Part shown: one piece after another, positions 1 to 64,000 of the stretch
Layout: each line of letters begins with the position of its first letter
Numbering within the stretch: position 1 is the first letter of the stretch
Source: Leucoraja ocellata
Taxonomy: Eukaryota
DNA length: 64,000 nt
Reading direction: 5' to 3'
Assembly (NCBI GenBank): GCA_036785375.1
Contig: JAWMAR010000064.1
Location: 1,054,001 to 1,118,000, forward strand
Position numbers and translations under genes: made by a program
The notes under the pieces: generated by a model
Seen by the model: only the letters and a program-made list of their open reading frames with translations
The model's database searches: none
Told to the model about the DNA's origin: nothing

Positions 1-1255
1 ACTCAGAATCGAACCTGTGTCTCTGGCGCTGTAAGGCAGTGACTCTACCACTGCTCCACTGTGCAGCCCAATACATTCAGATATACATTCATGGATGAAT
101 ATTACTAATGACCAAGTATTAATGAACATGACACTAAGGATAGGAGAAAATCTAGGGCAGTCATGTATTCTGAAACAACTATATTTACATAAAGTACACA
201 TGTTGTATATATAGAATTTATAACAAACTAAGAATAACTACACTATTGACTTAATTTACAAGTATATATTTTCTAAGAATAGGTACTGACGTTTTACAGT
301 CCCTTAAACGTCCAACTCTTAATACCATTTAAGTGATCTAATTACTTAATACTCGACTGTTTAATCTTCTTAGAAATCCAAGTGAAAACATCTTCAGCTG
401 CAGGCAAAAGGCATCAATATGATTCCATATTGTTTATATTATTGTTCAAAAATGGATTAGGGAATTTGATTAAAATAAGAACACATATCTTGGACCACAT
501 TGTTATGTATTCATGGTCCAAATTGTGGTCAGCAGTAAGTCAGGTTGTTCAATGAAAATAGATTCACCAGGTGATTGTATCGTGCTAATGAATATTTTCT
601 AACTGAGTAATAGGGAAACATGAGTAAAGACGATTTTGAGACCTGTAAAACAACTATTATTAGATGACTCTTACATCTGGTATGTTTTATTGAAGCCAAA
701 TGCACACCTTTACACATTTGGCCAAGATAGTGAGCAATATCTGCATCCAACCAAAGAGATTAGCCAGATACCATATAGTAAACACTGGCGACAACATATC
801 ATTTTAACATCAATAAATCAAGCAGCTGAGTATAGAGATGACTAATGTCCCAGTCGTGCTTGATGTTTTTCCTTATCTTGGTTCTCAATTCTGGGAATTC
901 CGCCAGGAAAAAGTTGTTACCTGCAACAACAAGTCAGTGTGTCTTCAACACTTCTGCAATGAGTGGGAGCTTGCATTGTCATGTCATAAGGGATAGGAGC
1001 AGAATTAGGCCATTTGGCCCATAACTCTACTCCGCCATTTAATCATGGCTGATCTATCTCTCCCTCCTAACCGCATTATCCTGCCTTCTCTCCATAAATT
1101 CTGACACCTGTACTAATCAAGAATCTATCTATCTCTGCCTTAAAAATATCCACTGACATGGCCTCCACAGTTTTCTGTGGCAATGAATTCCACAGATTCA
1201 CCACCCTCTGACCAAAGGAATCCCCCCTCATCTCCTTCCTAAGAGAACATCCTTA

Positions 1256-1448
1256 TGGGCCTGTCCCACTTAGGCGACTCTTTAGGCGACTACCAGGGCC
1301 TAATTTTAATGGAATTCACGCATGACACCTGGCGACAACCTACGACAACCTACGACAGCAGAAATTGTCGTCATTGTGCCAAAAATTTTCAACATGTTGA
1401 AAATTTTGCGGCAGTCGCCTAAAAAATCGCCTAAGAGGGACAGGCCCA
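1256..1448. mobile_element. PIF/Harbinger-type MITE
   Basis: TIR TGGGCCTGTCCCACTTAGGCGA; TTA TSD on both sides. Confidence 0.85.
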
Positions 1449-1958
1449 TTAGATTCACATCATCACAGGCTGAGGCAGTTCTCTATTACAAAAAAACAGG
1501 AGTTGAGAGAATAATTTTGGAATACGTTAAACATCCAATTTAATTTCCTGTTTTAATTTTTTTATGGAATTTTTTTTTCCAAGTGAAACTAAAAGTGCAC
1601 TTTTGCAAAGTGCATGGGTGTCCTCCTACTCATGCGGGACCATCTGCAATGTTGTCTACATGACCTTGGGTACTTCTTGGATAACGGATTGTGAGGGTGA
1701 GATGTACCGCATTTGTTGGACACTGCTCTGGAAGATGGTACCACAGAAATCTATGTTGCAGCAGTACCTGCCTTCATCTTTAGACCTTAGACTTTGGAGA
1801 AACAGCATGGAAACAGGCTGATGCAAGGGAGCAAGATCAAGGGTTTGACTAGTAGAACAGAAAAAGGCTGTTTAGTTACAAATCAGATTTATGGGCAAGA
1901 GAGAGAACAACAATACTTGTCATAGTATGTGCGGGGTCCAGTTTTACAGCAGCACACC

Positions 1959-1960
<2 letters not shown>

Positions 1961-2002
<42 letters not shown>
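1961..2002. repeat. (CT)n microsatellite
   Basis: Direct inspection. Confidence 0.95.
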
Positions 2003-2004
<2 letters not shown>

Positions 2005-4321
2005 TTCTGTCCGCAGCGCTGATCGCGACTCAGTCCGTTGGTAAACCCGTCTCGTACATGAACTAACTTATGGCGTACCGGCGCCTGCCTATATACAGAT
2101 ATCAGCTGTTGAAATAACCGCCAGTACGTCCTGGCCAATAGCGCTGCTCGCAAATTCAAACTATAACCAATGGCAGGGGACATCCGAGCGAGGCCCCCCC
2201 CCCCCCTTTGGGAACAAAGCGCAATTAGCCGCAGACTGGCGTGTAAAGCAATACACAGCGCTACAGACTTGGCACGTAAAGGTAATACACACTGCGCTGC
2301 CGGGTTGGCGCACAAAGGTTTAAGCAAAGTGATGTCAGCTTAGGGTGTGGGATTTAAACAAATAGCTGCCAGCTGCAGCGCAATGGGTTCTAAATATAGC
2401 GCTACCGGGCAGGCCAATAACGCTCTGGGCTTTAAACATAGCATTCTGGGCTTTAAACATGGCTCACGCTGTGGGTTGCACACTGTTCGGGCAAAATTCA
2501 CGTATAACACAGGCCCTTTGGCCCACCGAGTCTGCGCCAACCAATGATCACCTTGAACACTAGCACTATCCTACACAGTAGGGACAAAGTACAATTTACA
2601 GAAGGCAATTAACCTACAAACCTGTACGCCTTTGGAGTGTGGCAGGAAATCTGAGCAACTGGAGAAAACCCACGTGGTCACAGGAAGAGCGTACAAATTC
2701 GTACAAACAGCACGCATAGTCGGGATCGAAACCGGTCTCTGGTGCTGTAGGGCAGCAACTCTACAGTTGTGCCACTGTGCTGCCCAAGGCACAGGTGTCA
2801 GGGCATCAAGTACAGGAGTCGGGACACCATATTACAGCTGTACCTGACATTAGTTAGGCCGCATTTGGAGTACCATGTACGCATGTACCATGTACCATTC
2901 TGGTCTCCCTGCTCATTAAACTGGAAAATGGGCAAAAATGATTTTGGGAGAATGATTTTGGGAGACTGGGTATGGAGGGTTTGAGTTAGAAGTAGAGACC
3001 AGGGAGGCTAGGACATTTGTCCCTGGAACATGGGAGTTTGAGGTGTAACCTCTTTGAGGTTGATAAAATAAATATAGTGAATAGCCTCAGTATTTCCCCA
3101 AGGGTAGGGGAGTCTAAAATTAAAGGGGACAGATTTAAACTGAGAGGGGAATAATGTAACGGAGTTGTGGAGCACAGGGGCTGCATATGTGGAACAAAGG
3201 TGTCATAGGACGTGGTGGAGTACAATTCCAACTTTTAAAAGACACTTGGGCAGATACTTGGACAGGAGAGATTTGGAGGGATATAGGCAATAAACAGTAG
3301 GTGCAGGAGTAGGCCAGAGAACCGGCCTCCACCGCCTTCCTGAGGCAGAGAATTCCACAGACTCACAACTCTGTGTGTGAAAAAGTGTTTCCTCGTCTCT
3401 GTTCCAAATGCTTTACCCCTTATTCTTAAACCCCTGGTTCTGGACTCCCCCAACATCGGGAACATATGGGCCAGCCGCAGGCAAGTGGGACTATCTCAAT
3501 TAAGTTTTGTCCTGGATGAGTTGATCCAGAGCCCTTGTTTGACTGCTCTATGATTCTAATTATTCCCCCTTTGAAAAGAGAATTATGAAAATACCAGAAA
3601 TGTCATTTCAATGGAGATTCGGGACAGAGTCTTCTATAGGCTCTAGCTTTGCTATGATCAGATGTGTACATCGGATTCATTATGTTAATTTGAAAACTCA
3701 TAATTATTGAAATTGGAGAACTGCTTGACATGAATAGGTTTTAAAATACAAGAAAATAAATTTATGTCCCATTTACACAAACATATTATAACTGCGTTCT
3801 CACTTAACACAGTTTTGCTTATCTGGTTACTTTCAATGTTTACTTTCCATTCTATTCAGTTTAAATCATTGGTTAATTATTTTTCTAATAATGAAAGCAA
3901 CCTTAAATTATCCTCTCTCTCCTTTCTTCCTATCTCTGATATCTCTCCACCCTTTCTTGATTTCTGACTCCATTACAAGGGACAGACTATCAACTGATGT
4001 CTACTACAAACCTACCAACCCACAATTATCTGGACTACACTTCCTGCCTCTTCCTAAATTCAATTCCTCCATCTCCATCACATCTGCTCCCAAGATGAGG
4101 CTTTCCAATCTAGGAAATCTGAGATATCCTCTTTCTTTATAAGCATGATTTCCCCCACTGCTGTCATGGAAGATTCCCTCACCGTATCTCCTCTGTCTCC
4201 CGTAGTTCTGCACTCGCCTCACCTCACCCCAGACAGATCAAGGATATTCCCCTGGTCCTCATCTTTCACCCCACCAACCTCCACATCAAACATAAAATCC
4301 TCTAACATTTAGTGACCTGAC

Positions 4322-4646
4322 AACGGAGCTGTGGCGTTCCGGCAGCAGCGGCGACCCGACCTCGGAGGGTCGACCACGGGCCCGGTGGACGACAGCGTCG
4401 GGAGCTCACAGGTCGCCTCGGAGCAGAGGGAGAACAAGGAGGGAAGAGACAAGGACTTTAAGATTTTTGCCTTCCATCACAGTGAGGAGGTGCCTGGTGA
4501 ACTCACTGTGGTGGATGTTAAATTTGTGTTTATTGTGTGTTTTTGTCATTTTTATTATATGTATGACTGCAAGGCAACGAAATTTCGTTCAGCCCGAAAG
4601 GTCTGAATGACAATAAAGGCTACTTTGACTTTGACTTTGACTTTGA
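4322..4646 (+). mobile_element. Truncated copy of the CpG-rich non-autonomous retroelement
   Basis: Matches 33690-34108; AATAAA plus (ACTTTG)n tail; nested in a PLE. Confidence 0.7.
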
Positions 4647-4870
4647 TTTCTATCGCCTTCAGCGTGATCCCACCACCAGTCATATTTTCCCATCTCCACC
4701 CCTATCCAACTGCCACGGAGTCGGTTTCCTCTGCAACTCCTTGGTTTACTCATCCCTTCCCAACCCAAACCATCCTGTTCCCAAGTACTTTCCCCTGCAA
4801 CCACAGGAAGTGTAACTCCTATACACTATATCTCCTCCCTCACCTACAACAAGGGACCCAGGAGTCTTTC

Positions 4871-4924
4871 AGGGTGGGAGATTGCAACCTTCACGTGGTC
4901 CTCCCTGTTTCAACGAATGCAATC
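4871..4924 (+). ncRNA. Second copy of predicted HDV/CPEB3-like ribozyme
   Basis: AGGGUGG GA GAUUGCA ACC UUCACGU GGU CCUCCCU GU UUCAA CGAA UGCAAUC; same topology, one U-U mismatch in P1 and A-U at position 1. Confidence 0.7.
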
Positions 4925-5015
4925 AACCCGACGTGCGCAATCAAATAAGATCAAATAGGACAAGTTGTCTTACAACTTTAGGCTGTGCACGTCATACGCA
5001 AGAAGAAGAAGAAGA
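4871..5015 (+). mobile_element. ~140-nt ribozyme-headed retroposon, (GAA)n tail, nested in a Penelope-like element
   Basis: Homologous to 60507-60645; ends CGCAAGAAGAAGAAGAAGA; interrupts the PLE with a degenerate target duplication. Confidence 0.8.
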
Positions 5016-6424
5016 TGAAGCAGTCCATCCAGATGAGACAGAGGCTCACGTGCACCTCCTCTAACCTCAACTACTGTATCTGGTGTTCCTGATGTGGCCT
5101 CCGGTACATTGGCGAAACCAAGTGTAGGTTGGGCGATTGTTTTATCGAACATGCTCTCGGTCCGCCAAGCCCTACCGGATCTCCAAGTTGCTAACCACTT
5201 TATCTCACCTTTCCATTCCAAAACTGACCTTTCTGTCCTGGGCCTCCTCCATTGTCAGAATAAAGCCACACACAAACTGGAGGAACAACGGCTCATGTTT
5301 TGTATGGGTAGCTTACATCCCATTGATCGGTGTGTTCCAATTTTATGTAACTTCTACCTCCCCCTTCCCCACCCCTTCCCCACCCCTTTCTCCCCCCCTC
5401 CCCCCCCACCCTTTTCACCCAACCCCCCATCCCCCTGTGCCCCACCTAGACTTGCACCAATTTCCACCCTACCCCTCCACCTATGTTCTTTCCTCTGGCT
5501 TCACAATTTGAAGTACTTTCATCTTTTTGTTTCACACCTTTTTTGTTTCTCTGGCCCTTGTCTAACCGTCTGCCTTTCAAACGACACCCTTGTCCGTGTT
5601 CACCTATGACCTGTCATGCTTGTTCCTGCCACTCCTCTCTTCTAGCTTTCATCCCCCCCCCATTCCCATAATCAGTCTGAAGAAGGGACCTGACCCAAAA
5701 CATCACCTATACATATTCTCCAGGGATGCTGCCTGACCCACTGAGTTACTCCAATGAGTGTGTTTCTTAAATTAACAGAAGTTGGCAGTGATCTACAGTG
5801 TATCTTCAATTAAAAATGGATAAAATCTTAAATCCAATTATATCATCTGAACTAATTTTTTTAAATCTCTATAAATTGGAAATAATCCTAACCACAGATG
5901 AAAGAAATCATATACCTGTAATAAAGGAAAAGAGAATGGCCTGAAACATGGTTGTCCCATGCACTAACATAAAAGAATGAAGTGGGAGTAGACCATTTGT
6001 ACCTTGTGCCTGCATTGCCACCACTGTTTACTATATGATATCTGATCGAATCTCTTTGGTCGAATGCGAATTTTACTCACACTGTTGGCCAAATGAGGGA
6101 AGGTGTGTGTGCGTGTGGTTTCCATAAAACATGCCAGTTGTAACTGTCATCTAATTCCATGTTTCCCAGGTCTCTAACTCTGCTTTATTCATGTTTTTCT
6201 CTTACTCAGTTAGAAACTATGCAATAGCATGATACAATCAGTAAGTGAAGCTACTTCCACTGAGCTAATTCCATGCAAGTAGCGTCACAGGGGTGGTCAA
6301 AAATATTTTCGGCACATTGGCCTTCAATAGTCAGTATTGAATATAGAAGTTGAGAGTTATATTGCGGTTAAATAAGACATTGGTGTGGCTGCGTTTATAG
6401 TATTTTGTTCCGTTTTGGGCACCT

Positions 6425-8860
6425 AAACGTTTGTAATATGGTTTGTAATAAGGTTTGTAATAAGGTGGATGAATTGAATGGGCAGTTAGTAGTTAAGGGA
6501 TATGATATAATTGGAATTACGGAGACATGGCTCCAGGGTGACCAAGGCTGGGAGCTAAACATGCAGGAGTATTCGATATTCAGGAAGGATAGACAGAAAG
6601 GAAGAGGAGGTGGGGTGGTATTGCTGGTTAAAGAGGAGGTTAATGCAATAGTAAGGAGAGACATTAGCTGGGATGCTGTGGAATCTGTATGGGAAGAACT
6701 GTGAAATAGCCAAGGGCAGAAAAGGCTTGTTGGAGTTGTATACGGACCACCAAACAACAGTAGGAAGGTTGGGGATAGCATCATGCAGGAAATTGGGGAT
6801 CTGTGTAGCAAAAGTACAGCGGTAATCATGGGTGACTTTAATCTACATGTAGATTGGGCCAAACAAATTGGTAACAATGCTGAGGAGGGGGATTTCCTGA
6901 AATGTATACAGGATGGTTTTTTAAGCCAATATGTAGAGGAACCTACTAGAGGGCAGGCCATCCGAGACTGGGTATTGTGTAATGAGGAAGGATTAGTCAG
7001 TGATCTTGTTGTGCAAAGCTCCTTGGGCAAGAGAGACCATAATATGGTGGAATTCTGCATTAGGATGGAGGGTAACACGGTTAATTCAGAGATTAGGGTC
7101 CTGAACTTAAAGAAAGGAGACTTTGAAGGTATGAGATGGAATTGGCTAGGATAGACTGGCCAATTATACAAAGGGTTGATGGTGGAGATGCAATGGCAAA
7201 TATTTAAAGATCGCATGCATGAACTCCAAAAATTGTTCATCCCCGTCTGGCGAAAAAGTAAAACGGGGAAGGCAGCTCAACTGTGGCTAATGAGGGAAAT
7301 CAAGGGTAGTGTTAAATCCAAGAGGCCTATAATTTGGCCAGAGGAAGCAGCAAACTGGAAGACTGGGAGAAATTTAGAATTCAACAGGGGACAAAGGGTT
7401 ATTTAAGAGGGGGAAAAAAGAACATGAAAGAAATATACAATAGACAATAGACAATAGAATGCAGGAGTAGGCCATTCGGCCCTTTGATCCATCACCGCCA
7501 TTCAGTGATCATGGCTGATCAGCCCCAATCAGTACCCCGTTCCTGCCTTCTCCTCATATCCCCTGACTCTGCTATATTTTAGAGCCCTATCTAGCTCTCT
7601 CTTGAAAGTATCCAGAGAACCAGCCTCCACCATCCTCTGCGGCAAAGAATTCCACAGACTCACAACTCTCTGTGGGAAAAAGTGTTTCCTTGTCTCCATT
7701 CTAAATGGCTTACCCCTTATTCTTAAACTGCGGCCCCTGGTTCTGGACTCCCCAAGCATCGGGAACATGTTTCCTGCCTCTAGTGTGTCCAAACCCTTAA
7801 CAATCTTATATGTTTCAATAAGATTCCCTCTCATCCTTCTAAACGCCAGAGTGTACAAGCCCAGCCGCCCCATTCTCTCAACATATGACAGTCCCGCCAT
7901 CCTGGGAATTAACCTTGTATACCTACGCTGCAGTCCCTCAATAGCAATAATGGCCTTCATCAAATTAGGGGACCAAAACTGCACACAATACTCCAGGTGT
8001 GGTCTCACTAGGGCTCTGTACAACTGCAGGAAGACCTCTTTGGCACATGTGATGAATAAATCTATCTTGTATCTTGTATCTTGTATTCCATTTGCTTTCT
8101 TCACTGCCTGCTGTACCTGCATGCTTACATTCATAGACCGATGAACAATACCCCCAGATCCCGTTGTACTTCCCCTTTTCCCAACTTTACGCTGAAAAAA
8201 GCTTGCAGGGAATATAAAAACTGACTGAAAAAGCTTCTTTAGATAGGTTAAAAGGAAAAGATTAGTGAAGACAAATGTAGATCCCTTCAAATCAGGTACA
8301 GGTGTATTGATAATGGGAAACAATGAAATGAGAGACTAATTAAATGAGTACTTTGGTTCTGTCTTCGAAGACACTTAGGAAGACACAAACAATCTCCCAG
8401 AAATACTAGGGGACTGAGGATCTAGTGGGAGGGAGGAACTGAAGGAAATTCACATTAGTCAGGAAATGGTGTTAGATAATCTGTTGGGACTGAAGCAGAT
8501 GAATCCCCAGCGTCTGATGGCCACACAAGAAGGTGGTCCTAGAAATCGTGGATGCATTGGTGATCATTTTCCAAAGTTCTCTCGACTCTGGATCAGTTCC
8601 TGTGGACTGGAGGGTAGCCAATGTAACTCCACTTTTTAAGAAAAGTGGGAGAGAAAAAATGGGGAATTATAGACCAGTTAGTCTTACATCGGTTGTGGGG
8701 AAGTTGCTTCAGTTGATTATTAACAATATAATAGCAGCGCATTTGGAAAGCAGCGATAGGATCGGTCAAAGTCAGTATGGATTGATGAAGGGGAAATCAT
8801 GCTTGACTAATCTTCTGGAATATTTTGAGGATATACAAGTAGAATGGATAAGGGAGAGAC
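6425..8860 (+). mobile_element. CR1-type LINE ORF2 remnant (APE endonuclease to RT start), split by an antisense CR1
   Basis: DIIGITETWL, RKDRQKGRGGGV, IMGDFN, DHNMVEF, WRVANVTPLFKK, NYRPVSLTS; stops and frameshifts. Confidence 0.92.
7436..8192 (-). mobile_element. CR1-type LINE 3' end nested antisense in another CR1
   Basis: [15 protein letters not shown]...WNSLP...GTGY*; (CAATAGA)n tail on + strand. Confidence 0.9.
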
Positions 8861-10630
8861 AGTGGTCAAGACCCTTCTCCAGACTGAGCAGATGTGTGTG
8901 ACTGGAGATCTGCTTGCAAAAGGTTATATATCTCATGCATGCTAAAGAGGGCAAACCTAAGCCCGTATCTGGTCAGAGAGGAGAAGAAAGGAGATATCTC
9001 AAATCAAACTGGAAGGGACACATACAGGGCGGAGACCGAAGGTTCAATACTGGACATTTATGAAGTTCCTTTCCATCTAATTATATTTATTTTCCAGCTG
9101 GTTAAAATGTTTGCTTCAGTACTGCATTGGTTTAATTCCACTTTGGTGAGGCCCGCAAAGTTAATGAAGAAGATAAATGGGACCCAAAAAGAAAGTGACA
9201 ATTCTATCCAATAAGTAATATTTTGGAAGGATTGTTCCATGATTACGAAGGATGATTACGAAATTAAATTTAATGTAGTTTCTCTTTTTCAAGAAAATGA
9301 TGTGAAGAAGGCTTCCAGAAGTCATTTGCAATAACAAATCTTCGTTACCAATGCCACATCAAATTATGGTATGTCCTGCTTTACTCCATTTGCGTTGACT
9401 TGTATTCACAATGCCATCAGTTGCTGCTGAATTTGTTCTTATGTGGACATGGGGATAAAATGCACACCAGCAGTCCTGAATAATACATCATGGCCTGTTG
9501 CAGCTGTGTATGGATATTTCCACAGACTCCAGATTACCAAGAAAATCACCACAGAGATGTCCTACAGTTTGTAGGCAGACTTCCAAGCACATCTGACCAT
9601 AGATGCCAGCCCTGTGTAAACCACTATGTAGTTTAATTCCTAGCAAACATGTAGCCCAAGGACCCACATATTTTCAACAGCAATGTGAACTGGCAGCATG
9701 ATTTATTTGCGTGTCTCTAGAAATAATTTAAATAAAGGTGTCAGCAAAATCCTTAGCCCAGGCTTTTTCAACTTCTGCAGAACATCTAGAGTTATAGACT
9801 TCATGGCGTTCTATAAATGCCTCATAAACGTGGTCAGTCTTTCTGAGAGACAGAATGTAAAAGTGTCGCCTACCTACTTTGTCCACATTCAAAAATGCCG
9901 ATCCTGCGCAGTGCCGGTGGTTCAGATGCTGCCTTTGTGACTAAGCAGCTTCCTCTCCATCTTACTGGTGGAATCAAGCATGGTGGGCTTGAAATCAGAG
10001 CAGTTTCTTTGGCAACAATGCCAATGTGGCAGGTTGCCGGTGGATTTTTATCTGTTAAATTCAATGCCAAACAACTGATTGTAGGTTTAAGATGGTGAAG
10101 TTCAGCTGAAGTTCAAACATTGTTTCAGCTTATTGTCCAGGTAACTAGCTTCTTGTCCAGGTAACCAGTATGACGATAGATTAGTAACAAGTTGCTTAAC
10201 TCAGTAAGTTTTGAGTACAGGGGCTATTGGTAAAATCTGTGTCATTTAACGGTATGTATGTTTAACGGAATTTATATGCGGCTAATCTGCATTTAAGCAG
10301 TAAACCAAAACTTGGTGCTTTTTAAAACGGTGCCAGCGTTGAACTACCATTGACTCAGGTGTCTGTTAAAGATTGGATATTTACTCTAGTTTCTGAATGA
10401 GGCAGCCAAAAGTATTCACATTCACATTCAACACGCTTGTTACAGACTTGTACAGACAGAAAACTATGAGCTCCAGCTCTCTGTTCGCTGCCTGACTTCT
10501 CAACTACATTAGATAGCCCACATGTACGTTTGAATGAAGTTCATGTCAAGAGGTTTAAAAAAAAAAGGCGAAAGGGGTGGAGTGATTAAAATTCTCGTGC
10601 TGCTGAGGGTTAGTGGAGGAGGGGAATCCT

Positions 10631-10636
10631 TATAAA
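10631..10636 (+). promoter_or_regulatory. Candidate TATA box of EGF
   Basis: TATAAA preceded by G-rich tracts (GGGGTGGAG, GGAGGAGGGG), ~435 nt upstream of the EGF ATG, in a transposon-free stretch; implies a ~400-nt 5'UTR. TSS not directly observable. Confidence 0.6.
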
Positions 10637-11066
10637 TGCAAGCAAACAAGCACTTTGACTGGAGAGACAAGAAAGACAATTTCATTCAGCAAAGAAAATG
10701 CTTCACTAAAAGGAGTAATGGGGCAGAAATGCATTTATTATTTCTCTTATCTATAGGCTTTATATCTGGAAGAAACTATTGAATTTCCAGCTGATCTGGA
10801 TTCTTTTTTAAACTTGCCAAATCTGTCACAAGGGTGTCAGGCATTTCATACTTTACTTCTACAAAGCTATAGAAACCTCCAAGAGAGTTGGATTTAACAA
10901 AAGTCTAGAGCGCTACAATTTTTTGGAAAAGGGACCCAGGAATTGTGAGAAAATGCTACAGACCTTGTTAAACTTTTTCTAACATTGTCCTTTATCCTTC
11001 TATCCTGAAATTATGTTTAAAGGACAGTGAACTGTGCTTTACAGTTAGGCAAAAACGACAGAGATT

Positions 11067-11187
11067 ATGACAGTCTCATCTCTTCTTGTAGTGATCCTCA
11101 GTATTACTTTGCCTCCTCTCTCTCTTTGCTTGGACTGGAGATGTTCGGATGATTACTATTTAGCTGATGATAACTTCACATGTGCTC
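11067..11187 (+). CDS. EGF: Pro-EGF coding exon 1 (signal peptide + N-terminal Cys pair)
   Basis: MTVSSLLVVILSITLPPLSLCLDWRCSDDYYLADDNFTCA then C|GTAAGT donor (phase 1); hydrophobic leader and W-x-C...N-x-T-C pattern as in mammalian pro-EGF; joins exon 2 in frame. Confidence 0.85.
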
Positions 11188-11903
11188 GTAAGTTCAATCT
11201 TATTTTTATTCGGATACTTTAATGGTTAAATATCAAATAATGATTTAACATCTTGTTTAACATGAAGTAATTTTCCTGATTGATTAAATCATTAATTGAT
11301 AGTCATTGAGTCATAGAGTGATACAGTGTGGAAACAGGCCCTTCGATGTTTATATTTATCATTTAATGTAGAATATTTTTTTGAAACACAGCCAGTATGT
11401 TGGTAAGATTGTTTTTTAATCGATTTAATATTTACATATAATTAAATTTATGATCTTAAAAATATGTCTTCTGTACATTTGTAGTTGAATTTAAATTTTA
11501 AGATTTCAAAAGCTTTCTAAAAATCTTTAGAAAATATTGGTTGTGCAAGTGTGTAGGTGACACTGTTGCTACATTTGGGATCTGTGCACTGCTTATTGTG
11601 TGAATAGAAATTGTCATTGTTAGATATGACAATTTCCCTTTGGAATAATGATTTGAGGTAGGCAGCAAATAACACTGTGTTGGGCATCTGTATATCTGGG
11701 TAACATTTATAATGCCCAACCTAGAGTTGCAGCTTGGTTACTTTCTCCCTGCGACCATCTTCTGTCCTTCAACACCATCAGAATCATAAATCCCCCCAGT
11801 TCCAACCAATGCTGCACAATTCCCCATTATCTTTCAGCTGCTCAAGGCCTAAATCTGGAATTTCAGAGTTATTTGCTGCCTTCTGATGAAAATGAGTGTT
11901 ATC

Positions 11904-12405
11904 TTTTTTTTTTAAATTTGTATTTTTATTAGAAGCAATGCACGGTAGTATAAACCGCGGCATATGACAAACATTTTGTGTACAACTTCTATGTTAATTT
12001 TAACCAGAAAAAGGTAGATCAAGAAAGAGAGAGAGCAAGAGAAGAAAAGAGTGAAGGAAGTAGTGATGTGTAAACCCCTAGTGTACCAGATGGGCAGTCC
12101 AGGGGTGAACAAGTGATAGCCTGTGGAAAAATAAAGACAAAAAACAATAAAACTGTAAAAAAAGAAAGAAAAAAGAGAGAAGAAAAAGAAAACAAGAGAG
12201 AAAAAAGGATATACCTGCGTAAGGATATACCTGCTTCATATCTTACCGCACCCATCACCCAGTTCGTGAATCGGTTTATTTCCAGAATTGTGTTGCACCA
12301 TATTTGTAATAAATCAATAAATGGAGAACATATCTTTAAAAATTGCTCTGATTTTCCTGCTAAGACGAGTCTCATATCTTCTAGATGTAGCGTCTCAGAC
12401 ATGCT
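11904..12405 (-). mobile_element. L1-type LINE 3' end with poly(A)
   Basis: Minus ORF MSETLHLEDMRLVLAGKSEQFLKICSPFIDLL resembles fish-type L1 ORF2 C-terminus; T-rich 3'UTR, AATAAA and A-tail; possible TSD TGTTATCT. Confidence 0.65.
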
Positions 12406-13680
12406 TGTTATGATTGTTATCTAAGCCACACAATATCTAGGCTGCATTATGTGTGATACCATGAGAGAGCTGCGCTGTTTCCTGTGGTGGTTTCTAGATG
12501 TGACTTTACAAGGGCCTTTCATTTCATTACATTTTATTCTCGTATTCTTGACCAACCACATACGGGTCAATTAGTTATTGTCTAACTGAGTTTTATTGGA
12601 CCTTGGTTTGGATAATCTGGCTGCCTTATTTCCAATGTTACAACTTGTGGCTGGCCTTCAAGATTACTTCATTGGCTGTAAAACACTTTAGGATACCTTG
12701 ACTTCCGGAAGGCACAATATATCTTAACATACTATGAATTATGCTGTGGTGAAGAAAATGATGTAGTCATTTGTAGACCAGTTTTAGTTCAGTTTAGCTT
12801 AGAGATACTGTGCAGAAACAGGCCGTTCGGCCCACCGAGTCTGTGCCAACCAGTGGTCACCCCGTACACTAGCACTATCCTACACACTTTCAGGACAAAG
12901 TACAATTCACAGAAGCTAATTAAACTACAAACCTGTACGTCTTTGGAGCGTGTGAAGAAACTGGAGCACCTGTAGGAAACTCACGCGATCACAGGGAGAA
13001 TGTACAAACTCCGTACTGACAGCACCTGTAGTCAGCATCAAAGCCGGGTCTCTGGTGCTGTAAAGGATCAACTTTACCACTGCGCCACTGTGCTGCCCCA
13101 ACAATTATTAGAAATACATTTTTCCAGGGTTATTACACTTCCTAGTGGAGTTGCAGCTGAATTTCTAGCAAACAAGCAGGAGATTTCCGTTCAAAAGAGT
13201 CACAAGCAAATGGCTGGAGCAGCATCTTTGAGTTGAGAAGAATGGTCAACATTTCTCATTGAACCCCTGAGAAGATTTCAGGATTTTGACCTGAAATCTC
13301 AAATATTCCTTTCCACTCACAGATACTGCACGATCTGCTGAATTCCTCCAGCAGATTGTTTGCTGCTCCTGGTTCCAGCATCTGCAGTCACTTGTATCTC
13401 CAAATTCCTTTTGAAATTCACACACGCATGCCTAGAAATTCATTGCCAGTCTGGGATATCTGGTAATGGCTTTATTGTGCCCTGTATTTTCTTTTACTGA
13501 AGCAGTGCCTTGACAGCAGAGGTGACTTACACCCTCTTCAGTTTTGTGGGTGCCGAGGTGACGGATAGGGTCAATGTCATGAGGCTTTCTACAGATTGGG
13601 CATGATATCGTGGGCATGTGGGTGATTTGTGAGGTAATGTATTAATTCAGCCATTTACACAGGGGCTTTATTTGCTCCTA

Positions 13681-14750
13681 ATAGAAACATAGAAACATAG
13701 AAACATAGAAATTAGGTGCAGGAGTAGGCCATTCGGCCCTTCGAGCCTGCACCGCCATTCAATATGATCATGGCTGATCATCCAACTCAGTATCCCGTAC
13801 CTGCCTTCTCTCCATACCCTCTGATCCCCTTAGCCACAAGGGCCACATCTAACTCCCTCTTAAATATAGCCAATGAACTGGCCTCGACTACCCTCTGTGG
13901 CAGAGAGTTCCAGAGATTCACCACTCTCTGTGTGAAAAAAGTTCTTCTCATCTCGGTTTTAAAGGATTTCTCCCTTATCCTTAAGCTGTGACCCCTTGTC
14001 CTGGACTTCCCCAACATCGGGAGCAAACTTCCTGCATCTAGCCTGTCCAACCCCTTAAGAATTTTGTAAGTTTCTATAAGATCCCCTCTCAATCTCCTAA
14101 ATTCTAGAGAGTATAAACCAAGTCTATCCAGTCTTTCTTCATAAGACAGTCCTGACATCCCAGGAATCAGTCTGGTGAACCTTCTCTGCACTCCCTCTAT
14201 GGCAATAATGTCCTTCCTCAGATTTGAAGACCAAAACTGTACGCAATACTCCAGGTGTGGTCTCACCAAGACCCTGTACAACTGCAGTAGAACCTCCCTG
14301 CTCCTATACTCAAATCCTTTTGCTATGAAAGCTAACATACCATTCGCTTTCTTCACTGCCTGCTGCACCTGCATGCCTACTTTCAATGACTGGTGTACCA
14401 TGACACCCAGGTGTCGCTGCATCTCCCCTTTTCCTAGTCGGCCACCATTTAGATAATAGTCTGCTTTCCTGTTGTTGCCACCAAAATGGATAACCTCACA
14501 TTTATCCACATTATACTGCATCTGCCAAACATTTGCCCACTCACCCAGCCTATCCAAGTCACCTTTCAGTCTCCTAGCATCCTCCTCACAGCTAACACTG
14601 CCCCCCAGCTTAGTGTCATCCGCAAACTTGGAGATATTGCCTTCAATTCCCTCATCCAGATCATTAATATATATTGTAAATAGCTGGGGTCCCAGCACTG
14701 AGCCTTGCGGTACCCCACTAGTCACTGCCTGTCATTGTGAAAAGGACCCG
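13681..14750 (-). mobile_element. Young CR1-type LINE 3' fragment, open RT frame
   Basis: 312-aa ORF with SGVPQGSVLGP and FADD; (ATAGAAAC)n tail on + strand. Confidence 0.95.
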
Positions 14751-14797
14751 TAATAGGTGGACTCGAGGATCTCAAGAGCATCCCAAAAGCTATTTCA

Positions 14798-15015
14798 AAT
14801 TTGTGGAATTCTCTGCTTCAGAAGGCAGTGGAGGCCGATTCACTGGATGTTTTCAAAAGAGAGTTAGATAGAGCTCTCAGGGCTAACAGAATCAAAGGAT
14901 AGGGGGAGAAGGCAGGAACGGGGTACTGATTGGGGATGATCAGCCATGATCAAATTGAATGGCGGTGCTGGCTCGATGGGCCGAATGGCCAACTCCTGCA
15001 CCTATTTTCTATGTT
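14798..15015 (+). mobile_element. Older CR1 3' end
   Basis: TGTGGAATTCTCTG...GGGCCGAATGGCC tail shared with the other CR1 copies. Confidence 0.8.
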
Positions 15016-15789
15016 GCTACCTTTCTCCGCTTTGAGCAGTCATGGGCCAGGCATTTTCAAGGGTCAGCGGGAATGTTGCATTTTTCAATCTGGCACGGTG
15101 CTGCAGCAGTTAGTGCTGTTGCTTCGCAGCTCCAGGGACCAGACTTCCATCATGACTGCGTTCTCTACTTGGAGTTTCTCCCAGTGTGTGGTTAAATAGC
15201 AAAGAATCAAAGGAGAATTGATGGGAATGTAGGAGATAATAAATCCCAGGACTGATGGTAAAATAATGAGAGGGGGACGAGACTGACAGAATTGCTCTGT
15301 AGGGAGCCGACATGGACCTAATGGGTCAAATGGCCTCCTTCAATGTTGGAGTAAATGAGGCTTTGAGAACATCTTTTCCTCTGTCTACTTGGCAATCTGA
15401 TCTCAGCATAGAAGTCCAAATAGAGCAACATGCATGTGAGCAACATGCCCTGGTCAACACGGCTGACTGAATGTAACAATGATCTCCATGCTGGTGATAT
15501 TAGTCTGGGAGAGGACACCAAGATTGGGTTTACTGACCCCTCCATTGAATTTGGAGGATTTTGTGGAGAATTCATTGGGGGTATTTTCCAGTGTCTTGAA
15601 GTACTTGCTCTTGGTAGTCCATGTCTGAAAAGCATATAGGAGGGCAGAGCTTATTGCTGCCTTGCAGACACACTTTATACTAGGTCTGAAGTCTTGCTCT
15701 CTAAACTCTCTTTTTCTCAATCAACCAAAGGCTGTGATGTTGTATTGAAAATGACAATGATTTTCATCATTGATATCTCTGGTTTGGTT

Positions 15790-16510
15790 TATTATTACAC
15801 CTCAGTCACATGTACCAAGGTACAGTGAAAGAATGTGCGTGCATTCCAGCCAAATTGAACTATACATGTGTACAATCAAGCCATCCACAACAGGTCGAGC
15901 AAAGAGAAAAAATACCAGAGTGTCATGTATAGCAATACAACATTATAGCATTGTAGTTACAGAAAAAGTGCAGATACAAAGAGTGTAAGGGCAGCAATGA
16001 GGGAGCTTGGGGATTGAGAGTACACCCTTAGCTCATGAGAGGACCATTCAGTAGTCTGACTACAGCAGGAAAGCTGTCCTGAATCTGGTGGTATGTGCTT
16101 CCAAGCTTTTTTATCTGCTGCCCAACAGAAGATGGAATAACCGGGGTGTGAATGGCTCTTGATCCGAAGAAGGGTTTCAGCCCGAAACGTTGCCTATTTC
16201 CTTCGCTCCATAGATGCTGCCTCACCCGCTGAGTTTCTCCAGCATTTGCATGTCTACCTTTGGCCTTTGATTAAGTTGGCTGCTTTCCTGATGCAGTGTG
16301 AAGTGTAAATTGAATCAATGTGGTAGGGAAGGGGGAGGGAGTGGCTGAGTTTGTGTGATGGACTAGGCTACATCATCAACTTTGCAATTTCTTGCGGTAT
16401 TCCCAATACATGCACCTGTTTCTACCGTGCATCTGTAGAAGTTGGTAAGGTTCATTGTAAAACATACCAAATGTACCTAGTCATCTGAGGAAGTAGAGGT
16501 GACTTTCCTC
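15790..16510 (-). mobile_element. Decayed Rex1/Babar-like LINE 3' part with nested Penelope terminus
   Basis: Similar to 36020-36700; PLE terminal repeat at ~16161-16260. Confidence 0.55.
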
Positions 16511-16528
16511 CATGTTGAATTTGCCTTT

Positions 16529-17051
16529 TGCCATAGAGGGAGTGCAGAGAAGGTTCACCAGACTGATTCCTGGGATGTCAGGACTGTCTTATGAAGAAAG
16601 ACTGGATAGACTTGGTTTATACTCTCTAGAATTTAGGAGATTGAGAGGGGATCTTATAGAAACTTACAAAATTCTTAAGGGTTTGGACAGGCTAGATGCA
16701 GGAAGATTGCTCCCGATGTTGGGGAAGTCCAGGACAAGGGATCACAGCTTAAGGATAAGGGGGAAATCCTTTAAAACCGAGATGAGAAGAACTTTTTTCA
16801 CACAGAGAGTGGTGAATCTCTGGAACTCTCTGCCACAGAGGGTAGTCGAGGCCAGTTCATTGGCTATATTTAAGAGGGAGTTAGATGTGGCCCTTGTGGC
16901 TAAGGGGATCAGAGGGTATGTAGAGAAGGCAGGTACGGGATACTGAGTTGGATGATCAGCCATGATCATATTGAATGGCGGTGCAGGCTCGAAGGGCCGA
17001 ATGGCCTACTCCCGCACCTAATTTCTATGTTTCTATGTCTATGTTTCTATG
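16529..17051 (+). mobile_element. Young CR1-type LINE 3' fragment
   Basis: ORF 16512..16946 differs at only 4 residues from the matching part of 13787..14725; (TTTCTATG)n tail. Confidence 0.95.
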
Positions 17052-17434
17052 AATTAAATAAGGGTGTGAGGACACCCACAATTCTCACCCTTCTCTCACA
17101 TTTTACTGAATAAACGTGCGTGTGCAAGCATCATGGTCATTCTCAGCGTGACTGTAGCGGTTTGGGTAACTTTAGTTCTGGTGTGGTTGCTGTTCCTTGA
17201 ACACCTTCTGTAACTTCTGAAGACTCCTGCACTCTTGGTGGACAGGAACAAAACCATTGGATAGATGAGGCAACTTTTTTTGATACTGATCTTCACTGAG
17301 ATTGGGTCTTCTGTTGATACCCTGGTTAGGATCATGACATGCAAACCATTATGAAGCAAATGTAAGACAGAGATGAAATTCTGTGGGCAGCTGCACTTGA
17401 GGGGAGTACTCAGCAATTCCTCCTAGTTGGTGGT

Positions 17435-17733
17435 TTAGGTTAGTTTAGAGATACAGTGCAGAAACAGGCCCTTCTGCCCACTGGCTCCGTGCCGACCAGC
17501 GATCCCCACACATTAACACTATCCTCCACCCACTAGGGACATTTTTAATATTTACAAAGCCAATTAACCGCCAAACCTGTACGTCTTTGGAGTGTGGGAA
17601 GAAACCGAAGATCTCGGAGAAAACACACGCAGGTCACGGGGAGAATGTACAAACTCCGTACAGACAGCACCCACAGTCAGGATCGAACCTGGGCCTCCTG
17701 TGCTGCATTCGCTGTAAGGCAGCAACTCTACCG
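17435..17733 (-). mobile_element. HE1-type V-SINE
   Basis: Reverse complement of the 49466-49795 family; further copies at about 1-68, 2505-2785, 12785-13098, 20445-20735, 23465-23780, 27740-28035, 32495-32780, 38780-39030, 59560-60030 (all minus) and 39985-40290, 48818-49090 (plus). Confidence 0.9.
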
Positions 17734-20700
17734 CTGCGCCACCGTGACCGCCCTCTGTGCCACTGTGACGGCCCTGAAAGACCGGCTTGGTAGAATCAAA
17801 GGATTTAGGGAGGTCAACAAAGGTCAGCATTGGTACTGTGTAGGAAGGAACTACAGATACTGGTTTAAACCGAAGACAGACACAAAGTCTGAAGAAGGGT
17901 CTCGTCCCGAAGTGTCACCCATTTCTTCTCTCCGGAGATACTGTCCGTCCTGCTGAGTTACTTCAGCATTTTGTGTCTATCTTCAACATTATTACTGTGC
18001 CCTGCATTTCTCTTGGAGTTGTATTGCGTGCAGATTTGAGGATGGGCATTTCATGCTAATTATGTCAAGAATGCCCAGCTCTGAAAATGAATATGAATAG
18101 TAAAAGAGATGTCCACTGTGCCTCTTGATCGATAGATTTGATATTTGATATTTGAGATTTGGGGTGCAACTGATCAGCGGCTGATGCAGGTGCATGAGAT
18201 GGATTAATATATTAATATTAATAAACTGCGGTTAATATATTGGACTTTGATCCTTTCTTGTAGATGGTCATGACAAAAGCATCACTTGGGGGACCGATCT
18301 ATCTTCCTCTTTCCAGTTGTGGCCAATGAGATTTGTGACTGATTGTGGTGGCTTCACCAACAAATGTTAGAACTGCAGCTATGATATCATCTGCTCTCAA
18401 AGCCTTGTATTTTTTTAGGTAGGACATAGCTTGTTGGTCATGAGGGTTGGTTGGATTGGACAGAATAAACTGTAGTAGGATGGGGTCAAGAGTGCTCATG
18501 TCAATTACAAATTTGTGATGAGGGGGTTTTTTGAAATGTTCCTCCCGTGGGTGTTTATAATTTTCTGTTCTTAAGACGTTCACCATTCTTGGCTCTCAGT
18601 AGTGTGGCCTTGTATGTTTGGGCCATAATTGACCTTGAACTCAAACAGGTAATGGTCGTAGTGAGCAGCTGCATCATACTCATAGTCATACAGCATAGAA
18701 ATTAGCCACACTGACCAACATGTCCCATCCACACTAGTCCCACCTGCCTGCATTTGGCCTACATCCCTCTAAACTTGTTCTATCCAGGTATAATTGTTTC
18801 TTAGTGTTGTGATAGCACCTGCCTCAATTACCTTTTCTGGCAGTTTGTTCCATACTCCCACCACCCTTTGTGTGAAAAAGTTACTCCTCAGGTTCCTATT
18901 AAATCTTTCTCACCTCACCATAAACCTATGTCCTCTGGTCCTCGATTTCCCTACTCTGGGCAAGAGATTCTGGGCATCAACCCATTCTATTCCTCTCATG
19001 ATTTAGTACGGCTGCCATCAGTTTTTTTTAGGTTATGGATTTCCACCACAATTTGAAGTTTGGCACGTGGAATATGAGGACCATCGTGGACAGTCACAGC
19101 AGTGACACACCTGACTGTTGTTCTGCTCCCTTAAATTAAGCTCAGACACTTTGACATCAACATCACAGTCCTGAGTGAAGCACAAAGTGTGGGAGATGGC
19201 CAGTTTAAAGAATAAGGCAGGGAGAAAACCAAGGAGAACAATAAACTCTCTTGACTCTTGAGTCTTGACTCAAGGTACAGGTATGTCTACCTTGAAGGAG
19301 TTCTACTCTCTCCAATGAGAGTTCAGCAGTCTATCTTTGGGTTAAACCAGCATCTGCAGTTCCTTCATACACAGGGAGAGCACCTTTTTCTGTATGGTCA
19401 CAACATCACAACACAAAGTCCATCGTCATGAATGATTTGGTCAGTCATGTTAGGAACTCTTCCCCAGAATGAGAGAATACTATATTATCCTTTGGTTCTC
19501 TCCCACATGGAACCAAGATCAATACAGACACCCCAAACTTCCAATGAAGCCAAAGGGAACCCCTATAATATTAAGAAAAACTGGTTTACCCCATAAAGGA
19601 AATAAACTGATCCTCTTGGGTGCCAAGATGGGATAATATGCAAGTGTGTAATTGGCAAGGAAAGAACAGAGATAGCTAACGATTCTTATCTTGACAAAAT
19701 GCACGGAGCACTGTTTTACCACAATCAGTATCCTACTTTATCAAAGAGAATCTCGCACAACATCTTGCAGTAACATTTCTATTCCAATTTCTGGCACCTG
19801 GTAAATGTTATCATTGTTTGAGAAAGGGCCACAAAGATATTTGTATCAGTGGTATTGTGTCAACTTTGACGCCCATTATGGGCTGACCGTTTGTATAATA
19901 CACTGTATTATTTCCATTAAACTGGTCTCGTAAATGCCAGCACCAACAGCAACATTGCCACAAGAAGATAGGTGTTAAAGGACCCTCACAGTGGTAGCTC
20001 CCTTCCGACAGCACCTCACAGGCAGCTTGTCAACCTGTACCCCAGCAGAGATTCACATGAGTCTCAGCTAAATTGGCATGACCCTTTAATGAGAGTGGTA
20101 TCAGAAGCAGTTTGGTTTTATGATCAAGAGTTGCACTCAATGCATTCTTATGTGCATTTTTGGCTATAAGGCTATATTACCGAAAATAATATTAAAAAAA
20201 TAATTCTCTTACACCTTGAGTTTCATTCTACATTTGTTAAATTGCCTGGGCATTTGAACCATGTTTAAATCACAGCTCTCAGAGAAAACAGTGAGGATTT
20301 ACCCATACATTTCCAGGCAGCAGCAGCTTTGCACAATTATTCACTGATTACTTCAAAGAACATTAAAAATCATTTCAGATGTATTTGTGATCCAATGCAT
20401 GACTGTAGAATCTGTCCTGCAATTTCTTATAATTTCACATGACTTTAGACTTTAGACTAGAGATTCAGCATGGAAGCAGGCCCTTCGGCCCACAGAGTCC
20501 GTGCCATCCCTGTACACTGACACTATCCAAAATTTCCAATTTTACTGAAGCCAATTAACTTCAAACCTGTACATCTTTGTAGTGTGGGAGGAAACCAGAG
20601 CACCCAGAGAAAAACCCATGCAGTAACAGAGAGAACGTACAAACTCCATACAGACAGCACTCACGGCCAGGATCACCCCTGGGTCTCCGGCACTGTGAGG

Positions 20701-23700
20701 CAGCAGCTCTACTGCTGCACCACTGTGCCGCCCTGTGCCACATGTGAGTTTAATAATCATATCAATCTGCACTAATTTCCATGGTATATTTAGTCACTGC
20801 AAATAATTGCTAGACAAGATTCCAAACTTATCCTTTCCAATGGAATAATGTAAAAGTTGTAATAGTTTTGAGCTTGGACACATTAACAGTTTAAATAACT
20901 GAACACTGACTTTTAAAACAAGGGCATCAGAGGACTGAGTAAGAGATGACGTACCAAATGTATCCGCCATGCCAGTGGCAACGAATTATGAGCAGTCACA
21001 AGCAGTCAGAGTTTAGTATGCCTTCGTTAGCATAAACCTGTCAATGGCCCTTTCAACGCCTCACATAGTATTCAGATTTGTAATCCAGTTATTTACCAAT
21101 TTAACAAAGACCAACCCAAAGCATTTACAATGTTATATTCAGGGCATGAGTTGCAAGGTGTTATTTAATTTTCCCTTTCTATTTTGTTGTAATAAATAAT
21201 GCCAACCAATCGACAGTGAGAAATCGGTCAAATATAATTTTCTGTTCAATATCACAATTGAACCTTCCCTTTAATTTGTTGCTTCCATGACTTGCTTTCA
21301 CTGGCATTTCCCATAATCCATTTTGTCCAAAATTGACAGGGATTTTTTTAACTCTTTTGTTTATGTGCCGATGTAAATGAGACCTGATTGCCGGCGTCAT
21401 TTACTGAATGTGCTAGCAAGCACAAATAAGGCAAACACAAAAAAACGCTTCAGACAGCAATTGTGTCTGCTCCATCAAACGTCATACTGCTTTCACTAAC
21501 TTTCTCATGCTCGGAAATGGCTAGAATATTAATTACTGTGCCATTCAGAGAGCTTACACCGTGAACTCACGCAAGGTTTTTGCTGAATTTAAAATGCAAA
21601 ATCTCCCGGGGCATTCTAAAGATGTTATTGAGTCTTCTGCCAGGTTCTTGGTCTTTCATGCAAAAGGATTTATCAAGTTTCTCTGGATACTTTTGTTAGA
21701 GCTTAGCTCATGTTATACTGGAAACAATTCACTTTGGAGCAGACTGTTGCTAGGATAAGTGAAAGCTGGGTCATACAGTAGCTGAGGATGGTGATTAATT
21801 TCAACTATATCCCGACCCCCATGAAGTCCAGAACATCTGTGTCACTTAGATTTTTCAATTTAATAAAACCATAAGACCATAAGACATAGGAATAGAATTA
21901 GGCCATTCGGCCCATCGATTTTGGAACCATTTAATCATCTAATTTTCCCTCTCAACCCCATTCTTCTGCCTTCACCTTTGATGCCCTTAATAATCAAGAA
22001 TAAATATCAATCTGTGCCTTAAAAATACCTAAAGACTTGGCCACCACCACTGTGGGTGGCATTAATTTCCTCCAGACCCTTGGGCTGAATAAAATCCCCC
22101 TCATTTGCATTCTAAAGGTACGCCCTTTAACTCTAAGGCTATGCACTCTGGACCTGGATTCTCTCACTACTGAAAACATCCTCTCCACATCCAGAATATC
22201 TAGAATATCTATCTAGAATATCGTAATGTATCACTGATTTGTTCAATAACTGTGCCCATACCTTTAAAATATTTATTTTATATGTTTCCTATTTTAAAGT
22301 TGCCCATACTGGGCGATGCAACAGTTTCCAATTTAGGCTCCCAGGGCTGGATTTGTATGCTTTGACACATTTGATGTTGGTAGGTGAGACAAAGTAACAC
22401 GGACAAATCTGAAATTATTGGAACTTTCAGTTAATTTAACCATAGCTTTCATATTATAATCACGGGGTCTAGTGGGCGTAATGATGACACACAGCAATTT
22501 AAATTCAGCTCCACTGCATGAAGTTGTATGTCCAGAATGGCATCTCACATTCATAGAGTGATACAATGTGGAAACAGGCCCTTCTGCCCAACTTGCCCGC
22601 AGCGGCCAACATGTCCCAGCTACACCAGTCCCACCTGCCTGCGTTTGGTCCACATCCCTCCAAAACCTGTCCTATCCATGTACCTGTTTAACTGTTTCTT
22701 AAATGTTGGGATAGTCCCAAAGCTTTTGTTGCATGCTAACCAGTCAGCAGAAAGACAATACATGATTACAATCGAGCCATTCACTGTGTCCAGATACATG
22801 ATAAAGGGAATAACGTTTAGTACAAGGTACAGCCAGTAATGTGCACATTAATAGAACCTTTTCAATCAACAAATTATACCTCAGAGCACCAGCTTCCAGG
22901 CTTCAATCCTGATTATATGTGCTGTCTATGTGGAGTTGGCATGTTCTCCCGGTGGCCATATGAGTTATTCCATTAAACCTGGTACCCTGGTTTCCTCCAA
23001 CATACCAAAGACTGTGGAAAGACACAAAATGTTGGAGTAACTCAGCGGGGCAGGCAGCAGCTCTGGAGAGCAGGAATGGGTGATGTTTCGGGTCGAGACC
23101 CTTGTTCAGATTGTGGTTAGTTGGTTTGTTGCCCGCTGTATAGTAATATGTTTACTGAACAGTATGCAAAAAAATAATTTCACTCTACCTTGGTACAAGT
23201 GACAATAAAGTACCATTGGTCTATAGACCCGTTGACCCACTGTAATTTGCCCCAAATGTATCGTTGCTTGATTTAATCTTAGGGGAGTTGATGAGAATGT
23301 GGCAAGTATTTTTAAACATGAGATTAACTTAGGGTGCATAGAGGTCAGTGTGGACACAGTGAGCCAAAGTTCCTATGCTGCAAGGATCTATGACATTGTG
23401 ACAAAGCATCTGCCACCAGCCCGATGTATTTGTGAGTGGCCAACAGTGCTGTCCTTTGTTCAGTTTTAGTTTAGTTTAGAGAAACAGTGCAGAAACAGGC
23501 CCTTCGGCTCACCGAGTCTGCAATGACCAGCGATCTCCACACATTAAGACTGCCCCATGCACCCTGGGGATAATTTTACATTAATACCAAGCCAATTAAC
23601 CTACACAAACCTGTATGCCTTTGGAGTGTGGGAGGAAACCGAAGATCTTGGAGAAAATCCGCGCAGGTCACGGGGAGAACGTACAAACTCCGTACAGACA

Positions 23701-25264
23701 GTACCCGTAGTCGGGATCAAACCCAGGTCTCTGGCACTGTCGGGCAGCAACTCTACCGCTGCGCCACCACACTGCCCGTGCCGTGTCTTTTGGAATGATC
23801 CAAAGGTGCAGATGTTGAGGCAGCAGTTATCTTCACATACCATTCTTGTCCCTGCAACCAACAGACAGCAGGTTCTCTTTCACTTAATGTCCATTTGCTC
23901 TTCTCTAGTTCATCAGCAGTGATGAAAGTGTCATTGTGCACTTATAATTCAGGCAGGACTGCACTACAAAACTGCACAAAATAATAATCTAAATTGTAAA
24001 GGGAATCTGATCTTTCTTTAAAGCAAGTTCTTGAACTCCTCGGCATGAATATTAGTTTTATAAAAATGCGTGGTTATGTGAAAGGTATCTGTCATTCTGT
24101 TTACTATCTGTGCAGATTGAGAAGAATGTTCCTTCCACACTCTGTAATTATTTATTCAGGTAACATGTCATTATACAAGCAAAGACATGCATCCTTTTGC
24201 TTTTTAAAGCCATCTGCGTGTTACTCTCAATTCCACAAAACAAAAAATAGGTCAGAATTGGATTCAAACATGTACAATGTACAATGAGTATAGTCCTCCT
24301 CACAAATAGCAGATGGAAATTTTAGTATTTCATTATTTTAACATAAGTCTTAAAGCAGTATTGTCCTTGTATTTCCTGAAAAACGATTGAAAAGTCAATG
24401 ATACGTAGCAGCAATAAAATTGAAACTATTTACTCTATTACTCAAAGTAGATATATTTGTATTTCTTTCAAGGCGAGACTCACCAACTTATTACAGCTCC
24501 CAATGAAACAGAGCCGATCAGGCTTTGAGCATTGTTCAAAGATACGATTGTGTACACTTTCATTGTTGGAAACTGGACATTTGACTGCTTGCCAATATTT
24601 CTTCCACACCTAACAGATTTTGAAAGGTGAGGTGCAACTGGAAAGAGCTCTCTGAATGTTTCAATGGTCTGCAGGCATTCTTTTCCGTTAGCAAGAATAG
24701 TGAAGAATTGTGGCGGCTTTAATTGATCAAGCAAATGTCATCGCTCACTGACAAGTCTCAAAGATCAATGGTTCAATGGTAGTTGTCTGTCACGGTTATG
24801 CACTGCACAGTGAAATTCTCTTTGCAATAGCTCACGAGTCACTATATTTTGGCGGCATTTACAAAAGTCCAAAGTCCGGTCCACGTGCTCGATACCCATC
24901 CAGATAAGCCCCACGCTACTGCAGGGCCACCTCCATCACCCTTGACCAGTTCGGTCCGTCAACCAATGTCCCTCTCCTCTCCTGGGGCCACCTCCTGAAA
25001 CAACCTTGAAGATGCTGGAGTTAATACCCCGGTCTCTCTACTACTGGCCCACTCCTCACGTCCATCGTCGGCAGTGGCTCTGACCTCCTTGACTCTGCTC
25101 TTCGGGGCTGAGCTCGGCGACTACGGGCAGCGGTCTAACCGGGCCTGCCACCGCCTGTGGCCGCGGGTGACCCGCCAGGTCTTCCTTCGTGGCGGCCCGC
25201 CAGGTTCTTCTTAGTTCGGCTCCTCGTTGCATCACGGGTGCTTTTGCCGCCATCTGCCACCCGA

Positions 25265-26031
25265 GGGATGGATTGTGTGGATAGCGCACAAATGGTGTGG
25301 ATGGGGAAGGAGCTGGATTACATGCAGCAGGTGAAGAGGTGAAGAAGAAGTGTACACTCCATTGAGGATAAATGGGGATCCTGTGGATAGGGTGAACTGT
25401 TTTAAATATCTGGGAGTCCACATCTCTGAGGATATGACATGGTCATCACACGCCTCAGCACTCGTGAGTAAGGCAAGGCAGCGCCTTTACCACCTCAGGC
25501 AATTGAGGAAATTCAGAGTGTCTCCGAGGATCCTCCAGTGCTTCTACGCAGCGGCGGTGGAAAGCATCTTGTCCAGGAATATTACCATCTGGTTCGGGAA
25601 TTGCTCTGCCAAGGACAAGAAGGGTCTGCAGAGAGTAGTGCGTTCGGCCGAACGCACTATGGGAACTTCACTCACCCCCCTGCAGGAACTATACAACAGG
25701 AGGTGCAACTCCAGAGCAAACAAAATCATGAGAGACCTCTTCCACCCCTGCAACGGACTGTTCCAGCCGCTACGGTCAGGCAAACGCCTCCGTTGCCATG
25801 CGGTGAGAACGGAGAGGTTGAGAATTCGGACTGTAAACGCCTTTCTCACCAGGGACTAACTGTACAGAAAGTTTTTCATTCTATTATTTATTATGTAAAA
25901 TAATATGTGTGTTATGATTGTGTTTATAATTTGTTTGGATGTTTTGTTGTTCCGCGAGCATTGCCACTTTCATTTCACTGCACATCTCGTATGTGTATGT
26001 GACAAATAAACTTGACTTGACTTGACTTGAC
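25265..26031 (+). mobile_element. Rex1/Babar-like LINE 3' fragment
   Basis: YTPLRINGDPVDRVNCFKYLGVHISEDMTWSSH...KARQRLYHLRQLRKF; AATAAA plus (CTTGA)n tail. Confidence 0.85.
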
Positions 26032-26099
26032 TATGTGTAGGAACATTGGGGTGGTAGAGGAATCAATGGGAGGGAGTGGAGACCTGAAGTTAGAGTCTT

Positions 26100-26598
26100 A
26101 CTTAGAGTCATAGAGTGATACAGTGTATCAACTTGCCCACACCGGCCAACACGGTCCCAGCTACACCAGTCCCACCTGCCCGCATTTGGCCCGTATCCCT
26201 CCAAACTTATCCTATCCATGTAACTGTCTAATTGTTTCTTAAACGTTGGGAGAGTCCCAGCCTCAACTACCTCCTCTGGCAGCTCGTTCCATACACCTAT
26301 CACCCGCTTGTGTGAAAAAGTTACCCCTCAGATTTCTATTAAATGCTTTCCCCTTCACCTTAAACATGTGTCCTCCGGTCCTCGATTCACGTAATCTGGG
26401 CAAGAGACTGTGTGCATCTACCTGATCTATTTCTCTCATGGTTTTATACACTTCTATAAGATCACCCCTCAACCTCCTGCGCTCCAGGGAATAGAGTCCC
26501 AGCCTACTCAACCTCTCCCTATAGCTCAGACCCTCTAGTCCTGGCAACATCCTCGTAAATCTTCTCCGTACCCTTTCCAGGTTTCCAGCTTGACAACA
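26100..26598 (-). mobile_element. CR1/HER1-type LINE 3' end
   Basis: MLPGLEGLSYRERLSRLGLYSLERRRLRGDLIEVYK; WNELPEEVVEAG. Confidence 0.9.
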
Positions 26599-28741
26599 GA
26601 GAACTCAATGTTCATGAGTGGGAATGTGAGGTGCTTTTCCTCGAGGTTGTATTTGGCCTCACACTGGCCTTGTTTGCATGTGGCCATCACAAAGGAAAAG
26701 AAAAGCAGAGAGATAGATAGATCTTCTTATCTGACATCTGTTTAAAAGACAAACAATTGAGTCACAGCAGTCTCAGAAGGATTTTGTAGTGAAGCTATTT
26801 AGCAAATGAGCAACGGGTAAGAACATTGTTTTTCATCAACATTTGCAATATCAACACTATAGCAAGCCGCGGGGGGGGGGGGGGGGGGAGTAGTTTTTCA
26901 TGAGATGATTCAGATGTGTTGTCGCCAATGGTATTAAGTACTTACAGATGGACCTTTTCCAAGGTTGGCAGTAATTCAGTTTGAATGGTCTTTGCAGCTT
27001 TTTAATTTTATAATATTTACTTGAGCTGTCTTTCTACATGTTTCTTTCCTGGTAATTAAAAAGATGGTTAAGTGTGGCATCAAGGGCAACAATTGAGGTT
27101 GTCCTCAAACACAACCTTGATTCAGGCACGGTTGTGGATGGAGATTTTCAACAACTTCTATCTTCTATGGAGGAAACTGTAGTTAAGATACAGCTGTTGA
27201 CACAGAATACACCTGGTGTCTTGTGGGTTTCTTGCGTGAAACCAGAAGCAGATTAGACGCATCACTTAAGATATTGCTGAATATGTAAATGAACAAGTGT
27301 ATATCGCATCTGAATGACGTTCCTTAGCCTGTTGATATCAGATATCCATGAACAAAATCCTTCTGACCGTTTGTCATTGTGAACTAGGCTCTGTCGACCA
27401 GGCGGTGCCCGTAATGTGTTGCCTCGCCAATAGTTTGTCGCGTCCATTCCTTCTTTGTTGTTTTTAGTACGTTAAATGTATGTTTTAGTGTACTTTAGCT
27501 TGTTTTATGTGTGTGTGTTTTTTTAGTGTGGCTGTATCGTAATCGAGTTTCACTGTACCTTAATTAGTGCCTGTGACCATAAACTGACCATGAAACCTTG
27601 AAACCTTGAAAGCTTGATATGCATAAAGTTGACAAAAACACCTCAGTTGCATATAAACCCTAATACTACAGGCAAATTGTACATATTTACACAGAGACAG
27701 CTCTCATGGTGGAACCGCAGTAGTCCTCACCAGATGTAGCTTTAGACTTTAGAGATACAACGTGGGAACAGGCCCTTCGGCTCACCTGGTCCACGCTAAC
27801 CCTGCACACTAACACTATCCTACACATTAGGGGCAATTTACAATTTACAGAAACCAATTAACCTACAAACCTGTTCGTGTTTGAAGTGTGGGAGAAAACT
27901 GGAGCATCGCGAGGAAACCCACACGATCACGGGGAGAGCATACAAACTCTGTACAGACAGCACCCGTAATCAGGATCAAACCCTGGTGTCTGACGCTGTA
28001 AGGCAGCCACTCTACTGCTGTGCTACCTTGCTGCTGTAAATGAATTTGGACAAATGTGGATTACAGTGAGGAATTCCAGTGCAATTCCTCACCTGTGGAA
28101 AATAGGCATTTGTGCAAAAACCATCATATCTGTGCTGGTTAAACGTCAATCATTTCACAGTTCCTGTATTGAGTTTACGTCTCCAGTTGGATGAGATCAG
28201 CAATTTTCATTTGCGTCAAATCAAAACAGAAAATGCTGGAATCACTCGGCAGGTCAGGCAGCATCAGTGGAAAGCGAAATAGTTTATGTTTCATGCGTAA
28301 AATCCTCCATCCTGACTGGGAAAGGGAGAAAGAAAATACATTAATTTTCATAGCACAGGAGGAGGAGGAGGAGGGATGAGTAGAACAAAGGGATTATCAC
28401 TGAAACAGTGAAACCAAATTGGTTAAAATGGCATTGAGAAAGTCTGTTGAACACGTTGCTCACAGTGAGGCTATGGGATATGCCCTGCAGGTTAGATTGG
28501 AGACCGAGAAACGGAACCAAATCACAAATGGATGACCGGGAGAAATGGCCATTCTGCCACACTCAGAAAGAAAGAATGTAATGATAGAGAGTTTGATATC
28601 ATCATCATTGGCAGTCACTCAAAAAGGAGTATGTCTGTCCTCTCCTCTCCATAGGGTCGTAGGGTGGATTCCATATATGGAGGATGCCTGTGCGTGACTT
28701 TGTTTAACGTGGGTGCACAGACAGATGTCCTTGACAGATCT

Positions 28742-28957
28742 TTTTTTTTAAATAATCTTATTTATATAGCACATTTTTAGTCAACTTGCATTGACCCCAA
28801 AGTGCTTCACATAATTACATTACATTTACACACAGGCAAAGGTGGTGAAGTGTCTTGCCCCAAGGACACAACGACAGTATGCACTCCAAGCGGGATTCGA
28901 ACCGGCTACCTTCCGGTCGCCAGCCGAACACTTAGCCCATTGCGCCATCTGTCGTCC
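28742..28957 (-). mobile_element. tRNA-derived SINE with poly(A), distinct from HE1
   Basis: A box TGGCGCAATGG, B box GGTTCGAATCC, CORE-like GTGTCCTTGGGGCAAGACACTT; TSD CAGATCT at 28735-28741 and 28958-28964. Confidence 0.85.
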
Positions 28958-29199
28958 CAGATCTGGGTCAGGATCCAGTGGCATGGAGTCCAAGATGACC
29001 GGAGATCCTTTTCTGCTGCAGCCTTCATCCGCCTTCCCAGCCGTTGTGACGCTCCACTAAAGTCAGCCATCATCCTCCGCCTGTTCCGCCGTTGAGGTCT
29101 TGGTTGGATTGCTCTTTGTCAGGGACCTCTCCCTCGACCTTACCACCATGGATACCAGGAGCATAGTTCCAGATGGCTTCGCTCACAAGATCTCAGGAC

Positions 29200-30278
29200 C
29201 AGGGCCGGCCTTAGAAGGTGCGGGGCCAATTGGGAACAATTTTGGTGAGTCCCAGGTTCCCAGCCAAGGTCTGTAGCATCATAGAAAATACAAATAAAGT
29301 CTATTATAGACTTTATATCTCTATGGTAGAATGGAAAGTAATCAAAATATGCGCTTGAAAAATGCCTGCGAGTTAATGGACCAAACAGATCTAAGCTACA
29401 TTTTAATAAAAAAGTGCATGCATTTAAGCCTACAAGTAACAAACAAAATGTGTAGATCACCTCTGAAAAGTACATAGTTACAATACCACTTGTTTTTAGT
29501 GACTGTGAAATGAAATTATATATTTTGTAATTAAAAAATTACTATTGGCTAAAAACCAGTCCAGGCATTAAATGTTGGGTTTCNNNNNNNNNNNNNNNNN
29601 NNNNNNNNNNNNNNNNNNNNNNNNNNNNNNNNNNNNNNNNNNNNNNNNNNNNNNNNNNNNNNNNNNNNNNNNNNNNNNNNNNNNNNNNNNNNNNNNNNNN
29701 NNNNNNNNNNNNNNNNNNNNNNNNNNNNNNNNNNNNNNNNNNNNNNNNNNNNNNNNNNNNNNNNNNNNNNNNNNNNNNNNNNNGAAGGAAGGAGAGAAGG
29801 GAGGAGCGATGAAGGGAAGGGCAAAGGAGGGATAGAAGGGGAGGAGAGAAGGGAGGGAGAGGGCCAGCGGCAGGAGCAGATGCCAGGGTCCGGGCAGACG
29901 GGTGTGAGCTGTATGTGACAAATAAACTTGACTTGACTTGACTTGAGCTGAGGCCGATGTTTGTAAACGTTGCTCCAACCTCCATCCGGCCTCTCTGTAT
30001 TGTTCACCGCGTCTCCCGGAAAGGAGAGTGGTGGAGCCGGGGCTGTGTGCGTGAAGCACGGTGACTGGAGGGGGCGGGAGCGCTGCCACCTCCCTCTTTC
30101 CATTCCCCCTCACACCCCATCCCCGTCTATCCCTTTCTTCCCCCTCTACCCCTCTACACTCTCTCCACCCTCTCTCCCCCTTCACCTGAGCCGAGAGTAG
30201 ATTACTCTGGCGTGGGGTCCCCCTTAGGCGCGGGCCCAATTGGGAGCAATCGGTCCAATCGGCTAAAGGCCGACCCTG
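29200..30278. mobile_element. Non-autonomous hAT-type DNA transposon (spans an assembly gap)
   Basis: TIRs CAGGGCCGGCCTTAG / CTAAAGGCCGACCCTG; 8-bp TSD CTCAGGAC / TTCAGGAC. Confidence 0.85.
29584..29783. other. Assembly gap (200 N)
   Basis: Run of N. Confidence 1.
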
Positions 30279-30907
30279 TTCAGGACCACACAAGCTTCTC
30301 CACCACGACAATAGAGTTCTGAAGACTGCTCTGTGCCTAGGCTGAAGTGTGTGTAGGATCTCTTTGTAACAGTGCAGGAAGCCACAGACCAAAGGGTTCG
30401 AGTGGAAATGGAGTGCAAAATTAATTGTCAGGCAACGGAACTCCCTGTGACTGGTCAAAGACTTACCTTTCGAGAAAATCATTAGCGATGAAATAACTGG
30501 GAGACAGCAATTGAGTCTTCACAAGGGGACAGGGTGGGAAGAAGTGGAAACCAAGATTGCTGTGCGACCCTATGGGTTTGTAAAGGCTAGAACATTCAAC
30601 ATCGAACAGTACATCACATAACGGGCCATTCGGCCCACAATGTCTGTGCCGAAGATGATGCCGTTAAACTTATTTCATCTGCTGATCAATATCCTTCTTT
30701 TCCCTGCACTTCCATGTAAAAGCCTCTAAGCAGCACTATCATTTCTGTCTCTGGCAATTTATTCCAGGCCATCGCCACTAACTATGTATAAAATGTGCCC
30801 CTCACATCTCCATTAAACTTCCCCCTCTCATCTCATAGCTATGTCTTCTAATGTTGGACGTTTCCACTCTGGGAAAAAGCCTCTGTCTAACCTATCTATG
30901 CCCCTCA

Positions 30908-31320
30908 TCTATATTACTAAAACTCTGTTCTTGACCGGTTCGGCTTCTGTGCTGCGGTTTCCGAGAGTATGCCGCCACCTACGGCTGTCATTTTTGGCCA
31001 CCTCGCTCAGAGCCCCCTCCGCCGCGTATGTGCCGAGGATTTTTCCCGTCGATGAAAATTGACAGAGATATTAATGTTTTTACAACATTCCCCATTCTCT
31101 CTGCTGCCCCTGCTGGAGGGAGGGGGAGCAACTATAAAACCAGGAAGTGGTGTGCCTCAATTAGTCTCTGCAAGTGGTGTGCCTCAATCAGAGCTTTGAA
31201 TGACTGACAAATGTCTACAGCACTGTGAGTACCCTTAATTTGGTTGAAAATGGAAAATATGGTTAGAGGTAAAAAAGCACTCTCTGCAAATAGTTGTTTG
31301 GGTTGAAGTAAAAAGTCTCT
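30908..31320 (+). mobile_element. Probable Helitron-type element, 5' part
   Basis: Begins A|TCTATATTACTAAAA, interrupting a CR1 tail; CpG-rich body; 3' CTRR end not seen. Confidence 0.5.
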
Positions 31321-31540
31321 CTCTTTTTTTTTTTTTTTTTTTTACAGCTAATGCCAGCACATGACAATATTCAAAGCAGACAGTAAAGCAGTTCTATAAT
31401 TGTCTGTTTCAGTCGATTTATGCATTAAGTAGATAACAAAGTGAATCCAGATATTACTTGAATAAGATCAATGATTGCATACTTCCTCAAATTGCCAAGT
31501 AATGGTGACCACATGATAAATATTAACTATCTACTCCTCC

Positions 31541-31781
31541 NNNNNNNNNNNNNNNNNNNNNNNNNNNNNNNNNNNNNNNNNNNNNNNNNNNNNNNNNNNN
31601 NNNNNNNNNNNNNNNNNNNNNNNNNNNNNNNNNNNNNNNNNNNNNNNNNNNNNNNNNNNNNNNNNNNNNNNNNNNNNNNNNNNNNNNNNNNNNNNNNNNN
31701 NNNNNNNNNNNNNNNNNNNNNNNNNNNNNNNNNNNNNNNNNNNNNNNNNNNNNNNNNNNNNNNNNNNNNNNNNNNNNNNNN
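31541..31781. other. Assembly gap (241 N)
   Basis: Run of N. Confidence 1.
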
Positions 31782-33342
31782 NTGAGCACATGCCAGTGCC
31801 CGTTGTTTTCCCCTTGGGAAAGTGAGTAGAGTGAGAATCATGTGATAGGAGCAGTATTAGGCCATTTGGCCCATCATGTCTATATCATTCAATCATGGCT
31901 GATCTATCTCTCCTTCCTAACCTCATTATCCTGGCTTCTCCCTATAACCTCTGACACCCCTACTAATCAAGAATCTATTTATTTCTGCCTTAAATGTATC
32001 CATTGAGGGAATAGGGAATAGAGAATGTGAGAATTTGTTCAGCTATGCCCACTCTTAGTTATCTCTCCGAGAACTTATACATTTATAAATTTCTGAGCAT
32101 ACGCAAACTGCTGACAGATGAGACTTCAGATACAGGAAACAAGCAGAAAGCAAACTGCTGGTCAGGCTGAGGGAAATAGACCATTGATGATGTTTTATGT
32201 CGGTACCTTTCCGAAAAGTCATCTGGGTCTTTCCCGCCACAGATGTCGACTCACTCAGTTCCCCCAGCAGTTTGTCTTTTACTAAAGTATAGATTGCTAT
32301 TAACTATCATATTAATTTATTTGGTTTCTTTCTATTCTGATTTATTCCCTTTGTTCTACCCATCTCTCCCTCACCTGTATCACTGAAAACTAACTTGTTA
32401 CCTCTCTTTCCCTGCCCGGGCAAAAGGTCCCACATTCTTTCCACAGGTGCTTACTGACCTGCTGAGTGTTTCCATCATTTTAATTTTTGTTTTTTTCAGT
32501 TTTACAGATACAGCGCGGAAACAGGCTCTTTCGGCCCAGCGGGTCCGCAGCTACCAGCGGTCCCCACACATTAACACTATCCTATACCCATTAGGGGCAA
32601 TTTTTGCATCTACCATGCCAATGAACCTACATACCTGTACGTCTTTGGAGTGTGGGAGGGGAGCGAAGATCCTGGAGAAAACCCATGCAGGTCACGGGGG
32701 GATGTAGTCAGGATCGAACCCAAGTCTCCGGCCCTGCATTGCTGTAAGGCAACAACTCTACCTCTGCGCCACCGTGCCGCCCATATTTATTTATTGCTTT
32801 TATTTCAGATACTAAAATCTGCTTTTCTTACCTTTTTTCATTTACGTATTGACGACAACATAATGCTCAAGTGATTTTATGCAAGTGAATTTGACCGATA
32901 GCATGTCAATGAACTTGGAAGAAGTGTAAGATATCGAAAAAAAATATAGAGATTCATTCCAGAATTGAAGGCTTTGACAAAAGAAGCAATCGTGTTTGAC
33001 ACTGGGATGAAGAGGTGGGGCAGGGCACAAGACATTTGACATAAAACATAAAACATAGAACTTAGAATTGCACAGCACAGGAGCAGGTCCTTCAGGTCAC
33101 AGTGTCTGTTCTGCACATGATCACAACTTAAACTAATCATTTATGCCTGTGTGCTTTCCACATCCCTCCAATCCACGAGTAGGATAAAGAATGCAGATCC
33201 TTGGTTTGTTGTGCAACTAGAAATATTTAGAAAAGTAGTAAAGAGATGCTGAGATGAATATGAGACTAGGAATTATGAATGATGATTGGATGAATAAAGG
33301 AACTAACATTGGCCATCATACACAGACAGGCAGGTCACAGAA

Positions 33343-34108
33343 GTGATGGCACTGCCATGCAGCTGCGGCTCGCCTGCAGTACGTCTGTCTTATATATTTT
33401 TTTGTTTTCTTGTTAGACGTATGTTTTAGTTTATTTTTAGTTGTGTATGTGTGGGGGGTGGGGGAAACTTGTTTTGGTCTCTTCCTTCGGGGGGATGCGA
33501 CCTTTTCTTGGTTGTATCTCCGTCTCCGTCTGCGCTGAGACCTAATCGTGGAGCTGGCGGCCTCCAACTGGGACCGACTTCGAGGCTCCGGAGGCAGAGC
33601 CAGGACTCACCATCGCGAGGCTGGTCGACTTCGGGGCTGTGGTGGCGCTGCGGCTGCAACCCGACTGGAGCCTCGGAGGCTTCGGCCGTGGGCCCAGTGG
33701 ACGACATTGTCAGGAGCTCGCAGGTCGCAGGTTGGTGACCGATTCTCCAGAGCTCCCGCAACAACAGCTTCGTCTGCTGGACTGGAGGGTGGCAGCTTCG
33801 ACCGCCCCGGGCTGCGGAGTTTGAACCGGCCCGTTCGCGGAGCTCGGATTCGGCCGCGGGACATACTATCACCCAGCGGGGGGGGGGGGGGCCAACATCG
33901 ATAGCCTGGATCGCCTCAACGCATCAGGAGAACAAGGAAGGAAGAGACAAGGACTTTAAGACTTTTGCCTTCCATCACAGTGAGGAGGTGCCTGGTAGAC
34001 TCACTGTGGTGGATGTTAAACTGTGTTCATTGTGTGTTCTGTTATTTTATTTTCTGTCATGACTGCAAGGTATGCATTTTGTTCAAACTATGTTTGAATG
34101 ACAACAAA
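33343..34108 (+). mobile_element. CpG-rich non-autonomous retroelement with LINE-like 3' hairpin
   Basis: 3' ~250 nt shared with 4322-4646 (GCCTTCCATCACAGTGAGGAGGTGCCTGG..CTCACTGTGGTGGATG); no coding frame. Confidence 0.7.
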
Positions 34109-34206
34109 GGAAACTTTATACTTTATACGGTTCAGGACATGTTACAGATTAGGATCTGAGAGAGTTTGAAATCATGGTGAATGAAAAATAGCGACTCTCA
34201 AAATAT

Positions 34207-35252
34207 TTAGTGTTTAAGAAGGAACTGCAGATGCTGGAGAATCGAAGGTACACAAAAAAGCTGGAGAAACTCAGCGGGTGCAGCAGCATCTATGGAGCGA
34301 AGGAAATAGGCAACGTTTCGGGCCGAAACCCTTCTTCAGACTGATCGGGGGCGGGGGTGGGCGGGGACAAGAAAGGAAAAAGGAGGAGGAGCCCGAAGGC
34401 TGAGGGATGGGAGGGGACAGCAGGGGGACTGAGGAAGGGGAGGAGACAGCAAGGACTAACAAAATTGGGAGAATTCGATGTTCATGCCCCCAGGATGCAG
34501 ACTCCCCAAACGGAATATGAGGTGCTGTTCCTCCAATTTCCGGTGCTGCTCGCTGTGGCCATGGAGGAGACCAAGGACAGAGAGGTCGGAGACGGAGTGG
34601 GAGGGGGAGTTGAAGTGCTAAGCCACCGGGAGGTCAGCTTGGTTTTTGCGGACCGAGCGGAGGTGTTCGGTGAAACGATCGCCCAACCTCCGCTTGGTCT
34701 CACCGATATAGATCTGCTGACATCTAGAGCAGCGGACGCAATAGATGAGGTTGGAAGAGATGCAGGTAAACCTCTGTCGCACCTGGAACGATTGCTTGGG
34801 TCCTTGAACGGAGTCGAGGGGGGAGGTAAAGGGACAAGTGTTGCATCTCTTGCGGTTGCAAGGGAAAGTGCCCGGGGAAGGGGTGGTACGAGAGGGAAGG
34901 GAAGAATTGACAAGGGAGTTATGGAGGGAGTGTTCTTTGCGGAAGGCAGATATGGGGGGAGATGGGAAGATGTGGCGAGTGGTGGGGTCACGTTGGAGGT
35001 GGTGAAACTGACGGAGGATTATTTTTGTATGTGACGGCTGGTGGGGTGAAAGGTGGGGACTAGGGGGACTCGGCCCTTGTTGCGAGTGGGGGTATGGGGA
35101 GAGAGAGCAGTATGGCGGGGTATGGAAGAGACCCTGGTGCGAGCCTCATTTATGGTGGAGGAGGGGAACCCCCGTTCCCTGAATAATGAGGACATTTCAG
35201 ATGTCCTGGTGTGGAACGCCTCATCCGTGGAGCAGATGCGGCGTAGACGGAG
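34207..35252 (-). mobile_element. Penelope-like element, 5'-truncated, young
   Basis: Minus strand NLIYCVRCSRCQQIYIGETKRRLGDRFTEHL (GIY-YIG); 14-bp TSD GACTCTCAAAATAT at 34193-34206 and 35253-35266. Confidence 0.9.
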
Positions 35253-35687
35253 GACTCTCAAAATATGTTTTTAATTATTTTATTCCCCTTTTCAATTGAT
35301 CCATGCAAGCAATCTCACTTGCAAAAACAACCTGCAACAATGCATTCTCACGGGTCATTTATTAAGTTGCAGAGAAAAGGAAGTCTGGTCTTAAATTTAC
35401 TATCCAAAATAGTCTTTCATTTCAAATGATTCTGAATAAAAATATCTTTAAAGAGGTTGTGCTGGATAATGATCAAGATAAGGATGTCAACACTTATATA
35501 TAATGTTATGAAGTATGATTTGCAGATAAATTGTGTCAACATTGTTCAGGTGTTCAGACAAAATAATCCTCCAGCCAAGTTTTTTACGCTGTTTACATGT
35601 GCAACATGACTAATCATTGCATTGTGTGGAACAATAACTGCAAATAGTCGGTTGGCTCGTCACACTGTTGTAAATTCTATCTTTCAG

Positions 35688-35811
35688 ACATCAATGAATG
35701 TTTTGGTGGTAATTGTGGTCAGATCTGTACCAACATGCCAGGCTCACAGCCCTGCTCCAACATGGCTGGTTACATGTTAGAGGACAATATAATGGTCAGG
35801 TCATCCAAACC
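35688..35811 (+). pseudogene. Degenerate calcium-binding EGF pseudo-exon in EGF intron 1
   Basis: Acceptor attctatctttcag| then phase-1 frame (x)INECFGGNCGQICTNMPGSQPCSNMAGYMLEDNIMVRSSKP*; Cys5 and Cys6 absent; nearest GT (35812) is one nt out of phase. Confidence 0.75.
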
Positions 35812-36014
35812 GTAATCGCTGATTACATCGTGCTTTAAAGCAAACGGAATGCAAGAGTAGAGCAAAAACAAAAATATAAATGGAAACTTAATATTTTAAC
35901 ACTACTGAGGCATCTGATCAACATTCATGCTGAGTTCAACACAAAAACCTGGAGTAACTCAGCGGGTCAGATAGCATCTCTGGGGAAAAGGATCACTTGG
36001 CTACATTTTTTTTA

Positions 36015-37615
36015 GTTTAGTTTAATTTATTGTTATGTGTACTGAGGTGCAGTGAAAAGCTTTTAGTCACAGGCAATCCAGTCAGCGGAAAGACCACACA
36101 TGATTCCAATTGAGTCATCCACAGTGTACAGCTACAGGATAAAGGGAATAACGTTTAGTGCAAAATAAAGTCTGATTAAAGGTAGTCCGAGTATCTCCAA
36201 TGAAGTAGGTAGTAGCTTAGGACCGCTCTCTAGTTGCTGTTAGGATGTTTCCTAACTGTCCCTGAATCTGGAGGTGTGTTTTTTCACACCTCTGTAGCTC
36301 TTGTCTGTTTGGAGAGGGGAGTAGTCCTTGATTAAGCTGGTGACCTTGCCAAGGCAGCGTGAGTGTAGATGGAGTCAATGGAAAGTTGGCTTGTGTGATT
36401 ATCTGGGCTGCATCCTCAATTCTCTGCAATTTCTTGCAGTTTTGGATGGAGCTGTTCCCAAACAATGCTGTGATGCATCTCGATTAAATGCTTTTTACGA
36501 CGCTTTTGTAGAACTCGGTGAGGGTTGGCGACACGCAGAACTTCCTAAATATTCTAAGGATGTATAGACATTGGTGTGCTTTCATGGCCAGTGCTTCGAT
36601 ATGGCTAGTCCATGACAGGTTGCTGGTTATATTTTCTCCTAGGAACTTGAAGCTTTCCACCATCTCTACTTTAACGCCGTCAATGTATAACATTGATATG
36701 TGTAAAGGGCATGTCCCACCAGCATGCGATTGCATGCGTCTAGCGCGCCCAAACGTGGTCGCTTGAGGCGTACGGCCTCACGGGGCATGTCCCACTTCAA
36801 TCGGCGGAGGTGTATGGAGTTGTGTGGGGCTGGTCCCGACATCGCGCGGGGTTCCAAAAATCTTGCACTGTCCGAAGATCCTGCGCGAAAAACGGCCTGA
36901 CGGCCCGCAGGCGCATTGAGGGCGTACGCAGTGTCTCGACGGCCGTACGCAGCGTCTTGACGTCATACACAGCGTCTTGACGGCGTACGCCTAGCGCGTG
37001 GCGTTGCGCGATGACGTCACCGCCCGGCGTGCCGTTGCGTGATGACATCACCGCCCGACGCCTTGCGACGTCCAAATTCAGTCGACCCGCCTCCTGCCCA
37101 GCTGATTGGTCAGTTTGATGTCGGGAGCAGCCCTGCACAACTCCATACGTTTCCGCTGTTCGAATTGAGACTGGCCCCGCACGGCTGTACTCCTCAAGCG
37201 ACCACGTTTGGTCGCGCTAGACGCATGCAATCGCATGCTGGTGGGACAGGCCCTTAACGCTTTGCTTCTTTAAGGTTGATCACTATCTCCTTTGTCTTGC
37301 TGGCATTGCTAGAAAGGTTGTTGCCTTGACACCAGGTCATGAGGTTCTCAATCGCACGGTCCTGTACTCAATGTTGTCATTATTTGATAGCCAGCCCACT
37401 ACAGTGGTGTCATCTGCGAATTTGTAAATTGGGTTTGATTTGTACATGGCTGCACAGTGTGTGGATCTAAAAGGAGTAAAGAAGGGGGATGAGAACGCAT
37501 CCTTGTGGAGCACCAGTTTTGAGGAATATCATAGAGGATGATTTGTCACCTATCCTCACTAATTGTGGTTTGTTGGTCAGGAAGTCGATGATCCAATTGC
37601 AGAGATGAGTGCTGA
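36015..37615 (-). mobile_element. Decayed Rex1/Babar-like LINE (RT to 3' end), split by a MITE
   Basis: Minus strand IYKFADDTTVVG and VESFKFLG..ITSNLSW. Confidence 0.75.
36706..37254. mobile_element. PIF/Harbinger-type MITE, long inverted arms, CpG-rich
   Basis: AGGGCATGTCCCACCAGCATGCGATTGCATGCG...CGCATGCAATCGCATGCTGGTGGGACAGGCCCT; TAA TSD. Confidence 0.88.
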
Positions 37616-39529
37616 CCAAATTCCAATTCATTCAAATAAATGTCATATCAAGTGATATTCTAAGTTAGAGACTTCTCTGCCCACTAGTGTTTTCATTGGT
37701 TTTGGCATTCGGACAAGGATTATTTGAAAGTTGCCAAAAATGCTGGAGAAACTCAGTGGGTGAGGCAGCATCTATGGAGCGAAGGAATGTCATTGCATTT
37801 TGGTTTCACCTCTTTCTGAGCTCAAAATGGTAGAGATAGAATCCCAAGGTTTGGAAGACCTTGTTTAGCAGAGTTCAGGAGAAATATGGGGGTCAGATGG
37901 ATAGCAATTGTCGCTGAAACTGGTCCAAAATTGTATTACATAGGCAACCTAGAACTAAAGGTTGTAAACGGAGCAGATGGAGAACTGTTGGCAAATATCT
38001 CAGCTGGGCGTTAAATTCTTAGGAAAAACCCAAGCCTAAGCACTTCAGCGTTCTAATGACATTTACGCAAATGAAGTCTACAGATTCTAAATATGCTAAC
38101 ACCCGTCTGTTCTCTGCAAACAGAAATTCCCAAACCCGGTGGAGTATGCCAGTATATATGAAGTAACAACGTATGAAATGCTTTGCCTGGAGCCGGTCAT
38201 TAATCTGCATGGTCTTACAATGCTGTCCACATAGGTCCCATGTAGTGGGAAGGAGACCCTGAGAATCTCACGGTCAAACAATATTGCTTTTCTGCTGCTG
38301 AAAGGAATCTGAACTATTTGATAAACAAGTGACAATTAGCCCTGGTGCATAAATGATGACGGTGAATTGCAAGGGAATTGCATGTAAATAAAGATAAAAT
38401 TGATAAATCTGCTAACTAATGAATTGAACTATTACACATGCTGTTCTTTATCATTATATTTGCATTTTTTTTGCAGGAATATTTCCTTTTTCTTTGTTTC
38501 TTTTCACTGCAATAGATTTCCTCAGTGCCAATACAGATTCCTCAACACATTGTAACTCCATTCTTTCATTAATGTGACGGTGGGACCAAAAGTGACATGA
38601 TTACATTTTTCTTCATTCAATGATTTCCCCCCTGCTGAGTACCTTAACTTTAAAACTTTACTGATATTGGACAACCACTAAGCCAGAAATCACAAATGGA
38701 AAACAAATAAACTGCAGATGCTGGAATCTGAAACAAAAATGAGAAATGCTGAAAGAACTCAGCCAGTCAAGCAGCATCTTAGTTTAGAGATACACCGTGG
38801 AAACAGGCCCTTCGGCACACCGAGTCCACAATGGCTCGCGATCCCCGCACATTAACACAAGCCTACGCACACTAGGGACAATTTACACTGAGAAAATCCA
38901 CACAGTCAGGGGAAGAATGTACAAACTCCGTACAGACAGCACCCGTAGTTGGGATCAACCCCGGGGTCTCTGGAGCTGCAAACACTGTAAGGCAGCAACT
39001 CTGCTAACGCTGCACCACCGTGCTGCCCTATGGAAAGAGAAAACAGTTAATGTTTTGGGTCAAATACCTTTCATTATAAATAGAAACATAGATTGCAGCA
39101 GATTGTAATTCCCAGCTGTTCTGGGAATACTTATTTCATGAAGGAGACTTTATTGAGTAGATTTCACTTGGACAAAGCTGGCATCTTCTGAGCCGGCATT
39201 TTGCAGTACCAAATTATACCTCAAACTCGAGCTTTTGCAATAAAAAAAGTGCTATGTTAATTATGAAATACAAACTACATGCTCACTGATACATTTGAAA
39301 CTTGATTACATCGCATTCTTGCTCAGCATGGTTGCAAGGTACTTTCAGTTTTTCAGGAATAAGTACACGAGTCAAGAAGATTGAAACAGGAGACAATTTA
39401 TTTTTGAGTTGTTATGTTCACATTTGATGGCTGTTACTCTATTTCTCCCCAATACGATTCCAGCCCTTCCCATATTCCTGCTGATGGCATTGACAGTAGC
39501 TGAGGAAATGCTAATGGTGGTTCACACAA

Positions 39530-39760
39530 AAGATAGACATAAAATGCTGGAGTAACTCAATGGGACAGACAGCATCTCTGGAGAGAAGGAATGAGCAATG
39601 TTACGGGTTGAGACCCTTCTTCAGATTGGCCAGTCTGAAGAAGGGTCTTGATCCGAATGGTCTCCCATTCCGTCTCTCCAGAGATGCTGCTGTCCCGCTG
39701 AGTTACTCCAGAATTTTGTGTCTATCTTCGGTTTAAACCAGCATCTGCAGTTCTTTCCTT
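39530..39760. repeat. Palindromic element made of two head-to-head Penelope terminal repeats
   Basis: AGATAGACATAAAATGCTGGAGTAACTCA...TGAGTTACTCCAGAATTTTGTGTCTATCT; relatives at ~17843-17985, 42948-43090, 49820-49972, 55935-56145, 62714-62890. Confidence 0.8.
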
Positions 39761-40407
39761 CAGCTTACGAATAAATTAATTCTTCGGCAGACATGTACTT
39801 GCAGGTTCTCCTGAGCCAAATACATATTGCAAACCATAATAATTAATCTCTCTCTCTTTGATGAACAGTCACTTTGCTTTATGATGTGGTATGCGTAAGC
39901 CTTAAGTATTGGTTATACTAGTGAGATTCTAATTTGATCCATTTTCTCAGTGTAGTTATGTGTGGAATTCACTAGGTCGGAGCAGAGGCTCAATGGTAGA
40001 GTTGCTGCTTTACAGCGCCAGAGACCCGGGTTCGATCCTGACTATGGGTGCTGTCTGTACAGAGTTTGTATGTTCTCCCTGTGACCACATGGGTTTTCTC
40101 CACATGCTGCGGTTTCCTCCCACACTCCAAAGACGTACAGGCTTATAAGTTAATTGGCTTGTGTAAAATTGTAAATTGTCCCTGGTGTGTAGGATAGTGC
40201 TTGTGTATGGTGAGGTCGCTGGTTGGCACGGACTCGGTGGTCTGAAGTGCGTGCTTTCATGCTGTATCTCTACAGTCTAAAGTGAAGACTAAATTCTAGA
40301 GTCTAAAGTCCAACCAGTGACTACAGACAGCATGGGAAATGATTAGGAAATATCCACCACTCCATGCATTGTTATTCAGTAATCTCAAACAATGGAGCTG
40401 TTCTTAT

Positions 40408-40534
40408 TGTTTAAGAAAGAACTGCAGATGCTGGAAAAATCAAAGGTAGACTAAAATGATAGAGAAACTCAGTGGGTGAGGCAGCATCTATGGAGCGAAG
40501 GAATGGGTGACGTTTCGGGTCGAGACCCTTCTTC
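40408..40534 (-). mobile_element. Penelope terminal-repeat fragment just upstream of exon 2
   Basis: 12-bp TSD AGCTGTTCTTAT at 40396-40407 and 40535-40546. Confidence 0.8.
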
Positions 40535-40609
40535 AGCTGTTCTTATCAGTGATTTTCAGTCACCAGTGTGTGTCAGTTTATAAATGTCTATTCTTTTAAT
40601 TTCTTTAAG

Positions 40610-40809
40610 CTCCTCCACCTTACCTGATCTTCAGCCATGGTAATGCAATATTCAAGATTGACAGAGAAGGGACAAACCACCAGAGGATTGTGACAAACTC
40701 CGGGCTCTCAGTTCTCTTGGATTTCCACTACAGGAATGGAGAGATCTACTGGGCAGATACTGAGAGAGGCCTATTGCAACAGGCCTTCATAAATGGCACA
40801 GACAGAAAG
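40610..40809 (+). CDS. EGF: Pro-EGF exon 2 (start of first YWTD beta-propeller)
   Basis: ttctttaag|..|GTGAGC, 200 nt; PPPYLIFSHGNAIFKIDREGTNHQRIVTNSGLSVLLDFHYRNGEIYWADTERGLLQQAFINGTDRK, matches pro-EGF PFLIFSHGNSIFRID...DFHY...IYWVD. Confidence 0.96.
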
Positions 40810-41645
40810 GTGAGCGGACAACTCTGAAATGTTATTTATTTCATTTAGTTTATAGACACAGCATCGAAACAGGCCTTTCGGCCCACCAAGTCCACACCAA
40901 CCATCGATCATCTATTTGCACTGATCCTTGAGCTTCGTCCCCTTTGATCTCTCGTTTTCACATCTTACCTTTCCATATCTCTCGTTTCTCTCTCCCCTGA
41001 CTCTCAGTCTGAAGAAGGGTCTTGACACAAAATGTCACCCATTCCTTCTATCCAGAGATGCTGCCTGGATAGCTGAGCTGAGCTACTCCAGCATTTTGTG
41101 TCTATTTTCACACTGATTCTATGTTTTCTCACATTTGTATCTGCATTAGGGACAATTTACAGAGGACAATTACCTACAGATCTGAAGACAGAACATTCAG
41201 ACTGTAGTCCTGCAGTTTTTGGTCATGTTAAGATTTTGACAGATTCTTCAAAATGAAATTGACAAATATCAAATTGGGTTTGCACTATTCTTTAATTGAC
41301 TTGTCAGAAAAAAATACTCATCCGATATTAAATATTATGAAATAGAAAAAAATCATGTATATTATTTTAGCAATAAAATGAGTTATTCCAATTCCCACTA
41401 AATCTACACCACATAAAATTTCTGCAGAGTAGGAAATTGAGGAAGTAAGAAATCATTTAATTTTTCAAATTATTACAGTAAACATTGATGTAATTCTGAA
41501 ACTTAGATGTCCAAGTTCGTAAGTTCATAAAAGATAGGAGAAGAATTAGGCCTATTGGCCCTTGAAGTCGATTTCAATCATATATGATCCATCTCTCCCT
41601 CCTAACCCCATTCTCCTGCCCTCCCCATAACCCTTGACACCCTAA

Positions 41646-41867
41646 CGCCCCTGTCCCACTTAGGAAACCTGAATAGAAACCTCTGGAGACTTTGCGCCCC
41701 ACCCAAGGTTTCCGTGCGGTTCCCGGAGGTTCCCAGGGGTTTTGTCAGTCTCCCTATCTGCAACCTCCGGCAACCACCTGCAACCTCCGGGAACCGCACG
41801 GATACCTTGGGTCGGGCGCAAAGTCTCCTGAGGTTTCCGTTCAGGTTTCCTAAGTGGGACAGGGGCA
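41646..41867. mobile_element. Palindromic PIF/Harbinger-type MITE
   Basis: GCCCCTGTCCCACTTAGGAAACCTGAA...TTCAGGTTTCCTAAGTGGGACAGGGGC; TAA/TTA flanks; inside a CR1 tail. Confidence 0.88.
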
Positions 41868-42439
41868 TTACTAATCAAGAATCAGTCAATCGTATCAGTT
41901 AAAAATATCTACAGACTTGTGTAGCAATGAATTCCATAGATTTCTAGACTCTCCCACTAGTGTGTGTGTGTGCGTGTGTCAGTGCGCGTGTGCATGTGTG
42001 CATGCATGCATGTGCGGGCGTGTGTGGGCGTATGTGTGCGAGTGTGTGCTATAAGTAAGAATTTCATTGCTCTGTTCTGGGACGTGACAATAAAACACTC
42101 TTGACTCTTGACTTGCTAATTCTCAAATCAGTGTTGCTTTTTTTCTTGCATGTTGGAAGTTGAAAAATGTTTAAAACATTGAAAATATTTTTACCCCTTT
42201 AAAAGTGAAGTGGCTGTGTGCCTCCAAATATCGAAAGAGCTGCTGGATTACACTTTGCATGTTGTCCATTCCATCAACATGTTCCCTCCATCTAGGCAAA
42301 AGTCTGGAGAAGAGTCTCGACCTGAAACATCACCCATTCCTTCTCTCCAGAGATGATGCCTGTCCCGCTGAGTTACTCCAGCTTTTTGTGTCAATCTTAG
42401 GCAAAAATAAATATCAGTTAAATGATATGATGTAATCTT

Positions 42440-44335
42440 CCGTAATCTTTTGAGGATGTAACAAACAGAATGGATAAGGGAGAGCCAGTGGATGTGGTGT
42501 ATTTGGACTTTCAAAAAGCCTTTGACAAGGTCCCACACGAGATTAGTGTGCAAAATTGGAGCACATGGTATTGAGGGTAAGTTATTGGCATGGATAGAGT
42601 ACTGGTTGGCATACAGGAAGCACAGAATAGGAATGAACGGGCCCTGTGCAGAATGGCAGGCAGTGACTAGTGGGGTGCTGCAAGGCTCGGTGCTGGTACG
42701 CCAGTTGCTTACAATATATACAATAGACAATAGACAATATGTGCAGGAGTCGGCCATTCGGCCCTTCGAACCAGCACCACCATTCACTGTGATCATGGCT
42801 GATCATCTAAAATCAGTACCCCGTTCTTGCCTTCTCTCCATATCCTTTGGCTCCGCTATCTTTAAGAGCGCTATCTACAGTAACTCTCTCTTGAAAGCAT
42901 CCAGTGTATCGGCCTCCACTGCTTTCTGAGGTAGAGAATTTCATAGATGTTCAAGAAGGAACTGCAGATGGTGGAAAATCGAAGGTAGACAAAAATACTG
43001 GAGAAATTCAGCGGGTGCGGCAGCATCTATGGAGCGAAGGACAGGTGTTGCCGCGGACCCGCTGAGTTTCTCCAGCATTTTTGTCTACATTCACAGATTT
43101 ACAACTCTCTGGGTGAAAACGTGTTTCCTCATTTCCTATGGCCTACCCCTTATTCTTAAACTGTGGTACCTGGTTCTGGAAATGTTTCCTGCCTCTAGCG
43201 TGTCCAAACCTTTAATAATCTTATATTTCAATAAAATCCCCTTTCATCCTAAATTCCAGTATATATAAGCCCCAGACGCTTCATTCTTTCAACATATATG
43301 ACAGCCCAGCCATTCCAGAAATTAACCTCGTGAACCTACGCTGCACTCCCTCAATATCTTTAGCTTAACAATTTAGATGAAGGAATTAAATTGCAGATGA
43401 CACAAAGTTGGGTGGCAGTGTGAGCTGTGAGGAGGATGCTATGAGGCTGCAGGGTTACTTGGATAGGTTGGGTGAGTGGACAGAAGCATGTCAGATGCAG
43501 TATAATGTGAATAAATGTGAGGTTATCCACTTTGGTGGCAAGAACAGGAAGGCAGATTATTATCTGAATGAAGTCAGATTAGGAAAGGGGAGGTGCAACG
43601 AGACCTGGGTGTGCTTGTACATCTGTCACTGAAAGTAGGCATACAGGTATAACAGGTGAAGAAAGCCAATTGGCCTTCATTGCAAGAGGATTTGAGTTTA
43701 GGAGCAAGGAGGTCCTACTGCAGCTGAACAGGGCCCTGGTGAGACCACACCTGGAGTATTGTGTGCAGTTTTGGTCTCCTAATTTAGGGAAAGACATATT
43801 GCTATTGAGGTGGTGCAGCGTAGGTTCACCAGGTTAATTCCCGGTTAATTCCCGGTTTGCGGGACTGACGTATGATGAAAGAATAGGTCGGCTGGGCTAG
43901 CATTCGCTGGAATTTAGGCGGCCTTTGAAACCTTTGAAATCTTTGGAAGAGAGGGGATCTTATAGAAACATATAACTTCTTAGAGGATTAGACAGAGTAG
44001 ATGCAGGATAAATGTTCCTGATGTTGGGGGAGTCCAGAACCAGAGGTCACAGTTTCAGAATAAGGGGTAGGCCATTTCAGACTGAGATGAGGAAAAACGT
44101 TTTCACCCAGAGAGTTGTGAATCTGTGGAACTTCTGCTACAGAAAGCAGTGGAGGTAAATTCACTGGATGTTTTCAAGTGAGAGTTAGATTTAGCTCTTA
44201 GGGCTAAGGGAAACAGTGGATATGGGATAAAGCCGGAACGGGGTACTGATTTTGGATGATCAGCCATGAACATATTGAATGGCGGTGCTTGCTCGAAGGG
44301 CTGAATGGCCTACTCCTGCACCTATGTTCTATGTT
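42440..44335 (+). mobile_element. CR1 RT-to-3' remnant with nested antisense CR1 (42720-43355) and PLE hairpin
   Basis: [49 protein letters not shown]. Confidence 0.88.
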
Positions 44336-44668
44336 AATAAACGTAGAGCTGTGCTGAAATGCCGTGTGTATAATTTGAGTGAAAAGAACATAAAAATACA
44401 TCAATGATTCAGTAAATATTCTAACAACACTATTGTACTGCAAACTCGGTGGAAAGGCACACAGTTATAATGAAAATTATGTGCACACAATTATGGAGCC
44501 CAATTAGTGTAATGATATGTTGATTAATTGTCGACTGATGTCAACTTCTTCAAAGAAGGAAATTCGCCCATATGAACAAAGAGCTAATTAATGGATGAAT
44601 AAATTCAAGAAAGTTACAATTCTGAAGAAAATATCGAAGAACGTGAATCTTTTTTCTTTGCATCACAG

Positions 44669-44850
44669 ATTGTACGGGCTGTGGGGAAAGGTCTCCTGGG
44701 CTTTGCTGTGGATTGGTTGCACAACACAATCATCTGGACTAATCGGAAGAAAGGAACCATTGAAATGTCGAACTTACACGGCAAAAATGCCAAGGTCCTT
44801 CTGAAAAATCTAACCTTTCCCACCTTCATGGCAGTCGAACCAGAGGAAGG
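44669..44850 (+). CDS. EGF: Pro-EGF exon 3 (LDLR class B repeats)
   Basis: catcacag|..|GTAGGA, 182 nt, phase 0 to 2; IVRAVGKGLLGFAVDWLHNTIIWTNRKKGTIEMSNLHGKNAKVLLKNLTFPTFMAVEPEEG. Confidence 0.93.
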
Positions 44851-45104
44851 GTAGGACTTTGGTTTACTACCATTCATATTGATATTGATATTTGATTTAA
44901 ATATGCAACAGGAATGGAAATTAAGATGAAACTCTGCAATAATTTTATGCCTTCAAATAAATCGACCAAACTATGATTTAACAAAAAACTTTTGATGCAT
45001 AGACAAAATTGAAGAGTTTAAGCTATCTCTTGCCAAGGGAACTGGGCATAAATGTCACTTTTAATTTGTTGGAAGCTGTAGATTAGTACCACTTTTCTTT
45101 ATGA

Positions 45105-45630
45105 TTGCTATTGAGGGAGTGCAGCGTAGGTTCACCAGGTTAATTACCGGGATGGCTGGACTGACATATGATGAAAGAATGGGTCGACAAGCCAGTGAAT
45201 GGGCTTGTATTCATTGGCATTTAGACAGATGAGAGGTGAACTCATAGAAACATATAAAATTCTTAAGGGATTGGACAGGCTAGATGCAGGAAAAATGTTC
45301 CCGCTATTGGGGGAGTCCAGAACCAGGGGGTCCAAGTTTAAGAATAAGGGGGAGGCCATTTAGGACTGAGATGAGGACTTTTTTTTCACCCAGAGAGTAG
45401 TGAATCTGTGGAATTCTCTGCCATAGAAGGCAGTGGAAGCCAATTCACTGGATGTTTTCCAAGAGAGAATTAGATTCAGTTCTTAGGGCTAACGGAATCA
45501 AGGGATCTGGGGAAAAAGCAGGAACACGGTACTGATTTTAGATGATGGGCCATTAGCACATTGAATGGTGGTGCTGGCTCGAAGGGCCGAATGGCCTACT
45601 CATGCGCCTATTTTCTATGTTTCTATGTTT
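45105..45630 (+). mobile_element. CR1 3' fragment
   Basis: Similar to 43797-44335; (TTTCTATG) tail. Confidence 0.88.
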
Positions 45631-46110
45631 CTACGTCTAAGATTATGGATTTATGACTTGAAACATAATTATTATTTCATAGCCTTCTCTATGTGTGCTC
45701 ATCAAAGAGATTTTTTTTTTTACAGATTCACACAACCATTGAGTAACACAATAAAATATCTAATTTATCAATGATTTTGGAAGACTAATGCAGAAATGTC
45801 CCAGTATAGTTGGATATAAAAATGACAATGCCTTCTAATATGGAGGCAACTACTTAGTATTTATAGGGAAAGATTTAAACTCTCCATTTATTCCACATTA
45901 TACCGGGAATAATTTTTTGCTTAAAGCTCACATTGAATTCACTAAAGAGAAAAATGTTTTTTCTACATTAACAGATCCATAATGTACTTTACTATTTATA
46001 AACCGTTAACAAATTGTCCTAATGTCAACCTGGCAAACGCCCAAACTGCTTTTGAAAATTCCACAACATTACAAAGATTTTTAACTCAACTTGCTTAATT
46101 TTATTCCAAG

Positions 46111-46341
46111 GTACATGTTTTGGGCTACAGAAGGTTCTGTTCCGAGTATTCATCGTGCTAATCTAAATGCCACAACAGCCATCTCCATTGCCAAGCCCTG
46201 GTCCAAAGTGAAGTCTTTGACATTGGATCTCATTGACAAACGACTCTACTGGGTTCAACATGACACTGAGAATATCTCAAGCAGCATTGGGTCATGTGAC
46301 TACACTGGAGGCTCAGCTCAGATCATCAAACATTCGATACG
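46111..46341 (+). CDS. EGF: Pro-EGF exon 4 (LDLR class B repeats)
   Basis: ttccaag|..|GTAAGT, 231 nt, phase 2 to 2; YMFWATEGSVPSIHRANLNA...LDLIDKRLYWVQH...IGSCDYTGGSAQIIKHSIR (inside ORF 46091..46345). Confidence 0.95.
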
Positions 46342-46884
46342 GTAAGTGCGTTGACAAGAACATTAGGTCATTGTTCCATCCCATTAATTACTTTCCACCA
46401 ATGGTTTTTTCAACAAAACAAAAATTGATTTTCCATTGTCCAGTGCCTCAGCTCCATTTTGAAGTTAGTTTTTTATCTAGTGCATCACAGTTTCAGTTTA
46501 ATTATAGATACGGCATGGAATTGGCCCTTAGGGCCCACTGAGTCCATGCCGACCAAAGGTCTCCCACTCGTTCACTCCAGCTCTATGTTTTCTCATTTTC
46601 TCATCCACTCCTTTCACGGGAGGCCAATTAACTTACTAACCCGCAACTCTTCATTGACTTTATTTGATAATTAAAAGAGTGCAGAACTTTCATGTTGATA
46701 AGTTCATAGGTCATAGGAGCAGAATTAGGCCATTGAGTCTTTCCAGTCTACTCTGCCATTCTCTTGTACTAAAATATTTTTCATGAGGCGGTAAGTGCCT
46801 TCATTTGACTCTTATATGAAAAGGAATTGGACGGCATACAAGTAGATCAAAACCCAAAATGTTCTATTGATTTGGCTTTTCTCA

Positions 46885-47952
46885 TAGAGTCATAGTCATA
46901 TAATCTTACAGCATGGAAACAGGCCCTTTGGCCCTTTGGCCCTTTCTTACCCACACCGGCCAAACTGTCCCATCTCCACAAGTCCCACCTGCCTGCATTT
47001 GGCCCATATTCCTCGAAACCTGTCCTATCCATGAACCTGTCAAAAATGTTCATAAACATTGCAATAGTGAATTTTGGTCACCTAATTATAGGAAGGATGT
47101 CAACAAAATAGAGAGAGTACAAAGGAGATTTACTAGAATGTTGCCTGGGTTTCAGCAACTAAGTTACAGAGAAAGGCTAAACAAGTTAGGTCTTTATTCA
47201 TTGGAGTGCAGAAGGTTAAGGGGGGACTTGATAGAGGTCTTTAAAATGATGAGAGGGATAGAGAGAGTTGACGTGGATAAGCTTTTCCCATTGAGAATAG
47301 GGAAGATTCAAACAAGAGGACATGATTTGAGAATTAAGGGACAGAAGTTTAGGGGTAACATGAGGGGGGGACTTCTTTACTCAGAGAGTGGTAGCTATGT
47401 GGAATGAGCTTCCAGTGGAAGTGGTGGAGGCAGGTTTTATTTTATCATTTAAAAATGAATTGGATAGGTATATGGACGGGAAAGGAATGGAGGGTTATGG
47501 TCTGAGTGCAGGTAGATGGGACTAGGGCAAAATAAGTGTTCGGCACAGACTTGAAGGGCCGAGATGGTCTGTTTTCCGTGCTGTAATTGTTATATGGTTA
47601 TATGGTTACATGGTTAATAGTGCCTGCCTCAACTACGTCCTCCGGCAGCTTGTTCCATACACCTACCACCCTTTGCGTGAAAAGGTTACCTTTCAGGTTC
47701 CTATTAAATCTTCCCTCCTTCACCTTAAGCCTATGTCCTCTAGTTGTCGATTCCCCTACACTGGGCAAGAGACTGTCTTTCCACCCGATCTATTCCTCTC
47801 ATGATTTTGTACACTATAAGATCACCCCCTCATCCTCCTGTGCTCCAAGGAATAGAGTCCTAGCCTGCTCATCCTCTCTCTATAGCTCAGGTGCTCGAGT
47901 CCTGGCAACATCCTCGTAAATCTTCTCTGCACCCTCTCCAACTTGACAGCAT
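46885..47952 (-). mobile_element. CR1/HER1 3' fragment hosting a sense-strand CR1 (47070-47615)
   Basis: Inner element has FWSPNYRKDVNKIERVQRRFTRMLPG, (TTATATGG)n tail and TSD AATAGTG at 47063-47069 and 47616-47622. Confidence 0.85.
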
Positions 47953-47972
47953 TTCCTCTTCTTTCCACATAG

Positions 47973-48175
47973 CCACTGGCCATTTGGAATTTCTCTTTTT
48001 GAGGAACACATATACTACTCAGATTGGAAGACGGGCACAATTCGCCGAGCAAACAAGTTCACTGGGAAGGACATAGTCGTCATCAACCCTAGACTGTCCT
48101 TTCTGCCGCCAGCTGATGTGAAAGTGGTGCATCCATCCCGCCAGCCGACAGCTGGAACAGACCCACAATTAGCAG
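47973..48175 (+). CDS. EGF: Pro-EGF exon 5 (end of first beta-propeller)
   Basis: ccacatag|..|GTACAT, 203 nt, phase 2 to 1; HWPFGISLFEEHIYYSDWKTGTIRRANKFTGKDIVVINPRLSFLPPADVKVVHPSRQPTAGTDPQLA. Confidence 0.95.
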
Positions 48176-49465
48176 GTACATGCATTCATCCAACAACCTG
48201 CTGCCAATGGAAACACAAGAGACTGCAGATGTTGGAATATTGAGTAACTGATAGAGGAATGGATGGTCGGGCAGTATGTGCGGGGGGAAATGGGCAGACA
48301 ATGTTTCTGAATTACAGCCCGAAGAAGGGTCCCAACCCAAAATGTCACCCATCCTTTTTCTCCAGGAATGCTGGCTGACCCGTTCAATTCCTCCTGCACT
48401 TTGCGTCTATCTTTGGCATGAACCAACATCTGCAGTTCTTAGTTTCTAGACAATGTTTCGAGTAAGGATCCAACTTAATTTATTAATCTGCTGCTAATGA
48501 CTGCTGCTATTTAATAGCCATTATTAATAACTAATGGACAAATAGGAACTATGGCTATTTAAAATATTACAGTAAAGTCATAGAGGTATACAGCATGGAA
48601 ATAGGCCCTTCAGCCCTACACATCCATGCCTAACCAAGCTAGTCCCACTTGCTTGTGTCTGGCCCATATCCCTCCAAACCTTTACTACCCAGTAACACCC
48701 TCCACAACAGCATTGTGAGTGTATCCCCACTTCAAGGAGTGCACTGATTCAAGGACCTTCTTAATGGCTACCAGGGATGGCAATCGCTCAACCTGCAGAG
48801 TCCGCCTCTCTTCAATGGGCGGCACGGTGGCGCAGCGGTAGAGTTGCTGCCTCCCAGTGCTTTCAGTGCCGGAGACACAGGATCAATCCCGACTACGGTT
48901 GCGGTCCGTACAGAGTTTGTACGTTCTCCCCGTGACCTGTGTGGGTTTCTCCGAGATCCCAAGAAACCAAAGACCTAGTGTGCATAGGATAGTGTTAATG
49001 TGCAGGGCTCGCTGGTTTAGTGCAGGGCTCGTTGGTTTAGGTGGGCCGAAGGGCTTGTTTCCGCGCTGTATCTCTAAAACTAAAACTAAGCTTAGTGCAA
49101 AACAACAAAGAAGTGAAACCGATGTGATGTGTGGTAGGAGGAAAGGCACGACAGAATTAAAGAGCAGTGTAATTGAAGGAAAGATTGAAAATTAGAAATC
49201 CAGGTAAAAGTGCAAAACATGAAATGTGGAAAATGTTATTAAGACAAATGAAAGTGAAGGAAGATGGGAGTAGAGAGCAATGAAGGAAGAGGGGAGGAAA
49301 TAAAACATAAGTGAGAAAACGTGGTCGGGGTGGAACAAAAATTAAGTCAAAGAGAGAAAATAATCATAGGAAGAGTGAAAAATGTAAGGGGAAGGTGAAG
49401 AATGGGGAAAGGCCAAAATCACAAAACTGAATTCCGGGAAGAAGAATTCCAAATGCATCTCCAGA

Positions 49466-49795
49466 GGGCGGTCACGGTGGCGCAGCGGTAGAGTTGCTAC
49501 CTTACAGCAAGTGCAGTACCGGAGACCCGGGTTCAATCCCGACTACGGGTGCTGTTTGTACGGAGTTTGTACGTTCTCCCCGTGACCTGCGTGGGTTTTC
49601 TCCGAGATCTTCGGTTTCCTCCCACACTCCAAAGACGTCCAGGTTTGCAGGTTAATTGGCCTGGTAAATGTAAAAATTGTCCCTAGTGGGTGTAGGGTTG
49701 TGTTAATGTGCGGGGATCGCTGGTCGGCGCAGACCCGGTGGGCCAACGGGTCTGTTTCCACGCTGTATCTCAACTAAACTAAACTAAAACTAAAA
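49466..49795 (+). mobile_element. Full-length HE1-type V-SINE
   Basis: tRNA head TGGCGCAGCGG / GGTTCAATCCC, V domain GTTCTCCCCGTG...GGTTTCCTCCCACACTCCAAAGAC, CR1/HER1-like tail with (CTAAA)n. Confidence 0.9.
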
Positions 49796-50324
49796 TTTCA
49801 GATGAAAATTGTTCAAATGTTTAAGAAGGAACTGCAGATGCTGGAAAATCGAAGGTAGACAAAAGTGCTGGAGAAACATCTTCAGAAGGGTTTTGGCCCG
49901 AAACGTTGCTTATTTCCTTCGCTCCATAGATGCTGCTGCACCCGCTGAGTTTCTCCAGCATTTTTGTCTACCTAGCATTGTTGAAATAATTGCCCTATTT
50001 CACTATCTTTAGATTTGTAGGCTCTCATGTCACTCATAGAGGCAAGAGGGTCTGTTACATTGGGTACTCTCTCCTAGTCTGGAGTCTTGTTCATGGAAGT
50101 CTCATCATTTTCTGCTCGTTTATTTTCAAAGCTGCAATCCATTCATATCGTATCCACAATCACTCCCTAAACAAACCCGGAGGAAAGGATTTGCATATCT
50201 GGAAAATTCAAAGCCTTGGTTTCTGTTATCTGCTCTTTAATCAAATGGGAAACACTGGGCTAAATTGGAGTTATTGAACCTTGTTAACTTTGAAATGTTA
50301 CCGTTTTAATAAACTTTTCCACAG

Positions 50325-50423
50325 AAAATGGAACAGGAAGCGTTTGCAAGAAAAGCTTCAATGGAACGTGCTGCAAGTGTAAAGATGGTTATGTACTCAG
50401 TGATGATCAGAAATCATGTCGAG
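50325..50423 (+). CDS. EGF: Pro-EGF exon 6 (shortened EGF-like module 1)
   Basis: ttttccacag|..|GTAAAC, 99 nt, phase 1 to 1; ENGTGSVCKKSFNGTCCKCKDGYVLSDDQKSCR, C-terminal half matches CMCAEGYALSRDRKYCE. Confidence 0.88.
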
Positions 50424-51871
50424 GTAAACTTCACCCCAAGAGGCATGGCTTACTTGCGTGATAAAGTATCTCAACTTCTGTGGTTAACGCTCTGTCACAA
50501 CCACAAAACTATGAACTACAATCCATTTTTTACCTTGCGCTGTCCACGATATGTGGCAGTTTCACGCCTGGTGTCGGATGCAGCGGCGCTAAGGACAACC
50601 ACTAAAAGGGAAACAAAAGCACATTTAAACATTTATTTATCTTATCACTGGAGGGGGGGGTAGATGGTGGGAGTAATTGGTGGAGAAAGGGTGTGTGGGG
50701 TGGGGGGGGGGGGGGAGAGGATTAGTGAGAGGTTGCCTAACATTAGAAAATTCAATGTTCATAGCATTGAATAGCAATGTTCATAGCAATGTTCATAGTA
50801 ATGCACATCTTGTATGTGTATGCGACAAATAGACTTGACAAAGATAAACACAAAGTGCTGGAGTAACTCAACAGTTTGGGCAGATTTTCTGGAGAAAAAG
50901 GGTAGATTGGGACCCTTCGTCAGACTTGGGGGGGGGGGGGGGGGGGGTTGAAAAGCTGGAGGCAGGAACAGACCAGGACCAACATGGCCAGCAAAACAAA
51001 TGAATGCCCTCAGGAGGGTGGAGCCATGGTAAGCCTATTGTTAGCCATGGAAGGTGTAGTCTCAAGAGGGATACAATGTGGTGAACTATGAAACTGGTTA
51101 AATGACTCGGTGGAGAAAGGCAGACAGGGGGCAGAGGAGGGGAGGGTAGGTAGAAGTTACTTAAAAATTGAGCATTCTAATTCATCCTGCTGGATTACAA
51201 GCTACCCAAGCGAAATATGAGGTGCTGTTCCTCTAGTTTGTGTGTGGCCTCATTCCAGCATTGGAGAAAAGTAAGTATGGGAATGTGAAAATGATTAGCA
51301 ACTGAGAGAGTTAAAACTCAATTATACCTTTTACAAACGTCTGCAGAATGACAATAGGCATTTGATAAAATCCTCCCTGGGTAGGCTGATCCAAAAGGTT
51401 AAGATGCCTGGAGTTCACGGCATCTTAGTTGTGTGGATTTGGAACTGGTTTTCTGATAGGACGCTGTGCAAGTTGTGGTGTAAGAACAATCTTCAGGCTG
51501 GACGTCTGTGACCAGTGTAGTTCCACAAGAATTTGTGCACGAACCTCTGTTGTGTGTGAGTTTTTTAATTACTTGGACATAAATGTAGAAGGGTTGGTTA
51601 GTAGATTTGTAGATGCCACCAAGATTGCTGGAGTAGGAGACGGTGAGGAAGGCTGTCAACGTATATAGGGGGATATGGATCAACTATAGAAATGTCAAAT
51701 GGTGTTTAATCCAAGCAGATGTGTGGTGTTGCTCTTCAGGAGGTCAATTGAATGGGGAAAATGTACAATTAATGGCAAGACACTTAACAACATTGAAGTA
51801 CAGAGGGATATTGAGGTCCAAGTCCATAGCTCCCTGAAAGTGGCAGCATAGGTAGGAATAGTGGTAAATAA

Positions 51872-52085
51872 TGGGCCTGTCTCACTTTTGGGTGCTGCCT
51901 CAAAATTTTCAACATGTTGAACATTTTTCATTACAGTGGCGACAATTTTTGCTGTCGTAGATTGCCGTACGTTGTCGTACATTGACGTAGATGTTGTCGT
52001 AGGTTGTTGCCAGTGTCGTAGGTGAATTCCATTAAAATTAGTTCCTGGCAGTCGCCTAAAGAGTCGCCTAAGTGGGACACGCCCA
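51872..52085. mobile_element. PIF/Harbinger-type MITE, same family as 1256-1448 in opposite orientation
   Basis: Shared AAAATTTTCAACATGTTGAA and GTCGCCTAAAGAGTCGCCTAAGTGGGAC. Confidence 0.8.
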
Positions 52086-52427
52086 AACGGCACCTGTATG
52101 CCCATCTTCATTATTCAGGGCATTGAGTATATCAGAGAATCATGATGCAGCTTTAAAGGATTTATGTTAGGGCACAGTTGGAATTTTACATGCAGTTATC
52201 TTCACCTCAATGCAGGAAGGATGTGGAGTCTTTGGACAGGGTGCAGAAGAGGCTTAAAAAAATGATGCCTAGATTAGAAGGTATTAGCTACATAGAGAGA
52301 TTGGATACACTTGGATTGTTTTCTCTGGAGCATCAGAAGTTGAGGGGACACCTGATAGAAAATGATAAGAGGCATAGATAACATAGACAATCAGCCCCTT
52401 TTCCTCAGGGTGGAAATACCAAAGGCA

Positions 52428-53271
52428 GGCGGCGCGACTCTCGTCAGCAGCGGCCTCTGCAGCCCGTCCGCGTTTTTATTATTTTTTTGTCTATGTTTCT
52501 ATGTAGTTTTTGTTATTTTTTGTTGGGGTGTGTGTGTGGGGGGGTGCGGGTGGGGTGGGAGGGAGGGGGTAACTGCACGGGAGACCCGACCTTTTCTTGT
52601 CGGGTCTCCGTTGTCGTTGGGGCTGCAACGAGGAGCGGCCTCCAACAGGAGAAGACCGGGGACTCTGGTGCCGACGACTCACCTCACCGTCGCGGAGCTG
52701 GCCGAGTCCGGAGCGGGTGGAGCGGTGGTGGAGCGCTGCTGCTGCTGCGGCCCAACCTCCGGAGATTCGGAGGCTGCAACTGCGGGTCTGGCGGACAGCG
52801 GCACCGGGAGCCCGCGGGTCCCTGGAGGGAGACCGCTTTTCAGGTCTCTCGCAACGGCGACTTCTCCCGCCCGAGTTGCGGGGTCGAAGAGCTCCTGGAG
52901 CGGGGCCTGACATCACCGCCCCGCGCGGCTTGGAATGGCTGCGGGACTCTGCGAGCGCCTACCGGGGACTCTAACACCAAGACCCAGTGTGCGACCTCGC
53001 ACCACTCGGCGTGGCTTTAACGGCCGCGGGACAATCGCCATCGCCAGCCGGGGGCTTTGACTTTGACTCTGACATCGGGGGGGGGGGGGGGAGAGTGCAG
53101 TGGAGAGATAAGTTTTTTTGGCCTTCCATCACAGCGATGTGATGGATGTTTATGTAAATTATGTTGTGTCTTGGGTCTATTTGTTTGTAATGTATGGCTG
53201 CAGAAACGGCATTTCGTTTGGACCTCAAGGGGTCCAAATGACAATTAAATTGAATCTTGAATCTTGAATCT
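52428..53271 (+). mobile_element. Related CpG-rich non-autonomous retroelement nested in CR1
   Basis: Same layout as 33343-34108; GCCTTCCATCACAGCGATGTGATGGATG hairpin; (TTGAATC)n tail; host CR1 resumes at ~53275. Confidence 0.7.
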
Positions 53272-54497
53272 TGGCAAGCGAGCATAGCTTTAAGGTGAGA
53301 GGAGAAAAGTTTAAAGGCGAAGTGCGAGGCACATTTTTTATCTAGTGTGTGGTGAGTGCCTTGAATGCATTGCAAGGGGTAGTGGTGGAAGCAGATACAA
53401 TGGTGGTGTTTAAGAGGTTTTTGGATAGGCACATGGATATGCAGGGAATGGAGGGATATGGTTCATGTGCACACAGATATGGGTTGGTCTTGTCTTCATG
53501 TTCTGCACAGACATCGCAGGTCAAAGTGTTTGTTCCTGTGCTGTACTGTTATATGTTCTATATTCTATGGGCAGCTAGTTGTATCTATGTGTGTGATAGT
53601 CACATACATATACATTGCACATTGCCATCATATTTCACCTTATGTACTGTTTGCATCATATCCAAACAATTGACATAAATTGCTCTGGTTATAAAGCCAG
53701 AGACAGCAGCAATGGAATGGAACAAATGGCCTCTGTCCCATACACTTCCAACCATGAAAGCATGACATGATAATAGATGCACTAACTATTGTGAATATGT
53801 GATAGAGGTAGAATATTCTACTTACACCTTACAGGGCTAAGGGGCATTCTTGGGAATTTAGTTTTCCATCCAACAATTTAATGGAGAAAGTCACAGGCTC
53901 TGGTACATCTGAACTGGGCTATTTATATGTTCCATGCAATAGAGAAAATCTACTACATGTCCATATTTATCTGCCTAGGTTACAGAAGCACTGTTTTATG
54001 AGTATACTTACTGTATTTTTCTTTTCCGTGAGGAGATCAACTATTTGATTAGATTATGAGGTTGACAACTTTGAATAAGCAAAATGTTCCCGGATATTTT
54101 CCTTCTCAATTGCAGCAGGTTTCAGAATAGAAATACGCATATGTGCAAGACATTGCTGCATTAACAATCAGCAGATCTGAGCAAAACTGCCACAACCAAT
54201 ACAGGCAACCCCTATCTGGATAATTTTCCCTGGATATTTTAAATGGTAGTTAATCATCATCAAACAATCCCCCAAAATATCAGTCTGCAATTTTTTCAGT
54301 AATACCTTTGAATGAATTCGCTTCAGCAGTGCTACTTAAAATTGAGTGGGATAGTGGTGATAGTGGGGAGAGGGAGCTAGTGGGAAGGATGAAAAGTCAG
54401 TAGAGTTGACCAAACAGTATCAGCAACAGCCAATACACTTCATTCCCATCTGTATTATCTGGAATATTTTTAAAAGCTGATCAATGTCAATCTACAC

Positions 54498-54838
54498 ATG
54501 GCCTCACTCACCCCCTCCATGACACACTGGTCAACCTGAGGAGTACCTTCAGCAACAGACTGGTTCCACCAAGTTGCAGGACAGAATACCACAGGAGATC
54601 CTTCTTCCCTGTGGTTATTAGACTGTACAACTCCTCCCCCTTCTGTCGTGGGATAGATTGAGACTGACTCCCCCCCCCCCCCCCCCTCCCCACACTCCTC
54701 AATCTTCGCACATCCCCAATCCTTTCCACTCGTCACTTTAATCTCATATTTCATATATTTTGTGCTTTTATGACTGTTGGCAGATCAATTTCCCTCCTGG
54801 GATAAATAAAGTTCTATCATATCGTATTGTATCATATT
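54498..54838 (+). mobile_element. Rex1/Babar-like LINE 3' end
   Basis: TFSNRLVPPSCRTEYHRRSFFPVVIRLYN; CCTGGGATAAATAAAGTT plus (TATCG/TATTG)n tail. Confidence 0.7.
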
Positions 54839-55016
54839 GTGACTGCCCAACTTTAGGTCATGCTGCACAAAAGTAAGCCACTTGGCCTATGATCAATGTG
54901 TTGGTTTTGAAGGAGTTATATGATTGTTCCCTCTAGGCCTGTCCATCCCTATGCCCCTGCATTCAGCCTGCAACTCTGCACAATGTTGTTCTTGCGCTTT
55001 GCTTAGCTCCAGATAA

Positions 55017-55274
<258 letters not shown>

Positions 55275-56510
55275 TAGAATCATACACAAGGCCCTTCTGC
55301 CCAACTTGCCCATGCAGATCAAGATGCCCCATCTAAACTAGTTCCAATTGTTACTTTTGACCCAAATCCCTCTGAACCTTTCCTATCCATGTACCCGTCC
55401 AAGTGTTTTTTAAATACTATTATGGTAACCGCCTCAACTACCTCCGCTAGCAGCCAACTTGTTCCATTTCCCCATCATCCTCTGTGAACAAATTGGCCCC
55501 TCAGGTTCCCATTAAATCTTGCCCTTCTCATCTTCGCAAATTTTCATCCAGCATCTCCAACATCCAGATAGCCTTGTGTATTAATTAAAGTGAAGTCTGT
55601 TCCCAAGTGGGTTGAGCTTTGATGGAGCATCTTGGGCAGCATGGACAGGTTGTGCCAAAGAGTCTGTTTCCGTGCTGTATGACTCCATATATCTAAATGC
55701 TCTAAAGAGAAACATAATTCAAAAATGAAAACTTGCTCCTTTTGTTAGATATTTATTCCTATAACTTTGACCTACTTCATTGGGTGTGTTATTTTCAATC
55801 TTTAAATGCTTCGGTGACAAATCACGGGCTGGAGCTTAAATGGTTATGCATAATGTTATTTTATGCTGAAAAAGAAAATATCAAAATATGGTTGCATAGT
55901 AATAGATATATCGAACACAGAATGTATTGTGAAGATAGACACAAAATGTTGGAGTAACTCAACAGGCAGGCAGCATCTTTGGAGAGAAGGAATGAGTGAC
56001 ATTTCAGGTTGAGACCTGAAGTCTAAAGAAGGGTCTCCAACCAAAACGTTACCCATTCCTTCTATCCAGAGATGCTGCCTCTCTCGCTGAGTTATCCGGC
56101 ATTTTGTGTCTACCTTCGTTTTAAACCAGCATCTGTAGTTCCTTCCAACACAGAATTTATTGTAGAGAATACTGAGCTATTACCTGGTTTTATACATGAA
56201 GATAAGGGTAATTGATGTAATAGATTGATAAGGAACCGTCACATGCCACATAGAAATATCCAAGATGATAAACTAATACGTTATAGCTCCCTGATTAAAA
56301 AGAAGCTCTCCACAAAAATAAAGACTGACAGGTGCTCATTATCCCAAGAATAGGCCCTCTTCAGAATGGTTTTCAAAATTATCATTATTATGAAATCTCA
56401 TATATAAATTTATGGACTGGAGGAACTTAATATATCAATTTTGTGAGATTTTTTGCAATGACTATTGCTTGATGCAGAATGTTCTTTTACAACCACATTG
56501 TTACTCCATA

Positions 56511-57094
56511 AGGGCCTGTCCCACTTGGGCGACCTAATCCGTGAGTTCTGGCGAGTTTGCCCTCGACTCATAAGCGCAGTATGGTCGACACGAGGTTGCA
56601 GGAGGTCTTCGTAACTCTCCTTCATGCTCGAGAGTGGTCTCCGCGTACTCGAGGCCTCAGCTAGGTTGCGCCGTATTTTACAATATGTTAAAAAATGCCC
56701 AAGTGTAAAAAAAAAGTCGCAATGAAAAAAATCGATACTTTTTTTAATCGTAGGTTTAGTTGTAGTAGGTCGTAGTAGGTTGGCGTGTTAGTCGTAGGTA
56801 ATCAAGGATAGTCAAAGGTAGTTGAAGGTAGTCATAGATAGTCTTCATCATAGTCGAAGAGAGGTCGAAGGGAGTTCGAAGGAGATCGAAGGAGGTCGTC
56901 TTCACTCTCCACTATTTTGTGTCCAATTTTCCCAAAGTTAGTCGCAGCTAGTTGTAGCTAGTCGAAGCTGGTCTTCAACATAGTCGAAGGAGGATGAAGG
57001 AGGTCTTTTACATAGTCGAAGGAGGTCTTCAACATGTCATTTTTTCAAACTCTTCTAAACTCGCCAATTAGGTCGCCCAAGTGGTACAGCCCCT
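56511..57094. mobile_element. PIF/Harbinger-type MITE with internal GTCGAAGG/TAGTCG repeats
   Basis: AGGGCCTGTCCCACTTGGGCGACCTAAT...ATTAGGTCGCCCAAGTGGTACAGCCCCT. Confidence 0.85.
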
Positions 57095-58296
57095 TTAGAT
57101 AGTCGTGAAATGTAACTATGAGCTAAATAATGCTTGTATTATTTCAAGGAATTAGGTAGAAATATGTGTTCCAATAATAGTCTTAACATTCTGTGTGTCC
57201 TCCTCATTAACACTTGCTTTCATTTCCCCATCCTTATGTACTTAAATTGCTTCATAAACACATCAATGTTATCAATCTCATGGTGATAACTACTTTCACA
57301 TATTGACCATTTATTAATCATCAATTAGCTCATATAGATTTCCCAAGATACAAACTGTTAGTGCAAATCTATAAAGTCATCACAAAAGATTTCAGTCACA
57401 AAGAACATTAATCAGATTTATTCATAAGATTAATAATTTCAGCAAAAAAAGATCATGCATTTCTGTGCCCTAACATATATACCTATAACCATTGTCTTAG
57501 TTGAATTGTAATGGACATGTAGGTGTGATCCATGAGCTCTTTAATTCACTGTTGCCTGAATGCACCCATTGTTCCATCAAGTTATGATACAAAAAACACA
57601 GCTTGAATGGTGTGAAATGCCGAGAGAAGAAATTGAAATTGGATTTATCATGAGAATTCAGTCTATTTTCACGTTGCAACTTTGACCATTACAGAACCAT
57701 TTGCAACTTTACCATCACCTCTTCCATTTGTTTTACATGGTGAACTCTTGCCTTGACCTACATTGCTTAGAACAGAAGTCATATTCATAAGTCGCAATAA
57801 TAGAAATGTATTTGCATTCAAAGTTAAGGGCAACATTTCTACTACATTTTCTTTACAGGCTTTTAATATTTTTAATACATGTAGTTCAATTATAAATCTG
57901 TAAATTTTCCTTAGTGTGCAGGGAGTAGATGCGAAAATGAGTTGAAATATAGCTGTGGAGGCCAAATCAATTAATATTTTTGAGGCAGAGATAGATCGAT
58001 ACTTGATTAGGACAGGTGTCAACGGTTATGGGGAGAAGTCAGGAGAATGTGTTAAGAGGGAGAGATAGATCAGCCATGATTGAATGGCAGAGTAGACTTG
58101 ATGGGCAGAATTGCCTAATTCTACTCAATCCCTTATGACCTAAGATTGATGGATGGCATGAACTTGGTGGGTTGAAGGGCCCATTTCTATGCTGTGAATT
58201 TCAATCAATCAAGATGTAATATTTTTCACTAATGAGGAAAAGGCATTTTATTGTGTGGCGACATGTTGAAATAACTGTTGAAAGATGTTCATTTAA

Positions 58297-58494
<198 letters not shown>

Positions 58495-58616
58495 TAAGTG
58501 CTCACTGTTAAAGATAAGATGTTATCAAAGTAAAGTGCAAATTGGAGTAATATAATGTATTTGAGAATAATTACCTGCTTGTTTAAAATAATAGAGTTTA
58601 AAATAGTATGTACTTA

Positions 58617-58810
58617 AGGGCCTGTCCCACTTAGGCAATTTTTAGGCGACTGCCAGCGACTGTCATAGTCGTAGCAGGTCGCTGAAAAACCGGCAACTGG
58701 ACCCCCCTTTCGACATAAAATTTGAAATAGAATCATCACTTTAACAACAAAGAAAAACTGGAGTCAGCACCGGCGACAAACTACGTCACCTGACGACAAT
58801 CTACGTTAAC
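58617..58810. mobile_element. Truncated PIF/Harbinger-type MITE
   Basis: TTA|AGGGCCTGTCCCACTTAGGC; second TIR not found. Confidence 0.6.
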
Positions 58811-58863
58811 CTTTATTATCTTACATTATCCAATTAACATTCAACTGATGAAGATGTACAGGA

Positions 58864-59237
58864 GGTTACACAAAAGAGCTGGAGAAACTCAGCGGGTGCA
58901 GCAGCATCTATGGAGCGAAGGAAATAGGCAACGTTTCGGGCCGAAACCCTTCTTCAGACTGATCGGGGGCGGGGGTGGGTGGGGACAAGAAAGGGAAAAG
59001 GAGGAGTAGCCCGAAGGCTGGGGGATGGGAGGAGACAGCAGGGGGGCTGAGGAAGGGGAGGAGACAGCAAGGACTAACAAAATTGGGAGAATTCGATGTT
59101 CATGCCCCCGGGGTGCAGACTCGTTGCCGAAACGTTGCCTATTTCCTTCGCTCCATAGATGCTGCTGCACCCGCTGAGTTTCTCCAGCTTTTTTGTGTAA
59201 CCTTCGATTCTCCAGCATCTGCAGTTCCCTCTTAAAC
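58864..59237 (-). mobile_element. Penelope-like 3' fragment with inverted terminal repeat
   Basis: Near-identical to 34245-34500 followed by an inverted copy of the terminus; 13-bp TSD AAGATGTACAGGA at 58851-58863 and 59238-59250. Confidence 0.88.
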
Positions 59238-60506
59238 AAGATGTACAGGACCCTGATTTCCTTCTAAACTTGGTGCTCATTGGCTTGGGAAGAGGTCTAA
59301 GCTTTGAACATTTCCTAATGTTTCCTCCCGTATCACTGCCTGCAAGAGGCAATCTTGACTTCTCTTATTGAATCCACACACAAGATTAGAAGCTGTGCAG
59401 CCAGCGCTGAGCACACTACTCGGCATCTGCATACAATGGTGTCTGCCTTGTCGCTTCTTGTGTGTGGTTGTGGAAACACGGCTGCGACGTGAAGGCTCTT
59501 TCCTTGACCCAATCTTGACTAATAACATCAGTGATTATCAGAGGGAGCTGAATAGGTAGACTATAGGCTTCAGGGAAACAGGCCCTTCCATATACCGAGT
59601 CTGCGCTGACCAGTGATCCCCACACACTAGCACTATCCTTTTTGGAGGCCAAGTCAGTGGATATATTCAAGGCAGAGATAGATAGAATCTTGATTAGTAC
59701 AGGTGTCAGAGGTTATGAGGAGAATGGGTTAGGAGGGACAGATAGATCAGCAATGATTAAATGGTGGAGTAGACTTGATGGGCGAAATAGCCTAATTCTG
59801 CTCCTATCACGTATGATCTTATGATCCTACACACTAGGGACAATTTACAATTTTACTGAAGCCAATTAACCTACAAACCTGCACATCTTTGGAAGAAACC
59901 GGAGTACCCAGAGAAACCCAATGCAGTCACATGGAGAATGTAAAACTCCATACAGACAGCACCCATAGTCAGGATCAAACCCAGGTATCTGACATTGTAA
60001 GGCAGCTGCTCTTCTGCTGCATCACTGTGTAATCAATCACTAAAGCCCAGGTGGACTAACAGGAGTGAAGTGTGCTTTCAAACTCTGATTTTTCCTATTC
60101 CTGAACTTTTGCAAATAATTAAGATTGGGTGTTGAGGTGATTACCACACCTTGATTTTTTTTTCAATTTAGTTAAAGTGAACTGTTGGACAACTACATTC
60201 ATGGCTTCAGTCGAGATTGTACACTAATTTCTTTAAGAACAGAATAATGGTAATTGTTGCAATGATACCAAATCTAAATAATTAGGAATTTCTGAGATAG
60301 GGTTAGCTTCTGCTCGGTAAAAATCTAATTGTTAGAATAATTGTGTCATTGTATTATTTTTCATTGTTATCCGATCCTCTTCGCTTCATTGTAAAATGAA
60401 ATGTTACTCTGGGCCCCATTTACACAACAAAATGTTCATCTGTATCAAACACATTGCCAGAATGATCATTTTAAAACAATGTTTGATAAAATTCCCACTG
60501 GTGCAA

Positions 60507-60832
<326 letters not shown>

Positions 60833-63168
60833 TAGCGATGCCTGATGTTGCCATTGTTTGTTTATCACGACTTATATGTCATATATTAGCATGAATATCA
60901 GTGGGTCAGGCAGCATCTCTGGAGATCATGCATAGGTGATGTTTTGGCTTGGGGCCCTTCTTCAGACTGATTGTGATGGTGTAAAAGAGGGGGATGAGTA
61001 AATTTGGAATAGAGGAGAGAGAGGAGGGCATTTTGGGTCAGGACCTTTGACTTCAGACATTTCTGAAGAAGGGTTTGAACCCAATACATAATTTATTCAT
61101 AGAAAATAGGTGCAGGAGGAGGCCAGTTGGCCCTTCGAGCCTGCACCACCATTCATTGTGATCATGGCTGATCATCCACAATCAGTAACAAGTGCCTGCC
61201 TTCTGCCCATATCCCTTGATTCGGCTAGCCCCTAGAACTCTATCTAACTCTCTTTTAAAGGCATCCAGTGAATTGGCCTCCACTGCCTTCTGTGGCAGAG
61301 AATTCCACAAATTCACAACTCTCTGGGAGAACTCTTCATGTTCTCCAGAGATGCTGTCTGACCCATTGACCTACTCGAGTGTTTTTGCTCAAGATTCCAG
61401 CATCTGCAGTTCCTTGTGTCTACTTTCTATTCAAAGTTTTCTCTCGATGAAGCTACAGTATATAAATATATTAGAAAATCAGATAAGGAGCAACTTAACA
61501 AACTTGTAATCTCGACACAGAGCTATGCACATGTTGGCAACTTAATTGGATTAAAAATTAAGGTGGTGTATATGCACAGATGTGTTGTGGACACAATGGA
61601 GTGGAGAGAGAGTTTGCAAAATTACCTTCATATTTGCTACTTAGTTTTGAAAAGCTCTACTTTTCCAAATATGTATTCTTCTCTCATTTATGTATTTACA
61701 TTTTGAATCTCGGTTCGTTCAGGATTGGGGTGAAGTGGCCCGCTTCCCCTGGTGCTCCCATTCATATCACACACAGTCCAGAACAACCTAATTCCGGGAA
61801 AACCTCAGGAAAAATATGAATTATTTTGCGTAATGAATCTGCTTCAAACCCGTAGTTTCAGTGGACCATAAAGTTGCATCTCAAGTAGAATTGCCCTGAC
61901 ATTGTTCTGCGTGGCCAGTAATATCTCAACTCTCAACATTTATTTTGTAAGTTAAAAGCTGTCATAAATAAAAAAACAATAATGACTCGGCGAGAACAAT
62001 AGACATGCTTGAGCAGAAGCAACTGGACCCCTAACATTGTGTTGAAGGGTGCTTGACTTAAAATGTTAACAGTTTCTCTTTTCACATAGGTCGAGAGTTT
62101 CCAGTATTTATTTTATCACAGCCCTACGTAAAATAGTGGAAGTGATTGTCCGAACGAAATTCGAAAATATTGTCTGTGACACAAAATAAGCTAGCAAACA
62201 ACTTTAACATATTTTCTTTTCCTTCCTTGATAAAGTGATTCCCCACCAAATCCTACAATATTCCCGAAGCCCAATTTGATAGTTGCTTTGGAAATTCAAT
62301 CAGCTGAGAGAGCTCCTTTCCTAATTTTCTATGCATATTCATGGCCTTGTGGCTATCCCTGACCATTTCCTTGTGCCTCTCAAAAACCATATGTCCCAAC
62401 TCCTTTTGATGGTTCCTTTAGTTACTATTAGGTTCAAAAACATAGGTTAGGGTTAGGGCTAGGGATTTTTATTAGGTTAAAACTTTTATTAGGTTAAAAA
62501 AAAAAGCCTCTTCTCAGTATCTTATAACTGATTTCAAAAAGCCTAACTGCCTAATCTTTAGTCCTTCATTTGCTGACATACTTGCACACCATTTATTTTG
62601 CTGAAAACCAAAACCTCTCACATCCAGTTGAATAGCTATTTCTCTGGCACTAGCCTTATCCTCAATTCCTCATGTCCAGAGAAGTATTTTCAGCATACCA
62701 AAAACCACTGGTTTAGACACAAAATGCTGGAGTAACCCAGTGGGATAGGCAGCATCGCTGGAGAGAACCTTCTTCAGACCCGAACTATCACCCATTCCTT
62801 CTCTCCAGTGATGCTGCCTGTCCCGCTGGATTATTCCAGCATTTTGTGTCTATCTTCAGTGTAAACCTGCATCTGCAATTCCTTCCTACACACTGGTTTA
62901 CTTGCCCATCATCAGATCTGGCTAGACCATGTACTGCACTATTAAGTCACTCTGATTTCTGCCATTATGCCCAGCACTTCTAAACCACCCTAAAGAACAA
63001 AAATAATCCACAACCTCATGAAATCATGAGTCTCGTTCCCAGAGTAGGTGAATCGAAAACCAGAGGGCATAGGTTTAAGGTGAAATGGAAAAGATTTAAT
63101 AGGAATCTAAGGGTAACCTTTCCACACAAAGGGTGGTGGGTGTATGGAACAAGATGCCGGAAGAGTTA

Positions 63169-63549
63169 AGCCCCTGACCCACTATGCGAGTTCACTCAAG
63201 AGCTCTACTGAATTGAAAAAAAAAATCAAACTCGTGGTAAGTACATAGAATGTACGTAGTGGGTACGTAGGAGCACGTGGATGTCCCGTAGCGGCTCGTA
63301 ATGCGAATGGCAGGTACTCGGAAATGCAGTAACTCGTGAAGTTCTTTCAACACTGTGAAAAATGTCCAAGAGTACCTGCAGTTAGTTACCGCGTTTCCCG
63401 AGTACCCGCCGTTCGCATTACGAGCCACTACGGAACATCCACGAGGTCCCACCTACCCGCTACGTACATTCTACGTACTTACCACGAGTTTGATTTTTTT
63501 TTAAACTCGGGAGAGCTCTTGGGTGAACTCGCATCGTGGGACAGGGGCT
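63169..63549. mobile_element. Palindromic PIF/Harbinger-type MITE nested in CR1
   Basis: AGCCCCTGACCCACTATGCGAGTTCAC...GTGAACTCGCATCGTGGGACAGGGGCT; TTA TSD. Confidence 0.88.
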
Positions 63550-64000
63550 TTAGTTGAGGCAGGGACTATCCCAACATTTAAGAAACAGTTAAACATGTTC
63601 ACGGATAGGACGGGTTTGGTGGGATATGAACTAGGTATGTTACAAAACCTTCCTGAATCATGTCTGAGAATCTGCCCCACCCTGTGTGCGCGATTTTGGC
63701 GCTGTTTAGAGGGGGCGGGTTTAAAACGCGATTTTTACTAGGCTGTTGCAATCGAAAATGTTCAGCCTAGTAAATCATTAACGAAAAATCGCTGAAAGAC
63801 CCCGTCGCAAAAGGTATTATTAGTATTTATGGCCTTGTATAATAGTTATAGTAGTTTAAAAATCACTCTCTAAACCCGCGACCTCTCGAAGCCCCAGGGT
63901 TTTATAAAGCAAACAATTAAAGGTATGTACCTTATTTTTACATTAAAAGGGGCTTCTTAAGAACCCTGTATATACAGTTTTCTATAGCGACTAGCTAATT

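Follow-up and report, generated by a model that had tools for sequence, protein, structure and literature searches.

The window analysed here, a stretch of 64,000 nucleotides of skate DNA, includes the 5' region of a pro-EGF gene, and the first intron of this gene holds a piece that reads like an exon for a calcium-binding EGF (cbEGF) module. An earlier note on this DNA took the piece for the lost EGF-B unit of an LDLR-like ancestor of pro-EGF. The locus thus raises the questions of whether the piece belongs to pro-EGF at all, when it went out of use, and whether it still has a role.

Results

A decayed cbEGF exon in the first intron of skate pro-EGF

The features of the locus are collected in Table 1. 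Exon 1 shares 39 of 40 residues with the pro-EGF of Leucoraja and Amblyraja. In its two-cysteine tail the Gly of the C-x-x-G-Y motif is replaced by Asp (11151-11153), and its last base is C, so that a product including the intronic exon would begin the module with His and not Asp; the tail Asp and the same junction Pro are found in all three named skates. The codon adjoining the first tail cysteine (11145-11147) encodes Ser in the window and Leu in Leucoraja, Amblyraja and Rhinoraja. Intron 1 also includes two runs of N (29584-29783 and 31541-31782) and an element at 36702-37258 that looks like a small DNA transposon, with 142-base inverted ends that are 85% complementary, short internal tandem repeats, and a high copy number in related runs. 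Three long stop-free frames, at 14731-13790 (-), 25335-25856 (+) and 34345-35145, are presumably retroelement remnants, judging by their motifs; the frame at 34345-35031 has no Pfam match.

Table 1. Positions in the window of pro-EGF exons and of the fossil exon with its lesions.
Feature	Coordinates	Strand	Remarks
EGF exon 1, coding part	11067-11187	+	Signal peptide and two-cysteine EGF tail; phase-1 end, donor gtaagt
Exon-1 tail	11142-11187	+	Cys 11142-11144 to Cys 11181-11183
Acceptor region of fossil exon	35663-35687	+	AG at 35686-35687 after pyrimidine tract
Fossil cbEGF exon	35688-35811	+	124 bases; intact orthologues 132, minus 9, plus 1
9-base (3-codon) deletion between Cys1 and Cys2	~35708-35714	+	Placed by alignment; all 79 intact entries have 44 residues
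Tyr to Gln and Cys5 to Asn	35747-35761	+	CAG 35747-35749; Cys4 kept 35753-35755; AAC 35759-35761
Extra base (frameshift)	35789-35792	+	Placed by position scan; no gap there in contigs of X5 and X20
Cys6 position	35799-35801	+	GGT in window; GAT in X5, X14 and X20
Old donor gtaatc	35812-35817	+	Neither G at -1 nor G at +5
First propeller exon	40610-40809	+	Joins exon 1 in frame
Seven further EGF exons (tblastn ranges)	44666-44851, 46109-46342, 47974-48174, 50321-50422, 55065-55187, 58330-58449, 60698-60829	+	

The intronic piece has, as described in the earlier note, a good acceptor followed by a phase-1 frame with Cys1 to Cys4, no Cys5, and a GTAATC at 35812 with a TAA in that frame. Two further details were revised. 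The note placed an extra C at 35810-35811, whereas a scan of the extra base over all 124 positions fits best at 35789-35792 (score 146-153, against 114.5 at 35810). Downstream of the extra base the fossil reads WSGHPN where the sawfish exon reads WSCHPD, and this match identifies the GGT as the Cys6 position and the GT at 35812 as the orthologous donor position; Cys6 is indeed missing, but it does not appear as the TCC proposed earlier. The 9-base deletion and the loss of the invariant Tyr are additional lesions that the note had not recorded.

Among 16 columns that are invariant across 79 intact entries, four are altered in the fossil, including Cys5, Cys6 and the Tyr before Cys4, and the six-cysteine EGF spacing present in 79 of 79 intact entries is lost (Cys5 is Asn and Cys6 is Gly). 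The calcium-binding consensus of cbEGF modules comprises acidic residues before Cys1, an Asn after Cys3 and an aromatic residue before Cys4; the fossil keeps the Asn and the Glu, has Gln for the Tyr, and would have His for the first Asp if spliced to skate exon 1. The fossil matches Pfam EGF_CA with an E-value of 6.9e-5 and 23.4 bits, under the 27-bit cut-off.

Several comparisons connect the piece with one particular exon of pro-EGF. It is matched at E 1e-8 when sawfish pro-EGF is compared with the window by tblastn, and 29 of 40 comparable residues are identical to the sawfish exon. An HMM built from intact exons gives it 44.5 bits, the highest score in the window, compared with 12.5 bits or less in 30 of 30 shuffled windows; all other matches above 2 bits are live exons, and no further EGF relics were found in intron 1. 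In a set of 229 proteins, assembled partly by similarity to the intact exon, the N-terminal exon scores highest at 55.5 bits; the remaining modules of pro-EGF reach 30.4 bits, and 43 other proteins reach 40.4 bits. These HMM scores and the absence of a second copy in the window led us to reject a duplicate of another EGF exon of the gene.

A cbEGF copy from another gene, or such a duplicate, could in principle have landed in intron 1. The best fibrillin-like modules reach 40.4 bits, near the 40.8-bit median of N-terminal exon-region matches, and a database search with the fossil peptide returned two candidates, none at E<=10. However, the match to the pro-EGF exon extends through the exon-specific end to the donor position, the identity ranks track the species tree, and beyond the lack of a second copy in the window only a chance-level match of 21-23 bases was found elsewhere, so that a stray origin seems most improbable.

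The exon is intact in many vertebrates

We classified 186 pro-EGF proteins, of which 109 carry a 44-residue cbEGF module at the same place and 57 skip it (a few of the latter with doubtful N-termini); 14 odd or truncated models and 6 without a propeller start are set aside. The identification of the piece as a cbEGF exon of the EGF gene would have fallen had other vertebrates lacked an orthologous exon, and it is upheld, since 24 of 53 non-bird names and 55 of 58 bird proteins have the exon in intact form. It is kept in the chimaera, seven sharks, sawfish, stingray, devil ray, electric ray and four chondrosteans, sturgeons among them, as well as in the coelacanth, four turtles, alligator, tuatara, a skink and birds. 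Distant keepers share 32-36 of 44 residues, a conservation equal to that of the propeller behind the exon.

The fossil and the intact exon lie in the same gene on the same strand, between exon 1 and the first propeller exon, and both start in phase 1. The best matches of the fossil are the sawfish and Mobula exons (29 identities), which belong to the nearest keepers. Like exon 2 of the keepers (for example XP_051901434.1), the fossil ends at the donor position; unlike it, the fossil has two indels and a weak donor in addition to the lost Cys5, Cys6 and Tyr, and is skipped in all skate models found.

Gene models of six species include forms both with and without the exon, and from these it was probably already optional before it was lost in skates. 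An older Scyliorhinus torazame model skips the exon and six newer ones carry it, and the sole Terrapene model skips it with the tail motif intact. One sturgeon model (P0011) fuses an LRR/Ig protein to pro-EGF; it was flagged as contaminated and excluded from the loss count, and nothing in the window matches its LRR/Ig portion.

Lesions shared with related contigs and still accumulating

We compared the window with four of the 24 listed runs, in tables crowded by repeats that leave 811 differences unlisted. Over 35400-35967 the contigs of X5 have 10 differing letters and no gaps, and over 35400-35993 those of X20 have 39 differing letters and no gaps. Both indels of the fossil exon are therefore present also in two other organisms, which differ from the window by about 2% and about 7%, and this shows that the lesions are not an assembly error. 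X5 has in addition a C>G change at 35773, by which the Tyr codon there becomes TAG and the old frame acquires a further stop; of the 13 gap letters in X14, 12 are missing bases somewhere in 35640-35799 as read from the alignment table. All three have A at 35800 and T at 35811. The damage to the fossil exon is old, shared, and still going on in different skate-like lineages (X5 and X14).

It follows that we give very little credence to the proposal that the lesions are assembly errors or private alleles and that the exon is functional in skates; we found no support for it, and besides the indels shared by X5 and X20, all five models from the three named skates skip the exon.

The fossil might instead be a regulated poison exon, whose inclusion would cause a frameshift, an early stop and nonsense-mediated decay and in this way tune EGF output. 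Pseudoexons and poison exons are general classes of intronic exon-like pieces, and the fossil is likewise intronic and exon-like and would give an early stop upon inclusion, at codon 93, or at codon 82 or 89 if one of two nearer GT sites were used; such a stop would lie far upstream in the gene. The acceptor seems usable even now, and neither it nor the GT is altered among the listed X5 differences. However, one of the two G residues at -1 and +5 of a donor is usually needed, and this donor has neither, unlike the gene's other donors. Nor is there any sign of the conservation seen in poison exons: three listed X5 differences fall in the 124 exon bases and five in the 444 flanking bases, with two more unlisted, a divergence of 2.4-4.0% in the exon and 1.1-1.6% in the flanks, so that on these small counts the exon is not more conserved than the intron. 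Lineage-specific decay also continues. In RNA run X22, about 6/100 of which was read, the fossil has no reads, and the bin with the live propeller exon has none either. From its donor, conservation and decay we regard a poison exon as unlikely, if the least improbable of the alternatives.

The window-specific changes are also more frequent in the fossil (8 of 40 residues) than in the live exons (33 of 425 residues; p 0.017), although this rate contrast is modest because the live skate exons too have evolved faster than those of sawfish (33 against 8 changes) and only three of eight relative-rate tests reach p<0.05.

The interpretation that we favor, and consider highly probable, is that 35688-35811 is a dead orthologue of pro-EGF exon 2, which passed from an optional exon to one that was always skipped and then decayed. 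The ancestral pro-EGF would have begun with a signal peptide, a two-cysteine EGF tail encoded by exon 1, one cbEGF module and the first YWTD propeller. As a phase 1-1 exon, exon 2 preserves the frame on skipping. Skipping presumably became the rule in the skate ancestor, and the skipped exon would then have suffered the 9-base deletion, the 1-base insertion and the replacement of Cys5, Cys6 and the conserved Tyr, changes that are all seen in the DNA. Skate pro-EGF would now be made by joining exon 1 to the propeller exon, as in mammals.

Probable repeated loss of the exon and decay of the exon-1 tail

The skates whose models skip the exon include Rhinoraja (Arhynchobatidae), and the other two named skates we take to be Rajidae. 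The named skates and the window share two exon-1 changes, the tail Gly to Asp and the last base C, and the exon was presumably lost before Arhynchobatidae and Rajidae split. Other models lacking the exon are those of Chiloscyllium punctatum (0 of 4) and Hemiscyllium (0 of 2), whereas the zebra shark keeps it, and those of two bichirs, Betta, Anabas, Paramormyrops (0 of 6), Pleurodeles (0 of 5), three marsupials and the placentals examined. On the usual vertebrate tree these suggest six separate losses, in skates, bamboo sharks, bichirs, teleosts, a salamander and mammals, with the losses outside skates resting on protein models, which can miss an exon, rather than DNA. The bamboo and epaulette shark models (P0010 and P0134-P0138) have a Tyr in place of the first tail cysteine, which leaves one unpaired Cys, and likely represent a second, shark-side loss. 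Four Myotis models (P0216, P0217, P0220 and P0222) have an extra piece of about seven residues between exon 1 and the propeller, which is not EGF-like and is probably an alternative acceptor.

The state of the exon-1 tail follows that of exon 2. The C-x-x-G-Y...C motif is intact in 23 of 24 non-bird keepers and in 53 of 55 bird proteins, the three misses being models without exon 1, and it is broken in all six loss lineages; a hand-drawn lineage table of tail against exon gives p 0.0002, with lineages that are not independent. The breaks differ in kind between lineages, and skates keep both Cys residues and the Tyr. According to the portion available of PMC3415683, the first domain of a tandem EGF pair contributes an aromatic residue that packs against a Gly and a hydrophobic residue in the domain that follows. 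With the same 39 sequences aligned, AlphaFold models residues 31-40 at a confidence of 69 in sawfish, which has the exon, and of 44 in Amblyraja, which lacks it, a small contrast. Most likely the tail is a cap whose Gly-Tyr turn would pack on the cbEGF module, and this role would explain why the tail decays once the module is gone.

Mammalian pro-EGF, in which exon 1 runs straight onto the propeller as in skates, was taken by the earlier note as the norm. The distribution of the exon instead indicates that this layout is itself a derived loss and a reduced form, separate from the loss in skates.

Deep ancestry of the module

In sawfish the intact tail, cbEGF module and propeller start align in one stretch with LRP2 3139-3227, LRP4 380-448 and LDLR 340-424, the best being LRP2 (E 6e-14). 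EGF, cbEGF and YWTD propeller are present in this order, collinear with the EGF-precursor homology unit of the LDLR family (EGF-A, EGF-B, YWTD propeller), and the closest solved match is LRP2 and not LDLR. Pro-EGF differs from that unit in that its signal peptide is followed immediately by just the final two cysteines of the 'A' module, and no complete EGF-A module was found in the vertebrate proteins or in three ambulacrarian ones.

As a statement of deep homology the assignment of tail, cbEGF and propeller to A-tail, B and propeller thus holds, and the view of exon 1 as an EGF-A tail stands in this sense. It does not stand as a simple leftover, the C-x-x-G-Y motif being kept wherever the exon is kept. 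The lost EGF-B of the earlier note fares similarly: the collinearity with LRP2, LRP4 and LDLR agrees with it, but its timing does not, as the exon is still used in most non-mammalian jawed vertebrates sampled. It is scarcely believable that the exon went dead at the origin of pro-EGF from an LDLR-like gene and has stayed in the intron ever since, given the residues still shared by distant vertebrates and the intact exons of four other kinds of ray (sawfish, stingray, devil ray and electric ray). The skate fossil is instead the result of a skate-lineage loss of an old module, and not a direct relic of LDLR ancestry.

Among 150 listed of 953 representative matches, three proteins with LRP4- or LRP5-like names are like pro-EGF: Ptychodera XP_070544757.1, Antedon XP_071954440.1 and Acanthaster XP_022087517.1 (P0237, P0309 and P0389), which are hemichordate, crinoid and starfish pro-EGF orthologues. 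Each has a signal peptide, a two-cysteine tail, a cbEGF module of 43-44 residues, two propellers, a juxtamembrane EGF module and a membrane helix, and the top match of the Ptychodera juxtamembrane module is to EGF structures (E 8e-14). In a tree of the second propeller, set against 25 of 43 unnamed YWTD proteins chosen by score, they fall together with 10 vertebrate pro-EGFs at a support of 100/99. The crinoid protein has the cbEGF module behind a tail that lacks the aromatic residue. From these three proteins the module and its truncated tail would be at least deuterostome-old. A survey of EGF ligands that, in the part available, accepted only single-EGF proteins and reported no EGF-type ligand in sea urchin (PMC4914847) would by that criterion have missed such pro-EGFs. 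Acanthaster isoform X2 (P0269) begins at the propeller. A further protein of 373 aa (P0291) has a similar cbEGF module and propeller, preceded by the apparent end of a fuller EGF module and not by a signal peptide; its best matches are one LRP-like protein and shark pro-EGFs.

Discussion

We have described a real dead exon, whose value lies in the gene history that it opens; no new mechanism has been shown. Public databases already include models with the intact exon, and dead exons are nothing unusual, so that the surprise is moderate. Pro-EGF cloning papers for chicken and zebrafish reportedly count EGF-like motifs, and it is possible that the extra module is already in print for chicken or fish. 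Our literature search, to which subscription papers were mostly inaccessible, found no title on the exon, the fossil or the losses, and the available parts of PMC1618406 and PMC2834686 analyse only the mature EGF motif.

More speculatively, and with more doubt than confidence, one may picture a deuterostome-old pro-EGF with a capped cbEGF module, named 'LRP4/5-like' in hemichordates and echinoderms, in which the module would serve as an optional docking site that depends on calcium, is turned on or off by exon skipping, and controls precursor trafficking, partner binding or shedding. Six vertebrate lineages including mammals would have fixed the skipped form independently, the two-cysteine stub of mammals would be an orphaned cap, and the skate fossil would record the order of events.

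Since many other vertebrates and the three ambulacrarian orthologues have a well-conserved extra cbEGF module at the N-terminus, mammalian pro-EGF appears to be a reduced protein, and its otherwise odd stub may be accounted for if the exon was lost repeatedly and the exon-1 tail decayed each time. The natural plus and minus forms in sturgeon, coelacanth and zebra shark models would offer a means of probing the role of the large precursor region.
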